Virus record (IMG/VR): IMGVR_UViG_3300037423_001636
Coordinates: 13,169 to 77,168 of that record
Source of the DNA: a virus
Taxonomy: Duplodnaviria > Heunggongvirae > Uroviricota > Caudoviricetes
Length of the DNA stretch: 64,000 bases
Reading direction: 5' to 3' (one strand)
How positions within the stretch are numbered: position 1 is the first letter of the stretch; each line of letters begins with the position of its first letter. The notes beneath the pieces are model-generated. The model saw only the letters and a list, made by a program, of their open reading frames with translations, did not search any database and was not told where the DNA came from. The translations under genes and the position numbers were made by a program. Below are positions 1-64,000 of the stretch, piece after piece.

Positions 1-2
1 TC

Positions 3-158
3 TCTTTCGGGCAGCTAATCGAATCAGTGGAGAGTCTTGCGTGGGATGGCCCATTCCCTAATCGCGACTTCTCCGCTCGCCTCATGAATCTGCCGGATGA
101 ATGGCTGGAACATGCGTTGAATCTAGCGGCAAAAGGGCCGATCAAACTCTCCAAATGA
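3..158 (+). CDS. partial hypothetical protein (3' end)
   Basis: Open frame from the window edge (...NLPDEWLEHALNLAAKGPIKLSK*), TGA overlapping the next ATG. Confidence 0.55.
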   Translation, partial: SFGQLIESVESLAWDGPFPNRDFSARLMNLPDEWLEHALNLAAKGPIKLSK

Positions 159-640
159 CATTATACCACTTCTGCTCTCGGCATCACCTTGACGACATCC
201 AACGAGAAGGTATCACCTTGGGCCGGCTGGTTTGGCGCTGGGAGCGGCCGAACCCCCCGGAATACGTAGGACCATTACAATGGCTGACCCGCAATCCAGA
301 TTTCAAGGCCCAAGGTTGGTGCTCGACTGCCGAACAAGGTTCTCGCCTCCCTTACTGTCGCAACGACTATCGGCTCACAATCGAGCTGCCTGAAGAGTTG
401 CGGGAAAATGCCATCGATTGGCGCGTCTACTGTGATATGCATCACCCCCCGTTGGCTGAAACTCTCAATGCCGCGCCCGGCTGGATGGATTGGGTGATCT
501 ATGATGGAATGATCCCGATAGAGTGTGTGAAAAAGATTGACAGACACCCGGAATTCAACACGCTAGCGCAATCAAATCCGCAGGCTGCGTGGGCTCTCAA
601 ACGAAGTGCCATCGCGCGGCTGAAGACATTAATATCATGA
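155..640 (+). CDS. hypothetical protein, possible ADP-ribosyltransferase-like fold
   Basis: ATGA overlap start; N-terminal LYHFCS..HL..I..EGI pattern resembles ART-like phage proteins. Confidence 0.55.
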   Translation: MTLYHFCSRHHLDDIQREGITLGRLVWRWERPNPPEYVGPLQWLTRNPDFKAQGWCSTAEQGSRLPYCRNDYRLTIELPEELRENAIDWRVYCDMHHPPLAETLNAAPGWMDWVIYDGMIPIECVKKIDRHPEFNTLAQSNPQAAWALKRSAIARLKTLIS

Positions 641-1293
641 ACACAATCACTCCCAATACCTCATTCGTTCCTACCGTCCGCCCCATCGGCGACCGTCCGC
701 TTAGCCTCGCTGGCCACTTGCGCCGAACGGCTCACCTAATCAGTAGCGGTTCCACTACGTATGAATGGGAAAACGCCAACCGCTGCAATTGCGGCCTCTT
801 GGCTCGCTCTATCACCGGACTAACGTCCAACGATTTCGCTGCTCTGCTCATGCCACTTATCGACGATCGGAGAAATCGCGGATGGGCTCACCCGCATATG
901 TGGAAGGGGCTCGCCGCGGATTTTTGCCCACTCAATCCGGGCGTGCCCGCTCCAGAACTGTTCAAGCAGCTCGCCGCGGCCGGCATGGAACCCGAGGACT
1001 TCAATCATCTCGAAGCGTTGAGCAATCCACAGATCAAATGCCAAATCCAGCTGCGACATAAAACCGTGACATGGGACGAGAAAGTGAAAACGGGCTGGTT
1101 CCGCAGTCGCACGGAGCAGCGCAGTCGCACGGAGCCAGTTCCAATTAAGCAGAATGACTCGGCTTATGTCGCAGAATACATGACAATTTGGGCGCGGGAA
1201 ATTGAGACGTATCGCGCCGCGCACGATGCGGCCAATACACCAAGCGACGCGCAAATGGAAGCGGTAGAAAACCGCCCGCTAGTCACCACCTGA
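637..1293 (+). CDS. hypothetical protein
   Basis: ATGA-coupled ORF with RCNCGLLA motif. Confidence 0.7.
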   Translation: MNTITPNTSFVPTVRPIGDRPLSLAGHLRRTAHLISSGSTTYEWENANRCNCGLLARSITGLTSNDFAALLMPLIDDRRNRGWAHPHMWKGLAADFCPLNPGVPAPELFKQLAAAGMEPEDFNHLEALSNPQIKCQIQLRHKTVTWDEKVKTGWFRSRTEQRSRTEPVPIKQNDSAYVAEYMTIWAREIETYRAAHDAANTPSDAQMEAVENRPLVTT

Positions 1294-1294
1294 T

Positions 1295-1624
1295 ATGAGC
1301 ACACATATAACAGCCGGCGATAAGGTCTGTTGTATCGACGACGGCTGGAATCGCCAAGCCAACCCGTTGGTTCATATGCTCCTGCAATCTGTTCAGCCCG
1401 CGCCGCCGACGAAGGATCAGGTTTATTGCGTGCGAGAGGTCTACACCAATCACGTCGGCACTCCATCTCTGCGACTGGTCGGCATCATATCTCCATCGGT
1501 GCCGGTTTTTGGAGAACTTGGCTGGCGCGCAGACAATTTTCGGCGAATTTGGACGAATGATGCGGAGATTCGTGCTACCGTCGTAAAGTCTGTCCCGCAG
1601 ACGATGGATCTGAAGGACGAATGA
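1295..1624 (+). CDS. hypothetical protein
   Basis: Abutting ORF, GDKVCCIDD. Confidence 0.7.
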   Translation: MSTHITAGDKVCCIDDGWNRQANPLVHMLLQSVQPAPPTKDQVYCVREVYTNHVGTPSLRLVGIISPSVPVFGELGWRADNFRRIWTNDAEIRATVVKSVPQTMDLKDE

Positions 1625-1851
1625 CGAAAACCGACCAGTTCGTTCGTACTCTACTGCTCAATGGGTTCCGTCCATATCGGCAAGGTAGAAAACGCGCGTT
1701 CGAGAAAAATGGGGACCGTATTCATACTAGCTTCACACTCCTCGGGGCTGGGTGGGTGCACGTCTACCAGCGGGAATATCCGTGTTCGGAAGGCTGGTCC
1801 ATCTACAACTGCCGCGTTAGCAAAGCGCAAGAGCTGATTAGGTGGTGCTGA
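1621..1851 (+). CDS. hypothetical protein
   Basis: ATGA-coupled ORF. Confidence 0.6.
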   Translation: MTKTDQFVRTLLLNGFRPYRQGRKRAFEKNGDRIHTSFTLLGAGWVHVYQREYPCSEGWSIYNCRVSKAQELIRWC

Positions 1852-2237
1852 TGCTTATGGACACTCCTCCAGACTGGGCTTATCGTGCCGCAGAAGAGAT
1901 TGTCTTCACCGGCACAGCAGACGATGACTATGCCGCTTCGATCATCGCTAGAGAGTGGCAGAAAGACACCCAAACAATCCGATGTGTTTTCTGCGGCATG
2001 GCATATCCACCCGGCACACCCGCTAGCCAACACGAATCCCTCAATGCTCACATTCGCATCTGCGAAAAACATCCTTTGAGAGCGGCCGAAGCTCGAATCA
2101 CGGCGCTGGAGAAAACGCTCAAGACTCTGCGCGACAACCCGTCTATGTGGAAGCGTGGCGGCGCTGGCGGCCAAGATCAGTATGCGGGCATGCCGCCGGG
2201 AATGCGGCTGATAGATGAGACTTTGAGGTCAAGCTAA
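1851..2237 (+). CDS. hypothetical zinc-finger-like protein
   Basis: CVFCG...HIRICEKHP motif. Confidence 0.65.
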   Translation: MLMDTPPDWAYRAAEEIVFTGTADDDYAASIIAREWQKDTQTIRCVFCGMAYPPGTPASQHESLNAHIRICEKHPLRAAEARITALEKTLKTLRDNPSMWKRGGAGGQDQYAGMPPGMRLIDETLRSS

Positions 2238-2241
2238 CTTT

Positions 2242-2457
2242 ATGAACAGTCCTGTCGCAATCTACATCGGCGGCTCTCACTGGCTCCGCAAGGGCGAGAA
2301 GGTCTTCATTCGATTCTTCAACGTAATCGGGCAAATTCCCCGCGGTTCACATCTCCCACCTTACGTCCCAGATACTACGGTCACGGCGGAAGCTCTGGCG
2401 GAAGCTGGGGTGCGCCTGCCGCCACTGGAAAGCCTGAAAGTAGGGGATTGCGTGTGA
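2242..2457 (+). CDS. hypothetical protein
   Basis: ORF in + strand gene string. Confidence 0.55.
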   Translation: MNSPVAIYIGGSHWLRKGEKVFIRFFNVIGQIPRGSHLPPYVPDTTVTAEALAEAGVRLPPLESLKVGDCV

Positions 2458-2540
2458 ATGTTTGGGCTGTGGGCTGGTTTGCCCATAATGAGCAAATCAC
2501 CCTATTGCCTCCAGCCTACTGATTCTGCTACGATTCACCC

Positions 2541-2894
2541 ATGCAACGAGCACCAACACAAGCGCAAACCACCCCGCACGCTACTTCCAACGGCTATCGC
2601 ATCCGTTTTCCAAAGGATAGTCAGTTGGCCACAATTCGCGGCTGGAACGGCAAATCATACGCCATGTCGGTTTCGATCTACGAAATCATTTCCGATGAGA
2701 CGAATTGGGGCTGCAAGATTCCCGGCTACAATGTGGGCGACAAGGTGAGGATGATTTCCGGAGTGGAGGAAAGTGAGCGTCTCGGGCATCATCCGACAAG
2801 AATGTGGCGGACTGTTTGCCGAATTGGAGCGGAGCATGCTGAGCACGTGGGGTTTCCCGTGACGGCACTGCGTCTGGTGAATGGGGGTGCGTGA
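2541..2894 (+). CDS. hypothetical protein
   Basis: ORF in gene string. Confidence 0.6.
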   Translation: MQRAPTQAQTTPHATSNGYRIRFPKDSQLATIRGWNGKSYAMSVSIYEIISDETNWGCKIPGYNVGDKVRMISGVEESERLGHHPTRMWRTVCRIGAEHAEHVGFPVTALRLVNGGA

Positions 2895-3421
2895 TGGCTG
2901 GCGGGGGCAATCAGACCACCTACGACGAGGGCACGCGCCGAGACGCTGAAGAAGTGCGCCGATTTGCGGCCCACATGGGCGTCGAACTCCCCGAACGCTT
3001 TGACGGCGACATGCACCCGGCCGCGCAGTGTATGAATGGGGCTCTGATGGATATCATTCAGCTGACGAATGCCCTTAGGAATATCGCGTTGACGCTGGGC
3101 GTAGATGACTACGAAAAGGCGCGAATGGTGGTTGAATCGGCTTTGGCCAGTCCATCAATCCTTCAACCTGCCGAAGCAGGCAATCTCTCCGTGAATACGC
3201 CCACAAATTCCTCTTCACTCGGCATCACTATCCCGGACAACGATCCCCGACCCCAGAAGCACGGCGGCCTGCGGCCAATCAAAGGATTGAAGCCCCGCTG
3301 CATAGACCCTTCCCATGAGCCACCCACACACATAGTGATCCCGCCCGGCTATGAATACGAGCATGTGTGTCCGAGCTGTGGATTTACGATCGTTCTGTGG
3401 GGGCACGATGTCACCTTGTAA
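2894..3421 (+). CDS. hypothetical protein with C-terminal CPSCG
   Basis: TGATG-coupled ORF. Confidence 0.6.
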   Translation: MAGGGNQTTYDEGTRRDAEEVRRFAAHMGVELPERFDGDMHPAAQCMNGALMDIIQLTNALRNIALTLGVDDYEKARMVVESALASPSILQPAEAGNLSVNTPTNSSSLGITIPDNDPRPQKHGGLRPIKGLKPRCIDPSHEPPTHIVIPPGYEYEHVCPSCGFTIVLWGHDVTL

Positions 3422-3443
3422 GGCTTGATTTCTGTTTTTTTAC

Positions 3444-3580
3444 GCTCTTGTATCACAAAACGGTCTAGGGGAATCTGTTCCGGCCGGATGGTCCTCCCTG
3501 AGCAGTCCACTGCTGCGTATAGTGGGGCGCGTGACCAGCGCAGTGATTTCGCAAGGTTCGAGCCCTCGCCAAGAGCACCA
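3444..3580 (+). tRNA. tRNA-Arg(CCG)-like RNA with about 60-nt expanded variable arm
   Basis: Acceptor GCTCTTG/CAAGAGC+ACCA; anticodon arm ATCTG-TTCCGGC-CGGAT; T-loop GGTTCGAGCCC; weak D-stem. Confidence 0.65.
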
Positions 3581-3689
3581 ATTTCTTTAACATTCTCTCT
3601 TGACTGGCGACACAATCTGTGCTCTATTCGCCTCCAACAGGTAGGCGCATGACCGTTCCGCCACTCAAACTAGATTCAGCTCTTTTACA

Positions 3690-3944
3690 GGAGTAAGTTT
3701 CAACTGTATTGCATAAGCGATACCGTTGGAGCGAAGCTCCAACAACAATTCCAGCCTTTGATCCGTGCGAAAAATCTGTGGTCGTAGCCCAGTACCGCAC
3801 GGGGAGGCTTACGAATGGACGGCGGTAGCGAATTGACCTTTCTATGGGCTAAACGACAGGTCAATAGGGAGCCGCACTGGAGAGTAGCACCATCCCAGTT
3901 TCTGACCACACATACGCCCGTGGCACGTCCAATCACTTTTTTTT
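3690..3944 (+). ncRNA. large structured non-coding RNA (unassigned)
   Basis: Many perfect helices plus loop-loop complementarity 3781-3791/3845-3857; ends in T8; 5' end uncertain. Confidence 0.6.
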
Positions 3945-3965
3945 GCCGCCCTCGGGTGCGAAAGC

Positions 3966-4051
3966 GAGCGGTGGGGGAATACGAGCGTCGGGAGAACCGA
4001 CGACGAGGCGCGACTGTGTGCCTGTTTCGAACACTCTCACCGCTCTTTTTT
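3966..4051 (+). ncRNA. structured RNA closed by a 12-bp helix and U-tract
   Basis: GAGCGGTGGGGG/CTCTCACCGCTC with inner CGTCGG/CCGACG hairpin, then T6. Confidence 0.45.
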
Positions 4052-4087
4052 GACAAATCCATTTCCTCCAGTCATGGTTGACCTACA

Positions 4088-4175
4088 GGCTCTTCAAGGA
4101 CCGTTTGTGACTAAACGGTCTCTGGCAAGCTGGACCGGAGCCGTCCTCACACGAGGACCAGCCATGGCTGGGGGA
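4088..4175 (+). ncRNA. small multi-hairpin RNA downstream of TTGACA (4050)
   Basis: GACCGTTT/AAACGGTC, GTCCTC/GAGGAC and CCAGC/GCTGG hairpins. Confidence 0.4.
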
Positions 4176-4188
4176 TTTCTTTGCGGTA

Positions 4189-4233
4189 TAGGGAAAACTC
4201 CCCATTGACGAGCCTCTGCTAGTCTGGTAGAGT
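4189..4233 (+). promoter_or_regulatory. palindrome + promoter element 1
   Basis: TAGGG-N6-CCCCA TTGACG N17 TAGAGT. Confidence 0.8.
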
Positions 4234-4242
4234 GTGCGTCTT

Positions 4243-4716
4243 ATGAATCCAGCCGCCTACATTCCGCTCACCCAATGCGTCAAGGGCAAAATCTATCGGC
4301 TTAATAGCCGCAATCTGGAGATCGGCGTGTATGACGGCAAAGAGGGATTCATCGGAATCCGGGAGAAGTTCGGCCGTTTCTATCTCTTCACGGAATATCA
4401 CCACGATCAGGGGCCGTCGGTTGGCACGGTCTATCCACTGGAGGTTATTGGCGAATTGCCAGCGACAATTGCCGTCAACGATAGAGAGATCCACGCATGG
4501 GGTGACGGTTGGTTCTGGGATATGGAGCTAGAAATCTGGAAGCCCATAGCTCGCCGCGATCTGAAAGAGGGTGAGGCTCAGCATGGAACGCGACAGGGAT
4601 TTGTGGACGAATTTGCCGGAACCAACACTCGGCTTGGCGACAATCAGTGGCCCTGTTTGCGCCGAAACGAGGCGCTATTCGACTACCTCAAAACGCTGGA
4701 GGCGCTTGGAGAATGA
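4243..4716 (+). CDS. hypothetical protein
   Basis: ATG 9 nt after -10; SRNL..GVYDG..GFIGIREKFG. Confidence 0.7.
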   Translation: MNPAAYIPLTQCVKGKIYRLNSRNLEIGVYDGKEGFIGIREKFGRFYLFTEYHHDQGPSVGTVYPLEVIGELPATIAVNDREIHAWGDGWFWDMELEIWKPIARRDLKEGEAQHGTRQGFVDEFAGTNTRLGDNQWPCLRRNEALFDYLKTLEALGE

Positions 4717-5675
4717 GTGAGCCCGCCACCAAGACCATCTGTATCGAGCGTCCTTCTTTCCTATCTCAAATGAGCCGGGAAACGAACTATCGCTACGAAG
4801 ACTTCGATATCTCCAAAGCCTCGCCACACATCCTCCGGGAGACGGTCCGCCATTGTCAGGAAGAATCTCTCGGCGGCCCCACCGCAATTGGGAACTACTT
4901 GAAGGCATCGCAGTGTCTGGACGGAGCTATTCTAGCCGTGGACCAGCGAGTGTCCCGAGACCTCGAAATCTCAACGGTAGCGGGCGATTTATCTCGACTC
5001 GCATTCCCGGCGGCCCAAATGGAGGTGCGATTCGCCGATCCTGATTTGCCCGCCATCCTGCTATGTCGAATCGACAACACTTCCGTGATTCACAAGGGAA
5101 TGAAGATGGAGGACGGAATGACTTTAGCGAACAAGGGAATCCTGTTCAGCGCCGACACGAAAAGCGGAGCCACTCTTACTCTTGCCCTCCCCGACACTCT
5201 GTGGCCGCAATATGTGAGCGGGCAATGGAGCGAGGACATGCGGCCAAAAATCTCTCAGGATATGGTCATGGAGGATGAAGAAGCGGCATGCATGAAATAT
5301 CTCGCGCTGCTCGCGGTAAAAGTGCTCGCTTACGCCAGCTGCTCTCACCTTGCGCCGACTCTGGTGACGACGAAAGCAGAGAAGAAAGCGGCGGGGATTC
5401 ATCCGAAGCACGTATTGCCACATCAGAAGACGTTTGTGGTGCGTTACTTGCCCCATGTGATTCGAGAAAAGCCGGAAATCGCCGAAGCACATGAGCCATC
5501 AGGTAAAACGCGCCGCTTCATGGGTCGCGCCGGCCGGGTCGTGTTCTATGAGCATGAGAGGTATACCCGAATGAGAGGGGTTTGGCAGTGGCAAGCGCCG
5601 ATTGCTCCCCCCGACGGCGTTCGCATCATTTACCGCGTGCGGAAAGCAGCGGGCACTCCAGTTAACCATCCATGA
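4713..5675 (+). CDS. hypothetical protein (320 aa)
   Basis: Long ATGA-coupled ORF. Confidence 0.75.
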   Translation: MSEPATKTICIERPSFLSQMSRETNYRYEDFDISKASPHILRETVRHCQEESLGGPTAIGNYLKASQCLDGAILAVDQRVSRDLEISTVAGDLSRLAFPAAQMEVRFADPDLPAILLCRIDNTSVIHKGMKMEDGMTLANKGILFSADTKSGATLTLALPDTLWPQYVSGQWSEDMRPKISQDMVMEDEEAACMKYLALLAVKVLAYASCSHLAPTLVTTKAEKKAAGIHPKHVLPHQKTFVVRYLPHVIREKPEIAEAHEPSGKTRRFMGRAGRVVFYEHERYTRMRGVWQWQAPIAPPDGVRIIYRVRKAAGTPVNHP

Positions 5676-5887
5676 TCATAGACGACAATATCCCTCCACT
5701 CCTTGTCACTCAGCTCAGACTCGACGTTCAGGCCGCCGATGACGCTATCATCAGAATGGAGCAGGCTGTCCATCCGAATCATTTCAACCGCGTGGAAGAG
5801 CTGCGAACGGTGCGGATTCTCTTGGCCGGCGTGCTGCACAGACTGGAGAAGGACATCGTGGCGTCTGCTGACCCGAAGGCAGAATAG
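5672..5887 (+). CDS. hypothetical protein
   Basis: ATGA-coupled; stop codon is the first triplet of the next element. Confidence 0.6.
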   Translation: MIIDDNIPPLLVTQLRLDVQAADDAIIRMEQAVHPNHFNRVEELRTVRILLAGVLHRLEKDIVASADPKAE

Positions 5888-5930
5888 GGAGTTGTCCTCA
5901 TTGTGCTTTCGCCCCGCACTCTGCTATAGT
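5885..5930 (+). promoter_or_regulatory. palindrome + promoter element 2
   Basis: TAGGG-N6-CCTCA TTGTGC N18 TATAGT. Confidence 0.8.
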
Positions 5931-5939
5931 TTTACCGCT

Positions 5940-6302
5940 ATGACAACGATATTCAACCCAGAGAAAAAAGATAAGCTCACTTACGGCGAATGTCTCGGCC
6001 CCGCCATGAAGATCACTGACCCGGCTGATGCGACGCAGTATCTCAAAGCATATGCATTCATTCAGGTCGCGTTGGATCGTGGCGAAGGCAATAGGGGCGG
6101 CAAGACCGCGGAACAAATTGCCAAGAGCAATCTGGGCTACTATGCTGGCTATTACGACAACGAGACTCGTGAGCGCGTTGAAAGACTGTTCAATTGCAAT
6201 CATCCGATCTTTGGGGCAATCGCGGAGAAAGCGCCGCCAACTCCAGAAGAGGCGTTTGAAATGGGGCGGAAAATGGGCGCGGCGAGGAAGCGGTCACGCT
6301 GA
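5940..6302 (+). CDS. hypothetical protein
   Basis: ATG 9 nt after -10; SNLGYYAGYY motif. Confidence 0.7.
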   Translation: MTTIFNPEKKDKLTYGECLGPAMKITDPADATQYLKAYAFIQVALDRGEGNRGGKTAEQIAKSNLGYYAGYYDNETRERVERLFNCNHPIFGAIAEKAPPTPEEAFEMGRKMGAARKRSR

Positions 6303-6344
6303 GGTATCTCCCTTATTGTGTTTGTCCCTCAATTCTGCTACATT
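6300..6344 (+). promoter_or_regulatory. palindrome + promoter element 3
   Basis: TGAGG-N6-CCTTA TTGTGT N17 TACATT. Confidence 0.8.
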
Positions 6345-6353
6345 CACACCACC

Positions 6354-7046
6354 ATGCCAAATCACGTATACTCCACCCTCCGTATCCGCGGCCCGCAAGC
6401 CGACATCGCTCGTCTCATCAAGACCGCTACCGTCAAAGCAGAAAAACACGGCAAGATGGAAAAGTTCATCAAATTCGACCGCCTGTTTCCGTGCCCCTGT
6501 GAGCTGTTTGAAGTTACTTCCCCAGTTCGAATCGTGTCTGAAGAAGAGTTCCAAAAGCAAAAGACTGAACTGGCCGAGCGTAAAGCCCGGATCGCGGCGG
6601 GGGAAGAGAAAGAGTCGCTGTTTGGCATGTCACTTTCCATCTCTTCGTCATATCAAAAGGAACTGATCCGCCGTTTCGGTGTGGATAATTGGTATGACTG
6701 GGCGATCAAGAACTGGGGCACCAAATGGGGTACTTATGATGTCGCTCAGAGGGAATCCAAGACGGGCGAAGCCAATTTCTCCTTTCAAACCGCTTGGAGT
6801 CCCGCGGAGGGATTGTGGATCAAGGTTAGTGCCGATTTCCCCACACTGGAATTCTTCACTGAGTTCGCAGATGAAGGTGGCGGCTTTGTCGGCACACAGA
6901 CGTTCAAGGAGGGCGAAAAGAGCGAGGACAGCGATCCTGATTGGAGTTCTCCGGAAGGCATCCAAATCCGCAAGAATGTCGGCCAATGGAGCGACGAGGA
7001 AGAGGATGAAGACGAAGAGTCTGAAACCAAGGACGCCAATGTTTAG
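6354..7046 (+). CDS. DUF1281/YubB (Api92-like) ferredoxin-like fold protein
   Basis: MPNH.., WYDW...NWGTKW, F.TAWSP, DEGGGFVG motifs. Confidence 0.8.
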   Translation: MPNHVYSTLRIRGPQADIARLIKTATVKAEKHGKMEKFIKFDRLFPCPCELFEVTSPVRIVSEEEFQKQKTELAERKARIAAGEEKESLFGMSLSISSSYQKELIRRFGVDNWYDWAIKNWGTKWGTYDVAQRESKTGEANFSFQTAWSPAEGLWIKVSADFPTLEFFTEFADEGGGFVGTQTFKEGEKSEDSDPDWSSPEGIQIRKNVGQWSDEEEDEDEESETKDANV

Positions 7047-7251
7047 TGTCCGTCAAAAACGCGAAATCTCTGAAGCTGTTCAACGCATCCTTAGAGAGAC
7101 GAATCATCCTGAGCTGCCAAAAGGCCGCGAAATCGAATTCACTCTACACGTGAAGGGTATAGAGGGTTGGAGTTGGGCGGACATTAGGAACAATGGGAGC
7201 GTGGAGAATCCCGTCGTCAATCCTTGGAATGAAATACAGGACAAACAGTGA
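7039..7251 (+). CDS. hypothetical protein
   Basis: MFSVRQKREIS..HPELP..WSWADI. Confidence 0.65.
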   Translation: MFSVRQKREISEAVQRILRETNHPELPKGREIEFTLHVKGIEGWSWADIRNNGSVENPVVNPWNEIQDKQ

Positions 7252-7421
7252 GTCTTTTGCTTTTAAAACTGATCATTTTAACCGTCTGTGCTTTCTTCGC
7301 TGGCGAATCGGTTAGTGAATGCAAAACAAACCGGAAACAGCTTTGGTATGTTCTGCTGCTGTTTATCAGTTTGAGCATTGTATTTATCTCAATCTTGGGC
7401 GACAAGGCGGTGAAACCATGA
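7248..7421 (+). CDS. small membrane protein
   Basis: GTGA/ATGA-coupled 57-aa ORF with two hydrophobic segments (absent from ORF track). Confidence 0.5.
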   Translation: MSLLLLKLIILTVCAFFAGESVSECKTNRKQLWYVLLLFISLSIVFISILGDKAVKP

Positions 7422-7981
7422 AGTTGTCATTAAACAGTATAGTCACCGTCACTCTCACTGACTATGGGTGGGAGCTGGTCCGCGCTCACTACGAGAACCT
7501 AGCGTTGCCAGATCAAGTCTGTCCTGAACGCCCCGCCGATAACAAATGGACGACAGAACTGTGGCATGTCATGCGGATTGTGGGGCCACATCTCCACATC
7601 GCAATGCCGGACGACAAGAATCCTATGGTTGGAGTGGAGCTGGATATTGCGCGGAATGAAGTGGAGGTTGAGGAAAACCTGATCCTACCCACTCTCAATC
7701 CGCAGCTCGGTCTGGCCGCGCGCATCGAAGGGACTTGGCGGCGCATCATGCATGACGTATTGGGATTCAGGGACTTCTGTGAATCCACTACTCAATTCAA
7801 TTACATTGATTACAGCTATACGAAGGATTGCCCTGAAGCGTTTCGTGATGCGGGGCAGCTTCTCTGGAGCATCCTACTGGAGAAATTCGGTGGGAGCGAC
7901 AATCACGGAGAGGTCCATTGGCCGAAAGAGCCGGGGAAGATGAATACGGTGACGAGACGGAGGGAGCTGTGGGAGAAATGA
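7418..7981 (+). CDS. hypothetical protein
   Basis: ATGA-coupled; LNS.V.V.LT.YG motif. Confidence 0.65.
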   Translation: MKLSLNSIVTVTLTDYGWELVRAHYENLALPDQVCPERPADNKWTTELWHVMRIVGPHLHIAMPDDKNPMVGVELDIARNEVEVEENLILPTLNPQLGLAARIEGTWRRIMHDVLGFRDFCESTTQFNYIDYSYTKDCPEAFRDAGQLLWSILLEKFGGSDNHGEVHWPKEPGKMNTVTRRRELWEK

Positions 7982-8235
7982 GCGGCACACCATCCTTTAC
8001 CATTTCCGCAGCTCACGCTCGGAGCCTGTTAGACACGCGGGCCGAATGGTCGCGCAATCCATCCGCGAAAACAATGCCTCAGCTTTATCACCGAATCACC
8101 ACAGAAGCGGCGCAAGGTTTTAGCAATCTCATCATCAAGGACTGGCCGCTCTCTGCGGAGGACCGTGCCGAATTGATCGGGCGCGGCTACCGCCTGCATA
8201 TCGTGGAGGAGACTGTTTTAACAATTGAGTGGTAA
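7978..8235 (+). CDS. hypothetical protein
   Basis: ATGA-coupled ORF. Confidence 0.6.
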   Translation: MSGTPSFTISAAHARSLLDTRAEWSRNPSAKTMPQLYHRITTEAAQGFSNLIIKDWPLSAEDRAELIGRGYRLHIVEETVLTIEW

Positions 8236-8242
8236 ACGCCAC

Positions 8243-8671
8243 ATGAAAGCCTCAAAACCATGGCCGCGAATCAGGGTCAACGAGAAGACACTCGGCGCTC
8301 GCGTAGACCGATTCATGAAGCGCAATCCAGCCCCAAAAGACAATTGGCCATTTCTCTATCTCTACGTAGATCACGGAATGCGGTATAGCCAATATCTGGA
8401 TCGCTCCTTTTTCAGTGCCTACACTCCTGAAGGTGTGCAAGACTGTGTAGAACGTCGATTCATGAACGCAATCATGCGGGGGAAGGGTTCGAAACGGAAG
8501 CTTCGTAGAGAGATTGAGTGCAATCCACATTTACACCCACTGCTCAAGGAGAATCTGATTCTGAATCTCCGATGTTTTGGCTCCAATCCAGAATTCTATC
8601 AACATTCCCGATTCATGCCGGTTGGTCTGACTGACAAACAGAAAGCGCAGAGGATCGTGGATGGAGATTGA
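8243..8671 (+). CDS. hypothetical protein
   Basis: ORF ending in the element's TGA. Confidence 0.65.
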   Translation: MKASKPWPRIRVNEKTLGARVDRFMKRNPAPKDNWPFLYLYVDHGMRYSQYLDRSFFSAYTPEGVQDCVERRFMNAIMRGKGSKRKLRREIECNPHLHPLLKENLILNLRCFGSNPEFYQHSRFMPVGLTDKQKAQRIVDGD

Positions 8672-8713
8672 GGAAAATACCCTATATCAATCGATCGTAA
8701 AATCTGCTATACT
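8669..8713 (+). promoter_or_regulatory. palindrome + promoter element 4
   Basis: TGAGG-N6-CCCTA ... TGC TATACT. Confidence 0.8.
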
Positions 8714-8722
8714 ATACGCGTC

Positions 8723-9031
8723 ATGAAATCTACTCCTATCCCTCCACATCTATCCGTCACGCTTAGCGCCGCGCAAGGTCGCAAGCTGTTGGCCGCACTT
8801 CCTGACGCTTCGAAAGGTCTAGTCTACATCTGTATCGGTGCAAACTGCTGGGGACAAGCGTTGAACGCGAAGCTGGCCGCCGAGCGGGCGCGCTCCGAGG
8901 GTTCGGCGGGAGAATATATCATACACGCAGTCGGTAATGGAGCTGAGGTCGATCAGGTCAACGGAACACTCTATTACAACAGCAAGGTGGCCGGCACGCA
9001 GGTTGGCATCGCTCGCTTCAAACAGTCATGA
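8723..9031 (+). CDS. hypothetical protein
   Basis: Near-leaderless ATG after promoter. Confidence 0.65.
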   Translation: MKSTPIPPHLSVTLSAAQGRKLLAALPDASKGLVYICIGANCWGQALNAKLAAERARSEGSAGEYIIHAVGNGAEVDQVNGTLYYNSKVAGTQVGIARFKQS

Positions 9032-9342
9032 AGCCTTACATTTCGAACCCCGGCTACGAGGGAACGGTCAAGGTTCTTTGTGAGGCCGGCTACCACCGTT
9101 TACGACAATTCCGTTGTTCCGATTCCATGGAGCGTGGCGTCATTCCCGCAGAAGAGTTCATGGAGGTGTGGGTGGGCACCAAGGGCGTGCTCATTGTGCA
9201 GAAATGGACCAAGGGAAATGGGGCTCACGTCTATTTGGGATGGGGTGCGGGCCAAACGTTTGAGGAGCTGAAGGTGGCGCTGAATAATCCCAAACCGTCT
9301 CCACGGGAGACCACCAAGTCGCTAGACGCAGCAGAGCAATGA
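9028..9342 (+). CDS. hypothetical protein
   Basis: ATGA-coupled. Confidence 0.65.
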   Translation: MKPYISNPGYEGTVKVLCEAGYHRLRQFRCSDSMERGVIPAEEFMEVWVGTKGVLIVQKWTKGNGAHVYLGWGAGQTFEELKVALNNPKPSPRETTKSLDAAEQ

Positions 9343-9542
9343 AACAGCTCTACGAGCCACTCACCCGTGCCGAGATCAAGGCTATGACTCCTGCCGCCCG
9401 CGCTGATCGTTTAGCTTTGACCGAACATCAGTTATCGAATAAAGAACAAGCTCTTCAATGGATGGACCCCAAGCCCTATATGCTGGCGGAAATCGCCGGG
9501 CTGCGCGCCAATATCACTATACTGAAACGATTGAATACGTGA
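9339..9542 (+). CDS. hypothetical protein
   Basis: ATGA-coupled. Confidence 0.6.
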   Translation: MKQLYEPLTRAEIKAMTPAARADRLALTEHQLSNKEQALQWMDPKPYMLAEIAGLRANITILKRLNT

Positions 9543-10045
9543 ATCCCGTGAACCTAGAATCTCTCATCACCGCATACCGTGCCGGCCAGCAGGCCCAATT
9601 GCAATTGGCCCAGCGGGCACGCAAAGTCTTTCGGACAATCCAACGGTTCAATCTGAACGCGGTAAACGACATCAGGCGAATCCGCTCCTATCGGTCGGAA
9701 TACCTATGCGAGCATGGAATCGACCAACTTCCCCCAGACCCCATCTTCGCCGGCACTCAATGGTCGCGGGCAGACATTGAAGCCAATGGCGTGTCTATCG
9801 TATCTTCCGAATACATGGGCGATGAGGAATACGACTATCACACTTTCACCCTCCCATTTACCGCGCTCTGGCAGACAGACGATGAGATCGAGGCAACTTT
9901 GCGCGCTAATCTTACTCGATATCTGTCGGAGGTGGCCCAGCACGAAGAGCGGAAAGCGCGGGAAGCAGAGGAGGAAGCACGGCAGCGATACGAAGAGCTG
10001 AAAGCGCGGTTTGAGCCGCTAACTCCAGATAAGCTCCAAGAATAA
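9539..10045 (+). CDS. hypothetical protein with C-terminal coiled coil
   Basis: GTGA-coupled; ..RQRYEELKARFE. Confidence 0.65.
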   Translation: MNPVNLESLITAYRAGQQAQLQLAQRARKVFRTIQRFNLNAVNDIRRIRSYRSEYLCEHGIDQLPPDPIFAGTQWSRADIEANGVSIVSSEYMGDEEYDYHTFTLPFTALWQTDDEIEATLRANLTRYLSEVAQHEERKAREAEEEARQRYEELKARFEPLTPDKLQE

Positions 10046-10087
10046 GGACATGTCCCTATCGACATCGGTCTGACAATCTGCTACGCT
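10043..10087 (+). promoter_or_regulatory. palindrome + promoter element 5
   Basis: TAAGG-N6-CCCTA TCGACA N17 TACGCT. Confidence 0.8.
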
Positions 10088-10095
10088 CCACTCCA

Positions 10096-10620
10096 ATGAA
10101 TCACTCTCCCGAAACCATCCAAGAGCGACAAGAACGCCTCCAGCGCGAAATCAACGAACGCTACAAACTGCTCCACGCTATGGAAGCAGACATCGAGCGC
10201 GACACTCTAAAGCGGGCTTTGACCGCATTAGGCCAAGCCGGGGCAATCCTTGCTGTAGATTGCTGCCACGAAGAATGCATTGACGGTAAAGTGCTGACGA
10301 GCGACGGGCGACCCGACGGGTATGAACTCCAGAAGCTTGTCCCCGGTTTTCACAACTATCACGAATCAATGAGCGTCGTGCTGGACGATCTCCGCATCTC
10401 GCTGCGAGCTAATGACGGCATCATGAGTCTTGGAATTTACTACGAGAACAAGACTCTTTTGGAAGCGGGGGCCAAATACGATGAGAATCTGAAAGCCGCA
10501 AAATCTCTCATTCGGAGCTATGGCATCCAGCTTAGTGACGCGCCACTTCAACAAAAACGCTTGCAACTCATGAAAGATGCTGAAGAGCTAACGGACGCGA
10601 TCAAACGATTGAATGTTTGA
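10096..10620 (+). CDS. hypothetical protein
   Basis: Near-leaderless ORF. Confidence 0.7.
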   Translation: MNHSPETIQERQERLQREINERYKLLHAMEADIERDTLKRALTALGQAGAILAVDCCHEECIDGKVLTSDGRPDGYELQKLVPGFHNYHESMSVVLDDLRISLRANDGIMSLGIYYENKTLLEAGAKYDENLKAAKSLIRSYGIQLSDAPLQQKRLQLMKDAEELTDAIKRLNV

Positions 10621-10652
10621 ATCCAATCTAGATCACTGAGCCGAATTATTAC

Positions 10653-11003
10653 ATGAGCACTCTGACCAAACGTCGCTACGCCACCAATAAGCGTGCCGCG
10701 AAGCGTCGTGCGACATTGCCGCCAGAGCATGTCGGCCCTCGCTGGTATCGGTGGGGCATCGACAATCTCGACGATCCGATTGAATGGAACTACATCTACG
10801 GCTCGCCAGCTGACGCGCCAAAACAATCGTTGGAAAGCGGATGCTATATGGTCAGTGAACCCATTGATTATCCCCCGCTCGAATGGCTCGAAGCCGAGAA
10901 TGATCGCATGTCAGAAGAAGAGCGCCGGGTCCGGGACTACCAAGACTTGGTGTGGCGCACATTGGCCACAGCGCGCCACGTGATGGCAAAGGCGGAGCCA
11001 TGA
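10653..11003 (+). CDS. hypothetical protein
   Basis: ORF in gene string. Confidence 0.6.
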   Translation: MSTLTKRRYATNKRAAKRRATLPPEHVGPRWYRWGIDNLDDPIEWNYIYGSPADAPKQSLESGCYMVSEPIDYPPLEWLEAENDRMSEEERRVRDYQDLVWRTLATARHVMAKAEP

Positions 11004-11215
11004 CACCTGTTCAAGAGCAGCTCGTTCTTTCTGTTATGAAAAAGGTTAAAACTCTCCCCGGTCGCGATTTGCGGCATAAATGGAGACAGGCGCTGGCAAC
11101 CTACATTGGTTACGTTGAACTCGCTTCGCACGACAAGAACGTTCGACCAAAGGTGGCAGAATTTGAGGAGCTGTTGAAGGTGTTTATCGGCCAATCCAAG
11201 CCCGAACAATCCTGA
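11000..11215 (+). CDS. hypothetical protein
   Basis: ATGA-coupled. Confidence 0.55.
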   Translation: MTPVQEQLVLSVMKKVKTLPGRDLRHKWRQALATYIGYVELASHDKNVRPKVAEFEELLKVFIGQSKPEQS

Positions 11216-11216
11216 G

Positions 11217-11543
11217 ATGAACGACGGGGATTCTATACCCTATCACCTTCGGCCCGGCGCTCCTCAGCGCCGAGTAGTCTGCGCGGCCAATCGCATTGCT
11301 TCTGGCGAAATGGCGCTGGGTCCGCGACATTTTCACGCGCTCATGCACGTGGCGATCCAAGCCATGATTCACTCTGGTTCTGGTTCGCGGGCTGAGTGGA
11401 CTCAATCTGAACAAGGCTTCATTGATCAGTGGGGCACGTTCATGACGCGTGAAGAGGCTCTGGCCGTCGCGCTAGCGGCGGGTCAGCGACTCTATCGGTG
11501 CGGCGGCGACGAGACTCGACTTTTCAGCGAAAATCTCTACTGA
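11217..11543 (+). CDS. conserved phage hypothetical protein
   Basis: VVCAAN..GPRH..QGFIDQWG.F.TREEA..LFSENLY motif family. Confidence 0.75.
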   Translation: MNDGDSIPYHLRPGAPQRRVVCAANRIASGEMALGPRHFHALMHVAIQAMIHSGSGSRAEWTQSEQGFIDQWGTFMTREEALAVALAAGQRLYRCGGDETRLFSENLY

Positions 11544-11596
11544 TCCTACGCAATTCGACTTGACCATTGGGCTCTGGCATGCCTCAATCGAGACGC

Positions 11597-11935
11597 ATGC
11601 CATCCCGCATCTCTCTAGCCACGTCTCGCAAATCCAAGCAACGCATTCCCAACTGGAACACGAATCCAGACAAGATCACGCTCAATCAGCGAAAGAGCCT
11701 GAAAAGATTGGACCGGCTCATGGATAAATTCGTGAAGTCCATGGACACTCTGTCCTATCTGAATCTAGAGCAGAGCGAGGCGCTGATTGCGGATATGGAA
11801 TACGAAGTGATGCGCTACTTCCCATCTTCTTGGCCTGACGTACAGGCGCGTCTAAATGGTCTGATAACTGACCAGCAGATTGAGGGATCTTCCCTACAGA
11901 CAGACGACCAAGAGTGTGATAGAGTGGTCGCATGA
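11597..11935 (+). CDS. hypothetical protein
   Basis: ORF in gene string. Confidence 0.55.
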   Translation: MPSRISLATSRKSKQRIPNWNTNPDKITLNQRKSLKRLDRLMDKFVKSMDTLSYLNLEQSEALIADMEYEVMRYFPSSWPDVQARLNGLITDQQIEGSSLQTDDQECDRVVA

Positions 11936-12138
11936 AAACCGAAGCGCCTCAGCTATACGATGTCGTCGCCGTAGACATTTCTACCGGCAAGGTGGCCGCG
12001 CTGTTCGGGGAAGGCAAGACTCTCCGTAATGCCGAAGCCATCGTGAACATGGCTGTGATGCGCCGCGGCGTTGAGGAGCAATTCTACGCCGAAGTGCTCG
12101 CCGGTCAATTCAAGGTTGGAGACGCCTATTCGTCATGA
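11932..12138 (+). CDS. hypothetical protein
   Basis: ATGA-coupled. Confidence 0.6.
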   Translation: MKTEAPQLYDVVAVDISTGKVAALFGEGKTLRNAEAIVNMAVMRRGVEEQFYAEVLAGQFKVGDAYSS

Positions 12139-12368
12139 AGCTCCGAGTCACCAAACGCCTACGTCGCACCGGCACTCAGGCCCGCTATCTGGTTCGCTAT
12201 CAGGGTAAAAGCGCGCACGGTGCGGTGTTGCCCGACGTGATGAGATCAATCGGCTTAGCTCTGGTTACGTCCTATTTCCCCATCATTGACGGGCTGCTTA
12301 CCCAGATGCAGTCAATAGAACAGGCTACCGACACCATCGTGGTGCAAATCGAGACGAAAGAGAAATAG
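12135..12368 (+). CDS. hypothetical protein
   Basis: ATGA-coupled. Confidence 0.55.
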   Translation: MKLRVTKRLRRTGTQARYLVRYQGKSAHGAVLPDVMRSIGLALVTSYFPIIDGLLTQMQSIEQATDTIVVQIETKEK

Positions 12369-12449
12369 CGATGAACTGTCCCTACTGCATGGAAGCGGTG
12401 GAGATTCGGGCGCAATCGGGCCAGTGAGAGCGCCGTAAGTGCACGAATA

Positions 12450-12806
12450 ATGACCTTTCACCCCGCAAAACCGAACGACCATCTCTTCCACCGCTGGGTC
12501 TCCACTGGGGGCCGCTGGGAGCTGGGATTCTGGCGAGTCATGTTTGGAGTGAGAGTGCGGCTGGGGCTAGTCGGCAACGGCTGGTGTACTCTCGACCTCT
12601 GCGCCGGGGCCGATCCCGAGTTTCAAGCAGAGCTGTTGCGCACGGTTATGGCGGCGTTGATTCCATTCGACGAGAAAAGCTCGGAAAGACAGATTCAAGA
12701 TATGATTCCAGCGTATAGTGAAATAAAACCGATTAATCTGGACCCAAAAGCGTGGCCGCTGCTCCAGAATCTAGCACGCTCAGCCCTTGGTATCGAAGTG
12801 TCGTAA
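12450..12806 (+). CDS. hypothetical protein
   Basis: ORF in gene string. Confidence 0.65.
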   Translation: MTFHPAKPNDHLFHRWVSTGGRWELGFWRVMFGVRVRLGLVGNGWCTLDLCAGADPEFQAELLRTVMAALIPFDEKSSERQIQDMIPAYSEIKPINLDPKAWPLLQNLARSALGIEVS

Positions 12807-12835
12807 AGTGACATCAGAAAACCGGAGATTTTCAA

Positions 12836-13213
12836 ATGAAATACGACAAAACTACCCCCTGCGACAACTGTCCATTCAGGAGCGATAAACCGTTCCCTCT
12901 GGCTCCGGGACGTGTCCTTGAGATTGAACAGAGTCTTGTGCGCGGCGATTTCCCGTGCCACAAGACGACTGTGGAGACGGAGGACGAGCAGGGCTTCAGC
13001 GAGAGAGAAGCGACAGATAAAAGTCAGCATTGTGCCGGCGCTCTGATTCTGCTTGAGAAGCTGCAAAGCCCGTCGCAGATGATGAGGATATGCGAGCGCA
13101 TCGGATTGTATGATGCCCGCAAACTGGATATGTCAGCCCCGGTCTACGATTCGTGGGAAGAGATGGAGATCGGGTGTGGGCGGCGACGGCGGAATAAGGC
13201 GGCAAATCATTAA
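12836..13213 (+). CDS. conserved Cys/His-rich phage protein
   Basis: PCDNCPF..FPCHKT..QHCAGAL. Confidence 0.75.
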   Translation: MKYDKTTPCDNCPFRSDKPFPLAPGRVLEIEQSLVRGDFPCHKTTVETEDEQGFSEREATDKSQHCAGALILLEKLQSPSQMMRICERIGLYDARKLDMSAPVYDSWEEMEIGCGRRRRNKAANH

Positions 13214-13231
13214 CAACATCTCAATCCAGCG

Positions 13232-13276
13232 TAGGGCGAAGTCCCTATTGCGCCGAAAGCGCGAATCTGCTATATT
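13232..13276 (+). promoter_or_regulatory. palindrome + promoter element 6
   Basis: TAGGG-N6-CCCTA TTGCGC N17 TATATT. Confidence 0.8.
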
Positions 13277-13285
13277 CTGCTCACG

Positions 13286-13507
13286 ATGAATCCCAAAAAC
13301 ACCATTCGAGTCACTCTCGCCTACAATCCAAATGCCGGCGCTCTTGGGCGGTCTGAAAAGACACCTTATCAAATCACCAAGATTGTTGGTGCAGTCCGAA
13401 CGAGCGCCAAAAACTCTCACGTGGGCGACTATCTCACGGAGAATGAGGCTGTCTACCTGTCTATGGCAGCGGACACTGAGGTCACAGTTGTGCCGGCGAA
13501 AGGCTGA
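13286..13507 (+). CDS. hypothetical protein
   Basis: Near-leaderless ORF. Confidence 0.65.
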   Translation: MNPKNTIRVTLAYNPNAGALGRSEKTPYQITKIVGAVRTSAKNSHVGDYLTENEAVYLSMAADTEVTVVPAKG

Positions 13508-13532
13508 CGGCCAATTCACATCCCCTCTTCAC

Positions 13533-14003
13533 ATGAAACAATCTAAAAAATCCTCAATCAGCGCGGTAGTACTCGGCGCTGGCGTGTTGAACTGGCCTCG
13601 CGAAGAGCGAGTGGGAGACAGATATGGCATCGTCTTCCTCGGCCCCTCGTCCGGTGGCTATGCAATTCCAGACGGGACGCCTGTGGAATCCGCCAAGACT
13701 TATCGGCCAGTCAAGAAGCTGTGCGAAGGTCAAAGGGGCCGGCTGGTTGCGACAGTCCTTGAGACTCGGCGGTCGGGCCACATCGGAGACCTATTCCACG
13801 GCATTTCCCCGCGCACGCCGAAAGTGGGGCAAGAAATCGAGCTGGGCGAAGGCACGCTGTTTTTCGACACGCGCGAAGGAATGAGCGGATTTGGCGCTGG
13901 CCTGAAACCAGATGACGGCCGGGAAACCCTGTGGTTGAAGATCCGTTCGCTTTACGACTGCCACGATCAGACGGTGGAACTGAAATTCTATCCCGCGGAA
14001 TGA
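13533..14003 (+). CDS. hypothetical protein
   Basis: ETR.S.HIGDLFHG motif. Confidence 0.7.
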   Translation: MKQSKKSSISAVVLGAGVLNWPREERVGDRYGIVFLGPSSGGYAIPDGTPVESAKTYRPVKKLCEGQRGRLVATVLETRRSGHIGDLFHGISPRTPKVGQEIELGEGTLFFDTREGMSGFGAGLKPDDGRETLWLKIRSLYDCHDQTVELKFYPAE

Positions 14004-14019
14004 CGAGCCGAAACCAAGC

Positions 14020-14214
14020 ATGAAAATTTACTACGCGGAGACCGATCGCGGATGTGCCTTGCGCACGGCCGAAACGCTCGATAAAGCACGCGCCCAATTC
14101 AAGCGCGAGGTCGGTGAGGACAACGTACGTACTGTTCGCGAAGCAACCGAGAAAGACATTGATTGGGTGCGCGGGATGGGTGGCTACGTGCCGCCCTTTG
14201 TGAAGCTGGAGTGA
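14020..14214 (+). CDS. hypothetical protein
   Basis: REAT..DI.WVRGMGG.VP. Confidence 0.65.
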   Translation: MKIYYAETDRGCALRTAETLDKARAQFKREVGEDNVRTVREATEKDIDWVRGMGGYVPPFVKLE

Positions 14215-14237
14215 ATAAGGTTCAGGCTTTGAAAACC

Positions 14238-14594
14238 ATGAAAAAGACGACCAAGAAAAAACGCACTACGAAGACCAAGACGTTCCGGGTCTGGCGTCCT
14301 GCCTATCGTCCGTTCATCCACGGCGGCAACGTCAATGCTCCGATCTGCATTGAAACGCCCGCCGATGAAATCCACACTGCAAAGGGATTCTCTGTCGGAT
14401 TGATTCGCCATAAGGCCAAGACCCTCGTATTCTGCGCTGCAAGCGGTGGCGTCGTCGGTGACGATATCATGCAAGTGATGGACGATATCAAAACGGGCAA
14501 ACCATCAGTGATTCGGAAACAGATTGCGCAGGCGAAGCGCGAAGGGGCCGACGCAATAGCGGTCACTCCTGACGAATTTTTCGGAGTGAAATAA
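14238..14594 (+). CDS. hypothetical protein
   Basis: ORF with basic N-terminus. Confidence 0.6.
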   Translation: MKKTTKKKRTTKTKTFRVWRPAYRPFIHGGNVNAPICIETPADEIHTAKGFSVGLIRHKAKTLVFCAASGGVVGDDIMQVMDDIKTGKPSVIRKQIAQAKREGADAIAVTPDEFFGVK

Positions 14595-14636
14595 ATCCTT
14601 TCGTTAGTCCCTCAAATCCCCTTACAACTTTCCTTT

Positions 14637-15026
14637 ATGAAGACCCTCGAACAGATCAAGGCATACCCCGGCGGGGAGAACTGCAATCTCATCGACAGTC
14701 GAGATAAGAAACGCCTTCTGCAATTCCTGCCGGTCGAAAACTGGAAGGCACTCGGCTTTTCGCTGAAGGATGGCGCTGAAGTCCCGACCCCGACCCCGCT
14801 CACACGCGAAACCGTTCTTGAAAATCTCGCAAACGACTTGGAGTTTGCATTCGAGAAGGCTCACAACAAGCGCGGCATCTCGGCGTCGCTCATGGGCGAC
14901 GTTATCAAAATGTGGATGTGGATTCTCGACGACGAGGAGTTGATGAGGCCGCCTGAGTGGAGCGACTATGGCATAGCCTACTTGGAACGCGTCGCGAAGA
15001 AATATAGCCTCCCTGTCCCGGCCTGA
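14637..15026 (+). CDS. conserved phage hypothetical protein
   Basis: FAFEKA..KRGISASLM motif. Confidence 0.7.
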   Translation: MKTLEQIKAYPGGENCNLIDSRDKKRLLQFLPVENWKALGFSLKDGAEVPTPTPLTRETVLENLANDLEFAFEKAHNKRGISASLMGDVIKMWMWILDDEELMRPPEWSDYGIAYLERVAKKYSLPVPA

Positions 15027-15040
15027 CCGGAACGAAAATC

Positions 15041-15271
15041 ATGGACACTGCAACACTTCGACCCTCCGCAGTTGCGGCATTTAACGCCTTCGCTGAGGCA
15101 CTGTCAGGCGAGCCCGAGATTAAGCGGCTGACCGGCATTATTGACCGGCACGCCCAAATCGCAGCCGAAGCTCGCGTGCTCATTCACAACGGCGGCGCTG
15201 GCCCGAACAATGCCCAACTGCGGCGCGTGGATTACATCCTCAGAGAAATCGCCGGTCTACCGCGCGAGTAA
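15041..15271 (+). CDS. hypothetical protein (linker array)
   Basis: Bounded by GAACGAAA linkers. Confidence 0.6.
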   Translation: MDTATLRPSAVAAFNAFAEALSGEPEIKRLTGIIDRHAQIAAEARVLIHNGGAGPNNAQLRRVDYILREIAGLPRE

Positions 15272-15282
15272 CATCGAACGAA

Positions 15283-15444
15283 ATGGACCCGTTTAAGCCT
15301 ACTCTCCCAAAGATTCGCTGCCGATTTTGCAAAAGACTCGTCGGCGTATTTATCCCGGCCGGCGGCGATGGTTCCGCGTGGCTGTTTCGCAAACACAATA
15401 TCAACCGGGGCGTCGTCTGCAAAGGCACACGGCGCGAAGCTTGA
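15283..15444 (+). CDS. small Cys-containing protein (linker array)
   Basis: 53-aa MDPFKPTLPKIRCRFCKR.. between linkers; absent from ORF track. Confidence 0.55.
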   Translation: MDPFKPTLPKIRCRFCKRLVGVFIPAGGDGSAWLFRKHNINRGVVCKGTRREA

Positions 15445-15454
15445 GAACGAAACC

Positions 15455-15622
15455 ATGCCTACCGACACTGAAATACTGAACTGGCTCGCGCTCCGACTTG
15501 AGAAAGTTGGCTGGACCGAGCTGGAGCTAGACATCGAAGCGGAGCGCGACGACTGCTCCGACAACTTCGGCGATGATTTTCGCCGTGCCGTCGCAAACGC
15601 GATGAAGGTCAACCCCAACTGA
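15455..15622 (+). CDS. hypothetical protein (linker array)
   Basis: MPTDTEILNWL.. Confidence 0.6.
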   Translation: MPTDTEILNWLALRLEKVGWTELELDIEAERDDCSDNFGDDFRRAVANAMKVNPN

Positions 15623-15638
15623 CGGAACGAAACCACCC

Positions 15639-15881
15639 ATGCCTAACGACATTCCTTTAGTTCGACTTAGCCGCGACTACACGCAATGCGGCCTTTCGGC
15701 AAAGGCCCGAAACAATGCCGTGCGTGATGCCCACTGGGTCACAGCCTCTCCGCATGAGTGGGTTTGGACGCCGGAGCAGCAAGCCAACATGGCGCGCTAC
15801 GTTCTATGGGCATCGCAACGACTCGAAGCCATCCGGCAACTTGCGGCGGCCACGCCGCTGCTCCACGAGCCGAAAACCTGA
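15639..15881 (+). CDS. hypothetical protein (linker array)
   Basis: Bounded by linkers. Confidence 0.6.
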   Translation: MPNDIPLVRLSRDYTQCGLSAKARNNAVRDAHWVTASPHEWVWTPEQQANMARYVLWASQRLEAIRQLAAATPLLHEPKT

Positions 15882-15901
15882 ACGAAACTTAAAGGCAGCC
15901 G

Positions 15902-16336
15902 ATGAATCCAACGCGACTAGGCATTAATAAATGCGGAACCGGCCTCTGGGCATCTGAGCCAGTTCGCCGTCAGACATACGCCGAAGTTGAGTGGGTGACT
16001 TGGGACAAGGCGAAACCGTTCACAAGTAAGCTCTCTGCCGAGGATGTAATCCGAGGTTGCAATTTGCAGGACTGTGAAGTTTTACCGCTCGCAGACCCGA
16101 ATCCCCGACCGCGCCTGAGCGAAACGACTATGGACAACGATACAGCCAAGGAAGCCGACCGCCGACTTTTGCGCATGAAGGCGCTTTACCATACTTGCAT
16201 GTCGCAGGCGTGCTTTCGGCGCGAAGAAGCGGCGAAGGAAACCGAGGTTGACGAAGCGACCGCACTGCGGCGCGAGGCAACCGTGTTCGAGGAGTGTGCG
16301 GGCTGGCTCAAGGCCGCAACCGACGACTGCCGCTAA
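15902..16336 (+). CDS. hypothetical protein, probable fusion of two array units
   Basis: Internal linker variant and ATG at 16117-16132. Confidence 0.55.
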   Translation: MNPTRLGINKCGTGLWASEPVRRQTYAEVEWVTWDKAKPFTSKLSAEDVIRGCNLQDCEVLPLADPNPRPRLSETTMDNDTAKEADRRLLRMKALYHTCMSQACFRREEAAKETEVDEATALRREATVFEECAGWLKAATDDCR

Positions 16337-16347
16337 ACGGAAAATCT

Positions 16348-16539
16348 ATGCTCAACCCAACTGCCACTCCCGAGCCTTCCGCGACTGTGCATCGCGTTCA
16401 TTTCGTCATTCCCGACGCCACAGACGATCCTGAATTGGAGACGCTTTCTGTGATGATGCAGGCACTGAACTGGAAGCTTAAGGGCGACCTGCCCGCGAAG
16501 CGCCGTATCGTAGATTACCTGCGCAGCCGTCTGGAGTGA
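16348..16539 (+). CDS. hypothetical protein (linker array)
   Basis: Bounded by linker variants. Confidence 0.55.
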   Translation: MLNPTATPEPSATVHRVHFVIPDATDDPELETLSVMMQALNWKLKGDLPAKRRIVDYLRSRLE

Positions 16540-16559
16540 GAACAAAGAAGCGTTTTGTG

Positions 16560-16913
16560 ATGAAGACGAATCTCATTATGTCTGCGAAATCGGCGGCGGC
16601 GTTGATCGATGAGCTAATAATCGCCGCTCCGGAAATTCGTGGGGCGGGTATCTGCCGCAAGCTGCTCGCGCGCTTGGATAGATTTGACGACCGCAAGCTG
16701 AAGGCAGCTATTGCCACTACAAGCCGATTAGAACGAAGCTCTCGGCAGAAAAGAAACGTGATGCACTACACGACACCAACCACAGACGACAACATAGACC
16801 AGCGGGTGGAAGAGTGGCACGCGATCATCCCGAGCACCGTGCCGCTCCACGAGTGGCTAGGACTGACATGGGAACAATACGCCCGCTGGGGCGAGACGAA
16901 CAAGCTGGGTTGA
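16560..16913 (+). CDS. hypothetical protein, probable fusion; C-terminal WH..LHEWLGLTWEQY..W unit
   Basis: Internal linker at 16731, second ATG at 16761. Confidence 0.55.
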   Translation: MKTNLIMSAKSAAALIDELIIAAPEIRGAGICRKLLARLDRFDDRKLKAAIATTSRLERSSRQKRNVMHYTTPTTDDNIDQRVEEWHAIIPSTVPLHEWLGLTWEQYARWGETNKLG

Positions 16914-16922
16914 ACGAAAACG

Positions 16923-17327
16923 ATGAGCGACCACAACGAGCGCGCCTGCACCTACTGCGGAAGTTTCCTGCACCATGAATCTGCGTGCCCACAGCGCGAA
17001 AAATCTATGAGCAACACACCCCGCACTGATGCAGTTTACGCGAAGGTTCTCGAATCAAACGAGGGCCACGCTGACGACCTAATTACTCTGGTTAACTTCA
17101 CTCGCGGCCTTGAGCGCGAGCTGACGGCGCAAATCGAAGGGCACAAGCTGACGGCAAAAGAGGCGTCGGAAGCCGCCGTGCTGCGCGCCGCTGATCGCAA
17201 ACTACGCGCCGCCTTGGAGGACGCGGCAAAGAGCTGGGAAAAGGAAGCCGCCGACACCAACTGGAACGGCCACATCCGCTCCACCTACGACTCGTGCGCG
17301 AAAGACCTTCGCGAATTGCTACGCTGA
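16923..17327 (+). CDS. hypothetical protein (MSNTPRTDA-type)
   Basis: Internal second start at 17007. Confidence 0.6.
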   Translation: MSDHNERACTYCGSFLHHESACPQREKSMSNTPRTDAVYAKVLESNEGHADDLITLVNFTRGLERELTAQIEGHKLTAKEASEAAVLRAADRKLRAALEDAAKSWEKEAADTNWNGHIRSTYDSCAKDLRELLR

Positions 17328-17336
17328 GAACGAACC

Positions 17337-17663
17337 ATGCCTACCACGAAAAAGCGGAAGCCGATTTCAAACCGGGAGCTGAACGGGCTCATGCACGACG
17401 CGATGCTGCACCAACTCCTCGACCAGCTTGGAGCGCCGAAAGAACAGAGCGGCGGCGTGCTATCGCCATTTGGCCGGCTGCGGCGAATCGCGCCGGCACT
17501 TCTCGCGGACAAGGCGCGCATGGACTGGCTCTGCAAATTCACCGAGTTCCGGTTCCGCGTCTATGACTCGAAGGAGCGGAAATTCCTCACGGAGAACTTG
17601 GCGCAGGGCGTCGTCATCCGCCCCGTCGTTGATGCCGCGATGGCGAAGTATCCCAACCCCTGA
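17337..17663 (+). CDS. hypothetical protein (linker array)
   Basis: DKARMDWL motif; bounded by linkers. Confidence 0.6.
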   Translation: MPTTKKRKPISNRELNGLMHDAMLHQLLDQLGAPKEQSGGVLSPFGRLRRIAPALLADKARMDWLCKFTEFRFRVYDSKERKFLTENLAQGVVIRPVVDAAMAKYPNP

Positions 17664-17671
17664 GAACGAAA

Positions 17672-17827
17672 ATGCTCTGGAAATTCATCCATAATCGCTG
17701 CTGGTTCGGATTCTGGTGGGCGTCGATTTGCTCAGCTCACTACCACAACGATTCGAAGTGCTCGCGTTGTCGGTCTGGTTATTGGACACGCACCAATTCA
17801 CCGCGCCTTTTTGGGCGCAAAAGATAG
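17672..17827 (+). CDS. small Cys/His-rich protein (linker array)
   Basis: 51-aa ..SICSAH....CSRCRSG.W; absent from ORF track. Confidence 0.55.
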   Translation: MLWKFIHNRCWFGFWWASICSAHYHNDSKCSRCRSGYWTRTNSPRLFGRKR

Positions 17828-17841
17828 CGAACGAGTCTCCC

Positions 17842-18042
17842 ATGAAAATCGACCTACTGCCGTTCACCATCCCCAACTTTGTGCGTATGGCATCGAAGCC
17901 GGGTCTGCGCCAAGAGGGATTTAAGGAATCGCCAGCGTTTCCGTTGGCTGACGTTCCAGCGGAAGACCTCGCCGCGCTCTGCGACCAATTCCGCGCCGAC
18001 GTGTTTGCGAAGGCAGGCAAGCCGGACCCCGCGAAGAAATAG
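17842..18042 (+). CDS. hypothetical protein (linker array)
   Basis: PF..PNFV..LCDQFRADVF.KAGK.DP. Confidence 0.65.
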   Translation: MKIDLLPFTIPNFVRMASKPGLRQEGFKESPAFPLADVPAEDLAALCDQFRADVFAKAGKPDPAKK

Positions 18043-18050
18043 GCGAACGA

Positions 18051-18266
18051 ATGCACGACGCCGAACAGTTCACCTCCGCCGCGTGGCAATCACTCAAGCA
18101 GCAATGCTGCGTGAATCCAGAGACCGCCGTGCGCTGCGTCATGGTTTCCGAAGAAGCCTTTCGCGCAGCTATGGAAAAGGTTCTCCGCGAACGCGCGGAC
18201 TCTAATGAGGAAGAGTGCGGAGGTAGAAGGCCGCCTGCCAAAGGAAACGAAGGACAGGTGGATTGA
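18051..18266 (+). CDS. hypothetical protein
   Basis: Last unit after linker. Confidence 0.5.
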   Translation: MHDAEQFTSAAWQSLKQQCCVNPETAVRCVMVSEEAFRAAMEKVLRERADSNEEECGGRRPPAKGNEGQVD

Positions 18267-18322
18267 GTGGTGCCGCAGTGAGCGCGAGACTCCAGATTAG
18301 AATAGATTAGAATAAAATGGAA

Positions 18323-18368
18323 TAGGGACAACTCCCTATAGCATTCTAACGCAACATTCTGATAGACT
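18323..18368 (+). promoter_or_regulatory. palindrome + promoter element 7
   Basis: TAGGG-N6-CCCTA ... TGA TAGACT. Confidence 0.8.
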
Positions 18369-18377
18369 GAACGTCTA

Positions 18378-18740
18378 ATGAACCAAGAACGACGCAATTC
18401 GCTTACGAATGCCGAAAAAGCCCTCGACAAGCTCCTCTCCCCAGAAGTGCTGGCAGCAATCGCGCTCGTACAGAATACGGCTGAAAAGCTGACCGAGTTG
18501 AAAGACAGTGTGTCCGAAATCCGCGACGCAGAGCAGGAGTCATATGATAACATGCCTGAGTCCCTGCAACAGACCGAACGCGGCCAAAATTCGTCGTCCG
18601 CCATTGAGGCGCTAGACGAAGCAGTGGACGAACTCGACAATGCTGAAACCAGCTTGCAAAGTCTTGCCGCAACACTGGACGAAGTGCGAGAAAAGATCGA
18701 TCAAGCAGTCGGGGCATTGTCGAATGCGGGCTCTTACTGA
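18378..18740 (+). CDS. conserved coiled-coil phage protein
   Basis: MN..RR..EQESYDNMPESLQ..ERG. Confidence 0.75.
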   Translation: MNQERRNSLTNAEKALDKLLSPEVLAAIALVQNTAEKLTELKDSVSEIRDAEQESYDNMPESLQQTERGQNSSSAIEALDEAVDELDNAETSLQSLAATLDEVREKIDQAVGALSNAGSY

Positions 18741-18757
18741 TTCAGAGAATTTCTTAC

Positions 18758-19240
18758 ATGAAACCATTCCTAGTCAGAACCACTGAAGACTGGCAAGACC
18801 TCCCAGCCGGCTCTGGCGTGTGGGTGGAGCGCATCAACAAACGCACTTACCGAGGCACATGGTCCTACAACGCCGCCAGTATGCTCGTTACCATCCCTAA
18901 GAACATCTGCGAGCGGCCACGTGATGCGCGCAAGCGTGTTCCGAAACACGTACCCCGCATCGTGGAAGACATTCGGGATCAAAAAACAGGGCAACGCCCG
19001 CTGATCCGCCGCTGTTTATGCAAGCACCTGAACGGTACGTGGAGTTGGAATGCGATCGTATTTCAGAATGCTCCGGTCAGCCGCGCCATGACCAATCGCG
19101 GGTTTATCGAACTGGCATGCTGTCGCATCGAGCCTCGAAACGCAGACTCTACGCATGACACAAAAGCCGAAGCTGAGAAAGAGCTGAATCGTGTGCTTAA
19201 AGTCCTCGGTCTACACAAAGCTGCGGCTCCGGCCCCGTGA
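18758..19240 (+). CDS. hypothetical protein
   Basis: ORF in gene string. Confidence 0.6.
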   Translation: MKPFLVRTTEDWQDLPAGSGVWVERINKRTYRGTWSYNAASMLVTIPKNICERPRDARKRVPKHVPRIVEDIRDQKTGQRPLIRRCLCKHLNGTWSWNAIVFQNAPVSRAMTNRGFIELACCRIEPRNADSTHDTKAEAEKELNRVLKVLGLHKAAAPAP

Positions 19241-19497
19241 AGACTTCGACCACTAACGACCGCGGCGAAATCGTAAACGGTCATCTATTGTTGACTGGTA
19301 GTGATACCGTCATATTCCTTCCCCACCGCGATAGGTTTGGACCGAATCGGATTGCCTTTCAATCTGCTGAAATCAAGATAAGTAACGAAGCGATTACCGT
19401 GCTTGGTTACATCAATACGGGGGATAGAGATTCTGAAGGCAGAGAGCTATTCATTCGAGTGGAAAAAGCGTTCTATCTGCCATCCACAAAAGACTGA
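19237..19497 (+). CDS. hypothetical protein
   Basis: GTGA-coupled. Confidence 0.55.
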   Translation: MKTSTTNDRGEIVNGHLLLTGSDTVIFLPHRDRFGPNRIAFQSAEIKISNEAITVLGYINTGDRDSEGRELFIRVEKAFYLPSTKD

Positions 19498-19529
19498 GGC
19501 CCAACGACAGCGGGCCGGCGGCAAGCATT

Positions 19530-19574
19530 TGGGGTATTTCCCCTATGGACAAGTAGGTCTGGAACTGATAGGAT
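19530..19574 (+). promoter_or_regulatory. palindrome + promoter element 8
   Basis: TGGGG-N6-CCCTA TGGACA N17 TAGGAT. Confidence 0.75.
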
Positions 19575-19581
19575 GTTGCGC

Positions 19582-19932
19582 ATGAAGACTACTTCACTTA
19601 TCCGCCCCGCATCGCTCATCCGAGGTCTGCTGCTCGCCGCAATCCTCTGCGCATCATCTGTTTGCCCCAGCGCCCGCGCCCTGCCAAGCGAGCCATTACC
19701 AGAGATCGTATCTGCAACATCAACGAATATCATCTTCTACGTCTACGGACTGTTCTATGGCCGGGATGTGGGTGACGCGTATACCGCGCAGCATATACGC
19801 ACGAAGCGCGATTTGGCTCGCGGCTATCGTGATATTGCTCGGATGTTCATGGATTCTGGACCAGCGTTCTCCTATTTCTGGGGCGTGGCCGACGGGCTGG
19901 ACGAGGCAGCGAACCTGCGGGGGGAGCCCTGA
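19582..19932 (+). CDS. putative exported protein
   Basis: Signal-peptide-like N-terminus (..LLLAAILC..ARA). Confidence 0.6.
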   Translation: MKTTSLIRPASLIRGLLLAAILCASSVCPSARALPSEPLPEIVSATSTNIIFYVYGLFYGRDVGDAYTAQHIRTKRDLARGYRDIARMFMDSGPAFSYFWGVADGLDEAANLRGEP

Positions 19933-19940
19933 CGCTGGCA

Positions 19941-19986
19941 TAGGGACTGAACCCTATTGCACTTCTCTGATAGACTCTGGTAGAGT
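19941..19986 (+). promoter_or_regulatory. palindrome + promoter element 9
   Basis: TAGGG-N6-CCCTA TTGCAC N18 TAGAGT. Confidence 0.8.
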
Positions 19987-19992
19987 GGTTAC

Positions 19993-20760
19993 ATGAATTC
20001 AGAATCATCACCGTTCTATCGAATCCCCGCCGTAACCGTAGAATTGTGCCACTACGGAGGCAATTCCAAAGAGCTGGTTACGAAACACGATGAACAGCTC
20101 GCGGCCCGCAAGCAGGCGTTGATTGATCTGTTCACTGAACTATTCCCCGCTCCCACAAGCGTTGGGTTCAGCCACGATAAATGGAACATCTATCCTTGGA
20201 TCGCGCTCCCCGGCTATCGAGTCAATATAGACGAAACAAATCACGGCTATCTGCGGCTGACAGTCCGTTGGAGTTTCCACCGCTCCAACTCCACGATAAG
20301 GAAGATTAAACTCGTGCGCGAAGGTCAGGGCGATCTGCTGGACAAGCTGAAGTTGAATAAGGCTGTCAGCGACATCATGGCGCAGTGGGAAGAGAAGGCG
20401 CAGCGGGAGAAGGCGGCGCGCACCACAGAGGAACGCAGAAAGACCGCGGCGGCAGAACAATTCGCGATCACACGCCTCCAACTAAGCCTAGATGGAGTGC
20501 GATTCGACGAGGTTGAGGAGAAGGAGTTGCTGCCGACTCAAGGCGACATTCTACTGACCGATAACGCCCACGGCCCCCGTATCCATGTGGCGGGAAACAC
20601 ATGCTACCTCCTGCTGGCGAAGCACCCTTTTGACGACGCACATCAGATTCCATTAAACACGGTCCACGAATTCATCGAGCTGTTTAAGCGGGCGGAACAA
20701 TGGCTCAAGCAGGAGATCGCCGCCAAAGCAGACGCTGAGGGGCAAAGCTCCGCAAAATGA
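19993..20760 (+). CDS. hypothetical protein (255 aa)
   Basis: Leaderless-type start; ends in the element's TGA. Confidence 0.75.
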   Translation: MNSESSPFYRIPAVTVELCHYGGNSKELVTKHDEQLAARKQALIDLFTELFPAPTSVGFSHDKWNIYPWIALPGYRVNIDETNHGYLRLTVRWSFHRSNSTIRKIKLVREGQGDLLDKLKLNKAVSDIMAQWEEKAQREKAARTTEERRKTAAAEQFAITRLQLSLDGVRFDEVEEKELLPTQGDILLTDNAHGPRIHVAGNTCYLLLAKHPFDDAHQIPLNTVHEFIELFKRAEQWLKQEIAAKADAEGQSSAK

Positions 20761-20803
20761 GGGGTATGCCTCATAGACTTAGCACACATCACTCTGCTAT
20801 ATT
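20758..20803 (+). promoter_or_regulatory. palindrome + promoter element 10
   Basis: TGAGG-N6-CCTCA TAGACT N18 TATATT. Confidence 0.8.
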
Positions 20804-20809
20804 GTCACC

Positions 20810-21208
20810 ATGAATCAGCCTGCTAATCCTCTCACCCTCACATCAGCCAACGTCGAAGCCATCTTCCTCGACTGTCTATTTAAACCCGAAGAAGATACGT
20901 CGAATCATGTTGTTGGTGAAGGCGTGATGCAAAACTTCGGCTTCCACCCCGTCCGGCTCGAATCGCACAAGGACGAGATCAAGACTCTTCTCCATCAGCT
21001 CAACGACGCATTCCTCGTTAGTAAGGGCGGCGGCTGGTCGTTCTTGCAGGCATGTGTGACGAAAGACGGCAAGCACTGGGGAGAACACATGAACGTGGAA
21101 CAGCTCATGGCGTTAGGAATCGCAACAAATCAGGCTAAATTGCTTATGCCGCGAGAATTATGGAACATCATGCCCGGCGGCATGCCCTATTTCTCCGTGA
21201 TGGATTGA
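20810..21208 (+). CDS. conserved phage hypothetical protein
   Basis: FGFHP.RL..GGGWSFL..C..GGMPYF. Confidence 0.75.
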   Translation: MNQPANPLTLTSANVEAIFLDCLFKPEEDTSNHVVGEGVMQNFGFHPVRLESHKDEIKTLLHQLNDAFLVSKGGGWSFLQACVTKDGKHWGEHMNVEQLMALGIATNQAKLLMPRELWNIMPGGMPYFSVMD

Positions 21209-21226
21209 GAAATACCCTTCACCCCT

Positions 21227-21523
21227 ATGCCGATCAACCAACAGAAATCCGCTCTCGCCCGAGCTGACCGCTATACGCGTGAAGCACTGGACGCCATCCG
21301 CACGGGAAAGGGCACGGCGGAAGGTCTTTTGATGAACGCGCTTGGCGCGCTGAATTTCGCCGGGAATAGTCAGCAGAAGCTGATTGATGCGTGTGAAGCC
21401 GTAATCTCTGCCGCGAACCGAGAGACAATCGTGGCCGGCAAACACAAACTGACGGAGGGAAATGTACTCATTCAGACGGTGAAAGATGCCGTCGCCCACG
21501 CCAGCGGCCCCGGTATAGACTGA
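21227..21523 (+). CDS. hypothetical protein
   Basis: ORF in gene string. Confidence 0.6.
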   Translation: MPINQQKSALARADRYTREALDAIRTGKGTAEGLLMNALGALNFAGNSQQKLIDACEAVISAANRETIVAGKHKLTEGNVLIQTVKDAVAHASGPGID

Positions 21524-21528
21524 TCACC

Positions 21529-21843
21529 ATGCGCTTCATCCATTCCAGCCGCCCGAGCAACGCCAACGCCGTCGTATACGAGCTTGAATTCCCCCGCTTC
21601 TCAGGCGGCGTCAGCTCGGCTTGGAACACGGACAGAGTGTGGCGTTACACTGCGGACAAAACGCAGCTCAAACCCCGTGTAACCATACGAGCCGATACTT
21701 CCGAGATATATGGAGACGGCTCCATCAAAACGCTGCTCATCGAAATGACCCCAAAGGAAGCGGAAGAAATGGCGGCTAGCCTGCTCGACATGGCGAAATC
21801 GGCGCGAGAGACGGCGGCAAAGAATGGCGTGCCAGTAGAATGA
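21529..21843 (+). CDS. hypothetical protein
   Basis: Ends in the element's TGA. Confidence 0.6.
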   Translation: MRFIHSSRPSNANAVVYELEFPRFSGGVSSAWNTDRVWRYTADKTQLKPRVTIRADTSEIYGDGSIKTLLIEMTPKEAEEMAASLLDMAKSARETAAKNGVPVE

Positions 21844-21885
21844 GGCAAGCACCCTATAGACTATCCACTCACAATCTGCTATAGT
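21841..21885 (+). promoter_or_regulatory. palindrome + promoter element 11
   Basis: TGAGG-N6-CCCTA TAGACT N17 TATAGT. Confidence 0.85.
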
Positions 21886-21892
21886 CTTTCCC

Positions 21893-22381
21893 ATGATCAA
21901 ATCCTCTTACTACTCCCGCCGATTTCACTGCGCTTACCTCTACCCGGATGGCCACGCGGTCATCGTGTATGAGAAGCACGACAACGACGCTGGTGAGGTT
22001 CAATTCGTCGAGATTCACGAGCGATTCTTCACTCATGCGAAATTCCTGCATTTCAAGGGTCGCATCGTCTGCTCCAAGCTGGGGCTCGTGAACCTCATGC
22101 AAGATGCGGTTGCTATTGAGGCAACTGGCCCGCGAATTGAGGACGGCACGCAGAAGACGATCGCCATGGGGATTCCCGTTTCCACCCTGAATGTCCAGAC
22201 CAAGGGTGGCACCCTTCACTTCTACGATCTACACGGGCTCTGGAGTGGAGACTTCACCTACCAGCCCGGCGACACGTATGCAGAGACGTTTCGCCCCGAC
22301 ATTCTCGCCACCACGTCAGTCTGGGGAACTCACCATATCGCACGTGTTGTGCCGGCCAAGGCCGTCACAGTGTCTGTCTAG
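21893..22381 (+). CDS. hypothetical protein
   Basis: ATG 7 nt after -10. Confidence 0.7.
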   Translation: MIKSSYYSRRFHCAYLYPDGHAVIVYEKHDNDAGEVQFVEIHERFFTHAKFLHFKGRIVCSKLGLVNLMQDAVAIEATGPRIEDGTQKTIAMGIPVSTLNVQTKGGTLHFYDLHGLWSGDFTYQPGDTYAETFRPDILATTSVWGTHHIARVVPAKAVTVSV

Positions 22382-22411
22382 CCAGACACGCCCCGGATTC
22401 GCAGAATTTCA

Positions 22412-22651
22412 ATGAGCACAAATACCCTACAGCCGCCGAGCGCAACTCGTCCTCCCTACACCGGGATGAACGCAGCTGACTTGCGAAAAGCCTTGAAACA
22501 GGAGATTCGCTGGTTTCAGTCCATCCCCCAAAAGGGCTCATTCAGTGGGCTCGAATCGGCAAAACGTCTGGATCAGATTCAACAAGAGCTAACCCGCCGC
22601 CGCCTACGGTTCACACCCTTCGTGGCTGAGGTCAAGGTTGAGGTTGGTTGA
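22412..22651 (+). CDS. hypothetical protein
   Basis: ORF in gene string. Confidence 0.55.
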   Translation: MSTNTLQPPSATRPPYTGMNAADLRKALKQEIRWFQSIPQKGSFSGLESAKRLDQIQQELTRRRLRFTPFVAEVKVEVG

Positions 22652-22665
22652 TTTCACCAATTCCC

Positions 22666-23160
22666 ATGAACAATCGCAAGAATCAAACTCAATGCTCTGT
22701 CTGTGGCGGAAAAGACCTCTCCGCTGAAGAGCTGGCTGCCCGACTCAAGCTGATCGAGGAGTGGCAGGCCAAACAGATGGAAGACTATGGATTCTACATT
22801 CATTTGGTCCCCGATTCCTTTCCAGATCGTCGGCTTATCAACGCGCATACGCACGGACTACAGTCATTCGGGCACTTAGACCTTCAGCTTGTGCTCAATA
22901 TCGGCGAGCAGAATATCAAGGGTATTTTCCATCGATGTGTTGAGCTGATCAAACAAGGTCGGCAATTCGGCCGAATGGACAACGGCCATTGCATCGACGA
23001 GTCTGAGATCGCGCACGGGTATCTAACCCGATTCATTTCGGCAATCGAGGACGATCGTCCCGTCTGGCGATTGGTCGTCCCGGACAAAGCGGGAAATCTG
23101 GATGAGAACAAGCTTGCGGAGCCGTATTCTCTGCAATATCGGTTTAGGATGGGTGAATAG
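22666..23160 (+). CDS. DUF4262-like protein
   Basis: YGFYIH.V...NAHTHGL..FGH.DLQ..PDKAG. Confidence 0.55.
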   Translation: MNNRKNQTQCSVCGGKDLSAEELAARLKLIEEWQAKQMEDYGFYIHLVPDSFPDRRLINAHTHGLQSFGHLDLQLVLNIGEQNIKGIFHRCVELIKQGRQFGRMDNGHCIDESEIAHGYLTRFISAIEDDRPVWRLVVPDKAGNLDENKLAEPYSLQYRFRMGE

Positions 23161-23204
23161 AGAGAGGAGCCGTCTGCACAACAGACCGCGCCGCAGGCGC
23201 TAAA

Positions 23205-23249
23205 TGAGGTATACACCTCATAGACTCTGCGCCGAAAATCTGCTAGAGT
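23205..23249 (+). promoter_or_regulatory. palindrome + promoter element 12
   Basis: TGAGG-N6-CCTCA TAGACT N17 TAGAGT. Confidence 0.85.
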
Positions 23250-23255
23250 GGTGGG

Positions 23256-23417
23256 ATGAAACGGATTGCTCTACGCAGCACTCATTCCCGCCGGCACCCC
23301 CAGACCGGGGCCGTCTTCCTCGCGACGACCCTCATTAGCGTTCCGGTCTATTTCGCAAGTGGAATCATCACAGCGGTCCTGTGGGTACTCCTTTTCTTTC
23401 TCGCTATCTTCGGCTAA
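23256..23417 (+). CDS. small membrane protein
   Basis: 53-aa leaderless-type ORF with long hydrophobic C-terminus; absent from ORF track. Confidence 0.55.
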   Translation: MKRIALRSTHSRRHPQTGAVFLATTLISVPVYFASGIITAVLWVLLFFLAIFG

Positions 23418-23451
23418 ACTCAATACCCAACTCTCTACCCTATTCCATCCC

Positions 23452-23835
23452 ATGCACACGATCCCCCCTATCGTCACGAAAGCAGCCAACGCTACGGCAC
23501 ACGCCGCAGTGAACACGGCCTTGCATCCGATTCAATCCACGGCGGCCGGCATCCATCAGATCAACGAGCTGCGCAAGCGCAACCGCCACTTCATTGTTGG
23601 CGCAGTCTTCATGGTTAGTGGGAGCGCGTTCGGCAGGTTCGGTCCGATCTTTATCTCCAGCGCCACGGGCCATTTGTTTGTGGATGTTGTGGCCTATCTG
23701 GTGCACGGCATCGGCACGGCACCTTTCGCGTATCATATCATCCGTCGTTTTGCGTTAGAACCGCAGGCAGAGAAGAAGGTGCATCGCTCGCACAAGCGGA
23801 AGACGCATGAAGTTCATGCTGGCGAGGGAATCTAA
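23452..23835 (+). CDS. membrane protein
   Basis: Two hydrophobic segments. Confidence 0.6.
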   Translation: MHTIPPIVTKAANATAHAAVNTALHPIQSTAAGIHQINELRKRNRHFIVGAVFMVSGSAFGRFGPIFISSATGHLFVDVVAYLVHGIGTAPFAYHIIRRFALEPQAEKKVHRSHKRKTHEVHAGEGI

Positions 23836-24083
23836 TGCACTCTGAAATCGAAGCTGGTAAGCGCACGGGAACGACCCTAATCATCACGATCGGGATTGCG
23901 GATGCTCGTGCCTACACTGCCGCCAAGATTCGTCGGGCGCGGCGCTGGAAGACGAAGGATGAATTCTGGTTCTGGATCGGCGCGGCTTACGCCTGCCGGA
24001 TGCATCGGATGCATATGCAAGCGGAGAATGCGGCTCGAAATGAGTTGATCTCCTCATTGCATTCGCGCCGGTTAGCGTGCTAG
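23835..24083 (+). CDS. hypothetical protein
   Basis: TAATG-coupled. Confidence 0.55.
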   Translation: MHSEIEAGKRTGTTLIITIGIADARAYTAAKIRRARRWKTKDEFWFWIGAAYACRMHRMHMQAENAARNELISSLHSRRLAC

Positions 24084-24095
24084 ACTGTTCACGCT

Positions 24096-24320
24096 ATGAA
24101 TAATCCCATCCGAATCATCTGCGTCATCGAAGGCGGCATCCCAACGTTCTTTTCGTCCGAATCTACGGGGGTAAACATCACCGTGCTGGACAATGACCAG
24201 CGGGCAATAGGAGAGTTGAACGAACAGGAGTGCGAGCAAATCGAACGACAAATACAGACACTCACGGAAATAGTCTTCGACGAACCGGCCCGTGCCGACG
24301 AGGGCGGGGATGACGAGTAA
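24096..24320 (+). CDS. hypothetical protein
   Basis: I.CVIEGG..V.I.VLD.D. Confidence 0.6.
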   Translation: MNNPIRIICVIEGGIPTFFSSESTGVNITVLDNDQRAIGELNEQECEQIERQIQTLTEIVFDEPARADEGGDDE

Positions 24321-24373
24321 TCCCTTTCACAACCCACACCCAACTTTATTCACAACCCTCAATCACTACACAA

Positions 24374-24847
24374 ATGGGCTTAGACATGTACCTTTCTGCT
24401 TCCCGCTACCTCGCCGGCTGGGAACACGCAAATGCCGCTGAACAGGCTATATTCAACGCTGTCCGCGAAGCCGCGGGGCTCGAAGCGGGTGACATCACTT
24501 CAGAATCACCATCCGGCGACATCTCGTTCAACGTTTGCTACTGGCGCAAGGCGAATCACATCCACGCGTGGTTCGTGAAGAACTGTCAGAACGGCAAGGA
24601 CGAGTGTCAAAGGTCCTCTGTGTCCCGCAAACAGTTGGGGGAGCTGGCCGGACTTTGTGAGACGGTCTGCAAGGATCATTCCAAGGCGGCAGAGCTACTG
24701 CCAACGCAACGTGGATTCTTCTTCGGCGGGACGGAATACGATGAATACTATTTCAAGGATTGCGAGTGGACCGCAAAGGCTCTGCGCGGCATCCTATCCA
24801 ATCCCCGGCTAGAGGGATGGACGTTCATATATCAGGCGAGCTGGTGA
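24374..24847 (+). CDS. conserved phage protein (MGLDMYL / YWRKANHIH family)
   Basis: MGLDMYL, YWRKAN.IH.WF, GFFFG..EYDEYY, YQASW. Confidence 0.8.
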   Translation: MGLDMYLSASRYLAGWEHANAAEQAIFNAVREAAGLEAGDITSESPSGDISFNVCYWRKANHIHAWFVKNCQNGKDECQRSSVSRKQLGELAGLCETVCKDHSKAAELLPTQRGFFFGGTEYDEYYFKDCEWTAKALRGILSNPRLEGWTFIYQASW

Positions 24848-24872
24848 TAATCCTACGGATTCTCAATCAATC

Positions 24873-25082
24873 ATGAAAACTGTCTGGATCGCCTCCCTGT
24901 CCAATATGCCTCTGTTCGTGTTTAATCAGAAACCGACAAAGGCCGATCTTAGGGAACAGTTCAATTTGTTTATGAGGTTCGCTGAGCCAGTGACCCACAA
25001 ACTGGATTGGAGCGTAAAAGAGGTTCCGGTGATTGAATTGCCGCCACGTCGGGCATTGCGCCGGGTCAAGCCCGGCAAATGA
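24873..25082 (+). CDS. hypothetical protein
   Basis: Ends in the element's TGA. Confidence 0.55.
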   Translation: MKTVWIASLSNMPLFVFNQKPTKADLREQFNLFMRFAEPVTHKLDWSVKEVPVIELPPRRALRRVKPGK

Positions 25083-25124
25083 GGAGCATTCCCTATTGCG
25101 CAAACAGCACCTATCTGCTATATT
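25080..25124 (+). promoter_or_regulatory. palindrome + promoter element 13
   Basis: TGAGG-N6-CCCTA TTGCGC N17 TATATT. Confidence 0.8.
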
Positions 25125-25183
25125 CACTCTCGCAATGAAACAGATCAACCACACTCAATCGACTCTCTGAGCCACACACTACA

Positions 25184-25762
25184 ATGGGCACTCGCGGATC
25201 AATTGGTTTTCGCATCGACGGCAAGGACTATCTCGCCTACAATCATTCTGATTCCTATCCCTCCGGGCTCGGCACCGAATTCGTAGCTGAGGTCAAGAAA
25301 CTGATCAAGGACAAAAAGCTCGCGGAGAAAGTCCGCGCCATTCGCCTTGTGAAAAGGGGCGACAAGCCCACCCCCGCCGACGTGGAGAAGCTGAAACCCT
25401 ATACCGATCTGGGCGTCGGCAACCAAAGCACGTCCGACTGGTATTGTCTGCTCCGCAACGCGCAAGGCAGTCTGAAAGCGACGATTGATTCGGGCTACAT
25501 ACTGGACAACGCCACATTCATCCACGATTCCCTGTTCTGCGAGTACGCTTACATCTTGAATCTCGACACCGGCAACGTGGAGTTCTACAAGGGATTCAAC
25601 AAGGACCGGAAAGCCGCGGGGCGCTACGCCGCGATCGAATCGAAAGACCGGGATGGCAAGTTCGAAGAATACTGCGGTTGCGTTCTCGCGGCCGAATTCC
25701 CGGCCAATGCAATCCCAAAAGACTGGGAAAAGAAAGCGTTCCCACCGGAGAAGGACGAATGA
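25184..25762 (+). CDS. conserved phage protein (MGTRG / DSYP family), paralogue A
   Basis: MGTRG..YNHSDSYPSGLG..DSLFCEYAYILNLD..YKGFNK. Confidence 0.8.
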   Translation: MGTRGSIGFRIDGKDYLAYNHSDSYPSGLGTEFVAEVKKLIKDKKLAEKVRAIRLVKRGDKPTPADVEKLKPYTDLGVGNQSTSDWYCLLRNAQGSLKATIDSGYILDNATFIHDSLFCEYAYILNLDTGNVEFYKGFNKDRKAAGRYAAIESKDRDGKFEEYCGCVLAAEFPANAIPKDWEKKAFPPEKDE

Positions 25763-25803
25763 GGGTTTTTCTCACTACGTTACAGCTATTAACCTGATAG
25801 ATT
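25760..25803 (+). promoter_or_regulatory. palindrome + promoter element 14 (degenerate)
   Basis: TGAGG-N5-TCTCA ... TGA TAGATT. Confidence 0.55.
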
Positions 25804-25812
25804 CTTTCATTT

Positions 25813-26499
25813 ATGGGAACACGAGGCAGCACATTCGTTCAACTCGACGGCCAATATAAGGTCGCTCAATACGGGCAGTGGGATCACTATCCGTCCGGTC
25901 AAGGCGCAATCGCTCTTCACTTCCTCCATTCGCTTAAAACTGAATCAGATTTGCAGAAGTTCCGGCAGAAAGTCCGGGCGCTGATTCCAATCACAGAGAA
26001 AGAACTGGAGGATCGGTGGGTGGAGTGTGGTGCGGCGCGCGATGCATCTGGAATTTCCTTCGGAGTGTCGGATCGCATGAAAGCAAAGTATCCTCACCTA
26101 CAGCGGGACTGTGGGGCGAAGGTTCTCGAATTGATTGCGAAAGACAAGATTCCTGATAGCAACGTTCAACTCGACTTGGAATTCCCAAAAGACTCCCTGT
26201 TCTGTGAGTGGGCTTACGTAATCGATCTCGACAAGAACACGTTTGAGGTCTACAAGGGTTTCAACAAGCGGCCCCTGTTGAAGAATGCACGGTTCTATTT
26301 CGACGGTTATCACGATGACAAGCTTCACGACCCAAAGGAATATAACAAGAAGAGCAAGGGGAAGCCATATCACTACTATCCGATCCGCCTCAAGAAATCC
26401 TACAGGCTGGACAAGCTTCCATCGCTTGGCAAACTAATTCTGGATTGCGAGGGCAAGGAAGCCGCGGCGGAGTGGGAGAAACGCAATCTGGCAATCTAA
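25813..26499 (+). CDS. conserved phage protein, paralogue B
   Basis: MGTRG..QYGQWDHYPSGQG..DSLFCEWAYVIDLD..YKGFNK. Confidence 0.8.
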   Translation: MGTRGSTFVQLDGQYKVAQYGQWDHYPSGQGAIALHFLHSLKTESDLQKFRQKVRALIPITEKELEDRWVECGAARDASGISFGVSDRMKAKYPHLQRDCGAKVLELIAKDKIPDSNVQLDLEFPKDSLFCEWAYVIDLDKNTFEVYKGFNKRPLLKNARFYFDGYHDDKLHDPKEYNKKSKGKPYHYYPIRLKKSYRLDKLPSLGKLILDCEGKEAAAEWEKRNLAI

Positions 26500-26504
26500 A
26501 CACC

Positions 26505-26687
26505 ATGTTCCCTCGCTACACTCACACCGATCGCTCTGGCATGAACTGGCGATTCGCCGGCTCGCGCCCCATCTCCGCCCTAGCTGATTCCGTCATGGCA
26601 GAATGCGGATTTGAGCCGAGTAAAGATGGAGCGGGGTGGAAACCGAAAAAGGTCCGGCGTAAGCCGCACAAAACACGGTCCAAATGA
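26505..26687 (+). CDS. hypothetical protein
   Basis: Ends in the element's TGA. Confidence 0.5.
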   Translation: MFPRYTHTDRSGMNWRFAGSRPISALADSVMAECGFEPSKDGAGWKPKKVRRKPHKTRSK

Positions 26688-26730
26688 GGTCTACTCCTCA
26701 TTGCGTTCCCACCTGTGAATCTGATAGAGT
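26685..26730 (+). promoter_or_regulatory. palindrome + promoter element 15
   Basis: TGAGG-N6-CCTCA TTGCGT N18 TAGAGT. Confidence 0.8.
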
Positions 26731-26739
26731 GATGGCGTC

Positions 26740-26961
26740 ATGAAAACCTATCTACTCGTCATCAACTTCTTCAATGGAACCGTGTTCCAAGCAGAGCGCG
26801 AGTGCAAGAGCTGGCGCGGAGCCAAGCAATGGGAGACTAACACGATCAAGCGGGAGACTAAGGCCCGCGGCTCCGACTGGCAAAAGCGCAGTCTCGGAAT
26901 TAGCAGCTGGCCCGGCAACAATGCGTTCAATCGGTGGGTGGAGGGGAAAGCGGTAGACTGA
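26740..26961 (+). CDS. hypothetical protein
   Basis: Near-leaderless ORF. Confidence 0.6.
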   Translation: MKTYLLVINFFNGTVFQAERECKSWRGAKQWETNTIKRETKARGSDWQKRSLGISSWPGNNAFNRWVEGKAVD

Positions 26962-26973
26962 ATCTAATCAATC

Positions 26974-27186
26974 ATGAGAACCACACGCGCCGAGTTAGAT
27001 GAACTAGCCGCCAAATGCGGACTGCAAATCCAGCACGATTGCGGGGGCTATCGAGTCGCGCGGGGTGGCGCTTATCTCTTCCCCGACACCGGCATCTGCC
27101 CCACGGCTACACGCAAGGAATGCGCGATATTTCTCCGGGGCTATCTCGTTGGGGTGAGGAATGTAACGATACGGTCAACAATCTGA
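26974..27186 (+). CDS. hypothetical protein
   Basis: ORF in gene string. Confidence 0.6.
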   Translation: MRTTRAELDELAAKCGLQIQHDCGGYRVARGGAYLFPDTGICPTATRKECAIFLRGYLVGVRNVTIRSTI

Positions 27187-27199
27187 AGCAAGGATGATT

Positions 27200-27244
27200 T
27201 GAGTAGTCTACCCTATAGATATTTCGTCCGCAATCCATTATAGT
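27200..27244 (+). promoter_or_regulatory. palindrome + promoter element 16
   Basis: TGAGT-N6-CCCTA TAGATA N17 TATAGT. Confidence 0.75.
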
Positions 27245-27252
27245 CATGCGTC

Positions 27253-27414
27253 ATGAAAAGCCTTTTTATTCATTTGGTCATAACTGCGCTGGCTGTTGGT
27301 TTGGCGATTGGTGCTTTTAAGCAAGAGATGCCGCCTATAGTGACGTATCCTTTGCTCATGGTTGCCATGGCGTTTGGTTTGGCGTTAGTAGTGCGGCTAT
27401 TCTTGGAGGACTGA
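27253..27414 (+). CDS. small two-helix membrane protein
   Basis: 53-aa MKSLFIHLVITALAVGLAIG..; absent from ORF track. Confidence 0.55.
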   Translation: MKSLFIHLVITALAVGLAIGAFKQEMPPIVTYPLLMVAMAFGLALVVRLFLED

Positions 27415-27416
27415 GT

Positions 27417-28088
27417 ATGGGAGTATATATTGACACCTTTCGCACTGAGCACAAAATGGCACAGCTCGCAGACTCGCTGGTGACCGTCTACGCCTACCGT
27501 TTCCTCTGTCGATTAGGCGACAACGAGGACCGCTGGGGCAAATGGACGCCGCGTGCCCGTATGCTCAAGGCGCACACTGAACGCGCAATCGAACGATTTG
27601 AAACCGTCAAGCCGCGATTCGTGGCGGGTGTATTCGAGAACAATTGGGATGGCGCGAACGTGTATTCCAATCCAAAAGGCGCGGTCTGGTATGACTGCGA
27701 CGCGTTCCCCGGCACGCTGATCGGCTTTCTAGCCAAACGGGGCCACAACTGGGCTATTACGACCAGCTTTGTCAGACAGACGGGTCACATAGTAGCGGGA
27801 CAGACTGTCATACACAACTATCTGTCAATCGTGGAGAATGGGGAATACAAAGAACAGGATGTTTCCTACGTGGTTGACGACCGCACCATGACACCGGCTG
27901 AATTTCTGCTATGGAAAGTGCCCGCGGTAAACGCTTATCTGGATAAATGCCAACGCGAACAGAATGAGCGGGCGAGACAAAATGAGATTGCCGCGGCTCA
28001 ACGTCGCCAAAAACAAGCTGAATTAGACGCACAGATTGCGGCCAAATTGAACGAACTGGAAGAGCTGAGAAAGCAGCGCAACGCCTGA
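27417..28088 (+). CDS. hypothetical protein with C-terminal coiled coil
   Basis: 223-aa ORF. Confidence 0.7.
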   Translation: MGVYIDTFRTEHKMAQLADSLVTVYAYRFLCRLGDNEDRWGKWTPRARMLKAHTERAIERFETVKPRFVAGVFENNWDGANVYSNPKGAVWYDCDAFPGTLIGFLAKRGHNWAITTSFVRQTGHIVAGQTVIHNYLSIVENGEYKEQDVSYVVDDRTMTPAEFLLWKVPAVNAYLDKCQREQNERARQNEIAAAQRRQKQAELDAQIAAKLNELEELRKQRNA

Positions 28089-28231
28089 CATGATCGATTA
28101 TTTTGTCACTACATGGACAGATGCCATCCTACTCTGCATCCTTCTTCTCATGCTGATGGGGGCAGTCATATGCTACAGTTCGCGAGACCATTGAGCGAGC
28201 TGGAAGAGTTGCGGAAACAGCGTACAATGGC

Positions 28232-28555
28232 ATGAATGCCACACTCGAATCGATTGAAACGGTCTTCACTGTCTCTCCGTGGTATCGGGAAGCGTCTTTC
28301 CCACAGGGCAAACCAATTGCTTGGCGAAGATACTGCCACGTTCAGTCCAAACTGAAAGAGATAGTGGGACACGTAGACGGAATGCCGGTCCAAGTGTCTG
28401 TGAGTCAGTGGCGCATCACAGTCTATGATGACAAGCCGCGTAAATTCTGTGTGACTGAGTGTCAACCGGGTCGTGGATTCGTGGCAAAGAGCAAGATTGC
28501 GGCGCTGCGCGGGATAATGGATCGTTGCGATCAAACGGGCCGATATACGGGGTAG
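28232..28555 (+). CDS. hypothetical protein
   Basis: ORF in gene string. Confidence 0.55.
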   Translation: MNATLESIETVFTVSPWYREASFPQGKPIAWRRYCHVQSKLKEIVGHVDGMPVQVSVSQWRITVYDDKPRKFCVTECQPGRGFVAKSKIAALRGIMDRCDQTGRYTG

Positions 28556-28771
28556 ATGAAATTAACAGCGCAGGCACAGCTTGAGACGTTCTATGCGTTC
28601 AAACGCATGCACCGGAATGATCTTATTCATATCGCCGAACAGGCAGGGTTGGAACCGACTCACTACAACACGCACGAGAAACGGGCGGCTGGGGTAACTG
28701 TGTTTTATTATCGCTCGGTGGCGCTGTTCGCGAGCACAAAGAAAGAGATCAACAAACCATTCGGCCAATGA
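28556..28771 (+). CDS. hypothetical protein
   Basis: Abutting ORF. Confidence 0.55.
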   Translation: MKLTAQAQLETFYAFKRMHRNDLIHIAEQAGLEPTHYNTHEKRAAGVTVFYYRSVALFASTKKEINKPFGQ

Positions 28772-29004
28772 CCATCGGCCAAATAGCTGAGGCAGCTAAA
28801 GCGGCGGGCGTGGACTCTGCGAAACTCACGCTCGCGCTACATGAGCCGGTTTATTTCTATCAGTGGCGCTATGGCACTGGTCACGTTACGTTCGGAAACC
28901 ATTGCACAGAAACAGAATGGCTGGCACAAGTGACAAAACAGTTGAAAACCAACCCCGGTTCTCCCATCAACCTGATTGAAAAGAAGGGGCCATTCGTCGA
29001 ATGA
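28768..29004 (+). CDS. hypothetical protein
   Basis: ATGA-coupled. Confidence 0.55.
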   Translation: MTIGQIAEAAKAAGVDSAKLTLALHEPVYFYQWRYGTGHVTFGNHCTETEWLAQVTKQLKTNPGSPINLIEKKGPFVE

Positions 29005-29029
29005 AACACGATCACCACTCTTACGATAA

Positions 29030-29074
29030 TAAGGAGAACCCCCTATAGACAAGGGACGCAAACTCTGATATTCT
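29030..29074 (+). promoter_or_regulatory. palindrome + promoter element 17 (upstream of tRNA-like cluster)
   Basis: TAAGG-N6-CCCTA TAGACA N17 TATTCT. Confidence 0.8.
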
Positions 29075-29104
29075 CTTTCCTGTTCGATTGATAGTTCAAT
29101 TTAC

Positions 29105-29347
29105 GCGCGATTAGCTCAATTGGTTCCTGTCGGCGCTCCGCAAGGAGATACGGCAGGGGTGATAACCGACGAAGACTAGACGAGAGACCCCGATGCTAAG
29201 TCTCCATTGCAAGGGATACGACCCGGAGGGCACTCAGTCTAGCTAGTAAGCGGCGACTACCTAGAGCGTCATCGGTGGAGCGATCCACCATACACGATGA
29301 AGGTTGCCACAGGTCTGAAACGACTGGTTCGAGTCCGGCATCGCGCA
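29105..29347 (+). ncRNA. tRNA-Val(TAC)-like scaffold with three structured insertions (243 nt)
   Basis: GCGCGAT/ATCGCGC acceptor, TAGCTCAATTGGT..AGAGC D-arm, TCATC/GATGA stem with TACAC, GGTTCGAGTCC T-loop. Confidence 0.7.
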
Positions 29348-29361
29348 ATCCTTTTTTTTAT

Positions 29362-29451
29362 GCTCTGCCCCTGCTTGACAGGGGTAAACTGTCAACCTCT
29401 GTTGCAACAGGGGCGCAGCGTAGCGGGGCCGAATGCAACGCTAGAGCGCCA
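29362..29451 (+). ncRNA. CCA-ending cloverleaf with non-canonical arms
   Basis: GCTCTG/TAGAGC+GCCA closing three hairpins. Confidence 0.5.
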
Positions 29452-29457
29452 ATCTTT

Positions 29458-29531
29458 GCGGGGATAGCTCAATTGGTAGAGCACGTCTAAACATGGCGTG
29501 GATAGAGGTTCGAATCCTTTTCCCTGCACCA
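29458..29531 (+). tRNA. tRNA with atypical anticodon arm (identity undetermined)
   Basis: GCGGGGA/TCCCTGC+ACCA; canonical D and T arms; loop TAAACAT lacks U33. Confidence 0.75.
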
Positions 29532-29646
29532 TTCTACACCGGAAATCGTGGAAACGGCATTCCATGAGAGACGGTCGATCAACGCCCTGCGTGCGCGGCT
29601 GGCTCTTCGTCTAAACGCCTTAAGGACGCCGGTCTATCTCTTTCCC

Positions 29647-30081
29647 ATGTCCTTTCGTCCCATCATCTGGAATCAATACCTCGGCAAACCTGAATGCCCT
29701 TACATGCGGCGATGGGTGCTGAATCTAGGTCTTTTCTCCATTCGTTTGCATCAGTGGTTTGCGGGCGACGACGATCGCGCTCTGCATGATCATAGCTGGG
29801 ATTTCTGGGTGTGGGTCCTGCGCGGCTCCTATATGGACATTTCCAAGAGCAAGGGTCAGATGGTCGAGCAACTGATGGTGCCTTCATGGCGTCCGACCTT
29901 CCGCAAAGCTGAGCATGCCCACACAGTCCAAACTAAGGGGTGCTGGACTCTACTACTGACTGGCCCCGAGCGACGAGCGTGGGGCTTCTTCATGAAGCTG
30001 CCGCGGACTGGCCATGTCAAATGGGTGAAAGCGAGTCGATATTTCCGCAAGCGTGGGCATCATCCATGCAGCTCAAGTTGA
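29647..30081 (+). CDS. cupin-like protein
   Basis: LHDHSWDF...AEHAHTV...WTL..TGP.RR.WGF. Confidence 0.7.
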   Translation: MSFRPIIWNQYLGKPECPYMRRWVLNLGLFSIRLHQWFAGDDDRALHDHSWDFWVWVLRGSYMDISKSKGQMVEQLMVPSWRPTFRKAEHAHTVQTKGCWTLLLTGPERRAWGFFMKLPRTGHVKWVKASRYFRKRGHHPCSSS

Positions 30082-30123
30082 GGTGTGGACCCCATAGACT
30101 CAGGAGATAGAATCTGATAGAGT
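30079..30123 (+). promoter_or_regulatory. palindrome + promoter element 18
   Basis: TGAGG-N6-CCCCA TAGACT N17 TAGAGT. Confidence 0.8.
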
Positions 30124-30130
30124 ATCACCC

Positions 30131-30463
30131 ATGAATTCCGATCCTTATGTCCGCGCCATGTTCGGCCAGAATGCCGTGCAAATCCCATTCAACTGCATCG
30201 TACAAGCGGACCCCGACACGAAATCAGTGGCCGCGATTGTTGTAGTCCGTGGTCCTGAAGCGATGCGTCTAACGTTCGGGAGCAAGCGGACTCACCAACT
30301 AATTCTAGGTGACGCTGTTATTCGCCCTCACGCAGTCATTGAATCCAATCACTGTCGCGGCTACGGTCTGACCGGACTGGCAACCAGCGGATTCAGAATG
30401 GACGAGTGGGCTGAAAAGGGCAAAATCATTCTAGATAGCACGGGCCGTCTTGCAAAAGCATAA
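30131..30463 (+). CDS. hypothetical protein
   Basis: ATG 7 nt after -10. Confidence 0.65.
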   Translation: MNSDPYVRAMFGQNAVQIPFNCIVQADPDTKSVAAIVVVRGPEAMRLTFGSKRTHQLILGDAVIRPHAVIESNHCRGYGLTGLATSGFRMDEWAEKGKIILDSTGRLAKA

Positions 30464-30475
30464 TAAAAAACTCTA

Positions 30476-30895
30476 ATGTCCGCCACCACCTATAAAATCA
30501 GTTCGTATGACGCTCTCACGCTATTTCGGATTGGGCGTCCTAATCTCTGCGGTCTGTTGTGCTGGTTAGAACGTAAACTCGGCCCCACTGAAACGATTCT
30601 AATCGAGCACTGGACCGACTCTCTGTTCTACGTGTCTGTGATGGATAGCAGAATCCAAAGGAGTCCCGATAATCTGGGGATCGGATTCACGGTTGACCTC
30701 GCGAACGATCGGATTTTCTGGAATGCCAGCGGCGGGAACTGCTGGGTGCGCTCTGCCAAGTGGAAACGAATGGTAGGCAAGACACGTGTGGACGGGCTTA
30801 CCGAAGCTCAGGATTTCCACGTGTATAAGGTCGTTCCTATTCCGAAGGCACAAATTAAGGGGAAGTCCTCAGTGACTTCAGTTGCTGGAGTGTGA
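30476..30895 (+). CDS. hypothetical protein
   Basis: C-terminus reads through element 19. Confidence 0.6.
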   Translation: MSATTYKISSYDALTLFRIGRPNLCGLLCWLERKLGPTETILIEHWTDSLFYVSVMDSRIQRSPDNLGIGFTVDLANDRIFWNASGGNCWVRSAKWKRMVGKTRVDGLTEAQDFHVYKVVPIPKAQIKGKSSVTSVAGV

Positions 30896-30901
30896 TAGAC
30901 T
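30856..30901 (+). promoter_or_regulatory. palindrome + promoter element 19
   Basis: TAAGG-N6-CCTCA GTGACT N18 TAGACT. Confidence 0.75.
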
Positions 30902-30907
30902 GTTCCC

Positions 30908-31399
30908 ATGAATTCTGAAACGCGCAGCGAACCACACACGATTGAGCCGAAATGGACTGTTACTGAGGCGGTCGCGCCTCCGGGAATGATCGAACTGCAC
31001 ATCGGAACGCCGGCACGCACGTATGCCGTAGTCTATGCGGACAAAGCAAACAAGCTGGAAGTAGCGGTCGCGCGGGATACGGCAAAGTTGATTGCCCAAG
31101 CGCCTGAAACGGCCAAGAGGCTCGAAACTGCGTCAGCGGCTCTGCTGGAAATGCGCGCCGCTCTGGAGAAGGCCCACGCTGCGCTTACTCAGTATGAAGG
31201 AATGAGCACAGAGCTGCAATCGCGATTCGATGACGCAACCAAAGAACTGAGTCCATACGAAACATGGATGGTCAAATCCAATCTGGAACATGCTCAGTCA
31301 AACGGATTGGAGATGAAATCGGTGATCGCTCAGCTTCGCAAGACCGGCTACGATAAGATCGCCGATGCAGTTGCGAAGGTGGTGCTATTGGGGGTATAA
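30908..31399 (+). CDS. hypothetical protein
   Basis: A.LIAQAPE motif, coiled coil. Confidence 0.65.
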   Translation: MNSETRSEPHTIEPKWTVTEAVAPPGMIELHIGTPARTYAVVYADKANKLEVAVARDTAKLIAQAPETAKRLETASAALLEMRAALEKAHAALTQYEGMSTELQSRFDDATKELSPYETWMVKSNLEHAQSNGLEMKSVIAQLRKTGYDKIADAVAKVVLLGV

Positions 31400-31434
31400 C
31401 CCTATTGAACATTCACGCTTCAATCTGCTAGTAT
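31389..31434 (+). promoter_or_regulatory. palindrome + promoter element 20
   Basis: TGGGG-N6-CCCTA TTGAAC N18 TAGTAT. Confidence 0.8.
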
Positions 31435-31440
31435 GACCGC

Positions 31441-31839
31441 ATGACAATGAAGACTCAGCCGAACGCACAGACGCCGGGGCCGCTGGCCGCGACTAACTAC
31501 ACGGACAACGGGGGGAACGAGTGGACCGTGAACCCGCAGCGCAGAGACGGACAGGCCGGGCGCATTCTCGCCGTGCTTAACGGGGCCGACTCTGACCGCA
31601 ATGCGCTAGATGCCCGGCTACTCGCACTCGCTTACACCGCTTTCGACAAATCCGGGCGGGAGCTGGGAGTGGATGCTGCAATACTAGCCGAACGAATTGA
31701 TCTGGCTGCGCTAATTAAAGCCTGTCATCTGCTTGTCATGAGCAACGACCGTAACCCATCTTACTTCGCCCATTTGCAAGATAGCAAGAGCACAATTGCG
31801 GGCATTTTGATGCCCCTAGCAGGAGAACTGCGCCTATGA
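31441..31839 (+). CDS. hypothetical protein
   Basis: TPGP..ARLLA motif. Confidence 0.65.
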   Translation: MTMKTQPNAQTPGPLAATNYTDNGGNEWTVNPQRRDGQAGRILAVLNGADSDRNALDARLLALAYTAFDKSGRELGVDAAILAERIDLAALIKACHLLVMSNDRNPSYFAHLQDSKSTIAGILMPLAGELRL

Positions 31840-32147
31840 GCGGTAAGCCTACCAATCTCCCTCCCTTCGCGATCTGCTGGTGGACGCACCCCAAACAGCC
31901 GCATCGTCGCGCGGCCTACGTGTCCCATCTGCCCGGCGAGGACGGCGCGGATTGGGGCTATACACCCAATCGGGAGGGAGTGCCGAATCTGAATCTCCCA
32001 TTTGACCCCAAAGGAAAAGCCCGGCTGGACGTGGCAAAACCTTTGAATCGATACTGGCAAAGACGGTTTCGAGCTGATTGCCGGGCGACTGGAGTGACGT
32101 TCCACAGTGAACCCATATTGACCTCACTCCAGAATGAAAACCAGTGA
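31836..32147 (+). CDS. hypothetical protein
   Basis: ATGA-coupled. Confidence 0.6.
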   Translation: MSGKPTNLPPFAICWWTHPKQPHRRAAYVSHLPGEDGADWGYTPNREGVPNLNLPFDPKGKARLDVAKPLNRYWQRRFRADCRATGVTFHSEPILTSLQNENQ

Positions 32148-32530
32148 ATAGCAAGCGGTCCATGGGAATTCCCATACACCGGAGCACGGCAAAAACTCTG
32201 TTTTGATCGAATCTAAAAGCGGGGGCAAGTGATCTGATAGCCTGAAAACCCTCCCTGCGGCTCCCAGCGGGGCCGGCTAGCTAGTTAGAAGTGGAAGCCA
32301 ATTAGACTCTGTTCTACGTGGAACAAATAGATAGAATACGTATAGGAATACACCACCAACAGAACAGACTCAAATTACGGAGAATCAAGGAGATACGAGA
32401 ATAGGGTAAAAAGAGAGAGTGGGATTGGGTGTAGGCACCCATTTTTTCCCCTCAATTTCCCAAAACTGTCCTATCTCCACTCATACAGTTTACATCACTC
32501 TGCTATCGTCAGCACTAGGCTCGCTCAGAT

Positions 32531-32576
32531 TGAGGCTTTCTCCCTATATCATTTTGGCCTAACCATCTGCTAGAAT
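32531..32576 (+). promoter_or_regulatory. palindrome + promoter element 21
   Basis: TGAGG-N6-CCCTA ... TGC TAGAAT. Confidence 0.8.
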
Positions 32577-32589
32577 GTTTGATCTACTC

Positions 32590-32841
32590 ATGAAAAAACC
32601 AATCAAGATCGTCACTATTGTGCTGGCCGTTCCGGTTAATTCGGAAACCTACATGGATATTTTGTCGGGCGCGAGAGATGATTCCAGCGGCGAAATCATC
32701 GAATGGGCCGCGGCGAAAGATGCTGATGGTTATAGGGTTGACGATAAAATCGTGGACGGCGAAACGCCGGAAATGTTGGAGCTATTTGAATCGGATTATG
32801 TGTCGCCAGAACTGAGGAAAGCTGAGGAGAAGAGAAAATAG
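32590..32841 (+). CDS. acidic hypothetical protein
   Basis: ORF after promoter. Confidence 0.6.
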   Translation: MKKPIKIVTIVLAVPVNSETYMDILSGARDDSSGEIIEWAAAKDADGYRVDDKIVDGETPEMLELFESDYVSPELRKAEEKRK

Positions 32842-33262
32842 GTGGGTCGGGTATGAAAACTCAGCCAAAAACGTATCCAAAATCCTCCAAATCCGCTAGA
32901 GTTGGGTATGGTTTCTGCTAGGGCCGGACACAACAGCGGGATTTCATAAACAGATTTAATACAGAGTGTTACAAAAATGACCTTGTTTTGGCACTCTCTG
33001 GCCGAAACGTATCCAAAAGAGACTGCCAATCATTTGCATCAGTCCACGCATTAGCCATCTTCATTCCTTGATCTGCGCGCCATAAATAGTCCTACTTTAC
33101 CCACATACCTACGGGAAACCCCTACATGGGGCATCGGAAACGGCTTGACACGAGCGTGCAAATTGCTCTAGTCTAGTCTACATCGGAACAGTCTATCTAG
33201 CTCACACCCCGGCAATCCAGCCGGCTGCACTGATCCCTTGTTCCACCCATCCCGTCTTTCCC

Positions 33263-33601
33263 ATGACGAATCTGAGTGTGCTTGCGCTGGTTTGCTCTCG
33301 CTTTTTAGCCACTATCCCGGCGGCTTCGCTGCCTGTTCCTGCTAGCATCTCCATTTCCATTCCACCCGTTCCGACTCTGACTGGCGATAAAGGTTCCGCG
33401 CAATTGGCGCGGGCGCAGTCGGCGCGCAGGGTGGAGATTGGTCCCACATTATGCTGGATCGATCTCAAGAATGGTCTCGAAATCCATCGCGGGGCGAAGA
33501 CTGGCAAAATCTACAAGCTTTTTTGCAAGGGTAGGAAAGTGGGGACGTTTAAGTCCCTGCGGGCGGCGGTAGAAGCCGCTAAGAATGAATGGGTTATATA
33601 G
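33263..33601 (+). CDS. hypothetical protein
   Basis: Downstream of TTGACA..TAGTCT promoter (about 33145-33175). Confidence 0.5.
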   Translation: MTNLSVLALVCSRFLATIPAASLPVPASISISIPPVPTLTGDKGSAQLARAQSARRVEIGPTLCWIDLKNGLEIHRGAKTGKIYKLFCKGRKVGTFKSLRAAVEAAKNEWVI

Positions 33602-33627
33602 GCAGTTAGGGTAATTACTAGCTCTGG

Positions 33628-33695
33628 TAGGGATTATACCCTATCTGAGATTCGGTCTCTTTCGTATTTGACAGATGTCTGTGATCTGTTATGGT
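33628..33695 (+). promoter_or_regulatory. consensus palindrome plus separate sigma70 promoter of the HTH gene
   Basis: TAGGG-ATTATA-CCCTA (33628-43); TTGACA N16 TATGGT (33668-95). Confidence 0.7.
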
Positions 33696-33828
33696 CCACT
33701 GTGTAAAGAGCGTTTCCGGCTCTTCTAGTTAGGTCTAGCTTTGCATCGTAGGCAAAGAAAAACCTTTCGGCAAGACTGGCCGGAATGCTCATCACACAAC
33801 ACAAAAAACCATACAACAACACGTCAAA

Positions 33829-34362
33829 ATGAATACCGAAACCAATATCGCTGCGGCCCCGGCTGCGGCTGCAAACATCGGGACGATCGCATCTACCCCG
33901 GTCGGCCAGATCAACGAAGTTCGCGAGATTGACAATCGTCTCGGGGAGCTACAGAATACGCTCAACAACCTGCTTGCCCGCCGGGAGGAATTGAGACTCT
34001 CTGAGGAACAAGAGAAACGCGAGAAAGCGATGAAACTGCCGGCGGAATGGGGGTTCGATGGAATGGATTCCTTCATCTCCTTCCTGCGGTCTGTCTCCCC
34101 AAAACAGCAGGCTGCGAAAGGTCTGCGCTCCGGCCGCGCGTTCAGCCCCGAGCTGATTGCGGAGTTGAAGAAGCAGATCCGGGAAGGGAAGACGGCCAAA
34201 CAGGTGAAGAGCGCACTTGGAATCTCGTTCCCGAGCTATTACGCCATGAAATCGCGGCTCGGACTCACGAAGAAATACAGCTACCCCAAGGGTCGGAAAG
34301 CCGCTCGCCGGGGGCATAAATCCCGGCCGCAGATGGCTGGTTCTGAGCTGGCGGCGGCGTAG
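33829..34362 (+). CDS. coiled-coil + C-terminal helix-turn-helix DNA-binding protein
   Basis: LPAEWGFD..SF..F linker; LKKQIREGKTAKQVKSALGISFPSYYAMKSRLGL HTH. Confidence 0.75.
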   Translation: MNTETNIAAAPAAAANIGTIASTPVGQINEVREIDNRLGELQNTLNNLLARREELRLSEEQEKREKAMKLPAEWGFDGMDSFISFLRSVSPKQQAAKGLRSGRAFSPELIAELKKQIREGKTAKQVKSALGISFPSYYAMKSRLGLTKKYSYPKGRKAARRGHKSRPQMAGSELAAA

Positions 34363-34660
34363 TCGCTCATCGCGACGGGATTGCTTTAGTAATCCAGCAC
34401 GATAGTGCGAAATAGCACCAAATAGCCCTGTTCCGAGTTTGGAGAACACTCGGCAGGGCTATCTGCATGTCTAGGGGAAATTGGGTGTATACACCCAAAA
34501 TACAGTGAAATTGGGGAATTTTCCCCACTCCACAGAATCGCAATGGAGAGGCGATCTCAGTAGAATCAATATTGCGGTATAGAGTCAATTTAGAGGTGCT
34601 TAGAATCCAGCTAGAATAGCCTAGGATTTAATCCATATCGTTCTAGTAGGGATTAAAAAA

Positions 34661-34706
34661 TGAGTGCTCTACCCTACTATACAGGCTCTTCCGGGTCTGC
34701 TAGAAT
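34661..34706 (+). promoter_or_regulatory. palindrome + promoter element 22
   Basis: TGAGT-N6-CCCTA ... TGC TAGAAT. Confidence 0.75.
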
Positions 34707-34713
34707 GAGTGAG

Positions 34714-35121
34714 ATGCAAAAAATCCACCTTTCACCGGCTCAACGTGCGGCTATCCTAGCCGTAATTGCACGTTATTCAGAGCGCCCAAGCCCCGCTGAT
34801 TACGACAGGGAGCAAAGATCGCTTGGCCGAATCGAAATAACACCCAAGCCAAAAGCGAAATCGATTCCGAATACGCTTCCCGGCTTTCAATCTGGAGATG
34901 TGAAGCTCGGCGCGGCATTCGATGCCAAACGTGATTTGCCTGAGGGTTGGGCCGCCGTGAGCTGCCATGATAGCGGGGGGAATCACAGCATCGAAAACGC
35001 TGCAACGTGTGTCTGGCGCAACGTCTGGAACGGTTGGATTGACGGCGCGCCTTACGATCTTGCGGCGAAAGCCGCGGCTCCGGGCGGGGCCGGCGAGACA
35101 GTGCGGGCTCTGACAGATTGA
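34714..35121 (+). CDS. hypothetical protein
   Basis: ATG 7 nt after -10; ends in the element's TGA. Confidence 0.6.
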   Translation: MQKIHLSPAQRAAILAVIARYSERPSPADYDREQRSLGRIEITPKPKAKSIPNTLPGFQSGDVKLGAAFDAKRDLPEGWAAVSCHDSGGNHSIENAATCVWRNVWNGWIDGAPYDLAAKAAAPGGAGETVRALTD

Positions 35122-35163
35122 GGTATACACCCTATATACATTTCACAGACAATCTGCTATACT
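35119..35163 (+). promoter_or_regulatory. palindrome + promoter element 23
   Basis: TGAGG-N6-CCCTA TATACA N17 TATACT. Confidence 0.8.
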
Positions 35164-35170
35164 ATTACTT

Positions 35171-35464
35171 GTGAATAGCAGAACGCTCAAAAGACAATCG
35201 CTCAGTCAGCTCGCCGCAAAACATGGGGCGATAGTCGAGGAGGATGAAGGCACGTCAGACATGCGCCTATTCCAAGTCATTGCGCCGGCCGGCAAGATCT
35301 GGAAAGGAGCTGATTTGCATACACTGGTAGTCCAGTGGGCTCGCGGCGGGTCAGATCAAGCAATCCGATTTAATCAGGATAGCTTTAAAGATGTTGCCGA
35401 ACGTATGTCCCATGGGCTTCGGGATATGACGGAAGAGGAGCGAGAGCTGTGCGCGGAAGATTGA
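35171..35464 (+). CDS. hypothetical protein
   Basis: GTG 7 nt after -10. Confidence 0.65.
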   Translation: MNSRTLKRQSLSQLAAKHGAIVEEDEGTSDMRLFQVIAPAGKIWKGADLHTLVVQWARGGSDQAIRFNQDSFKDVAERMSHGLRDMTEEERELCAED

Positions 35465-35507
35465 GGCATTTACCTCACTAGACAGATTCCCCGCACTCTG
35501 CTAGACT
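35462..35507 (+). promoter_or_regulatory. palindrome + promoter element 24
   Basis: TGAGG-N6-CCTCA c TAGACA N17 TAGACT. Confidence 0.8.
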
Positions 35508-35512
35508 CAGGC

Positions 35513-35833
35513 ATGGACACTTTCGCCGATTCTCCTCGTTCTCTACAGGGATTGGAATTCGCTCAGCTACCCAAAACTCCATTTGCGCTACGTTACGATT
35601 GGCAAGCTACTCAGGAGGGGCAGCGTGGAGGTATGTCATTTCAATCTACTGAATGGCAGGGAATTTCGGCCGATACTTGGGAGCAAGCTAAAATAAAAGC
35701 TCGCGCGCTGGTCAGTGCGATCCCAGCAATCCGTTTCGATTCAAACGAGCCGCATCATCTGCGCGGGTGCTGTCTTGTGGAATTGGTGGCCGAATTAAGC
35801 TCATTTCGCACGTTGGTATTAAGTCCGAATTGA
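35513..35833 (+). CDS. hypothetical protein
   Basis: Leaderless-type ORF between elements. Confidence 0.6.
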   Translation: MDTFADSPRSLQGLEFAQLPKTPFALRYDWQATQEGQRGGMSFQSTEWQGISADTWEQAKIKARALVSAIPAIRFDSNEPHHLRGCCLVELVAELSSFRTLVLSPN

Positions 35834-35875
35834 GGTATATTACCCATAGACTGTTCATCTTCAATCTGCTAGAGT
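35831..35875 (+). promoter_or_regulatory. palindrome + promoter element 25
   Basis: TGAGG-N6-ACCCA TAGACT N17 TAGAGT. Confidence 0.8.
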
Positions 35876-35881
35876 GTCCTT

Positions 35882-36625
35882 GTGAAACAAACTCTCCCAC
35901 ACATCCTGTTCAAAGCCGTGTCTGAAAACAGCAAGACCGGCCCGATACCCACAACCTATTCAGAATCAAAGACATGCCCGAAAAGCTGTCCATTTTTGAA
36001 ACAGGGTTGCTATTCCAGATACGGCCCATCATTCTGGCACTGGCGTAGGCTCGATCAGGGGACTGCAACGGGTCGAATCACGTGGGCGAAATTCCTGAAT
36101 AAGATTCGGCACTTGAACAGAGGCCAGATCTGGCGGCATAACGTCGCGGGAGACTTGCCGGGAGATCAGAGTAAGATTGACGGCAAAGCACTGGCAGACC
36201 TCACGAGTGCAAACGCGGGGAAAGCAGGGTTCACATTTACGCACCACGACGTTCTGTCCAAACAGAATGGCGCGCATAATCGGGCGGCGATTCGCAAAGC
36301 GAGTGCCGCGGGATTCACTATAAATCTGAGTGGGAATAACTTGCAGCATGCTGACAAGCTAGTCGCAACTGGCGTTGCTCCCGTCGTCACTATCGTTCCG
36401 ACCGGCTCGCCCAACACCCAATTCACTCCAAACGGGCATAAGGTCATCATTTGTCCCGCACAAACACGGGAAAACGTGACTTGTAATTCGTGCCGACTCT
36501 GCGCTAAGGCAGATCGCTCTATGAAATGCAATGGTGGGAAACAGCTGATTATCGGTTTCCTGCCTCATGGAATGGGAGCGAAGTATGCCGAACGCGTTGC
36601 GTCCCGCGGGACTGTTGCCGCATGA
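35882..36625 (+). CDS. conserved Cys-rich phage protein (possible Fe-S / radical-SAM-like)
   Basis: NSKTGPIP..TCPKSCPF..GCY, WRHNVAGDL, FTFTHH, CPAQ..TC.SC.LC. Confidence 0.7.
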   Translation: MKQTLPHILFKAVSENSKTGPIPTTYSESKTCPKSCPFLKQGCYSRYGPSFWHWRRLDQGTATGRITWAKFLNKIRHLNRGQIWRHNVAGDLPGDQSKIDGKALADLTSANAGKAGFTFTHHDVLSKQNGAHNRAAIRKASAAGFTINLSGNNLQHADKLVATGVAPVVTIVPTGSPNTQFTPNGHKVIICPAQTRENVTCNSCRLCAKADRSMKCNGGKQLIIGFLPHGMGAKYAERVASRGTVAA

Positions 36626-36627
36626 AA

Positions 36628-36673
36628 TGAGGACATTTCTCTATTCTATTTTATCACCGAAATCCTCTAGACT
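36628..36673 (+). promoter_or_regulatory. palindrome + promoter element 26
   Basis: TGAGG-N6-CTCTA ... TAGACT. Confidence 0.65.
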
Positions 36674-36681
36674 TTACACCT

Positions 36682-36753
36682 ATGGAAATCCTCCTAATCA
36701 TCGCGCTCATCGTGATCGGCTGCATTGCTGACGCGATTGCTAAGCGTGATTGA
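36682..36753 (+). CDS. 23-aa single-helix membrane peptide
   Basis: MEILLIIALIVIGCIADAIAKRD directly after promoter. Confidence 0.5.
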   Translation: MEILLIIALIVIGCIADAIAKRD

Positions 36754-36862
36754 ACTAACTCGTCCCGCGATGCCCGCGTGCGCTATCTATTTCTGGCACT
36801 GTGGCCAGATGCATTTTACAGCTTAATCGACTAACCCTCAACCCGACTACGGTCTAAATCAA

Positions 36863-37375
36863 ATGGGCTACACCCACTACTGGCGGCAAAGCCGCTCCTT
36901 CAACACCAAAGAATGGGTGAAAATCACAGCGGAAGCGAAACGCATAGTTGCAAAGGCCATGCGGGGCTACTATGCCGGCCCGGAAACGGCAGAGTCGGCG
37001 GCCAACGCCGGACGCGATGAACAGGGTTTTCGCACTGGATTCGCCGAGAAATCAGCTTGGCGTACGTTCCCCCACGAGGAAATCGGTACGGCGGAACAGG
37101 GCAAGCCGATCGCGCTCTGCGGCTCCGACGGCACGGGCGAACCTAAATTCACCGCGGATTGCATTGCTCTAAACGGTTCGCGAGCAAAGAACGAGGATTA
37201 CGAATCATTCGTTCTGGAGCGCGCTCCAAATGAGACGTTCAATTTCACTAAAACCGAGTATCGACCTTACGATCCTGTCGTAGTGTCCATTCTCGCCGCG
37301 GCTCGCACGATTGCGCCGGACGCGATTAAAGTCAGTTCGGACGGTGGGGAAGGTGCAATCCGGCTACTGTTCTGA
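36863..37375 (+). CDS. conserved phage protein (MGYTHYW family)
   Basis: MGYTHYW..FNFTKT..RPYD..V..VSSDG. Confidence 0.8.
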   Translation: MGYTHYWRQSRSFNTKEWVKITAEAKRIVAKAMRGYYAGPETAESAANAGRDEQGFRTGFAEKSAWRTFPHEEIGTAEQGKPIALCGSDGTGEPKFTADCIALNGSRAKNEDYESFVLERAPNETFNFTKTEYRPYDPVVVSILAAARTIAPDAIKVSSDGGEGAIRLLF

Positions 37376-37396
37376 CACGAGTGGAAGGCGAAAGAT

Positions 37397-37442
37397 TGAG
37401 GTGATCTCCCTACTAGACAGATTGTGGGAAGTGTGCTAGACT
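37397..37442 (+). promoter_or_regulatory. palindrome + promoter element 27
   Basis: TGAGG-N6-CCCTA c TAGACA N17 TAGACT. Confidence 0.8.
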
Positions 37443-37501
37443 GCGTGCCGTTGATTAGGAAACACCCAAAACAACCAAACAGAGTCTAATCCATCCCCAC
37501 C

Positions 37502-37861
37502 ATGTCGAAATCTGATCGCCTCTCCCTCATTCGCCTGCGCCACGCCATTCTGTTCGGCGTCGCGCTTGGCGCAAACGGTTTCCTTCCCGTTAGCCGGGCC
37601 GAAGTGAGCAAAGAAGCTCGCGCCGTGAAAGCGAAAGTCTCCGCTCAAATGGACGATTCGCTCTCCGAGGGTGATCGCATCGAAGCGCCGGCCGGGGCAA
37701 GCTCCCTCATCAGCTCTTTCGATTCGATTGAAGAGGTGAGGGAAACTGATTCCAATTCACTCCTGTCTGCCGCTGAGCGTCGCCAGCTCGCACGCGAAGT
37801 CGGGCCGGTCAAGGCGTTCAAAGCTGCCGTTCGCTCCCTTCCGCTACGTCTGATGGCGTAG
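37502..37861 (+). CDS. hypothetical protein
   Basis: ORF after A/C-rich leader. Confidence 0.6.
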   Translation: MSKSDRLSLIRLRHAILFGVALGANGFLPVSRAEVSKEARAVKAKVSAQMDDSLSEGDRIEAPAGASSLISSFDSIEEVRETDSNSLLSAAERRQLAREVGPVKAFKAAVRSLPLRLMA

Positions 37862-37897
37862 CACGATCCACAAACAAACAAAACAGAGTCAAAACAC

Positions 37898-37936
37898 CCC
37901 GGCGGGTTCACACCCCGCCGGGAACTCTATTTCTTC
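37898..37936 (+). terminator. GC hairpin, possible terminator
   Basis: CCCGGCGGG/CCCGCCGGG followed by a pyrimidine-rich tract. Confidence 0.45.
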
Positions 37937-37940
37937 CCAG

Positions 37941-38180
37941 ATGAAAACTTTCCTCAGCGAATCCGAAATCATTCACCCAACGCCGCATCAGCTTGCCGCG
38001 GAGAAGCGCGCCGCGGCTGTAAACGCCAAAGCGTTTCGCCATCGGGTGGGGGAAGCGCGGGCGCTCGCGCACTGGCGAGTCAAATGGGAAACGGCACAAG
38101 GGTTGAAACAAGCTGAGCCATTCGTCTTTTATTACTGGTTGGCCTACGGTAGGGCGCTCGGCAAGAATCTCGCGGAGTAA
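37941..38180 (+). CDS. hypothetical protein
   Basis: ORF in gene string. Confidence 0.55.
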   Translation: MKTFLSESEIIHPTPHQLAAEKRAAAVNAKAFRHRVGEARALAHWRVKWETAQGLKQAEPFVFYYWLAYGRALGKNLAE

Positions 38181-38185
38181 AAAAT

Positions 38186-38230
38186 TGAGGTGTTTGCCCT
38201 ATGGCGCTAGCCGCGGCAATCTGCTAGAGT
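38186..38230 (+). promoter_or_regulatory. palindrome + promoter element 28
   Basis: TGAGG-N6-CCCTA TGGCGC N17 TAGAGT. Confidence 0.8.
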
Positions 38231-38237
38231 GTCCACC

Positions 38238-38624
38238 GTGAAAACTACTCGCCTCCGCTACTCCGCTTCAATCACTGTCGAGCGCAATGGTCATGAGATC
38301 ACGCTCAACGTGTCGGCTACAGTCACAGACGAACACAAACAGTTCTATCTCAGCGATTTCAAAACGTCGCCAATTCTACCGTGCGACATAACCGCACAAG
38401 AGTATGATCTCGCTGAATCTGCGGTGATCGACGTGGCGCGATGCTATCCGGAAACAGGTCAATCTGTGGATAGTGTCAATCCCATCGATCACGACGATCT
38501 GTGCGGCTGGTTTCGCGCAGGACGGGCCGCGGCAATGGCTAACCGCAAATTCGAGTTGCCGAGTGGGGAGAGTGATGCGAGGCGCAACGCGTGGAGTGAC
38601 GGATTTCGGAGCGTGCGAGGATAA
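38238..38624 (+). CDS. hypothetical protein
   Basis: GTG 7 nt after -10. Confidence 0.6.
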   Translation: MKTTRLRYSASITVERNGHEITLNVSATVTDEHKQFYLSDFKTSPILPCDITAQEYDLAESAVIDVARCYPETGQSVDSVNPIDHDDLCGWFRAGRAAAMANRKFELPSGESDARRNAWSDGFRSVRG

Positions 38625-38636
38625 AAAAGAAATAAC

Positions 38637-38915
38637 ATGGCCGCAATCTTTTCCATCCCGCTGATTACAGCTAACCGCGTTCCGATTCAAAATGCAATCG
38701 TCGGGCCGATTCAATTCCTCGGGATTCCCCGCTTTCCCACCATGGATAGACTGTGGACCGTGCTTGCCGACACGCGGCGCATTCGGCGTAGTTTGGAGAT
38801 TGAGCCGGAAAACGTGCATCTGGGAATCACGGACGTTCCGGAAATGATTCAGAAGCTACGCGATTACGAGCGCAAGGTGATGGGAATTCTCAGGACGCAG
38901 GGCGCAACTGTGTAA
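38637..38915 (+). CDS. hypothetical protein
   Basis: ORF in gene string. Confidence 0.55.
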   Translation: MAAIFSIPLITANRVPIQNAIVGPIQFLGIPRFPTMDRLWTVLADTRRIRRSLEIEPENVHLGITDVPEMIQKLRDYERKVMGILRTQGATV

Positions 38916-38917
38916 AA

Positions 38918-38962
38918 TAGGGAATCAACCCTAGAGACAAAATCAAATCAATCTGCTAGAGC
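38918..38962 (+). promoter_or_regulatory. palindrome + promoter element 29
   Basis: TAGGG-N6-CCCTA GAGACA N17 TAGAGC. Confidence 0.75.
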
Positions 38963-38970
38963 CTATCCCA

Positions 38971-39309
38971 GTGAGCGGAATTACTGTAAAAGAACTGAGA
39001 GAACGGGACGGCGGCCGATGGGGCGGCAAACCTCGTGTCAAACGTGCCGAGCTGTTCACGAAAAACGGGTTTCCCGTCCAAGGGCTGCGCAACGCGCTAG
39101 ACGTTTACGAGTGCAAAACGCTAGAAGAATTGCAGGCGAAAATCGCCAACCCAGACGAATTCATCGGGCCGAACAGTTTCATGCGTGTGCGCGGTTGCGG
39201 CCAACCGGGAAACCCGGGCAAAGTGACTCTGTTTCTATTTCCTCACTTGCTCAGCCGAGCCGAACAGATTGAGGAAAAGACCCTATTGAATTTGGGTGAC
39301 GGAATCTAG
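38971..39309 (+). CDS. hypothetical protein
   Basis: GTG after promoter; C-terminus reads through element 30. Confidence 0.6.
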   Translation: MSGITVKELRERDGGRWGGKPRVKRAELFTKNGFPVQGLRNALDVYECKTLEELQAKIANPDEFIGPNSFMRVRGCGQPGNPGKVTLFLFPHLLSRAEQIEEKTLLNLGDGI

Positions 39310-39315
39310 TAGAGT
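39270..39315 (+). promoter_or_regulatory. palindrome + promoter element 30
   Basis: TGAGG-N6-CCCTA TTGAAT N18 TAGAGT. Confidence 0.75.
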
Positions 39316-39322
39316 GTTTGCC

Positions 39323-39649
39323 GTGAAAACTATTCCCGCCCCGCTGATTCGCACTATCCTAGTCCACTATCGTGCATTCAATTCCGATAGTGTTTTCGTC
39401 TATTCTGGCCCGATTCCCATGACGGCCCCGACGCACGACAAGCAAACCCGGATCAAGGTGCTCGAAACGATTTTTCGCGAGTGCAATCACGTCGATGGAA
39501 CGGAATGGATTGAAGGGCGGGGATTGCGCTCTATGTCTGCTGAGCTGAGCGGCAAGGGTGATCAAGTTATCTTTCTATTCACGGACGGCACGATCGAACG
39601 CTGGGAGTGCAAGCCATTGGGGTGGGTTCAAATCGAGGACACTCCGTGA
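39323..39649 (+). CDS. hypothetical protein (YodL-like RSMS..GD motif)
   Basis: LE.IF..CN..LRSMS....GD.V...W.C...GW. Confidence 0.6.
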   Translation: MKTIPAPLIRTILVHYRAFNSDSVFVYSGPIPMTAPTHDKQTRIKVLETIFRECNHVDGTEWIEGRGLRSMSAELSGKGDQVIFLFTDGTIERWECKPLGWVQIEDTP

Positions 39650-39834
39650 ATCTGATTCTTTTCATCGTGTTCACGGATAAACCCGTCCATCGACGCGGCA
39701 TCTACACGGCATTCCAAACCAAACGGCACGAAATCAAAGCAACTGATTTGCAATCTGCTAGAGAGCTTGCGGTCGCGGCCCATCCCGGCTCAACTGTTTC
39801 GATGTCATGGAGTGCGTTTCCCCAGCCCAAATAA
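39646..39834 (+). CDS. hypothetical protein
   Basis: GTGA-coupled. Confidence 0.5.
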   Translation: MNLILFIVFTDKPVHRRGIYTAFQTKRHEIKATDLQSARELAVAAHPGSTVSMSWSAFPQPK

Positions 39835-39841
39835 AATCAAA

Positions 39842-40099
39842 ATGAATTTCATCAAACAGCTGCAATCTGACAATCACGCTCTAGCTGCCGCGCTCGCGCG
39901 AGTGGAGACTGAAATCAGCTCATTTCAATCTTTCCTCCAAAATTCGCCCAAATTTCAGGGATTCGAGCAAAATGGAGAGCGCAAGGATTGGATTTCCACG
40001 TCCGACGTGATCGCGCGGCTGATGGAGATACGTCGGGCCGCGGTCTGCGATACGTTCCAAGGGCACACAAACGTCACGATCAAACACGTGGACAAGTAA
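39842..40099 (+). CDS. hypothetical protein
   Basis: SPKFQG...RKDWISTSDV. Confidence 0.6.
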   Translation: MNFIKQLQSDNHALAAALARVETEISSFQSFLQNSPKFQGFEQNGERKDWISTSDVIARLMEIRRAAVCDTFQGHTNVTIKHVDK

Positions 40100-40196
40100 G
40101 ATGACGAATTTTTCGCGCGCGAGGGAAAATGAGCGCGCGAGTCAAAATAGAATCAATCCAAAATCCTCAAAATCAAAATCGTTCAAATCAATCAAA

Positions 40197-40427
40197 ATGA
40201 ATCCAATCAACTCCATCTCCGCTTCACAGTCACAGCTGCGTTCAGCGACATCCTTTAAGCGCCTTCCCATCGGCGCGAAATTCATCAGCCAAGCCAACGG
40301 CACGATCGGCCAGACATTCAGGAAATGCGGGAATAGCGCAGCGTTCAAGATCAAGGAGAATGGCATCGGCGAGACGCACGCGAAGATTGCGTTTAGTCGC
40401 TCTCATGCTGTGCTCGCGCAGCATTAG
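40197..40427 (+). CDS. hypothetical protein
   Basis: FK.LPIGAKF motif after AAATC-rich leader. Confidence 0.55.
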   Translation: MNPINSISASQSQLRSATSFKRLPIGAKFISQANGTIGQTFRKCGNSAAFKIKENGIGETHAKIAFSRSHAVLAQH

Positions 40428-40564
40428 ACATTCTACTTGCTCCGCTTCCCTCCGAATCAGCTCAAAAGAAAGCTTGATCCGTTCTGATTAGTCTGAAACG
40501 CTGCATGCAGTCCGGGGCATTCCGCCCCGGCAAAACAAAACACAGTTAATCGGAGTTAATCATC

Positions 40565-41644
40565 ATGAGTCACGAAATCACCGCGATCGACAAGCAACAA
40601 GGCATCTCGCAAGCTTGGCACGGTCTGACCGAGGTAATGACAGAGATCGTTCTGTCCGTCTGTTTCCTCAGCAAATGGAACGTGAAGAAACGTCCGTTGT
40701 ACCGCCCCGTTACGGTCAAAGACGAATCCGGCGCAACCATCAAAACGGACTACGTCGAAACCTCGGCGTGCGACGTGGTTTGCACGGATGATGAAAACAT
40801 CATCATCGGCAAACCAGTGGACCGCGAGACGTACAGTCTGTTAGACAACTCGTCTTTCCTCGCGATCGTTCAAGACGCGATGAATCGAATCAGTGGCGCA
40901 ATCGTCGCGAGCGTTGGGAGCGTGTGTGCCCGTGCGCGCATCTTTGTGACGCTGCAAATCCCGCAGTTGCCGTCATTCGTCGCCGCGGATCGGGAATTCA
41001 AACCCTACCTGAATTTCCTGTCGTCGCACGACAAGTCAGCGCCGTTCACCGTCAACCTGTCCACCGTGTGCACCGTGTGCAATAACACGTTTACCCTTAA
41101 CCTGATGGACAATAAAAACGATTCGTTTCGGGTTGAGATTCGCCACACTAAAAACATGGCTGATTCGCTTGCTGACGTGCCCGCTATGATCGAAGCGTTT
41201 TATGCGACTGCGCATCGATTCGCAACGGTCCTAAACGATTTCGCCAAGATCGAGATTTCGGCCGCGGACGCGCGCTCATTCTTCACGGGCTTTCTGACGG
41301 AGAAAGACGGAGAAGCGTCGCAAGTTGAACTGTCCGGCCGGCGAGTGAATCAGATCGATCGGCTCACTCTCCTTTTCGCCATCGGCAAAGGCAATTCCGG
41401 ACGCAATCTCTCCGACGTGTTTTCCGCTGTGACGGATTACTACTCGCACGAATCGGTCAACCAGTCCGGCGAGAACACGCAACGGCAGATCGAATCTTCG
41501 GAGTTTGGCTCAGGTGCAGCAATGAAGAGTCTTGCGTTCGTCGTGCTGCAAGACGCTGAACGGCGCGCCAAGCTGATCACCCGCGGTCAGACGGTACTCG
41601 CCGCGCACGAGACACGAGAGAAAGAAAAAGCGTTGGCGCAGTAA
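40565..41644 (+). CDS. DUF932 family (phage/plasmid-like, TIGR03299-type) protein
   Basis: MSHEI..AWHGL, SSHDKS, TVCNNT, IRHTKN, FSAVTDYYSH. Confidence 0.85.
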   Translation: MSHEITAIDKQQGISQAWHGLTEVMTEIVLSVCFLSKWNVKKRPLYRPVTVKDESGATIKTDYVETSACDVVCTDDENIIIGKPVDRETYSLLDNSSFLAIVQDAMNRISGAIVASVGSVCARARIFVTLQIPQLPSFVAADREFKPYLNFLSSHDKSAPFTVNLSTVCTVCNNTFTLNLMDNKNDSFRVEIRHTKNMADSLADVPAMIEAFYATAHRFATVLNDFAKIEISAADARSFFTGFLTEKDGEASQVELSGRRVNQIDRLTLLFAIGKGNSGRNLSDVFSAVTDYYSHESVNQSGENTQRQIESSEFGSGAAMKSLAFVVLQDAERRAKLITRGQTVLAAHETREKEKALAQ

Positions 41645-41668
41645 CCCGGCGCAACACTCGCACTCTCC

Positions 41669-41696
41669 AAGCCCATCGGAAACGATGGGCTTTTTC
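41669..41696 (+). terminator. Rho-independent terminator
   Basis: AAGCCCATCG-GAAA-CGATGGGCTT-TTT. Confidence 0.85.
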
Positions 41697-41791
41697 GTCT
41701 GAACGCGAAGCGCGAACTACGTAGTTCCCGCACCGTTAGCGCCCACTCTCCCCTTGCGCCTTAAGGCCCAAGGGCGCAACCTGTCCGCGCT

Positions 41792-42028
41792 ATGGCCAAT
41801 CCAATCCAAGTCTATTCACGCAACGTTTACGGGATTGATCGCACTTACGCGATCGATCCTCTTGTTTCCGATTCACTCCAAACCCTGACGGGACAACGGA
41901 CACTTTCCGCGGCTCAGCTAGACGCATTGCGAGAGCTAGGCCACCGGATCGAGCTAGTCCACGATCCTAGGGCAAAGTATGGCAAGACCGTGATCACTAC
42001 GAAAGACCTACCTGCAACGCTTTCGTAA
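41792..42028 (+). CDS. hypothetical protein
   Basis: RNVYG...Y...LTG.RTL...L..LG. Confidence 0.7.
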   Translation: MANPIQVYSRNVYGIDRTYAIDPLVSDSLQTLTGQRTLSAAQLDALRELGHRIELVHDPRAKYGKTVITTKDLPATLS

Positions 42029-42046
42029 ACCTCCTACCCTCCTACA

Positions 42047-42556
42047 ATGGACACTACTTCCGCTCCTACCCTGCCCGCGCTAGTCCAGCTTTACCCGCTA
42101 CTCCGCCGGATCACTGAGCGCAAAGGACAATTCGTCTCGTGCCTTTGGATTCACTCTCTCAAGTCTCGTAAAGGTGTTTCCGCCCTAGTCACAAAAGAGG
42201 TTCGCACCACCGTGCGGAGTGGCATCATTTACGACAACCGCGAATCAGTCCAATTGGCTCGCACCGTTGGCAGTCGCCAAGGCGAAAGCTTGCCACCCGT
42301 CAACGCTGGACTTCCGTGGGGCGAATGGTTGGCTTTCCCTTATGTCATCGGGCACAAGGGAGCGCACTACGTTCGCCTTTATCCCGTGCTTCGCTCTGAT
42401 GGCGCGCCGCGCAAGTGCAAGGTGATCTATCGGGAGAACGGTGCGCGCATTACTCGCGAGCGTGCGCAGTCCCTTTGCCTCGCATCTGAGTTTGGCGAGA
42501 CAACAGACGTTACATGCTACACGCTGCGCCTGTCCGCGCTGCGTCGCGTGCGATAG
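42047..42556 (+). CDS. hypothetical protein
   Basis: LPWGEW..FPYVIGHKG..YVRLYP. Confidence 0.7.
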   Translation: MDTTSAPTLPALVQLYPLLRRITERKGQFVSCLWIHSLKSRKGVSALVTKEVRTTVRSGIIYDNRESVQLARTVGSRQGESLPPVNAGLPWGEWLAFPYVIGHKGAHYVRLYPVLRSDGAPRKCKVIYRENGARITRERAQSLCLASEFGETTDVTCYTLRLSALRRVR

Positions 42557-42580
42557 GGCGCAAACAGTCTAGCACACTTC

Positions 42581-42610
42581 GCCCCACTGGCAACGGTGGG
42601 GCTTTTCTTT
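42581..42610 (+). terminator. Rho-independent terminator
   Basis: GCCCCACTG-GCAA-CGGTGGGGC-TTTTCTTT. Confidence 0.8.
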
Positions 42611-42748
42611 GCCTTTAAACGAACGATCTTTTCCCAACCCTCTAGAGGGAAGCGTGCCGATCGTGTAGGGTAGTGGCGGCCGGCGGTCAGATTGCGTCTA
42701 ACGCAGCGCAAAGCGTGTTTCCGTGGATTTGCAACTATCTAGCAGACT

Positions 42749-42992
42749 TGGGGTTAACACCCTAGACGCACTAGGATGATCACCCTAGAGAGTGCGGCCG
42801 GCGAATGGCGCAAGTCTATTGCATAACATATGGACAAGATCACCCTAGATCGCGCAAGGTAAACACCCTATCCGTTGCAAGTTGTTGCGCTTGCGCTACT
42901 TGCTTATACGTAGTGTCCGCATAGGGTGTTCACCTTCAGATCAATTTCGTTTTTGCAGTAAAACACCCTAGGAGAGTAGGGGAAAGACTCTA
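42749..42992. repeat. cluster of CACCCTA / palindrome sites in non-coding junction
   Basis: CACCCTA at 42758, 42781, 42841, 42864, 42964; inverted TAGGGTG at 42922. Confidence 0.7.
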
Positions 42993-43396
42993 GCAGAGAA
43001 GAGAATGGATTGCGCCAGAGGGTGGCATACCGGATTTCGTAAAAGCAAGAAAGTTGCGATAGGCGAGGGCGAGCCCCCGGGCATTGAATCCCACCTCTAT
43101 GCCTATCAAACTCTAAAGGTCTCTTCGTTTGGGAAAAGTGGATGGCTATTTTCCTCTGGAGGTCCGCAGATACCCCCATACACCTTTCTAAAATATGGCT
43201 GACCCTATATGGCGAAACCTGAAAGTCGATTCCAAAAATCGGGGGACTATTTGGCTCTAAACCTTTATAAATATCCCGCCAAAATAGCGGAATAAATGGC
43301 GGAATTTGAGAGAATTTAGCGGATTTAGACACAACTTTGCTAGATTTAGCGTAATTTAAGGCGAAGTCCACATTTGGTGGCTAGACAGTCTAACAC

Positions 43397-44125
43397 TTGA
43401 AAACACGTAAATGTTACAATCCCTGTAATCGTGCGCTGGCGCGACCTGAACTGACCCGAGAATTTCTTGAGAAAAAATATATACAAGAACGGGCTACGGT
43501 TATAGCGATTTCCAAAGAAACTGGGTGGAGTTCTACTTTTATCCACAAGAGAATCACTCGGCTTGGAATCAACCGGCCAGAAAAATACAAAGATCTGACT
43601 GGTCATAAATACGGGCGATTGACCGTATTAAATTTTGAGTCTCTTGGAAAATATGGCGCAGTGTGGAATTGTGTGTGTGAATGTGGCTCACAAAAGAAAG
43701 CAAGAGCGCACAACCTAAAAAACGGTAACACAAAAAGTTGTGGATGTTTGGCCAGAGCTTATGTGGGAAAAATATCGGGAAGACATTTTTCAAATATAAG
43801 ACTCGGAGCTAAGCACAGAAATATACATTTCGATATAACAATTGAAGAAATTTGGGATCTATACGTTGAGCAAAATGGTAAATGTGCCATCAGTGGAGAA
43901 GATATTGTTCTGAGTTTAGATAGGGACACCGAAGTGACCGCTTCACTAGATAGAATAGATTCCAATGCTGGATATACCATAGAAAACGTCCAATGGGTTC
44001 ATAAAGAAATCAACTGTATGAAAATGGACCACCCAGAAAAACACTTTTTAGAATGGATCGAGAAAATCTATCTGTTCCAGAAAACGAAGTCCCCAGTAGT
44101 GGGGCTAGTCATCCAACAACAATAA
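43397..44125 (+). CDS. HNH-type homing endonuclease
   Basis: DLTG.KYGRLTVL, WNCVCECG, KSCGC, CAISG, ASLDRIDSN.GY...NVQWVH..IN.MK; AT-rich. Confidence 0.85.
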   Translation: MKTRKCYNPCNRALARPELTREFLEKKYIQERATVIAISKETGWSSTFIHKRITRLGINRPEKYKDLTGHKYGRLTVLNFESLGKYGAVWNCVCECGSQKKARAHNLKNGNTKSCGCLARAYVGKISGRHFSNIRLGAKHRNIHFDITIEEIWDLYVEQNGKCAISGEDIVLSLDRDTEVTASLDRIDSNAGYTIENVQWVHKEINCMKMDHPEKHFLEWIEKIYLFQKTKSPVVGLVIQQQ

Positions 44126-44140
44126 AATAGGATTGAAAAT

Positions 44141-45277
44141 ATGCATAAAAACAATTACAGTTTAGAAGTCTTGGTCAAGGGAAAACCCGTCCAAGAGTTC
44201 ATCCATGAAAGTAAGAGTTTTATTGAGGCGCGCGAGAATACAGAATATACTCTCCGCTTTCGAAACAACAGCTGGAAAAAAGTAATGGCCATCTTCTCCG
44301 TGGACGGAGTTGAGGTCTTGAAAGGCAAGGTTGCCGCTAATGCCGAGAATGGCTACATCGTGCAGCCCTTTTCGTCCATAGAGGTCAAGGGTTATCGCAT
44401 TGACGATAAAACCGTGGCCGCGTTCAAGTTTTCGCGAGGCCCGCAAAGCTATGCAGTAGTCGTCGGTGGGGAAACGAACGAGCCCGAAGGCGACCCGGCA
44501 CTAGGCGTTTTCAAACATGACAAGACGGACCGCAACAACGGTGTCATTGGCGTACGAGTGTTTGAGGAGGATGTGGCGGAAAAGGATTATGCCGCAGCCT
44601 ACAAACAGCTACCAGTCGCGACTTATACGACTTCCTCATCCGGCGGGGGGCTCACTTGGTCTGGCACTGGGTCCAATGGTATTTTTACCAGCGGTTGTAG
44701 TCCAAGCAGCTTCACTGTAAACGTGACTGGCTCCGCAGGCATGTTTAGCGTTAGTAACGGCGGCACTTATGCCTCCAGCGGGCCGCGGGCGCGGACCATA
44801 TATCAGTGTAATAGCACATTTACGGGACCAGCATTTGCAAATGGCGGTGAGGTTACCACGTCCCGCACGGACATCAATCAGTTCGGCAAACTAGATAGGG
44901 TTGAAGATCTGATCTGCGAAGGTCCTATATACGGAGCCACTATCAGCAGCTCGGTCAGCATCTACAATCTATCCTGCACGGGCGTACATACGACATATGG
45001 CGTGTCCAATCCTGCCGCAGCAGCGCCGGCTTTCGACATGGGTAGTAGCTGGGGCGGTAAAGTAGAAGACAAGATTCGCGAGGTTCAGTTCAAGAGAGTC
45101 GATTCGTTCACGGAGATTGTCCTATTCTACGCTTCGAAACCTTCGTTGATAAGCTGGGGGATCGATTTCAGCAACACCAAGGAGGTTTTTGCGTGGCCTT
45201 CCGCCTTTGAGGACCGCAAGCAGTATTGCAAGGCTCCTCCGGGGTGGACGGGACAGGGTAAGGGAGGTGGAAAATGA
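44141..45277 (+). CDS. conserved hypothetical protein
   Basis: Y.LR.RNN...V...SVDG..V..GYIV...I.G.R, NGVIGVRVFEE. Confidence 0.75.
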   Translation: MHKNNYSLEVLVKGKPVQEFIHESKSFIEARENTEYTLRFRNNSWKKVMAIFSVDGVEVLKGKVAANAENGYIVQPFSSIEVKGYRIDDKTVAAFKFSRGPQSYAVVVGGETNEPEGDPALGVFKHDKTDRNNGVIGVRVFEEDVAEKDYAAAYKQLPVATYTTSSSGGGLTWSGTGSNGIFTSGCSPSSFTVNVTGSAGMFSVSNGGTYASSGPRARTIYQCNSTFTGPAFANGGEVTTSRTDINQFGKLDRVEDLICEGPIYGATISSSVSIYNLSCTGVHTTYGVSNPAAAAPAFDMGSSWGGKVEDKIREVQFKRVDSFTEIVLFYASKPSLISWGIDFSNTKEVFAWPSAFEDRKQYCKAPPGWTGQGKGGGK

Positions 45278-45807
45278 GACCCAAACTGTACACGCTTATT
45301 CTGGACCGCTCTGGTTCGATGCAGTCAATCTGGAGCGAAATCACTGCTACAGTCAATGATCATATGGAGACCAAGGCAGCTGGCGCGCTGACTTCGCTCC
45401 TTCTGTTCGATACGGATGGACTGGATTTTCTATTCAAGTATACGAATCCGACCCTGCTGGACAAAACCACGTTCCAGCCGCGAGGTGGAACTCCGTTAAG
45501 AGATGCCGTCATGTATGCCGTGGAGACCATGAGCAGGGATTGGAACGATACTCTGAGAGACATGGAGGTGGAAATCACCGTGTTTACCGATGGCGAAGAG
45601 AATTCTAGCAAATTCTGGTCCTCTCAGGACGTGGCCCGTACCATCACCCACTTCCAAGACGCCTACGGTTGGAAGGTCTCGTTTATCGGGGCTGGTGAGA
45701 AGACTGACGTGGCGAGCTACGCGAGTCAGTTTGGAATCAAGTCCGAAAACGTCATAAGCTACTCCGCTCCGGAACAGCTGGCCGCCGCCTTCGCCCAAAC
45801 CTGCTAA
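45274..45807 (+). CDS. von Willebrand factor A domain protein
   Basis: MIDAS DRSGSM, GGTPLRDA, FTDGEENSS. Confidence 0.9.
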   Translation: MRPKLYTLILDRSGSMQSIWSEITATVNDHMETKAAGALTSLLLFDTDGLDFLFKYTNPTLLDKTTFQPRGGTPLRDAVMYAVETMSRDWNDTLRDMEVEITVFTDGEENSSKFWSSQDVARTITHFQDAYGWKVSFIGAGEKTDVASYASQFGIKSENVISYSAPEQLAAAFAQTC

Positions 45808-45843
45808 TCTCCGTACAACTATCCAGTCGCACGGTGTAATTAA

Positions 45844-46149
45844 GTGTGTCAAACCCACACCGCCGTGCTTCTTGGCATCGCAGCAGAGTTATCCGCCCCA
45901 CCCTCCAGCCCGACCAGCTTTCGGGAATTAACAATGATTGCCAAAGCCGTGCGCGGCTACGATGTGATCGCAATTAGTCCCGAAGAAATGGTGAGTCTAT
46001 ACGCTAAGTGGTTTAGAGTATACGGGCTATTTGATTACGTAGACGATATCCTGAAACCCGGAGAAGAGGAGCTGACGGTCGAAGTTGATGGCGGACCCGG
46101 AGCGCGGCTCACCGTTCACAACGTGCAGATTGTGATTGGTCTTATTTAG
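45844..46149 (+). CDS. hypothetical protein
   Basis: After GTGTAA motif; GLFDYVDDIL. Confidence 0.6.
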   Translation: MCQTHTAVLLGIAAELSAPPSSPTSFRELTMIAKAVRGYDVIAISPEEMVSLYAKWFRVYGLFDYVDDILKPGEEELTVEVDGGPGARLTVHNVQIVIGLI

Positions 46150-46708
46150 ATTCGTAGGCTTCCCACAGCCGTCGAACGTCTCGGTGGAACCTCAGATGAG
46201 CCCGCTGATATGTGGACCCAAGTCTCGCCGCGATCTGGTAGAAGCTCATGCCATCTCGCACGCGCCAGTCGAAAACCCGCCGGTCAGCTCGGTTGAGCGT
46301 GTTTCTAAAGTCTTCTATATCAGAAGGTGGCCAAGATTGGTCGTCCACAATATCTGGCTCCACTACCGTAATCTCCTCACCCCAACGGCTAGTCTGCACG
46401 ACCTTCGTCCTTATCGGTCGCGCTAGCAACAGATTGGTGCGCCAGCGGTGGCTCTTGACCCCGCGGGCCGGAAGACTACGACGCAGCGAGTTGAAGACGG
46501 AGTTGCGGACTATTGTAAATACCCAACTAAACAGCTTGCCGCGATCTTTATCGAACTGGCCGCGCTTCTCAAACACGCGAATAATGGCTTCAGAGCGGAT
46601 ATCTTCCCATTCTTGGGACGGCAGTTTTACATCGAGTAGCCGGCGTTGCATGGCACCGAAACAACGGGCAGCCATGGAAAACAGCTCTTGATCGTTTGTG
46701 CTGCTCAT
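46142..46708 (-). CDS. sigma70/ECF-like RNA polymerase sigma factor
   Basis: Region 2 EDI.SEA.IRV....QFD..RG.L.SW.FTI.RN; region 4 LN..DR.VF....GMS..QIA.RLG. Confidence 0.8.
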   Translation of the reverse strand: MSSTNDQELFSMAARCFGAMQRRLLDVKLPSQEWEDIRSEAIIRVFEKRGQFDKDRGKLFSWVFTIVRNSVFNSLRRSLPARGVKSHRWRTNLLLARPIRTKVVQTSRWGEEITVVEPDIVDDQSWPPSDIEDFRNTLNRADRRVFDWRVRDGMSFYQIAARLGSTYQRAHLRFHRDVRRLWEAYESK

Positions 46709-47040
46709 GCGCCACTCTTCTTCACCAGCTTGGCAAACCATGTGATGTTCTCGCAGCACCAGTTCCAGTAGCCCGCGTCATGCTTCTTGACCCAATCCCA
46801 CTCTTTATTTTTGTGCTTCCCAAATGACATGACCCGCTTTCCTCCAGCCGTGATCGGCGTAGCGCTCCCCGTTCCTTTCAACGCTTCCTCTGCCGTGATA
46901 CGCTCCACTCCATTCTTACCTTCTTTTAAATCTTCAGCAGTAATCCTCGGCCCCTTTTTCCACTCGTCTGACTTCGGGCGCGCTTTGTCGGCCATGAATA
47001 GCCGAGCGGATTCACGGGCGGCTGGGTGGAGGTCAGGCAT
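46705..47040 (-). CDS. DUF3820-like (FGKHK) domain protein
   Basis: MSFGKHKNK.W.WV...D.GY..W. Confidence 0.65.
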   Translation of the reverse strand: MPDLHPAARESARLFMADKARPKSDEWKKGPRITAEDLKEGKNGVERITAEEALKGTGSATPITAGGKRVMSFGKHKNKEWDWVKKHDAGYWNWCCENITWFAKLVKKSGA

Positions 47041-47764
47041 GAAATATCGCTGAAACGGGGAATGGCCGAGCCCAAATTGCCGAATAGCCGCCCCATCGAT
47101 TCGTGAATTCATTCAGCTCTACCCAAGTCTCCAGCGGGCGGGAACGGCTAGAATCGCCGATTAGGACGTGTCCTTCATAGTGCCCCAGCCCTGCTTTCTT
47201 TCGCTCCTCGGACTCACCCTCCAAACTGTGGATATAGCGCCAACCGCAGATCATGACCCAATGATCGGTCGTGCCCCAAGTGCGAATGGGAGCGTCTTCG
47301 GGGTAGCCGCCATGCTTGACCTGAGCGATACCATAGTATCCAGCATTCAACATTGCGCGACAGTACTCACGCCAAGCGAACTGTGCTCGTAGACCAAACG
47401 GGACATCACGCCCATAGTCTGAATCCAGCCAGACCGGCACATCACTAATCACATGATCGAGCAGAACTGGAATATCGTTACACCCGCCACGACAACCTGT
47501 GTCCGACGCCAAAAGGTCCAGTGTGCGCACCATAGACTGACGGCAAAACGAGGACCGCTTCTCGACCGGCTTGCCGCCATAATACTCGCCCGCTTGGTGG
47601 AGTTCATCGTAGACACGCTCGACTGTCCAGCCGGCATCGTGGCCACCGAGCAGGCCACCTACGACTAATGCCCCGCAATCCCCGCCGGGAAAAATGCATG
47701 GGGTTTGCTGCTTGATGGGACGACGTGGCAGAATTACCTGTTTTTGGACCGTTACGTCACTCAT
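47033..47764 (-). CDS. peptidase C39-like protein
   Basis: Q....DCGA...HWVMICG...LIGDS catalytic pattern. Confidence 0.6.
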   Translation of the reverse strand: MSDVTVQKQVILPRRPIKQQTPCIFPGGDCGALVVGGLLGGHDAGWTVERVYDELHQAGEYYGGKPVEKRSSFCRQSMVRTLDLLASDTGCRGGCNDIPVLLDHVISDVPVWLDSDYGRDVPFGLRAQFAWREYCRAMLNAGYYGIAQVKHGGYPEDAPIRTWGTTDHWVMICGWRYIHSLEGESEERKKAGLGHYEGHVLIGDSSRSRPLETWVELNEFTNRWGGYSAIWARPFPVSAIFHA

Positions 47765-48000
47765 TTCGCAGTTGGCTCCGGTTTATACACGCCGCCCCTC
47801 TGATACCACGCATCTATATGCCCCTGACACGCATGAATCCATTCACATTCCGTGAAATCCTCATTACACTCCTCATCAATCACTTCGACATCGCCCCAAC
47901 ATGGCTCAGCCGGATTGGCCCGCCAATAGGCGAAGCAGTCGCTGCCACAGCAAGCCTTAGGATTATACGAAGCGGAACAGACGGGCTTGAACTCGCTCAT
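47761..48000 (-). CDS. Cys-rich hypothetical protein
   Basis: EPCWG.V..IHACQGH; ATGA-coupled. Confidence 0.6.
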   Translation of the reverse strand: MSEFKPVCSASYNPKACCGSDCFAYWRANPAEPCWGDVEVIDEECNEDFTECEWIHACQGHIDAWYQRGGVYKPEPTAK

Positions 48001-48209
48001 GTTGAAAACGCCGGCTTCTCATCCAGCAGTTCCGTCTCATAGTGCTGACATTCCTCATGATCAGACCATGTGACGTAATACACAATGTGATATTGTCCGT
48101 CGGACCCGGGCCGGAGAAGAATTCCTGTTATTATTCCAGCCCATTCGTGATTAGCGCGAGCATAAACGAGCTGGCCGAGGTAGAATGTGGTGGAAACAGT
48201 CAGCTCCAT
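47997..48209 (-). CDS. small SH3-like hypothetical protein
   Basis: F.LGQ.VY...GIITG..Y.V.W...YETEL. Confidence 0.6.
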   Translation of the reverse strand: MELTVSTTFYLGQLVYARANHEWAGIITGILLRPGSDGQYHIVYYVTWSDHEECQHYETELLDEKPAFST

Positions 48210-48369
48210 AGATAGAATGTCATTTAACTGAGTAAGCCGCGTGGAATACTGGACATAACTAGAGCGTCATGACACTGGGAATTGCGTCAAGAGAAAAACG
48301 CCAATCCGTGACATTCTACACAACCACCCGCCGGCCGCGTGTAAATTGTAGCAGTCAGTTCAATATTCT

Positions 48370-49155
48370 ATGGCCAAAAAGCACTCGAAGAAAGTGGCGA
48401 CCGAAGTTTCGGTCGAGAATGGCGTCGCAACTGGAGATTCGTCTCCGCATATCCATCAGCGGGATAAGATAGGATTCCAGCTAAGCATCAGAGAGCGTGA
48501 CGACCTAACCGAAAAGCAGAAGCGACTGATAGATCTTATTTTAGACAAGAACACTAGGGTTGTTTTCGTTAATGGGCCGGCAGGTACGTCTAAGACATGG
48601 GTGGCGATCTATTGCGCCCTGCATCTCCTTAAAAAACGGGCTGTGTCCGATCTTTTGTATGTCCGCTCTCTGGCCGAATCCGCTTCCAAGTCCTTCGGTA
48701 CACTACCCGGAGACTTGGGGCCGAAACTCCAGCCATTTCTCATGCCTCTTCAAGACAAGCTGGATGAACTGCTTCCTAGAGGTGAGGTAGACAAACTGCT
48801 TAAAGACGAGCGAGCGACAGGGATGCCCATCAACTTCCTAAGAGGCTCATCGTTTAACGCCAAGGTGATTATAGCAGATGAAGCGCAGAATTTTGATTTC
48901 AAGGAACTCACGACACTCATCACTCGCCTTGGTCAGTTTTCCAAGATGCTCATAATCGGTGATTCACGTCAATCCGACCTGCACGGGCGGAGCGGGTTCA
49001 CGCAGTTTTATCAAACCTTCGACGACGATGACTCTCGCCAACGAGGCATTCACTGCTTCTCTTTCACTAAAGAAGACATCGTAAGATCGGGCATTTTGGG
49101 CTACATAGTAGATCGAATCGAGTCAGCAAATCAATCGCCATCCAAACCTGTCTAA
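48370..49155 (+). CDS. phoH: PhoH-like ATPase
   Basis: GPAGTSKT, LPGD, FLRG.SF, DEAQN, TRLG, GD..QSDL, DIVRS. Confidence 0.95.
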   Translation: MAKKHSKKVATEVSVENGVATGDSSPHIHQRDKIGFQLSIRERDDLTEKQKRLIDLILDKNTRVVFVNGPAGTSKTWVAIYCALHLLKKRAVSDLLYVRSLAESASKSFGTLPGDLGPKLQPFLMPLQDKLDELLPRGEVDKLLKDERATGMPINFLRGSSFNAKVIIADEAQNFDFKELTTLITRLGQFSKMLIIGDSRQSDLHGRSGFTQFYQTFDDDDSRQRGIHCFSFTKEDIVRSGILGYIVDRIESANQSPSKPV

Positions 49156-49197
49156 ATTGTCAGGTTTCTTGTGTAAATTCATGGGTATACTCTGCCC

Positions 49198-49524
49198 ATG
49201 CAAAACGGATCACTCTCCTTAGTCCGCGGCGACGACGTGGATGTTGGATTACAGATTAATAATCCCGACCAAACCGCTTACAATTTAAGTGGTTGCGCAC
49301 TCACTTTTACGGCTCGTCAGAACGCGTTTTTCTCCACGGTGCTCTTGACCAAAACGGTCACGCAACACCTCAGCAATACTGGGGGCACCTCTCAATTCAG
49401 TTTCGTCCCCGCCGACACTCTTTCCATGGACGATACGACTCACTATTTCGACATCAAGCTCACCTCGGCCTCCGGCAAGATCAGCACGCTCATGTATGGG
49501 GATCTTACGATCCGACCAACGTAA
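49198..49524 (+). CDS. Ig-like virion protein (BppU N-terminal-like)
   Basis: RGD....NLSG..L.F...P.DT....YFDI.L....G. Confidence 0.65.
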   Translation: MQNGSLSLVRGDDVDVGLQINNPDQTAYNLSGCALTFTARQNAFFSTVLLTKTVTQHLSNTGGTSQFSFVPADTLSMDDTTHYFDIKLTSASGKISTLMYGDLTIRPT

Positions 49525-49536
49525 TTTCATGCCTTC

Positions 49537-49983
49537 ATGTCGGACTGTCCCTCACTCACTCTTACCGTAGCGCAAGCGCCAGTCGCCACGCTTAACGTCG
49601 CGGCGTCGCCAAGCCTCTCGTTTTATGCCGCGAATCAGGTGCCGGGGCTATCGCTTGCGTTGACTGCGGCTGAGACACTTTCTGATTCCAGTTTCGTTAG
49701 TATAACGTCCGTGGGTGTAAAAATGGCATCATCGTTCCCGGCGCTTCCGGCCCACGCCTTCATTCGAAACGCGGCAGCTTCGGGCAGCTCCGTATATGTC
49801 CAAGTTAATGGACTACTCAACGGTCTCGCCGGATTGTCGGTTGGTACGCCCTATTTTCTCAGTGATGTTGCGGGGGGAGTTTCTGTAACCTCACCAGCAT
49901 CTGGAACCTGCCAACGAGTTGGTACTGCCGTAGCGACTGACACTATTCTTGTGCAGATCGAGCCTCCGACCTATCTCGCATGA
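49537..49983 (+). CDS. virion decoration/cement-like protein
   Basis: GL..G.PYFLS...G..S.T.P....QRVG.A. Confidence 0.6.
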   Translation: MSDCPSLTLTVAQAPVATLNVAASPSLSFYAANQVPGLSLALTAAETLSDSSFVSITSVGVKMASSFPALPAHAFIRNAAASGSSVYVQVNGLLNGLAGLSVGTPYFLSDVAGGVSVTSPASGTCQRVGTAVATDTILVQIEPPTYLA

Positions 49984-52712
49984 GCCAGCGCAACGCACTC
50001 GTCCTCATCTCTGGCAGGTTCTACGAACTCCCAGTTGGAGATACGCTTATCGGCACCGTTGGAACCGGACAATCCGGGCAATTCGCCAGCGTTACCGCGC
50101 TCAATGCCAGCGGCGCGAACCTACTCTCTCAGATTGCCGCGTCGGCAGCCGGCGTCTCGACTTTGAACTCGCTCAGTGGGGCCTTGACTTTGGCTGGCGG
50201 AGGAAATGTGACGGTCTCATATCAAGGTCAAACGATTTTTGTTTCTGGAGACACTGGAGACTACGCCGCCTTCGCCCTAAGAATCGATTTGTCTTCAACC
50301 GGGGCCGCTATCAACGACCAGATTGGTTCTTTGTCAGGTTGGGCGGAAAGTGCAGACAGCCTACAGACCAGCAATAGTGTCAATCTGTCTGGCAATCTCA
50401 CTCAAACCGGCGTATCTCTATATCAACGAGACATCGACATCAGTGGTTCGCTTGCAGCTCAAATCGCTGGCGGCAATGGAACCGCGGTTAAAGTCACCGG
50501 CTCTGCAACATTGACCGCGGCGAGTCTCACTGGAATAGGCGGCACAATCGTTTATCTGGACGGTGGGATAGTGTACGTTAGCGGGGGCGGTGGGGGCAAT
50601 GGCGACGTAACGAGTGTCCAGCTCGCTAGCACGGGCCAGCAGGCATGGACTTCTGCCAACAATAATGGCGTCAATCTGTCCGGTAATCTCGCTTCCACCG
50701 GAGCTGTGTTGGGCGCAAGAACGGACTCGCTTTCGGGTTGGACGGCTAGCGCTGCAAATCTCACGACTACCGGATCTATGCTTGACGCCCGCATTAACAC
50801 GGTATCAACGAACCTGCAAGGCACAGGGCTCAGTCTATATTCTCTTGTCACCAATCTTAGCGGTCAATCCGACACCAACTACGCGACCAAAACAGTACTC
50901 GCCGCCACGGGCTCCAATCTATACGCGCTCACCACGTCGCTTTCTGGTCAAGCGGATACGAATTACGCCACAAAAACGAGTCTGGCATCAAGCGGTCAAC
51001 AGGCATGGTTGGCGGCGCAGAACAACGCGTTGAATATTTCCGGGAATTTGGCTCAGACCGGCGTGATACTGGGGACTCGCATCGATACCGTCATCGCCAA
51101 CGTCCAGTCCACCGGCTCCTCTCTCTATTCTACACTCACGAGCCTTTCGGGACAGGCTGATACCAACTACGCCACAAGAATCAACGTTACAACAACTGGC
51201 GTTAATCTCGGGACTCGCATTGATACGATCACAACCAATCTAACGTCGTCTGGAGCGTCACTTGGGGCAAAAGTGGATAGCTTGTCGGGTTGGTCGGCTT
51301 CCACGGTAAATCTGGGGACCACGGGAGCAACCCTCTTTCAACGAGATATAGACATTAGCGGAGCACTGGCTTCACAGATTGCCGGTGGGAATGGGACGGT
51401 TGTAAAAGTCACTGGTTCCAGCACGCTTGCCACGGCCAACTTCACCGGCATCGGCGGGACAATCGTATACATTGACGCCGGCATTGTGTATGTCAGTGGT
51501 GGAGGCGGTGGCGGAGCGGGGGATGTAACCTCAGCACAACTTGCAAACACGGGTCAACAGGCTTGGGTCGCCGCAGACAACAACGGCATCAATCTGTCTG
51601 GTAATATGGCTGTCACTGGAGCCACTTTAGGAGCACGGGTTAACACGACTAATACGAATTTACAATCGACCGGCTCTTCTCTCTACTCGTTTATCACGGC
51701 GGCAAGCGGACAAGCCGATACGAATTATGCTACGAAGACTGCGCTGGCTAACACGGGACAGCAAGCGTGGACTACAGCTAACAGCAGCGCGACGACCATC
51801 TCTGGAAACCTAGCACAAACAGGGGCTGACCTTTTTGCGCGCGATGCAAGCATCAGCGGGGCATTAAACACCAAGCTCGGCACTCAAGCAGCGGGGCAGA
51901 TTATCTACAATGCCGGAAACCTTGCTGGAGACACAGCGCTGACGTGGGACTCTGTAAATGAGGTCTTCAACATCGGTCAGGCCACCGCATTTACCACAAA
52001 CCCTCTGACGGTGGCGGCGAGCGGCGACATCTCTGCACAGATTACTCTCCAGAATTTATCCAGCGGCAGCGGAGCCTCCTCGGATTTCGTGGCGACGGCG
52101 GACAACGGCACCGACACGATTAATTACGTCAATATCGGCATCAACAGCTCCAACTACAATCAGACTGGCTACTCCATCGGTGGCGCGCTGGCGGGCTATC
52201 TCTACTGCAACGGTGGAGATCTCACGATCGGCACCCAGACGCCCGGCAAAGTCATCAAATTCCACACCTCTGGCACAACCGCGGGTCAATTACGCGCCAC
52301 GATTGACAATAGCGGCATCAACTTGCCGGCGGGACATTCCCTGCGCATCAACGGTCAGGTGCCTCAGTTTACCAAGGGTGGAGTGTTCTACAACTCAGAC
52401 GGTTTAGCCAGCGGTATTCAACGCACCATCGTGTGGACTGCGCCGTTCTCCTGCACAGCCACCAACGTTCGTGGGTTCGTAGTCAATGTCAGCGGCAATG
52501 CGTCTCCGACCAGCGCCACCATCAATGCGGTAAAAAATGCTGCGAATCTGCTTTCGTCGGACTTCATCGTTACGGGCAGCGGTATCTGGATGAACAGCGG
52601 CACCTTGCAGAACAGCTCTTTTGTGGTCGGCGATTCTCTCTGGCTTAACATATCGAACGCGGTAAACGGGCCGGCATCCGTGGCTATACAGGTGGATTTC
52701 ACTAAGCCGTAA
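49980..52712 (+). CDS. repetitive fibre-like structural protein (910 aa)
   Basis: G/S/T-rich, repeated LSGQADTNYATK and LxxTG units, internal duplication. Confidence 0.8.
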   Translation: MSQRNALVLISGRFYELPVGDTLIGTVGTGQSGQFASVTALNASGANLLSQIAASAAGVSTLNSLSGALTLAGGGNVTVSYQGQTIFVSGDTGDYAAFALRIDLSSTGAAINDQIGSLSGWAESADSLQTSNSVNLSGNLTQTGVSLYQRDIDISGSLAAQIAGGNGTAVKVTGSATLTAASLTGIGGTIVYLDGGIVYVSGGGGGNGDVTSVQLASTGQQAWTSANNNGVNLSGNLASTGAVLGARTDSLSGWTASAANLTTTGSMLDARINTVSTNLQGTGLSLYSLVTNLSGQSDTNYATKTVLAATGSNLYALTTSLSGQADTNYATKTSLASSGQQAWLAAQNNALNISGNLAQTGVILGTRIDTVIANVQSTGSSLYSTLTSLSGQADTNYATRINVTTTGVNLGTRIDTITTNLTSSGASLGAKVDSLSGWSASTVNLGTTGATLFQRDIDISGALASQIAGGNGTVVKVTGSSTLATANFTGIGGTIVYIDAGIVYVSGGGGGGAGDVTSAQLANTGQQAWVAADNNGINLSGNMAVTGATLGARVNTTNTNLQSTGSSLYSFITAASGQADTNYATKTALANTGQQAWTTANSSATTISGNLAQTGADLFARDASISGALNTKLGTQAAGQIIYNAGNLAGDTALTWDSVNEVFNIGQATAFTTNPLTVAASGDISAQITLQNLSSGSGASSDFVATADNGTDTINYVNIGINSSNYNQTGYSIGGALAGYLYCNGGDLTIGTQTPGKVIKFHTSGTTAGQLRATIDNSGINLPAGHSLRINGQVPQFTKGGVFYNSDGLASGIQRTIVWTAPFSCTATNVRGFVVNVSGNASPTSATINAVKNAANLLSSDFIVTGSGIWMNSGTLQNSSFVVGDSLWLNISNAVNGPASVAIQVDFTKP

Positions 52713-52716
52713 TCAC

Positions 52717-53406
52717 ATGGCGACTCGTCTCTACTTCTCGAATTTTCGCGCTTCGGTCGCCCCAGCTTTCTCTGGAGCGTGGAGTGGCACGGCGCTAGCC
52801 TCTAGATATATCCTCAATCCATTCAAGGACGCCATGGCGGTGACGGTCGGCTCCACAATTGATCTCAATGCTTTGGCGAACCGCTTTGAGCTGGATCGTC
52901 AATATATTAGCCCGGGACTGAACGGTAATCAGACAATCAGCGGGCTCTGTTCTGGCCAGATCATGGTCCGCGAGTTTGCCACGACGGACGATGTGAATCA
53001 AGTGAGAGTGTGTGCCAAGGTAGTCTCAAACAACGGGGCCACCGTGCGGGGCACCCTTCTCAATTTCGCGAACTATGGTCCCACGCTGGAATTCATTAAT
53101 AACGCTTCGCTTAGGAACAAGACTATCGTCAGCGGTAATGGCAACGTCTCGGTTGGTACAATCAACGCGCTTGACGGCGATCGGATTGTGGTGGAGCTGG
53201 GTTATAATGCGACCGCGGGAGGCACCACCCCGCAAGCGGCGGCAGGCTACGGCGGGGGCGGCAGATTTGCGGCAGACTTACCCATCGACGAGACAACTAC
53301 CACGTCCATGGCGGGCTGGTTCGATCTCGGCTCGGTGAATCTGAAATTCCGACGGACTCAGTTTACGGAGATGAGTGATGAAGAGGGCTTGAGCTTCACA
53401 TCGTAG
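52717..53406 (+). CDS. putative virion protein
   Basis: MATRLYF..GDRIVVELG; within structural module. Confidence 0.7.
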   Translation: MATRLYFSNFRASVAPAFSGAWSGTALASRYILNPFKDAMAVTVGSTIDLNALANRFELDRQYISPGLNGNQTISGLCSGQIMVREFATTDDVNQVRVCAKVVSNNGATVRGTLLNFANYGPTLEFINNASLRNKTIVSGNGNVSVGTINALDGDRIVVELGYNATAGGTTPQAAAGYGGGGRFAADLPIDETTTTSMAGWFDLGSVNLKFRRTQFTEMSDEEGLSFTS

Positions 53407-53482
53407 GGCGGCGCAAGTTAGGTCGAATCATGTGTAAACACGGGTGACCGACGCACTCACGCGACGACCCAACTTCGTTTCC

Positions 53483-53716
53483 ATGGCAACCCTTATCAAT
53501 CCTCTCACGGCAAATTTCACCATCCTCACCTCTGGCCAGTTCCAGATCCCGGCTGGCTCGGCTCTATTAAACATCACTGCTGTATCGGGCGGGTTCTACG
53601 TCAACGGGACCGGCCCATTCTGCCCTCCCACCGCGTTTTTCAGTAACGTAACCACTCTACTACCTCTGAACGTGGGCTGCACAGGCGGCAATACGGCCAT
53701 ATTCTACCAGAAATAA
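53483..53716 (+). CDS. hypothetical structural protein
   Basis: After GTGTAA motif. Confidence 0.55.
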   Translation: MATLINPLTANFTILTSGQFQIPAGSALLNITAVSGGFYVNGTGPFCPPTAFFSNVTTLLPLNVGCTGGNTAIFYQK

Positions 53717-53847
53717 CGTAAACCGGAGCGGTTTACGGTGTAAAAAGAGGAGTATGGAGAGGCATGGAAAGCATAAAGGACAGGGTATAACAATCTCGCG
53801 GTCCCGCCGACCAATCCCGGGGCGGCGACGTAACTTTTTGACAAACA

Positions 53848-56800
53848 ATGCCCAGCATTAGTTTTGGAATAGCCACGAATCTCCAGATCAGTGGTACACT
53901 CACGCTCTCTGCGATCTCCAGCAGTATGCTGCGAGTGGATTCGTCGGGGGCGGTTTCCACGACTACTCTTCAGTCCAACTTGTCTCTCTCTGCGGGCACG
54001 CTGTCGTTGAGTACGACGCTAACCTCGATCAATTCGGTGACCAGTGTAGCAGGACAGAACCTTGTCCTAGCCGTGGGCACCGGCGGGACGGCGTTGACGA
54101 TCACGTCGAGCACGCTGGCGGCGACGTTCGGCGGGACTGTAGCCGCAGGCGGCTCCTTTAAGTCTCCGATCGGCTATTTGGACATAGCTGGAACGACTGG
54201 TTTTCTTTTTAGCGGGACATCGAGCCAGTTCTATTCGGGTGGATCAAATGTCGCGTCGATCTACTCGGACGGAATCAGTGTTCTAACGACTACCGTATCC
54301 ACCTCCACCACTACCGGCTCTCTTATCAATGCGGGAGGATTTGGGAATGCGGGGGCGGCGTATATTGGGGGGCAGCTGAACCTCTCCGGCTCAGGAAGTG
54401 CCGTTCTCAACGCTACCACAAGCCCATCCTCCGGCTCATACACTCTTTTTCAGGTCAGCTCGTCTAGCAAGGGCATTATTGGGACTGGCGATGCTATAGG
54501 TGGAGGAACCCCTGCATCGGACATCGGGCTTTATTCATACACAGGGGCAGTTCGTATATTCTCCGCTGGCGCGTTGGCACTAAATTTAACCAGCACTCCC
54601 GGTGCTCTAGTTCTTGGTCCCGCCTCTTCCATCACCGCCGCAGCTTCTACGGATTTGACTTTGGCAGGAGGAAGCTCGGGGGCGAGTTTGGTGTTGGGAC
54701 AAGGGGCGAGCGGTCGCATTAACGGGCTCGTAGCAGTAAGCGCGGGGATTGGCTACGCGCACTTCGTGAATAATGTCACCGCCGATACGGCCAACCGGAT
54801 GCGCGTCACGTTCGGCCCATCAAGTGGCTTTGCTTCGGCACCACAGCTAGCCCCATACATCGAGGGCGTCACGATAGACGCAGCAACCCAACGCGCCGCA
54901 GTGGCTGTTGGAGTTTACGATCCGACTGGAGCCACAACGAGAGAGGTTGCACGATTTACGAGCGTATCTGGAGGAACCGGCAACCTCCTCATCGGCGGCA
55001 CCACGGACAGAAGCAATCGACTTCATATCAGTGACGGTTTGTCATTTATGGGTATCGGCAAACTCTCTGACGCTTCTACCTATAGCGGTTGGTGTGCATC
55101 GGATGCCACATTGAGCGCATCCAACTATAATTTCGCATCTGAAGTAACTAATACTGCCACCCTGATTGGAACGGGCGCATCAGGGACTATCTATCTTCGC
55201 GTCAATAACGCGAATATGCTCTCCGTTAATTCTACGGCAACAACGGTTGCCGGCAACCTCACTGTTAGCGGCACGGGGCCGCACAACTTTGCAGGCTATC
55301 TAAATGTCAATCGCGCGAACAACACGAGCGCGGGTGGCGTTTGGATGCAGACCAACGGGACGAATGATTGGTTCGCTGGTGAGAGAACCACGGGAGACAG
55401 CGATTATCATATCTTCAATTTCGGAACCGCAGCTAACGCTGTGACAATCTTGCGAGCGGACAGCAGTGTCGCTTTGGCCGGCACTCTTACTGTAAATGGA
55501 ACTGTAACTGGAGATTCGCAAGGTGGCGTAGGTGCGATAATCGGCAGTAGCACAAAGTATGTTCAAATTGGATATGACGCCACGAACGATTATGGTTTTA
55601 TAGAGTCGGTTCAAACAGGAGTATCTTGGAAAACTCTTCGTCTACAAGGAATTAGCGGTCGGGTAATTGTCGGTTCAGGGGTAGACGATACAACATCACT
55701 GCTTCAAGTAACCGGGACAGTTTCGGTCACAAGCCTAACTGTCAGCGGAGGAAATATCTTTTCCGCTGGGACAAGCAGTTCCATTATCTTAAATGGGGGA
55801 GACGGCGGCGCAGGAACTAATGTAGTAGAATTCAAACGATTCGACGGAACCTCGCTTGCTACTTATGTTCGTGGAGATGGCGCGCTGTATCTAGGTAACA
55901 CCGTAGCTTCTACTTCAACGACGACAGGTGCTTTAGTGGTATCTGGTGGTGTGGGGGTGGCTGGGGCAGCTTATATCGGTGGGAGTCTAGCTTTATTCGG
56001 GTCGGCTTTCACACATGACTTCGGCGGCACCGGGCCGAATCGTGGCCTTGTTAAAACGGGCGCAAACGCGAGTTTTGCCAACATTGCAGCTATTTCTCTA
56101 AACGGAGACCTAACCGATGCCGGGAATGCTGGGTTATTTGGTGGAGGACAAGCAAACACCTATATACAGGCCACGTCTTCCGGTTCGGTGATTATCCGCA
56201 CGAATGGCAACACGATAGCCGCTACGTTCGATAATTTTCAGAATACCACACTTGCCAGCAACCTCACTGTCAGCGGCACAGGAACGAGTTTTATTGGTGG
56301 AGTTGGAACAGGCACCACGGACGCTAGACTCACGATAAACACAGGCGATACAGCAATCTATGCTCTAAAGTTATCGAACTGGACAGGCTCAGCCACAAGC
56401 AATGCTCCGCGTATAGCCTTTGATAATTCTGCGGTTCGAGCTTGGTCAATCGGGGCGGTAAGTGCTTCTACTTCCTTTTCTATTAGTGATGAATCGGGAG
56501 GAACTGTGCCGTTTGTTATTGCGTCTACTGGCAACATAACGTTAACAGGAACTCTAACCGTCGGCGGTGCTTCGATAGGTTCTGGGATTTTGAATACAGC
56601 GTTGACCTCGGGTGCAAGTGTCACTGGGTCAATCACCCCTGCATCCGGCAGCTCGCTTGAGCTGCTTTACGGCGCGGTGGCTGATACGGGATCGATTATT
56701 TCCTATAACCGCACGGGCGGGGCTTACCGCGCGCTTAAAATCGACGGGCTCACGCTCGCGCTCAACGTTGATAGTGCCGGACTGACCACAGTAGGCGGCA

Positions 56801-57408
56801 ACCTCACCGTCAGCGGATACAATTCAATATCTGGAAGCGTTTCGACAACATCATCCGGCTCATTAGGATTAAGGCTCGGTATAGTTGCAGGTATTCCTAC
56901 AAACGGCACTGACGCTTATATCGGGGTAAATGATACTGGTGGTCCGGGAACAGGTGCTGGTAGTCTGGTTTATGTTCCAAGAACCACATCTACCGGGAAT
57001 GCTGGTCATTATTTCCTAACAGAATCCAGTGGAACCCCTACGCTTCGTGTTACTATCGACTCTACTGGATTAACGGTTGATGCTGCGACCATCCATAAGA
57101 AAGGTCAGGCATGGGGAGCAACGAGCACTGCCACCGCTGCCGGAACTACTACCTTAACTTCTGTTTCCCGCACAATCCAAGTATTTACAGGAACGAGCAC
57201 TCAGACAGTTCAGTTACCAGCTGCGACCGCATTAGGTTTGAGCGTCGGAATAGTCTATGTTATAAAAAACCGTTCGACTGGTAATGTCACGGTTCTTCCC
57301 GCTGGATCGGATACGATCGACGGTAGTAGTTCTTTCGTCCTTACGGGAGGCAGCAATCAAGGTATCATCCTTATGAGTGATGGTATCAATGGGTGGCAAG
57401 TAGTTTAA
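53848..57408 (+). CDS. long tail-fibre-like protein (1186 aa)
   Basis: STSTTTG.L..GG.G.AGAAYIGG and GNLTVSG repeats; C-terminal QLPAA..IKN..TIDG module. Confidence 0.85.
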   Translation: MPSISFGIATNLQISGTLTLSAISSSMLRVDSSGAVSTTTLQSNLSLSAGTLSLSTTLTSINSVTSVAGQNLVLAVGTGGTALTITSSTLAATFGGTVAAGGSFKSPIGYLDIAGTTGFLFSGTSSQFYSGGSNVASIYSDGISVLTTTVSTSTTTGSLINAGGFGNAGAAYIGGQLNLSGSGSAVLNATTSPSSGSYTLFQVSSSSKGIIGTGDAIGGGTPASDIGLYSYTGAVRIFSAGALALNLTSTPGALVLGPASSITAAASTDLTLAGGSSGASLVLGQGASGRINGLVAVSAGIGYAHFVNNVTADTANRMRVTFGPSSGFASAPQLAPYIEGVTIDAATQRAAVAVGVYDPTGATTREVARFTSVSGGTGNLLIGGTTDRSNRLHISDGLSFMGIGKLSDASTYSGWCASDATLSASNYNFASEVTNTATLIGTGASGTIYLRVNNANMLSVNSTATTVAGNLTVSGTGPHNFAGYLNVNRANNTSAGGVWMQTNGTNDWFAGERTTGDSDYHIFNFGTAANAVTILRADSSVALAGTLTVNGTVTGDSQGGVGAIIGSSTKYVQIGYDATNDYGFIESVQTGVSWKTLRLQGISGRVIVGSGVDDTTSLLQVTGTVSVTSLTVSGGNIFSAGTSSSIILNGGDGGAGTNVVEFKRFDGTSLATYVRGDGALYLGNTVASTSTTTGALVVSGGVGVAGAAYIGGSLALFGSAFTHDFGGTGPNRGLVKTGANASFANIAAISLNGDLTDAGNAGLFGGGQANTYIQATSSGSVIIRTNGNTIAATFDNFQNTTLASNLTVSGTGTSFIGGVGTGTTDARLTINTGDTAIYALKLSNWTGSATSNAPRIAFDNSAVRAWSIGAVSASTSFSISDESGGTVPFVIASTGNITLTGTLTVGGASIGSGILNTALTSGASVTGSITPASGSSLELLYGAVADTGSIISYNRTGGAYRALKIDGLTLALNVDSAGLTTVGGNLTVSGYNSISGSVSTTSSGSLGLRLGIVAGIPTNGTDAYIGVNDTGGPGTGAGSLVYVPRTTSTGNAGHYFLTESSGTPTLRVTIDSTGLTVDAATIHKKGQAWGATSTATAAGTTTLTSVSRTIQVFTGTSTQTVQLPAATALGLSVGIVYVIKNRSTGNVTVLPAGSDTIDGSSSFVLTGGSNQGIILMSDGINGWQVV

Positions 57409-57414
57409 TATTTT

Positions 57415-59085
57415 ATGTCTTATCTTCCTAAAACATTCACTCCAGAACAGTTCGGCGCGAAAGGCGATGGGTCGAATGATGATACTTCGGCGATCACGGC
57501 GGCGTTAGCCGCGGCGGGCACGGGTGGCACCGTCCTGTTTGCATCGGGGAAAAGCTACAAAACCACGTCGCTTATATCCATCCCGGCGGACAACATGACG
57601 CTGCTTGGCTACGGAGCCGTGATTACCAGTGCCAACGATACGCAGTATCAAAAGTTCCAGTTCCTTAATCTCAACCGAGGTGCGGTCCTCGGACTGCGTT
57701 TTGAATGTCTCTATTCTTCAGCCGGAGTATCACTCGGTTCTTGCGCCATACAGATCTACGCCTCGAACGACATAACGGTGCGCGACTGCACGTTCAATGA
57801 AATCGCCAGCGGAGGCGTGGTCATCTCCGGTGTCTGCGCGCGCTGCACGATTGAGGCAAACCGGTTCTACAAGAATTTTTGCGCCATCTGGGTGGACGAC
57901 GACCTGACGAACAATGTCACCCATCTGCGGATCGTGAACAACCACTTCCGCACGAGCATCTCCAACGCCACCTATAGCGGAGCAATCAAGATTAGCGGGC
58001 AGCCCGGCGCGGTCTACCATGTCATCGAGGGCAACATTATTGACGACGCGGGAGAGATGGGCATCGAGGTGCAGGGGCCAAGCAACTTTACCGTGGGCAG
58101 CAACGTGGTCAGCAACACCACGTATGGCATCAGCATCAGTGAATCGAGTCATGTTTCAGTGGCTGGCAACAGTGTGAACAATACGCGGTTCGTTGGGATC
58201 GAAATCGCCTCCAACAGCCGACATGTCGCGGTGGACGGCAATAATGTGCATCAGACTGGCGAAATTCACTCTATCGCAGTCTTCAGTAATTCCAAGCATA
58301 TCTCCATCGTCGGAAACACGCTTATCAACGAGACGGCGGGGGCGGCTGTATTGATGCAGAGCGGCCCCGTCACATTGAATGGAAATACGGTGTCGGGTGT
58401 GGGTTCGTTCTATTGCCAAGATACAAACAACATTACAATGGTGGGCAACAATTTCATTGGCGATGGTAACAATGCGTTCGCCGCGTGTTGGCTAGACGGA
58501 ACGACCAATGGCGTTACTGGAATAATTTTCTCCAATAATCAGATCATGGGTGGTTACAACAACTGCGTGATGAAGCTATGGAGCCCTAATAGTAGTATCA
58601 TAAACCGCGTAATCGTCAGCAATAATGTCTTAAAGGGCTTTTACGCAGCGGGAGCGTTCAGCACCAATTTTGGCTCCAACTCATATGCTACTCTCAAGAA
58701 TTTCCATGTTTTTGACAATATAGCAGAATTTAACGACTACCAGTATTCCTTTCAGGTGATCAACAGCACACTCAGCTCACCGCTTTATTGGCCCACAGGA
58801 TCGGCCGCTCGCGGCTACGACTGGATTTACTGGCAGAATTCAATGACCAAGTGCGACGCCACTTCCTACAATCCGCTCACGATACAGTTGCCGGACGTTG
58901 CCTCGGTCGGGCCGTCATGGAGCACCACCTTCATGAAATCGGACAGTTCCTCCAATCCCGTGGTATTTTCCACCTATGGGGGGCAGACCATCAACGGCAA
59001 TTCGACGGCGTGCGTGAACGCGCAATACCGTCGCATCACTTTCACCGCGGATGCCGATAACTGGTATGTCACGCAGAGCGGCTAA
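57415..59085 (+). CDS. tailspike/depolymerase with right-handed beta-helix (pectate lyase-like)
   Basis: FGAKGDG..DDT.AI..A; many I.GN/V.NN beta-helix repeats. Confidence 0.85.
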   Translation: MSYLPKTFTPEQFGAKGDGSNDDTSAITAALAAAGTGGTVLFASGKSYKTTSLISIPADNMTLLGYGAVITSANDTQYQKFQFLNLNRGAVLGLRFECLYSSAGVSLGSCAIQIYASNDITVRDCTFNEIASGGVVISGVCARCTIEANRFYKNFCAIWVDDDLTNNVTHLRIVNNHFRTSISNATYSGAIKISGQPGAVYHVIEGNIIDDAGEMGIEVQGPSNFTVGSNVVSNTTYGISISESSHVSVAGNSVNNTRFVGIEIASNSRHVAVDGNNVHQTGEIHSIAVFSNSKHISIVGNTLINETAGAAVLMQSGPVTLNGNTVSGVGSFYCQDTNNITMVGNNFIGDGNNAFAACWLDGTTNGVTGIIFSNNQIMGGYNNCVMKLWSPNSSIINRVIVSNNVLKGFYAAGAFSTNFGSNSYATLKNFHVFDNIAEFNDYQYSFQVINSTLSSPLYWPTGSAARGYDWIYWQNSMTKCDATSYNPLTIQLPDVASVGPSWSTTFMKSDSSSNPVVFSTYGGQTINGNSTACVNAQYRRITFTADADNWYVTQSG

Positions 59086-59120
59086 TCTCCATCCATTAAC
59101 CCCAAACATCATACCCTTAT

Positions 59121-59453
59121 ATGAGCATATCCCTCGGTTCTGAATCTGTTACTCTGTCCAAAGAGCGCCGCACATGGCGTGTGAATCTTGAATGTGCCCT
59201 CGGCACAGACTACACCATAACGGCGTTTCGTGAATTGGTCCAAAGGGTCGGCGACACAGTCATTGCGAAAAATCAGAATGTTGGCACTATTAGCCGCGCG
59301 CTGTCTGCGGTGATTGCGGAAGAGGTGACCCTGCAATCAGGCAAGACTCTCACGCCCGCTGAGATTGCGGAAGGATTGGCGGCGTTTCTAGAAGCTTGGG
59401 AGGTTGAAGACAACGCGCCGGCCGAAGAACCGGATGAGGGATCGGGCGAATAG
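59121..59453 (+). CDS. hypothetical tail-associated protein
   Basis: ORF after tailspike. Confidence 0.65.
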   Translation: MSISLGSESVTLSKERRTWRVNLECALGTDYTITAFRELVQRVGDTVIAKNQNVGTISRALSAVIAEEVTLQSGKTLTPAEIAEGLAAFLEAWEVEDNAPAEEPDEGSGE

Positions 59454-59603
59454 GCGAATATTACAGGCGCTGCACGTCGAGCTGTGCGCAGCGACTGAGA
59501 CCCATTCGCTCTTGACATATTGATCAATATCGTTCAATCTAGCAGATTGACGGGGCGTCTATAGGGTCTCTATACCCCCACAGCACATCTAAACCCATCT
59601 ACT

Positions 59604-60071
59604 ATGGCAGAAACCACCAACATCAACATTCAAACATTTACCGTCAGCGAAATCAACACTCTGGTCGCCGCCCTTACGGCCCTCGATGGTCGTCAAGAGA
59701 CGGTGAAAGACGAGAAAAGCGGCGAATCCAAAACGAAGCTTGTGCCCTATAACTTTGGCGTTGGTGGGGTTGGTGGCGGCAAGCTGAGATATAGCATCGC
59801 CAAGAATCTTCGCATTCTCAATGATCATAAGGATGATTTTACAAAAGCACGAGATAACGCCATCCTAGCCATCTCTGGCGGCACCGGCACTATCGATGAC
59901 AAAGACTCAGAGAAGATTGGCCTGTTGAATCGAGAGCTACAGGATATTCTCCAGAAAGAGGTTCCTGTACAAGGTTTGCTCAAACTGCCGCTAGCGGACC
60001 TGAATCTAGATCAGAACCCCGAGCTGCCAGCGAGCATAGTGTCTCTCCTGCTTCCTCTGATTGCAGAGTAA
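59604..60071 (+). CDS. hypothetical protein (possible fibre assembly chaperone)
   Basis: Y.IAKNL..L...F...R pattern; TTGACA promoter at about 59512. Confidence 0.6.
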   Translation: MAETTNINIQTFTVSEINTLVAALTALDGRQETVKDEKSGESKTKLVPYNFGVGGVGGGKLRYSIAKNLRILNDHKDDFTKARDNAILAISGGTGTIDDKDSEKIGLLNRELQDILQKEVPVQGLLKLPLADLNLDQNPELPASIVSLLLPLIAE

Positions 60072-60075
60072 TCTG

Positions 60076-61137
60076 ATGCGCTGGCCGGGCACCATCCTCT
60101 TCATGGCATTATTAACTTGTCTAATGACCAGCTGCTCGTCCATCAAGACTGCTCTCTACAAGGTTACGGGGGCGCAAGCGGCCAAAGAGAGAGAGGTAGC
60201 GGCACTCCGAGCTGAATATGACGACAAGATCACGGCAAAGACTAATGAGATTGCGACGGCCAAGGATGGGGTGATCGCAGGACAACAAAATCAGATGAGA
60301 GGGGCTGCGGCGGCGCTGTTTGGACAGTCGCTTGTGTTCCAGAGTCTTCCACAGCCGACTCGCACAGATCTTATCACCCACAACCTATCCACCGAAGCGT
60401 CGGCCGCGCTAGGCAATATCCCACCCACTGCGGAAGCCATGCAGGTAATGATAGAACGAATCTCCAAAGAGCTAGATTCTACACGCACTTCACTTGCCGA
60501 TTTGCAACGTAATCATACCGCCGCCCTACTTGAAAACCAGAGGCTCGTTGATCAGACTAAACACTGGGAGGACAAGTTGACGGCGGCCGAGCGAGAGAAG
60601 AGCGCGCTAGAATCATCATACAGAACCCAACTGGACCAGAAGCAGACCGATCTGGTAAAACTGGCAAACGAGAAAGCGGCGCTGGAAAAGGAACGGGCAG
60701 ACGATGCGGCGGCACGACAGGCGCAGCTGGCCAAGCTTTCTTGGGGCGCGGGTATACTGGCAGCCCTCTGTTTAGCCGGGGCAATCTGGAGTCCTGTGTT
60801 CAAAAAGGAGCTTGGAATTGGAGTCATCGTTCTTGGCAGTGCGGCGGTGGCCATACCTTTCATTCAAGGATGGATGATTATGGCTGTCGTTGGGGTTGTA
60901 GCGGTTCTCGTTGTCGGTTGGGCGGCCCGGGTTCATCATATCGAGAGCAAAGCCGCTACCGACGTGTATAGGGCTGTGCAGAGCATAAAAGAGAAGTCCA
61001 AAGACAAATACGATGAGTTGATAGCCCCTCAACTCAAACAGTGGATCACCAAGTATGATCGCTCTGGAAAGCTCATTCCCGACAAGACGGCGGAGGACCA
61101 CATCGACCAGAGACTGAGAGAAGTTGGAGACATTTAA
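60076..61137 (+). CDS. lipoprotein with coiled coil and C-terminal transmembrane helices (candidate spanin)
   Basis: LMTSC lipobox-like signal, about 200-aa helical region, three hydrophobic helices. Confidence 0.65.
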   Translation: MRWPGTILFMALLTCLMTSCSSIKTALYKVTGAQAAKEREVAALRAEYDDKITAKTNEIATAKDGVIAGQQNQMRGAAAALFGQSLVFQSLPQPTRTDLITHNLSTEASAALGNIPPTAEAMQVMIERISKELDSTRTSLADLQRNHTAALLENQRLVDQTKHWEDKLTAAEREKSALESSYRTQLDQKQTDLVKLANEKAALEKERADDAAARQAQLAKLSWGAGILAALCLAGAIWSPVFKKELGIGVIVLGSAAVAIPFIQGWMIMAVVGVVAVLVVGWAARVHHIESKAATDVYRAVQSIKEKSKDKYDELIAPQLKQWITKYDRSGKLIPDKTAEDHIDQRLREVGDI

Positions 61138-61150
61138 CCCACACCTATTC

Positions 61151-61525
61151 ATGTACCTCTATTGCACGTGCGGAACGAAAAACGAGTACAAAGGCATCAA
61201 GCCCAAGAAATGTCATAGCTGCGACGCTCCATTCGACCGCGCATTCGAACCACCGCCCCGCCCCGCCAAAGCCGCCAAACCACGCCCCCGCTATGGTCGG
61301 ACAGAACCAGAGGCAGAAGATGAATATGAGTCGTATGACATGCCATCTTTTGAGGGTATCGCGTTCGAGTCTACCCCCAAAACAACCGTCGGAGAATATC
61401 GCAAGAATGGCAGCGAAGTTCAACGTCATTACGATCCAGAACTAGCCGGTACCAGAGAGGAAACACTGGCCAAGCTATTATCCAAAAACGGTCGTCCAGA
61501 ACCGCGAAGCGCCCCCAACCCCTGA
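61151..61525 (+). CDS. zinc-ribbon protein
   Basis: YCTCGTK...KKCHSC. Confidence 0.7.
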   Translation: MYLYCTCGTKNEYKGIKPKKCHSCDAPFDRAFEPPPRPAKAAKPRPRYGRTEPEAEDEYESYDMPSFEGIAFESTPKTTVGEYRKNGSEVQRHYDPELAGTREETLAKLLSKNGRPEPRSAPNP

Positions 61526-62202
61526 TGCAGGTAAAGCGACCTTTCGAGCAGATTGTAGGAATTGTAGAAGCACAGATAGAAACTCGACGTGGTTCGTGGC
61601 GGCTAGCTTCACTGAGTTGGACGGATGTGCGCCAGATGATCCTGACTAGGGTATGTCTCAAATACCATTTGTTCGATCCGCAAAAGGGAGAGCTGTCCCA
61701 CTGGCTCAGTCGGCTAATCACTAGGGCGTTAATGACCATTCTTCGTGATCACTATGGCTCCTATGCAAGACCATGTGTTCAAGGCTGCCCTTTCAATACC
61801 GGCGGCGATGGCTGTAGTCAAACGAAGTCGGGCCGCCAATGCGGTGAGTGTGCAATCTATCGCGACTGGGAAAAACGCAAGCTGAATCATCACAATGTAG
61901 AACAGACGCTTCCTTTGGATAATCATGCCCAAGAGGTTCACAGTATTCAATGCGATTTCATGGATATAGGGGCAGCCAAGGCAGTTATAGATCGAGAGAT
62001 GAAAAAGCGTCTCAACAAGCAGGAGTGGAGGGTATATAGGATGCTATACATTCAAGGAAAGGACGAAAGAGAGGTCGCAAAAATAATGGGATTCAAAAAA
62101 CAGAGCAGCCACCTATACGCTGGATACGGGAATATCCGAAAGCATAAGAAGCACTTTATCGAGGTGGCAAAGAAGATAATAGAAGAAGAAAATCTTTCCT
62201 AA
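61525..62202 (+). CDS. phage sigma70-like factor with Cys-rich insert
   Basis: DVRQ.I...KYHLFD....L..WL.R.I; LN..EW.VY.MLYI.G..E.EVAK.MGF. Confidence 0.75.
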   Translation: MQVKRPFEQIVGIVEAQIETRRGSWRLASLSWTDVRQMILTRVCLKYHLFDPQKGELSHWLSRLITRALMTILRDHYGSYARPCVQGCPFNTGGDGCSQTKSGRQCGECAIYRDWEKRKLNHHNVEQTLPLDNHAQEVHSIQCDFMDIGAAKAVIDREMKKRLNKQEWRVYRMLYIQGKDEREVAKIMGFKKQSSHLYAGYGNIRKHKKHFIEVAKKIIEEENLS

Positions 62203-62203
62203 A

Positions 62204-63322
62204 ATGCCCAAAGACGCAATCCCCGTACCAGTTCTAACCACCGATCAGAAAGCCTATATCAATGAATGGTGGCACAAGCACGACCTAAGAACTCTTGTCC
62301 AAAAGGTGTTTAACGATCCGACCCTAGATCTTCGATCGATCCAAGCTAAGGCTGTGCGCCAAGAGCTAGCTCTTACTAATCGTCCGGTGATAGAACCGCA
62401 AGAGCGAAAAACTCCGATCTACAAGCCGCGCGAAGTATTGCAGATGACAGAAGAGCAAAAGCTATATGTAAGCACCAACTATCTATCTGCAACTGGTCCA
62501 ATGGAGATTGCGCGTACGATATTCAACAATCCAAAACTCAGCCCCACCTCTCCAGAAGTTCGCGCTGTCTCTGTCTATATCCGAGAAATCGATCCTAGCT
62601 ATAGGAAAGAAGAGGAGTTGTGCGATGGGGATTGGGAACCGCCGGTTTCCATTAGCCACGTATTGGGAAAGGTGAACCGCTATGCGACGAACCCGCGTGC
62701 TGACGGAAAGTCGATTTACAGTTCAAGCAAGCTTTCGGCGGCAGAACACAAGTGCCTGACAAAGCTACAAGATAGTTTGAACAGTCCGCTATTCAAAGCT
62801 GTCATGAACGGTTATAGGACCAAGGTTGATCGCGAGCTTGTCGAATCCACGTTCATCAATCATACGTGGAACAAGCCAGACCTTCTACCCGAGGAAGTGC
62901 AGCAATATATCGCTTTGGCAGATGAAACAACAAAGCAGAGACAGATAAATCGACTTTTACAACATCTAGATGAGCGGCTGAGTGAAATGCTTAACGATGA
63001 AGACGGACAGCTCAAAATGACCGAAGTGGAGCTGCTCAATTCGGTCCGAGAAAAGGCAAACGCCAGCGCCAAGCAGATTACATCGCTTATTGAGGCGCTA
63101 ATTGGCAAACGGTCTCAACGGGAAAAAGACAGGATGAGTTCCAACTCATCCCTACACAATCTCGTGCAGGCGTGGAAAGATGAGGAGCAGAGAATGAAGA
63201 TTATTATGATGAATGAGAAGAGGCAGAAGGTAGCCCTGAAGGATGAGATCGCGCGATTGAGTGATATGGATTCGTTAAAAGCTGAGATTTTCGGCGTTTC
63301 AAAAGAGGATCTTCTCAAGTGA
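62204..63322 (+). CDS. conserved phage hypothetical protein (372 aa, coiled coil)
   Basis: Long ORF between sigma factor and ERCC4 gene. Confidence 0.75.
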   Translation: MPKDAIPVPVLTTDQKAYINEWWHKHDLRTLVQKVFNDPTLDLRSIQAKAVRQELALTNRPVIEPQERKTPIYKPREVLQMTEEQKLYVSTNYLSATGPMEIARTIFNNPKLSPTSPEVRAVSVYIREIDPSYRKEEELCDGDWEPPVSISHVLGKVNRYATNPRADGKSIYSSSKLSAAEHKCLTKLQDSLNSPLFKAVMNGYRTKVDRELVESTFINHTWNKPDLLPEEVQQYIALADETTKQRQINRLLQHLDERLSEMLNDEDGQLKMTEVELLNSVREKANASAKQITSLIEALIGKRSQREKDRMSSNSSLHNLVQAWKDEEQRMKIIMMNEKRQKVALKDEIARLSDMDSLKAEIFGVSKEDLLK

Positions 63323-64000
63323 TCTGCGCCGCGGACCAATCCGAGCATGCCGATTTGCCGGCCCTTTTGAAACATCTTAAGACTTTAAAGATCACTCAAG
63401 AGAGGTATTTCACTGATTATGCTCCGCAGCGAGACCTCTGCACTGGAGAGATCATTCCATTCAGAGCGCCGGCCGAGAGATATCTGAAGACCGAGTTTAT
63501 TCACAAGAATTCGCTGAAAAAGTGGATTAAGGAGAACACGCCAGCCGCACGCTCGTGGGCTATAGACTGGCTGCATAAACGCCGGATCGAAAAGAGGCTT
63601 GAATATCCGCCGACCCAAGTAGAACTGCGTTCGCTCATGGCCCCCACAATCCACTACTATGAAGCAGTCGGTGGCTACAATAAAATCTGTGAACAGCTTG
63701 GCTACACGATTCGTTTTGATGGAAATCTGGAAGATCGTCTCTTACCGGCAGAGGCCCGTGTCATCGTGGACACTCGTGAGCAAGCCCCTCTAGACTTGGC
63801 TGCTAAAACTATCAAGGAAGCTCTTTCATATGGAGATTACACTCTAGCCGTGCCCCACAATCAAGGGGTATACATCGAGCGTAAATCACTCAACGACTTC
63901 GTGGGCACCCTGTCTGACCGTGTGATCGGTAGAAAGAGCGGAGAAGACTCGAATCTAGCGCGGTTTAGTCGAGAGCTAGATCGAGCGGAGGAGGCCGGCG
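63319..64000 (+). CDS. ERCC4/XPF-domain nuclease (partial)
   Basis: GTGA-coupled frame open to the window edge; IVDTREQ, GDY, IERKS..DF; absent from ORF track. Confidence 0.85.
   Translation, partial: MICAADQSEHADLPALLKHLKTLKITQERYFTDYAPQRDLCTGEIIPFRAPAERYLKTEFIHKNSLKKWIKENTPAARSWAIDWLHKRRIEKRLEYPPTQVELRSLMAPTIHYYEAVGGYNKICEQLGYTIRFDGNLEDRLLPAEARVIVDTREQAPLDLAAKTIKEALSYGDYTLAVPHNQGVYIERKSLNDFVGTLSDRVIGRKSGEDSNLARFSRELDRAEEAG

Follow-up and report, generated by a model that had tools for sequence, protein, structure and literature searches.

The termination-reinitiation elements (TURBS) of caliciviruses lie upstream of the stop codon, span ~40-90 nt and pair with 18S rRNA. In phage T4, the endoribonuclease RegB targets GGAG in the initiation regions of early genes, and T4 also has RegA operators. 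Adjacent cistrons can further be served by Shine-Dalgarno (SD) or termination-reinitiation coupling (Huber et al. 2019, PMC6728339; 2023, PMC10666635), the plain form of which reportedly fades by a spacer of ~20 nt (PMC10666635). Some Verrucomicrobia are counted among 'SD-scarce' organisms (PMC10783764). For Bacteroidota and some Verrucomicrobiota, which make hardly any use of SD sites, the question arises of how internal cistrons come to be translated. PeSL (promoter-early stem-loop) cassettes, finally, are known from the hyperplastic regions of T4-type phages (Arbiol et al. 2010, PMC2839356; Comeau et al. 2014, PMC4122927).

We analyzed a block of tiny genes within a 64-kb stretch (the window) of a 205-kb soil phage genome (G000). 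These genes are joined by the heptamer GAACGAA, most likely a novel type of signal that serves the serial expression of promoter-less genes.

Results

The array in the window (array 1, Table 1) comprises 12 ORFs, fewer than the about 14 tiny genes of the first-pass annotation, yet three of them contain in-frame vestigial junctions (16117, 16731, 16997), which brings the array to about 15 cassette units. The nine exact linkers and three variant linkers which that annotation had listed are all present. It had also described the block as devoid of palindrome-promoter modules and of ATGA overlaps; indeed, no module lies between 13232 and 18323, and no ATGA overlap occurs in array 1, though such overlaps are common elsewhere in the genome. 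The claimed GC richness holds as well, since the value of 0.577 is the highest among all 3.24-kb stretches of the genome (mean 0.525, sd 0.021).

Table 1. Features of array 1 and its surroundings, in positions of the window.
Feature	Position	Strand	Evidence or remark
Palindrome + sigma70-like promoter module	13232..13277	+	Regex match TAGGGCGAAGTCCCTA...TCTGCTATATT; opens array-containing transcription unit
Five promoter-proximal genes of the array's transcription unit	13286..15026	+	Ordinary motif-less junctions; ORF calls, upstream contexts
GAACGAA linker 1	15030..15036	+	TGA-ccg-GAACGAA-aatc-ATG
Cassette ORF, 76 aa	15041..15271	+	Homologs 61-85% identity; paralogue in array 2
GAACGAA linker 2	15276..15282	+	TAA-catc-GAACGAA-ATG
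Cassette ORF, 53 aa, Cys-rich	15283..15444	+	
GAACGAA linker 3	15445..15451	+	TGA-GAACGAA-acc-ATG
Cassette ORF, 55 aa	15455..15622	+	
GAACGAA linker 4	15625..15631	+	
Cassette ORF, 80 aa	15639..15881	+	TGA stop overlaps linker 5
GAACGAA linker 5	15880..15886	+	T-GAACGAA, ATG 15 nt on
ORF, 144 aa, probably two fused cassettes	15902..16336	+	
Vestigial junction within 144-aa ORF	16116-16132	+	TGA-GCGAAACGACT-ATG, ATG in frame
Degenerate linker, two mismatches	16337..16347	+	TAA-ACGGAAAATCT-ATG; TAAACGGAAAA at 16335
Cassette ORF, 63 aa	16348..16539	+	
Variant linker GAACAAA	16540..16546	+	
ORF, 117 aa, probably fusion	16560..16913	+	PHROG family matches in C-terminal half only
Exact motif inside 117-aa ORF	16731-16737	+	In-frame ATG at 16761
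GAACGAA linker	16912..16918	+	T-GAACGAA-aacg-ATG
ORF, 134 aa	16923..17327	+	Zinc-knuckle N-terminus + second unit past vestigial junction
Vestigial junction within 134-aa ORF	16997-17009	+	CGAAAAATCT-ATG
GAACGAA linker	17328..17334	+	
Mosaic cassette ORF, 108 aa	17337..17663	+	N-terminal half 86% identical to L016 gene, C-terminal half 73% to L015 gene
GAACGAA linker	17664..17670	+	
Cassette ORF, 51 aa, Trp/Cys-rich	17672..17827	+	
Variant linker GAACGAG	17829..17835	+	
Cassette ORF, 66 aa	17842..18042	+	
GAACGAA linker	18045..18051	+	Final A = A of ATG
Last cassette ORF, 71 aa	18051..18266	+	No motif 3' of it
Next palindrome (hairpin) + promoter module	18323..18368	+	Closes array unit, opens next one

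On the plus strand of the window GAACGAA occurs 11 times, with 10 copies within 15030-18051, nine of which follow a stop codon and precede the adjoining ATG; both strands together hold 21 copies, compared with 11.2 ± 3.0 in shuffled sequence. Genome-wide, 10 of the 32 plus-strand copies are packed into 3.0 kb (Poisson p ~1e-10). When stop-to-ATG junctions were defined mechanically, the exact motif was found at 12/23 in arrays versus 2/514 elsewhere in the genome (Fisher p ~1e-16). The junction motif is hence real and hugely enriched, far above chance. In sense coding sequence outside the arrays, 15 copies were observed against 14.7 expected, and this lack of avoidance fits a signal that is active only beside a stop codon and an AUG. 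The motif is confined to the arrays, a restriction seen in two near-complete genomes: the other junctions of each genome lack it, and so does 776 kb of related phage DNA.

The statement of the first-pass annotation that the motif is unseen at junctions outside the block did not survive, since the same genome carries a second array spanning the assembly ends (genome positions 204587-205041 and 1-1690). At least two distant relatives use the punctuation as well; it was found in a phage of 219 kb whose TerL is 35% identical and on a pair of short metagenome contigs. Our junction set comprises 46 two-sided junctions from five arrays (G000 twice, G012/L257, L015 and L016). The motif is exact in 33 of these and carries one mismatch in 13, always on the coding strand. 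It starts -2 to +8 nt relative to the end of the stop codon, often as TGAACGAA, and lies -1 to +20 nt (median 4) from the start codon, in stop-to-ATG spacers of 5-30 nt; its tie to the stop codon is at least as tight as that to the start codon, the AUG spacing being loose. Two arrays hold N+1 copies per N genes, with copies at both array ends, and for a terminal copy in two arrays the next 70-100 nt are free of AUG. In three cassettes the common junction is longer and reaches into the first codons, GAACGAA(A)CC-ATG-CCT-AMC. Across the junctions we found no flanking conservation, no second conserved element at any spacing up to +34 and no local inverted repeat or attC-like hairpin, and an Rfam search gave no match. 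The motif and the following 25 nt have a predicted unpaired fraction of 0.57-0.64, versus 0.43 for flanking coding sequence. Upstream of every array lies a sigma70-like promoter whose first gene is near-leaderless, and neither stop/start overlaps nor internal palindrome-promoter modules were found in the arrays.

Cassette content is hypervariable among relatives rather than invariant: gene content differs almost wholly between the phages bearing arrays while the punctuation is unchanged. In three or four phages the motif is conserved among cassettes that are otherwise unrelated, in arrays lacking internal promoters or an SD site. Only single cassettes are held in common, and DNA homology begins and stops at the motif. 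In the cassette shared by G000 and G012 (ORF ~70% identical), homology runs from GAACGAAAAT-ATG (10/10 before the ATG) through the stop plus GAAC(G/A)AA (3' linker 6/7), and the neighboring genes are unrelated. In L015 and L016, ends of homologous cassettes are without the motif (TAGCTAACGTCC, and an ATGA overlap). In another phage, one cassette (85% aa, 77% nt identity) lies between two hairpins and is equipped with an A/C-rich leader and a separate -10-like element, GGTAACT, which indicates that the linker stands in for an expression module. Array 2 has a GC content of 0.561 against 0.525 for the genome, hence both G000 arrays are GC-rich islands; their similarity to the contigs bearing other arrays (58-61% GC) suggests import.

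Shared genes and sequence style, on which the host assignment rests, point to Verrucomicrobiota/Opitutaceae-like bacteria as likely hosts. In a candidate host genome (Nibricoccus MAG, Opitutaceae) ~12% of starts are SD-like, and the phage genes are likewise SD-poor. The 3' end of its 16S rRNA is canonical, CCUCCUUUCU (GAUCACCUCCUUUCU), and no complement of GAACGAA was found there or elsewhere in this rRNA. None of the 90 GAACGAA copies in 400 kb of this genome lies at a real gene junction, hence the motif is not a general host signal. As the first-pass annotation had stated, GAACGAA is not an ordinary SD site: it has no anti-SD (CCUCC) complementarity, and its AUG spacing of -1 to +20 nt is not the usual ~5-9 nt. 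Coupling by overlap (ATGA/TGATG) was rejected too, array 1 having no overlaps and spacers of 5-30 nt.

The 100%-complete 205-kb record gave no match to the tyrosine recombinase profile PF00589, whose control was positive in 14/14 genomes, nor to the serine recombinase profile PF00239. The RegB profile PF10715 had no match in the phage, and the control for that family also matched nothing. The complement TTCGTTC occurs in no credible non-coding RNA, nor in the window's three structured RNAs.

Discussion

We propose, with a probability of roughly 0.4, that GAACGAA is an RNA-level, SD-independent linker that lets ribosomes restart on promoter-less cistrons. It would be a portable intercistronic element with which a small clade of ~200-kb soil phages lines up tiny promoter-less genes, their functions unknown, in the distal portion of long early operons. 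In the transcript, this heptamer, A-rich and largely unpaired, immediately follows each stop codon; there it would retain or reload the ribosome that has just terminated, or load a fresh one without an SD site, and translation would resume 0-20 nt further on, at the following AUG. Its reader may be a phage protein or, on the host side, the ribosome or S1. For internal cistrons, the linker would thereby take the role that hairpin, promoter and leaderless start have for stand-alone genes of the same genome. Since plain reinitiation reportedly fades by ~20 nt and array spacers measure 5-30 nt, restart would need help. An RNA signal for re-initiation or processing, one of the two origins offered by the first-pass annotation, is the best fit to the junction anatomy, though not proven. 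Against restart count the other internal cistrons of these phages, which work without GAACGAA, the missing complement in the candidate host's 16S rRNA, the absence of the motif from that host's gene junctions, the loose AUG spacing, the terminal copies with no AUG nearby and a tie to the stop codon at least as tight as that to the start codon. A more specific version, in which a dedicated, sequence-specific, SD-free termination-reinitiation (ribosome-retention) element is read by a ribosomal component or phage factor in SD-poor bacteria and the same heptamer serves as the crossover point of cassettes, strikes us as rather unlikely.

Possible, if rather doubtful, is that the heptamer is a DNA microhomology where promoter-less cassettes swap, insert and delete between co-infecting phages, a minimal version of the T4-type PeSL cassettes whose place at junctions is a by-product of array building. 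Such exchange would agree with the turnover of array content under the same punctuation, with shared homology that begins and ends at the motif, and with the suggested import of both GC-rich arrays, yet homologous exchange would have very little to work with in 7 bp, the genome yielded neither a tyrosine nor a serine recombinase, and any mosaic that breaks at gene boundaries would seem to break at the motif when spacers measure 5-30 nt. While the N+1 copies for N genes in two arrays, the extended junction of three cassettes, the absence from arrays of the ATGA overlaps common elsewhere and a genome full of PeSL-like palindrome-promoter modules (about 18-30; PMC2839356) point in its direction, the motif-less ends of homologous cassettes in L015 and L016 do not, and the strict link to coding strand and stop codon is not required of a recombination site. 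Recombination and RNA roles of the heptamer can coexist.

An RNA target of a sequence-specific trans-acting factor is an unlikely alternative to the restart linker. The factor could be an endoribonuclease that processes the long early transcript to monocistronic mRNAs with short leaders, or a RegB/RegA-like nuclease or repressor that switches all array genes off, or on, together. Because the motif lies just 3' of the stop, a cut there would spare the upstream ORF, and leaderless or short-leader starts are favored by the host style; however, a context-free nuclease is improbable since sense coding sequence outside the arrays shows no avoidance of the motif. The regulon-like restriction to arrays in two near-complete genomes, the sequence-specific motif without flanking conservation, the copies flanking both ends of two arrays and the predicted single-strandedness all suit a factor, of which neither a candidate nor a complementary small RNA was found.

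A promoter element, for example a -10-like box for a phage sigma factor yielding one transcript per tiny gene, is very improbable. The phage does encode a sigma70-family protein and has other short motifs, e.g. GTGTAAA, 12-20 nt upstream of late genes, and GAAC is similar to ECF -35 boxes; nonetheless, about half of the start codons lie only -1 to +4 nt from the motif, which would put them upstream of the transcription start (6-7 nt past a -10 box, ~35 nt past a -35 box), and a second conserved element is missing up to +34. The other origin offered by the first-pass annotation, a scar of integron-like site-specific capture by a dedicated recombinase, is largely refuted and hardly tenable: the interchangeable, promoter-less cassettes of one orientation and variable content, bounded by a motif attached to the ORF 3' end as attC is, do stand, but the genome has no integrase of either class, the junctions have no attC-like imperfect palindrome or Rfam match, and the spacers are shorter than any attC.

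A conserved 7-nt junction at ~46 unrelated gene boundaries is a concrete, testable cis-element. It may give large phages a second, ultra-compact way to keep hypervariable early-gene arrays expressed, beside hairpin and promoter modules. If GAACGAA is a portable restart signal, it could prove useful for building synthetic operons in SD-poor hosts; if it instead links cassettes for recombination, it would extend to a minimal form the PeSL concept, in which modules are shuffled by way of regulatory sequences; and if the retention element is true, a 7-nt plug-and-play linker would make any captured ORF translatable within an operon.

Compared with known systems, GAACGAA resembles TURBS as a cis RNA element through which a ribosome that terminates would resume on the following ORF, but it is located downstream of the stop, measures 7 nt and lacks a complement in the candidate host's rRNA. 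With RegB/RegA it has in common a specific short motif in intercistronic initiation regions of early phage genes and, potentially, joint post-transcriptional control; the RegB target is itself a Shine-Dalgarno sequence, whereas GAACGAA is unrelated to it, and no RegB/RegA homolog was found (the RegB-family control being uninformative). Like SD and coupling signals, it is a short sense-strand sequence between the stop and start of adjacent cistrons, needed for internal ones, yet it lacks anti-SD complementarity, has an AUG spacing of -1 to 20 nt, joins non-overlapping genes across spacers in a range where plain reinitiation reportedly fails, and is used in special arrays rather than genome-wide. 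Integrons similarly hold one-orientation promoter-less cassettes of hypervariable content, read from an upstream promoter with a repeat after each stop, but here IntI, attI and the 57-141-bp attC with paired R/L boxes are absent, the motif being 7 nt and predicted single-stranded. PeSLs, in turn, measure ~50-60 bp and provide promoter, terminator hairpin and an own transcript for each gene, whereas the 7-nt GAACGAA unit has no promoter or hairpin and lies inside one polycistronic unit with modules only at 13232 and 18323. In both, ORFans that are small, non-essential and highly variable adjoin a short, conserved sequence with a regulatory role, the boundaries of exchanged modules fall at the repeated element, as in the G000/G012 cassette, and this element would double as an expression signal.

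Results

Clustering of GAACGAA in the phage genome (G000, the whole viral record) exceeds chance. The window contains 21 copies, against 11.2 ± 3.0 in shuffles; 10 of the genome's 32 plus-strand copies lie within 3.0 kb in array 1 (p about 1e-10), and arrays 1 and 2 together hold 17 of the 32 in about 5.2 kb (p about 3e-17). The enrichment at junctions, which the first-pass annotation had put forward for testing, is far above chance as well, with the exact motif at 12/23 mechanically defined junctions in the arrays versus 2/514 elsewhere (Fisher p about 1e-16). Array 1 is indeed an array of tiny genes, with twelve plus-strand ORFs of 51-144 aa rather than about 14 genes, gene calls at this size being partly heuristic. 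The exact and variant motif copies described earlier are present, the block has neither a palindrome-promoter nor ATGA overlaps, and its GC content, 0.577, is the highest of all 3.24-kb windows. By contrast, the remark that the motif had not been seen at junctions outside the block is corrected by array 2, which spans the assembly ends and carries the same linker. ORFs with internal motif copies look like fused cassettes; the one with the exact internal copy has PHROG family matches in its C-terminal part only. Otherwise Pfam and PHROGs searches of array and flanking proteins were essentially empty, and database relatives exist for two cassette families and for parts of two other ORFs. An origin by tandem duplication was rejected, as all-against-all blastp gave one paralogue pair only, between the two arrays.

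Coordinates of the arrays, motif copies and other features discussed
Feature	Reference	Position	Remark
Array 1	window	15026-18266	
Exact GAACGAA between stop and next ATG	window	15030, 15276, 15445, 15625, 15880, 16912, 17328, 17664, 18045	
One-mismatch variants	window	16540, 17829	
Degenerate form	window	16337	
Copies or vestiges inside ORFs	window	16117, 16731, 16997	GAGCGAA, exact, CGAAAAATCT; each then in-frame ATG
Palindrome-promoter modules	window	13232, 18323	none between
76-aa cassette	window	15041-15271	
108-aa cassette	window	17337-17663	
77-codon ORF	window	1621-1853	
Sigma70_r2 match	window	46478-46618 (-)	genome 59646-59786
(c)GTGTAAA(t) examples	window	upstream of 48370, 49198	
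(c)GTGTAAA(t) examples	genome	79437, 81462, 85638	
Array 2	genome	204587-205041, 1-1690	10 such junctions, with GAATGAA and GAACAAA variants among them
Terminal direct repeat	genome	1-127, 205042-205168	
360-aa protein	genome	1757-2839	L004:1757-2839
Linker pair around mini-ORF	L015	3342-3378	
TnpB/Cas12f-like protein and bL12 homolog	L257 (G012)	1-367, 16069-16560	

Across 46 two-sided junctions the conserved core is GAACGAA, and the flanks show no conservation. The motif starts -2 to +8 nt after the stop codon, most often at -2, giving TGAACGAA (14/46), with TAGAACGAA and TGAGAACGAA as other common arrangements, and the distance from motif to start codon is -1 to +20 nt (median 4). Where this spacer is longer, it carries a C-rich leader resembling those of non-array genes, and the start context, with C at -1 and -2 and A at +4, does not differ between the two gene classes. 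Structure prediction leaves the motif and the 25 nt behind it less paired than the flanking coding sequence. In the short metagenome contig L015, two linkers 30 nt apart surround a three-codon mini-ORF (ATG GGC GGA TAA), which may be a relay ORF or the remnant of a deleted cassette. A 77-codon ORF of the window, overlooked by the gene caller, is preceded by TGA-AGGACGA-ATG, in which AGGACGA closely resembles the linker, here at a site outside the arrays. Of the four intergenic sites of the reverse complement TTCGTTC that a search for antisense RNA turned up, one belongs to a missed ORF, one to a late-promoter region and one to the tail of a terminator, and the fourth is unexplained; the three structured RNAs contain no such site. 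In G000 sense coding sequence outside the arrays, TTCGTTC is somewhat commoner than codon shuffles predict (17 copies versus 9.3 expected; uncorrected p about 0.013). A literature search with the raw motif retrieved primer sequences only.

The IMG/VR record of G000 is a complete virus of 205,168 bp. Its terminal direct repeat of exactly 127 bp, inside array 2, is probably not a physical end but the overlap left by a k=127 assembler when the genome is circular or permuted. The phage looks like a siphovirus, since it encodes a T4-type TerL, a 1,944-aa tape measure protein, a gpJ-like tip protein and a DnaE-type polymerase. Among deposited phages no close relative was found (TerL tblastn, at most 27% identity over 60% of the protein), and blastn of the array block gave no match. 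Searches of G000 for the bS21, bL12 and T7-like RNAP families were negative, as was that for RegB, a family whose control was also without match. A sigma70-family protein is present (Sigma70_r2, E 3.6e-9, in a 211-aa open frame). A third start-proximal motif, (c)GTGTAAA(t), stands ahead of many late or structural genes genome-wide, 12-20 nt upstream of structural-gene ATGs; it points to late promoters that form a class with very short leaders, and the sigma70-family protein may read these boxes. The 360-aa protein encoded directly after array 2 has a signal-peptide-like N-terminus, and neither it nor its homologs have Pfam domains on record. Its homologs number more than 130, with identities as low as 46%, and come from Opitutaceae chromosomes and from phage contigs of soil and freshwater; the protein serves well as a marker of this phage group.

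Arrays occur in at least three or four independent phages among the matches listed. Two short Logan contigs were reached via homologs of the 108-aa cassette: L015 (4.4 kb, GC 58%), with 11 sense-strand copies at nearly every junction, and L016 (1.5 kb), with four. The 76-aa cassette led, through its homologs, to G012 (IMGVR_UViG_3300045051_000720), a relative of 219 kb (96% complete, GC 61%) whose TerL is 35% identical to that of G000 over its full length. There, a single array of 3.7 kb holds 11 of the 17 forward copies (p about 2e-14). About 0.8 kb upstream of it stands a TTGACG-N17-TACCTT promoter, whose first gene is near-leaderless. A TnpB/Cas12f-like protein and a homolog of ribosomal protein bL12 are encoded within 5 to 8 kb of this array.

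The first-pass annotation had weighed an invariant gene order among relatives against its proposal; instead, gene content differs almost entirely from array to array. L015 and L016 each have half of one gene in common with G000 and nothing more, which makes the 108-aa protein a mosaic: the L016 gene matches its N-terminal half at 86% identity and the L015 gene its C-terminal half at 73%. Across this family, several different C-termini follow one conserved N-domain (LGAPKEQSGGKLSPFGRLRRI). The single cassette common to G012 and G000, of the 76-aa family, shows DNA similarity from exactly GAACGAAAAT-ATG to the stop codon plus GAAC(G/A)AA, between unrelated neighbours.

The closest homolog of the 76-aa protein (L258; 85% amino-acid versus 77% nucleotide identity) is encoded without the linker, between two copies of the hairpin GTGAGCGTTGCTCAC; an A/C-rich leader and, ahead of that, a -10-like box (GGTAACT) precede it. 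The motif is likewise missing from more distant homologs (L012-L014, L137-L139, L261), and no GAACGAA clusters occur in the 10 IMG/VR records and 80 metagenome loci (776 kb) that the 360-aa gene retrieved; what looked like a cluster in G011 consisted of coding sequence and ATGA overlaps. Judged from these comparisons, the punctuation is thus conserved, yet limited among the matches listed to a narrow set of phages and to discrete arrays therein.

Other searches added no arrays. In IMG/VR, neither the 255-aa neighbour nor TerL nor the alignment of the 108-aa family picked up anything useful, and a metagenome scan with this alignment gave no confirmed match. The matches listed for a triple-motif DNA pattern scan of IMG/VR included no arrays, being tandem repeats, collagen-like repeats and paralogous N-termini (MNERI...). 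Three unrelated phages, reached through the Zn-knuckle N-terminus of the 134-aa ORF, have Shine-Dalgarno sites or overlaps and no copy of the motif, and a lone 19-aa match to a Christensenellaceae MAG, in a scan of genome contigs, was dismissed. Three IMG/VR loci (L095, L124, L079; about 59-62% GC), picked up solely via their GAACGAA content, hold long tandem arrays of 38-nt period, whose unit of constant GAGCGAGCCA, 8 variable nt and GAACGAATGACA has a spacer-like look. In a related phage (L142; NCBI GCA_040960095.1, 176-kb contig), a G-GTAACTT -10-like box precedes many ATGs by 5-20 nt, which is another near-leaderless promoter style among these phages with few Shine-Dalgarno sites.

Shine-Dalgarno sites are almost never found at genes of the phage, and in many genes the ATG follows an extended -10 box by 5-12 nt, implying near-leaderless mRNAs. 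The 360-aa family also occurs in the Opitutaceae genomes Nibricoccus and Lacunisphaera, and we infer an Opitutaceae-type host. In a 400-kb Nibricoccus sample (GC 57%), only about 12% of roughly called starts are Shine-Dalgarno-like and leaders are C/A-rich, as in the phage; some Verrucomicrobia are reported to be 'SD-scarce with conserved CCUCC' (PMC10783764). The Nibricoccus 16S rRNA has a canonical 3' end and no complement of GAACGAA, and 0 of 90 GAACGAA copies in the sample lie at true gene junctions.

Discussion

Three mutually compatible readings of the motif remain. We tentatively favour, at a probability of about 0.4, an RNA-level expression linker, which would fill the place held by hairpin, promoter and leader for the same gene elsewhere. 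This reading is favoured because, in these Shine-Dalgarno-poor genomes, no long stretches other than the arrays lack both promoters and gene overlaps, and because the motif is sense-specific and predicted to be accessible.

Alternatively, the motif may be recombination microhomology in the spirit of the PeSLs, the promoter-early stem-loop cassettes of T4-type phages (PMC2839356). Mosaicism at the level of single cassettes, a high GC content that makes the arrays look 'imported', the N+1 motif copies in two arrays and the extended shared junction including the first codons all point this way; we regard this reading as rather improbable. A target of a specific nuclease or repressor, which would explain the regulon-like restriction to arrays, seems less probable again: searches for such a factor found none, and a context-free nuclease is at odds with the lack of avoidance of GAACGAA in sense coding sequence elsewhere (15 observed versus 14.7 expected from codon shuffles). 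Although the phage does encode a sigma factor, a promoter element is unlikely, because half of the ATGs lie at most 4 nt from the motif and a partner element is absent. Integron-type cassette capture, one of the two readings offered by the first-pass annotation, fails, because G000 yielded neither a tyrosine nor a serine recombinase and the junctions no attC-like structure.

With spacers of this length, ordinary reinitiation reportedly no longer works (PMC10666635), which further favours the RNA-level expression linker.

Follow-up and report, generated by a model that had tools for sequence, protein, structure and literature searches.

The locus considered here raises the question of what a phage gene can be that keeps every stem of a tRNA while extra sequence is lodged in its loops, and whether an RNA of this kind is still a tRNA at all. 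The gene specifies a 243-nt RNA at positions 29105-29347 (plus strand) of the window, that is, of the whole 64,000-nt stretch of DNA that was analyzed, which covers positions 13169-77168 of a 205,168-bp (205-kb) virus record with direct terminal repeats. In the genome of this soil phage the same gene lies at 42273-42515, and 19 ordinary tRNA genes are called there by ARAGORN. A search of sequencing runs found the stretch in one soil-metagenome DNA run, probably its source, and no RNA run was listed.

A tRNA Cloverleaf With Three Insertions

All the tRNA landmarks listed by the first-pass annotation of this DNA are present, in the same order and at the same coordinates. The 5' strand of the acceptor stem and the beginning of the D-arm occupy 29105-29124 (GCGCGAT, U8, A9, GCTC and the D-loop bases AATTGGT at 29118-24, which include G18 and G19), as recognized from the sequence, by trimming and with the covariance model R1 introduced below. 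The acceptor stem is completely paired (GCGCGAT at 29105-11 with ATCGCGC at 29340-46, 7/7), the D-stem is formed by GCTC (29114-17) and GAGC (29264-67) and the anticodon stem by TCATC (29269-73) and GATGA (29296-300). Downstream of the first insertion the tRNA resumes at 29263-29273 with A21, the 3' strand of the D-stem, G26 and the 5' strand of the anticodon stem, both in the sequence and in the R1 match. The remainder of the anticodon loop, ATACAC, is followed by GATGA (29290-29300); it supplies U-A-C and then A37, with an A at position 33, a reading based on the sequence and on a survey of loops in the family. The variable loop AGGTT and the T-arm (GCC..GG/CCGGC, with the loop TTCGAGT at 29328-34) extend from 29301 to 29339, and the 3' acceptor strand with the discriminator A (29347) completes the molecule (29340-29347).

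Three insertions interrupt this body. The largest, of 138 nt, follows G19/U20 (29125-29262) and its architecture can be read through the R1 alignment to relatives. The second is a 16-nt hairpin 5' of the anticodon, GGTGGA-GCGA-TCCACC (29274-29289), with six perfect base pairs and a GNRA tetraloop, exactly where it had been annotated. The third corresponds to the extra variable-loop nucleotides noticed earlier and comprises about 17 nt at the junction between the variable loop and the T-stem (29309-25). According to folding it can form GGTC-TGAAAC-GACT; alternatively, it can be read as a 22-nt long variable arm with a T-stem ACTGG/CCGGC. This third insert was found in this phage only and not in its relatives. 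All three avoid the stems, whose 21/21 pairs are intact, and the idea of a tRNA shell with insertions confined to loops is upheld by the sequence.

The intact 243-nt sequence has a folding energy of -92.9 kcal/mol (z = -2.8 vs shuffles), and the cloverleaf, when it is forced on this sequence, costs about 10 kcal/mol. ACCA is encoded in most relatives, unlike in the 243-nt RNA, in which the discriminator is followed by ATCC and then by a run of eight T (29352-59). Upstream, a sigma-70-like promoter-like site on the same strand (29046-29074) consists of TAGACA, a 17-nt spacer and a TG-extended TATTCT, with a predicted start about 22-25 nt before the RNA. A palindrome and promoter module (CCATAGGG...CCCTATAGACAGG) similar to positions 29040-29074 of this phage precedes the expanded tRNA at L146:790-860, and the likeness of the two modules suggests a shared early-gene expression system.

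What RNA Searches Recognize

Standard tools do not see this gene. RF00005 gave no match over 29105-29347 at E values up to 10, and ARAGORN did not call the RNA with or without its anticodon-intron option; both ARAGORN and Rfam call only the neighboring tRNA-Val(AAC) at 29458-29531. Of 5,760 in-silico versions from which the inserts had been deleted at varying boundaries, 2,459 were called as a tRNA by ARAGORN. To this extent the expectation that a trimmed RNA would score as a tRNA was correct, but in 2,039 of the 2,459 calls the program left a two-base anticodon undetermined (1,905 as "(ac)" and 134 as "(gg)"), because the leftover loop ATACAC is one base short. If one hairpin base is kept, the last seven bases of the loop are CATACAC, with an A at position 33. 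U33 is universal in decoding tRNAs, and its absence means that trimming does not yield a canonical tRNA-Val(UAC). The likeness to a Val(TAC) cloverleaf that had been pointed out is real, as the four stems, U8, A14, G18 and G19, A21 and a T-loop of the type TTCRANY are all present, but a working anticodon loop is not part of it: the length is 243 nt against about 70-95, the loop has 22 nt instead of 7 and U33 is absent.

The first-pass annotation had also argued against group I introns, and the searches agree with it: neither RF00028 nor any other Rfam family matches the insert, here or in the relatives, and no intron or ribozyme family is matched in the window (E up to 10) or in the relatives (E up to 1). 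The insert, which ends in ...ACCT before AGAGC, has no terminal G, and C or T is the last base in 5/6 close copies. Regarding splicing of the archaeal type, the PF01974 endonuclease and RtcB are without a match in the phage genome, which likewise has no match to the CCA-adding family (PF01743); the profile of the T4 Rnl1-type family gave no match even in control genomes. The proposed search for an RNA ligase or a splicing endonuclease had a divided outcome, with no match to a tRNA-splicing endonuclease but with a gene for a PF09414 RNA ligase (genome 166198-167247; L153). The ligase gene lies beside a Ro60/TROVE gene (genome 163510-165018; L004:8511-10019) located inside the main tRNA cluster, and the pair is about 121 kb away from the 243-nt RNA. 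Between tRNA genes of the same cluster there is also a weak match to the manA RNA motif (L004:6008-6272, genome ~161007-161271), which scores 24.7 bits where the gathering threshold is 55.2.

A Family of tRNA Look-Alikes Upstream of a Cupin Gene

The covariance model R1 is based on the nearest expanded copies, namely L063, L146, L150 and L151. It matches 29105-29350 end to end (44.8 bits, E ~8e-13 in 331 kb) and, with 47.3 bits, also the neighbor at 29458-29531. The latter (plus strand), identified by ARAGORN, Rfam and R1 as a "tRNA-Val(AAC)", is a family member of normal length that encodes its CCA and shares the loss of U33, its loop being TAAACAT with A33. The first-pass annotation had overlooked both the membership of this neighbor in the same non-canonical family and the linkage to a cupin gene. 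Between the two RNAs, in the same transcription unit and on the same strand, a structured element recognized from the sequence (29362-29451) has a GCTCTG/TAGAGC stem, contains GCCGAATG and ends in GCCA; it may be a third, minimal tRNA mimic.

The cupin-fold gene (29650-30081, plus strand) encodes a thiol-dioxygenase-like protein of 143 aa, as judged from homologues, PHROG and the predicted fold. The ATG at 29650 was taken as the real start on the basis of the aligned N-termini of the homologues, of which 120 were found in a metagenomic protein collection. The predicted fold is a small metal-binding cupin (pLDDT 94.9), closest among solved structures to ergothioneine dioxygenase, TM1459 and cysteine dioxygenase, and the His, Asp and Cys residues conserved among the homologues are consistent with a metal site. 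The protein matches PHROG 4786 (phrog_4786), labelled "cysteine dioxygenase", and has no match to a Pfam, NCBIfam or PADLOC family.

Starting from the cupin homologues of the metagenomic collection, at least 80 loci were examined and 79 non-redundant ones were counted, a set from which the contigs of the closest homologues (P0002 and P0006) were left out; P0002, with 70% identity, has an 880-nt gene-free gap upstream of its gene in a JGI contig of sample 3300071325, and P0006 belongs to sample 3300071358. In at least 56 of the 79 metagenomic loci, R1 finds a tRNA look-alike of the Val(NAC) or Ile(GAU) type directly upstream of the cupin, with its 3' end at most 150 nt, and mostly at most 12 nt, from the conserved N-terminus of the protein. 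Twenty-nine of these 56 are expanded copies, 95-209 nt long. In a control set of 52 bacterial loci, mostly of marine Gammaproteobacteria, whose cupin homologues are more distant (28-46% identity) and have short plain N-termini, no such RNA occurs within 700 nt. This conserved linkage to the downstream cupin gene is the strongest clue to the 243-nt RNA.

The anticodon is another conserved feature. Among the 59 members with a readable loop the triplet is NAC in 34 and GAU in 20 (54/59), a purine stands at position 37 in 47/59 and the NAC-A pattern is kept across the family. U33, instead, is present in only 16/59, against 28/42 of the other tRNAs of the same loci, and has been lost in 73% of the family. 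One locus, L148, has a second copy just before the cupin start codon (L148:1425-1492), which scores 52.5 bits as an Rfam tRNA and whose anticodon loop is reduced to 3 nt (CCAGC-TTT-GCTGG). Since NAC/GAU and the purine at 37 are kept, U33 is mostly lost and a 3-nt loop occurs in L148, it is apparently the identity bases of the synthetase type, not the geometry needed for decoding, that selection maintains.

Insertions in the family are confined to two sites, one following G19/U20 in the D-loop and the other in the 5' part of the anticodon loop, and at both N34-N38 are left single-stranded. Both are used together in the window copy, L150 and L151, and an anticodon-loop hairpin of the same kind is found at the same site in L150, L151, L094, L078 and L085. 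The 243-nt RNA shares with the expanded look-alikes the anticodon half (NAC-A or GAU in the family), the insert site and a downstream cupin on the same strand. The suggestion of a wider class of tRNA-scaffolded phage RNAs is well founded insofar as at least 29 expanded members exist, but the other RNA on which it had been built, at 3444-3580, was not matched by R1 in a scan of the window. That RNA is a second tRNA shell, whose acceptor stem (GCTCTTG/CAAGAGC) is followed by ACCA; its T-loop is TTCGAGC, its insert comes after the GG of the D-loop and an anticodon arm is lacking. The family of expanded look-alikes has apparently not been described before: a limited full-text literature search and Rfam scans yielded no description of a natural tRNA scaffold with a conserved 100-140-nt D-loop domain.

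Structure and Covariation of the D-Loop Insert

The four sequences on which R1 is based have their D-loop insert at the same site, and their consensus consists of the four tRNA stems plus the helices of the insert. Compensatory changes are seen in 26/50 pairs, and 97% of the cells of the alignment are paired; shuffling gave no result as good in 500 trials (0/500), and the signal collapses when the partners are slid by 1-3 columns. From 5' to 3', the insert of these relatives begins with a helix of D-loop bases 15-20 with a segment resembling GGGUCAC, which is followed by a small hairpin and by a joiner rich in GAA. Next comes a helix with strong covariation, which flanks the invariant strands UGAGGCUAAA and UGAAGGUAG, and then a hairpin with a palindromic loop (UUGCAA in most copies, UUCGAA in L151), a YUAGUA motif and a final small hairpin before A21. 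The core of the insert is also found in L148 and L098.

As far as the window copy is concerned, the features that had been attributed to its insert of about 138 nt, namely the helices GTCGG/CCGAC, CTCC-GCAA-GGAG, CTAGAC/GTCTAG and TAGT/ACTA and the duplicated GCAAGG(A)GATACG, are all there. CCTG/CAGG (29126-29/29154-57) encloses the hairpin CTCC-GCAA-GGAG (29136-47), GGGTGAT (29157-63) takes, in the alignment, the place of the strand that pairs with D-loop bases 15-20, and a GAA-rich joiner (29171-75) leads to the helix CTAGAC/GTCTAG (29176-81/29237-42), whose interior includes a hairpin with the loop UUGCAA (29207-12). The 3' part is made of CTAGTAAG (29243-50) and of TAGT/ACTA (29244-47/29256-59). 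In the R1 alignment the parts shared with the relatives are the outer ones, that is, the D-loop bases pairing with GGGGUGAU, CCUG/CAGG, the GAA joiner, CUAGAC/GUCUAG, CUAGUAAG and UAGU/ACUA, together with the UUGCAA-loop hairpin. The interior (29182-29236) is expanded and no homologue of it was detected, the model R2, restricted to the insert core, giving no match there. The conservation that the first-pass annotation had hoped for thus takes two forms: the nearest relatives covary, but the interior of the window insert is without a homologue. Since R2 does not match the window insert, covariation is demonstrated for the relatives and not for the helices specific to the window copy, for which conservation is demonstrated at the level of the architecture.

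Besides its training sequences R2 finds nothing, the anticodon-loop inserts included, and consequently homology between D-loop and anticodon-loop inserts, suggested by a shared UUGCAA hairpin and AGUAA, is conjectural. The core motif UGAGGCUAAA...UGAAGGUA has 21 viral and more than 120 genome matches, a number in line with chance (roughly 300 predicted in 596 Gb); as homologues they were all rejected by R2 except for the marginal L227 (21.2 bits, E ~0.007). Other routes to relatives gave little. BLAST of 28500-30100 against 50,697 phage records produced no match, three loci reached via the Ro60 protein contain no copy of the 243-nt RNA, the large terminase has no close relative in viral contigs and the 78-aa protein encoded upstream has no homologue in 5.8 billion proteins. 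A pattern of the anticodon arm plus hairpin had 0 matches, while a gapped D-arm/AGAGC/T-arm pattern had 46, some of them with other, shorter expanded tRNAs. Matches over the full span (~210-250 nt) were discarded as homologues, having at most 6/7 acceptor pairs and corresponding to neighboring tRNAs.

A tRNA Shape Within a Reading Frame

In many high-GC relatives the cupin reading frame is open through the entire tRNA look-alike. This applies to 19/23 normal-length copies, the other two frames being open in 5 and 15, and to 13/23 expanded copies, with 1 and 6 for the other two frames. A conserved peptide, W-E-P-T-(R/K)-H-G-G-F-R-R-T-G-V-A-Q, starts upstream and enters the 5' acceptor strand, so that its last residues are encoded by this strand and by the D-arm; in distant relatives the predicted read-through frame spans WEPTRHGGFRRTGVAQ and the tRNA-encoded segment. 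The peptide displays third-position variation of the coding type and AGG/CGC switches at arginines, and the acceptor and T stems still covary in the read-through loci (L092, L100, L101, L104, L106, L109-L112, L129, L131-L133, L135, L137-L140 and L143). On account of the open frame, the coding-type variation and the covarying stems, one and the same sequence seems to serve in the high-GC relatives both as a tRNA shape and as a part of a protein. The look-alike family would offer a clean, testable case of selection for tRNA shape and for protein coding on a single sequence. In this phage and its nearest relatives the cupin gene starts after the RNA, and there the inserts are largest.

Two minor observations concern cupin reading frames. 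In copies of the Ile type an in-frame AUG is often located in the anticodon loop (CAGAUGA). The cupin homologue at L150:1233-1724 agrees with its database protein only when TGA codes for tryptophan, and an alternative genetic code may therefore operate in that relative.

An Intact Scaffold or an Interrupted Gene

The explanation tentatively preferred here, to which somewhat less than an even chance is assigned, is that the 243-nt RNA would be a stable, non-decoding RNA built on a tRNA scaffold and working intact with the co-transcribed cupin. Transcription from the promoter-like site at ~29046-29074 would yield the 243-nt RNA, the normal-length look-alike and the cupin message together. The intact acceptor stem and T-arm would permit excision and protection by the host RNase P, RNase Z and CCA-adding enzyme, and charging by ValRS may be possible. 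In the tRNA core the identity bases for valine, A35, C36, A37 and the discriminator A73, are retained. With extra arms in the D-loop and in the 5' half of the anticodon loop, ribosomal decoding would be implausible. The 138-nt D-loop domain would represent a functional cargo, most likely acting with the co-inherited cupin as its RNA partner, substrate or regulator, perhaps through direct contact. This proposal is favored by features indicating that tRNA shape and recognition of the anticodon bases are retained, and decoding is not: the loss of U33, the anticodon-loop hairpins and the 3-nt loop on the one hand, and the conserved bases, the discriminator A and the mostly conserved CCA on the other. 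It is also favored by the perfect stems despite three insertions, by the end-to-end R1 match, by the difference between 56/79 linked loci and 0/52 bacterial ones, by insert sites that spare N34-N38 and by the covarying insert helices of the four relatives. Moreover, the window copy, L150 and L151 have, besides the D-loop domain, a hairpin in the anticodon loop that is short and stable and as such difficult to reconcile with an intron. The more specific proposals of the first-pass annotation for an RNA acting intact, an anti-defence decoy or a carrier of aptamers, found no direct support.

Against an intact scaffold speaks that some relatives become canonical tRNA-Val genes if the insert is removed exactly, which is how an intron would look. 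L146 is the clearest of them, having without its insert a CUCACAC loop, a normal T-arm and ACCA, and L063, L079 and L082 behave likewise. The gene could then be an interrupted tRNA-Val, with the D-loop domain as a new small intron, protein-dependent or self-cleaving, whose flanking exons are rejoined, perhaps by the phage ligase; this possibility appears doubtful, though it is the most serious alternative. It would account for the precision and recurrence of the insertion sites (after G19/U20, or between 31 and 32), for the G18, G19 and canonical T-loop of the nearest relatives and for the PF09414 ligase, the presence of which in the tRNA cluster also weighs against an intact scaffold. In addition, D-loop bases 15-20 are predicted to pair with the insert in a helix reminiscent of an exon guide, in which a U-G pair marks the junction, and the invariant internal loops could form a catalytic core. 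On the other hand, no intron or ribozyme of Rfam is matched at the E values given above, the terminal G is missing, the 100-140 nt available are below the size of a group I core and the phage is devoid of RtcB and of a tRNA-splicing endonuclease. The window copy would further need two more excisions, one of them of the perfect 16-nt hairpin, and would still end up with A33, in a family in which U33 is mostly lost anyway.

Two other explanations account for less than either an intact scaffold or an intron. One of them is a role in cis, in which cleavage of the leader by RNase P and RNase Z would define where the cupin mRNA begins (tRNA punctuation) or control its expression, leaving the released RNA without a role of its own. 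The cupin start lies 8-30 nt past the CCA end in the nearest relatives, with no obvious ribosome-binding site, a spacing that fits the near-leaderless style of this phage, and a separate promoter module is lacking for the cupin. The look-alike of many distant relatives even overlaps the start of the reading frame, so that processing and translation would be mutually exclusive there. A plain tRNA shape would nevertheless suffice for processing, and neither a conserved, covarying domain of 100-140 nt with invariant loops nor the conservation of NAC-A and GAU would be explained; here, furthermore, 300 nt separate the expanded copy from the cupin gene downstream of it, and this interval holds another element and the second look-alike. 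A role limited to processing is unlikely. Decay is more improbable still: the gene would be a functionless duplicate of the neighboring tRNA-like gene that gathered insertions. The third insert, unique to the window copy, and the missing CCA point in this direction and, with the interior at 29182-29236 that lacks a homologue, also weigh against the intact scaffold; the 5' part is also very similar to the neighbor at 29458. Decay would hardly leave all 21 stem pairs intact and three inserts that avoid every stem, however; independent relatives use the same D-loop and anticodon-loop hairpin sites, and a promoter-like site precedes the RNA.

A broader picture, possible rather than probable, would be that of a modular RNA system in which a chargeable but non-decoding Val/Ile tRNA body is combined with a conserved domain, which might dimerize via its palindromic UUGCAA/UUCGAA loop, and with a thiol-dioxygenase-like cupin, the tRNA shape being even translated in distant relatives; or else the domain would be the first member of an intron class not seen before, small and specific to tRNA genes, in viruses of bacteria. 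Mimics of tRNA recur as a tool in virus-host conflict and in RNA quality control. If the RNA acts intact, nature would be using the "tRNA scaffold" trick of RNA engineers, in a new RNA-protein unit with an uncharacterized cupin; if it is spliced, a new intron class would exist in viruses that infect bacteria.

Comparison With Known tRNA-Like RNAs

Several known RNAs share part of this design. In tmRNA an acceptor of the tRNA-Ala type, with G3-U70, is combined with an internal reading frame for a tag. The 243-nt RNA is similarly tRNA-like and likewise accommodates a large domain between its two acceptor strands, but it has no tag frame, its 3:70 pair is G-C, it possesses a full anticodon stem and the tmRNA search of ARAGORN was negative. 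The tRNA-like structures of plant RNA viruses of the TYMV type are valine-accepting 3' genome ends with a pseudoknotted acceptor arm. They have in common with the phage RNA the nature of a viral tRNA mimic that does not decode, the retention of valine identity bases within a loop like that of an anticodon and an end of the A-CCA type; the phage RNA differs in being a separate gene of a DNA virus, with a normal 7-bp acceptor stem, large extra domains and a charging that is only predicted.

Introns of tRNA genes are known from bacteria, as group I introns in anticodon loops, and from archaea, as bulge-helix-bulge introns at non-canonical sites; no bacterial intron is known at D-loop position 20/21. 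The resemblance lies in an intervening sequence at precise and recurrent sites, without which several relatives are canonical, whereas the group I core, the terminal G, an Rfam match and a phage splicing endonuclease are all missing and the promoters are of the bacterial type. The engineered tRNA scaffold of Ponchon and Dardel is reportedly used for RNA expression, with the cargo replacing the anticodon arm. Here too a cargo domain would sit in a tRNA body to be processed and stabilized by tRNA enzymes, but mainly in the D-loop, with the 3' half of the anticodon kept and in a design that is natural and conserved.

Another natural parallel is the bacterial Y RNA YrlA (RF02553), a non-decoding RNA that joins a tRNA-like module to an extra functional module and also occurs in phages (Chen et al., 2014; PMC4201824). 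In M. smegmatis YrlA is cleaved by RNase P and receives CCA; the molecule is permuted, ends in the Ro-binding stem, has the order T, acceptor-like stem, D, contains a Ro60-binding motif GNCGAAN0-1G and is encoded at most 4 kb from rsr on the same strand (PMC4201824). The 243-nt RNA, apparently non-decoding as well, likewise adds an extra module to a tRNA-like one in which D-arm, T-arm and acceptor-like stem are present, and its phage encodes a Ro60/TROVE protein; it differs in the normal order of its tRNA arms and in its great distance from the Ro60 gene. RF02553 has no match at the 243-nt RNA and its best score, 13 bits, is elsewhere in the genome, nor was a YrlA-type Y RNA detected near the Ro60 and ligase genes. 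A GACGAAG at 29168 has the form of the Ro60-binding motif, probably by chance, with 0.2 occurrences expected per 243 nt; it is absent at that place in L150, L063, L148 and L098.

Tools made for canonical tRNAs evidently miss tRNA-shaped genes when they are expanded, and counts of phage tRNAs are underestimates because of such invisible genes. Unrelated phage tRNAs of about 120-127 nt were also noticed (L034:9854-9979, L036, L046 and L048; L038 and L053; IMG/VR), with anticodon-loop inserts of 44-50 nt and with acceptor stems in which all 7 bp are perfect. Phages may commonly have expanded or interrupted tRNAs that are overlooked by tRNA finders.
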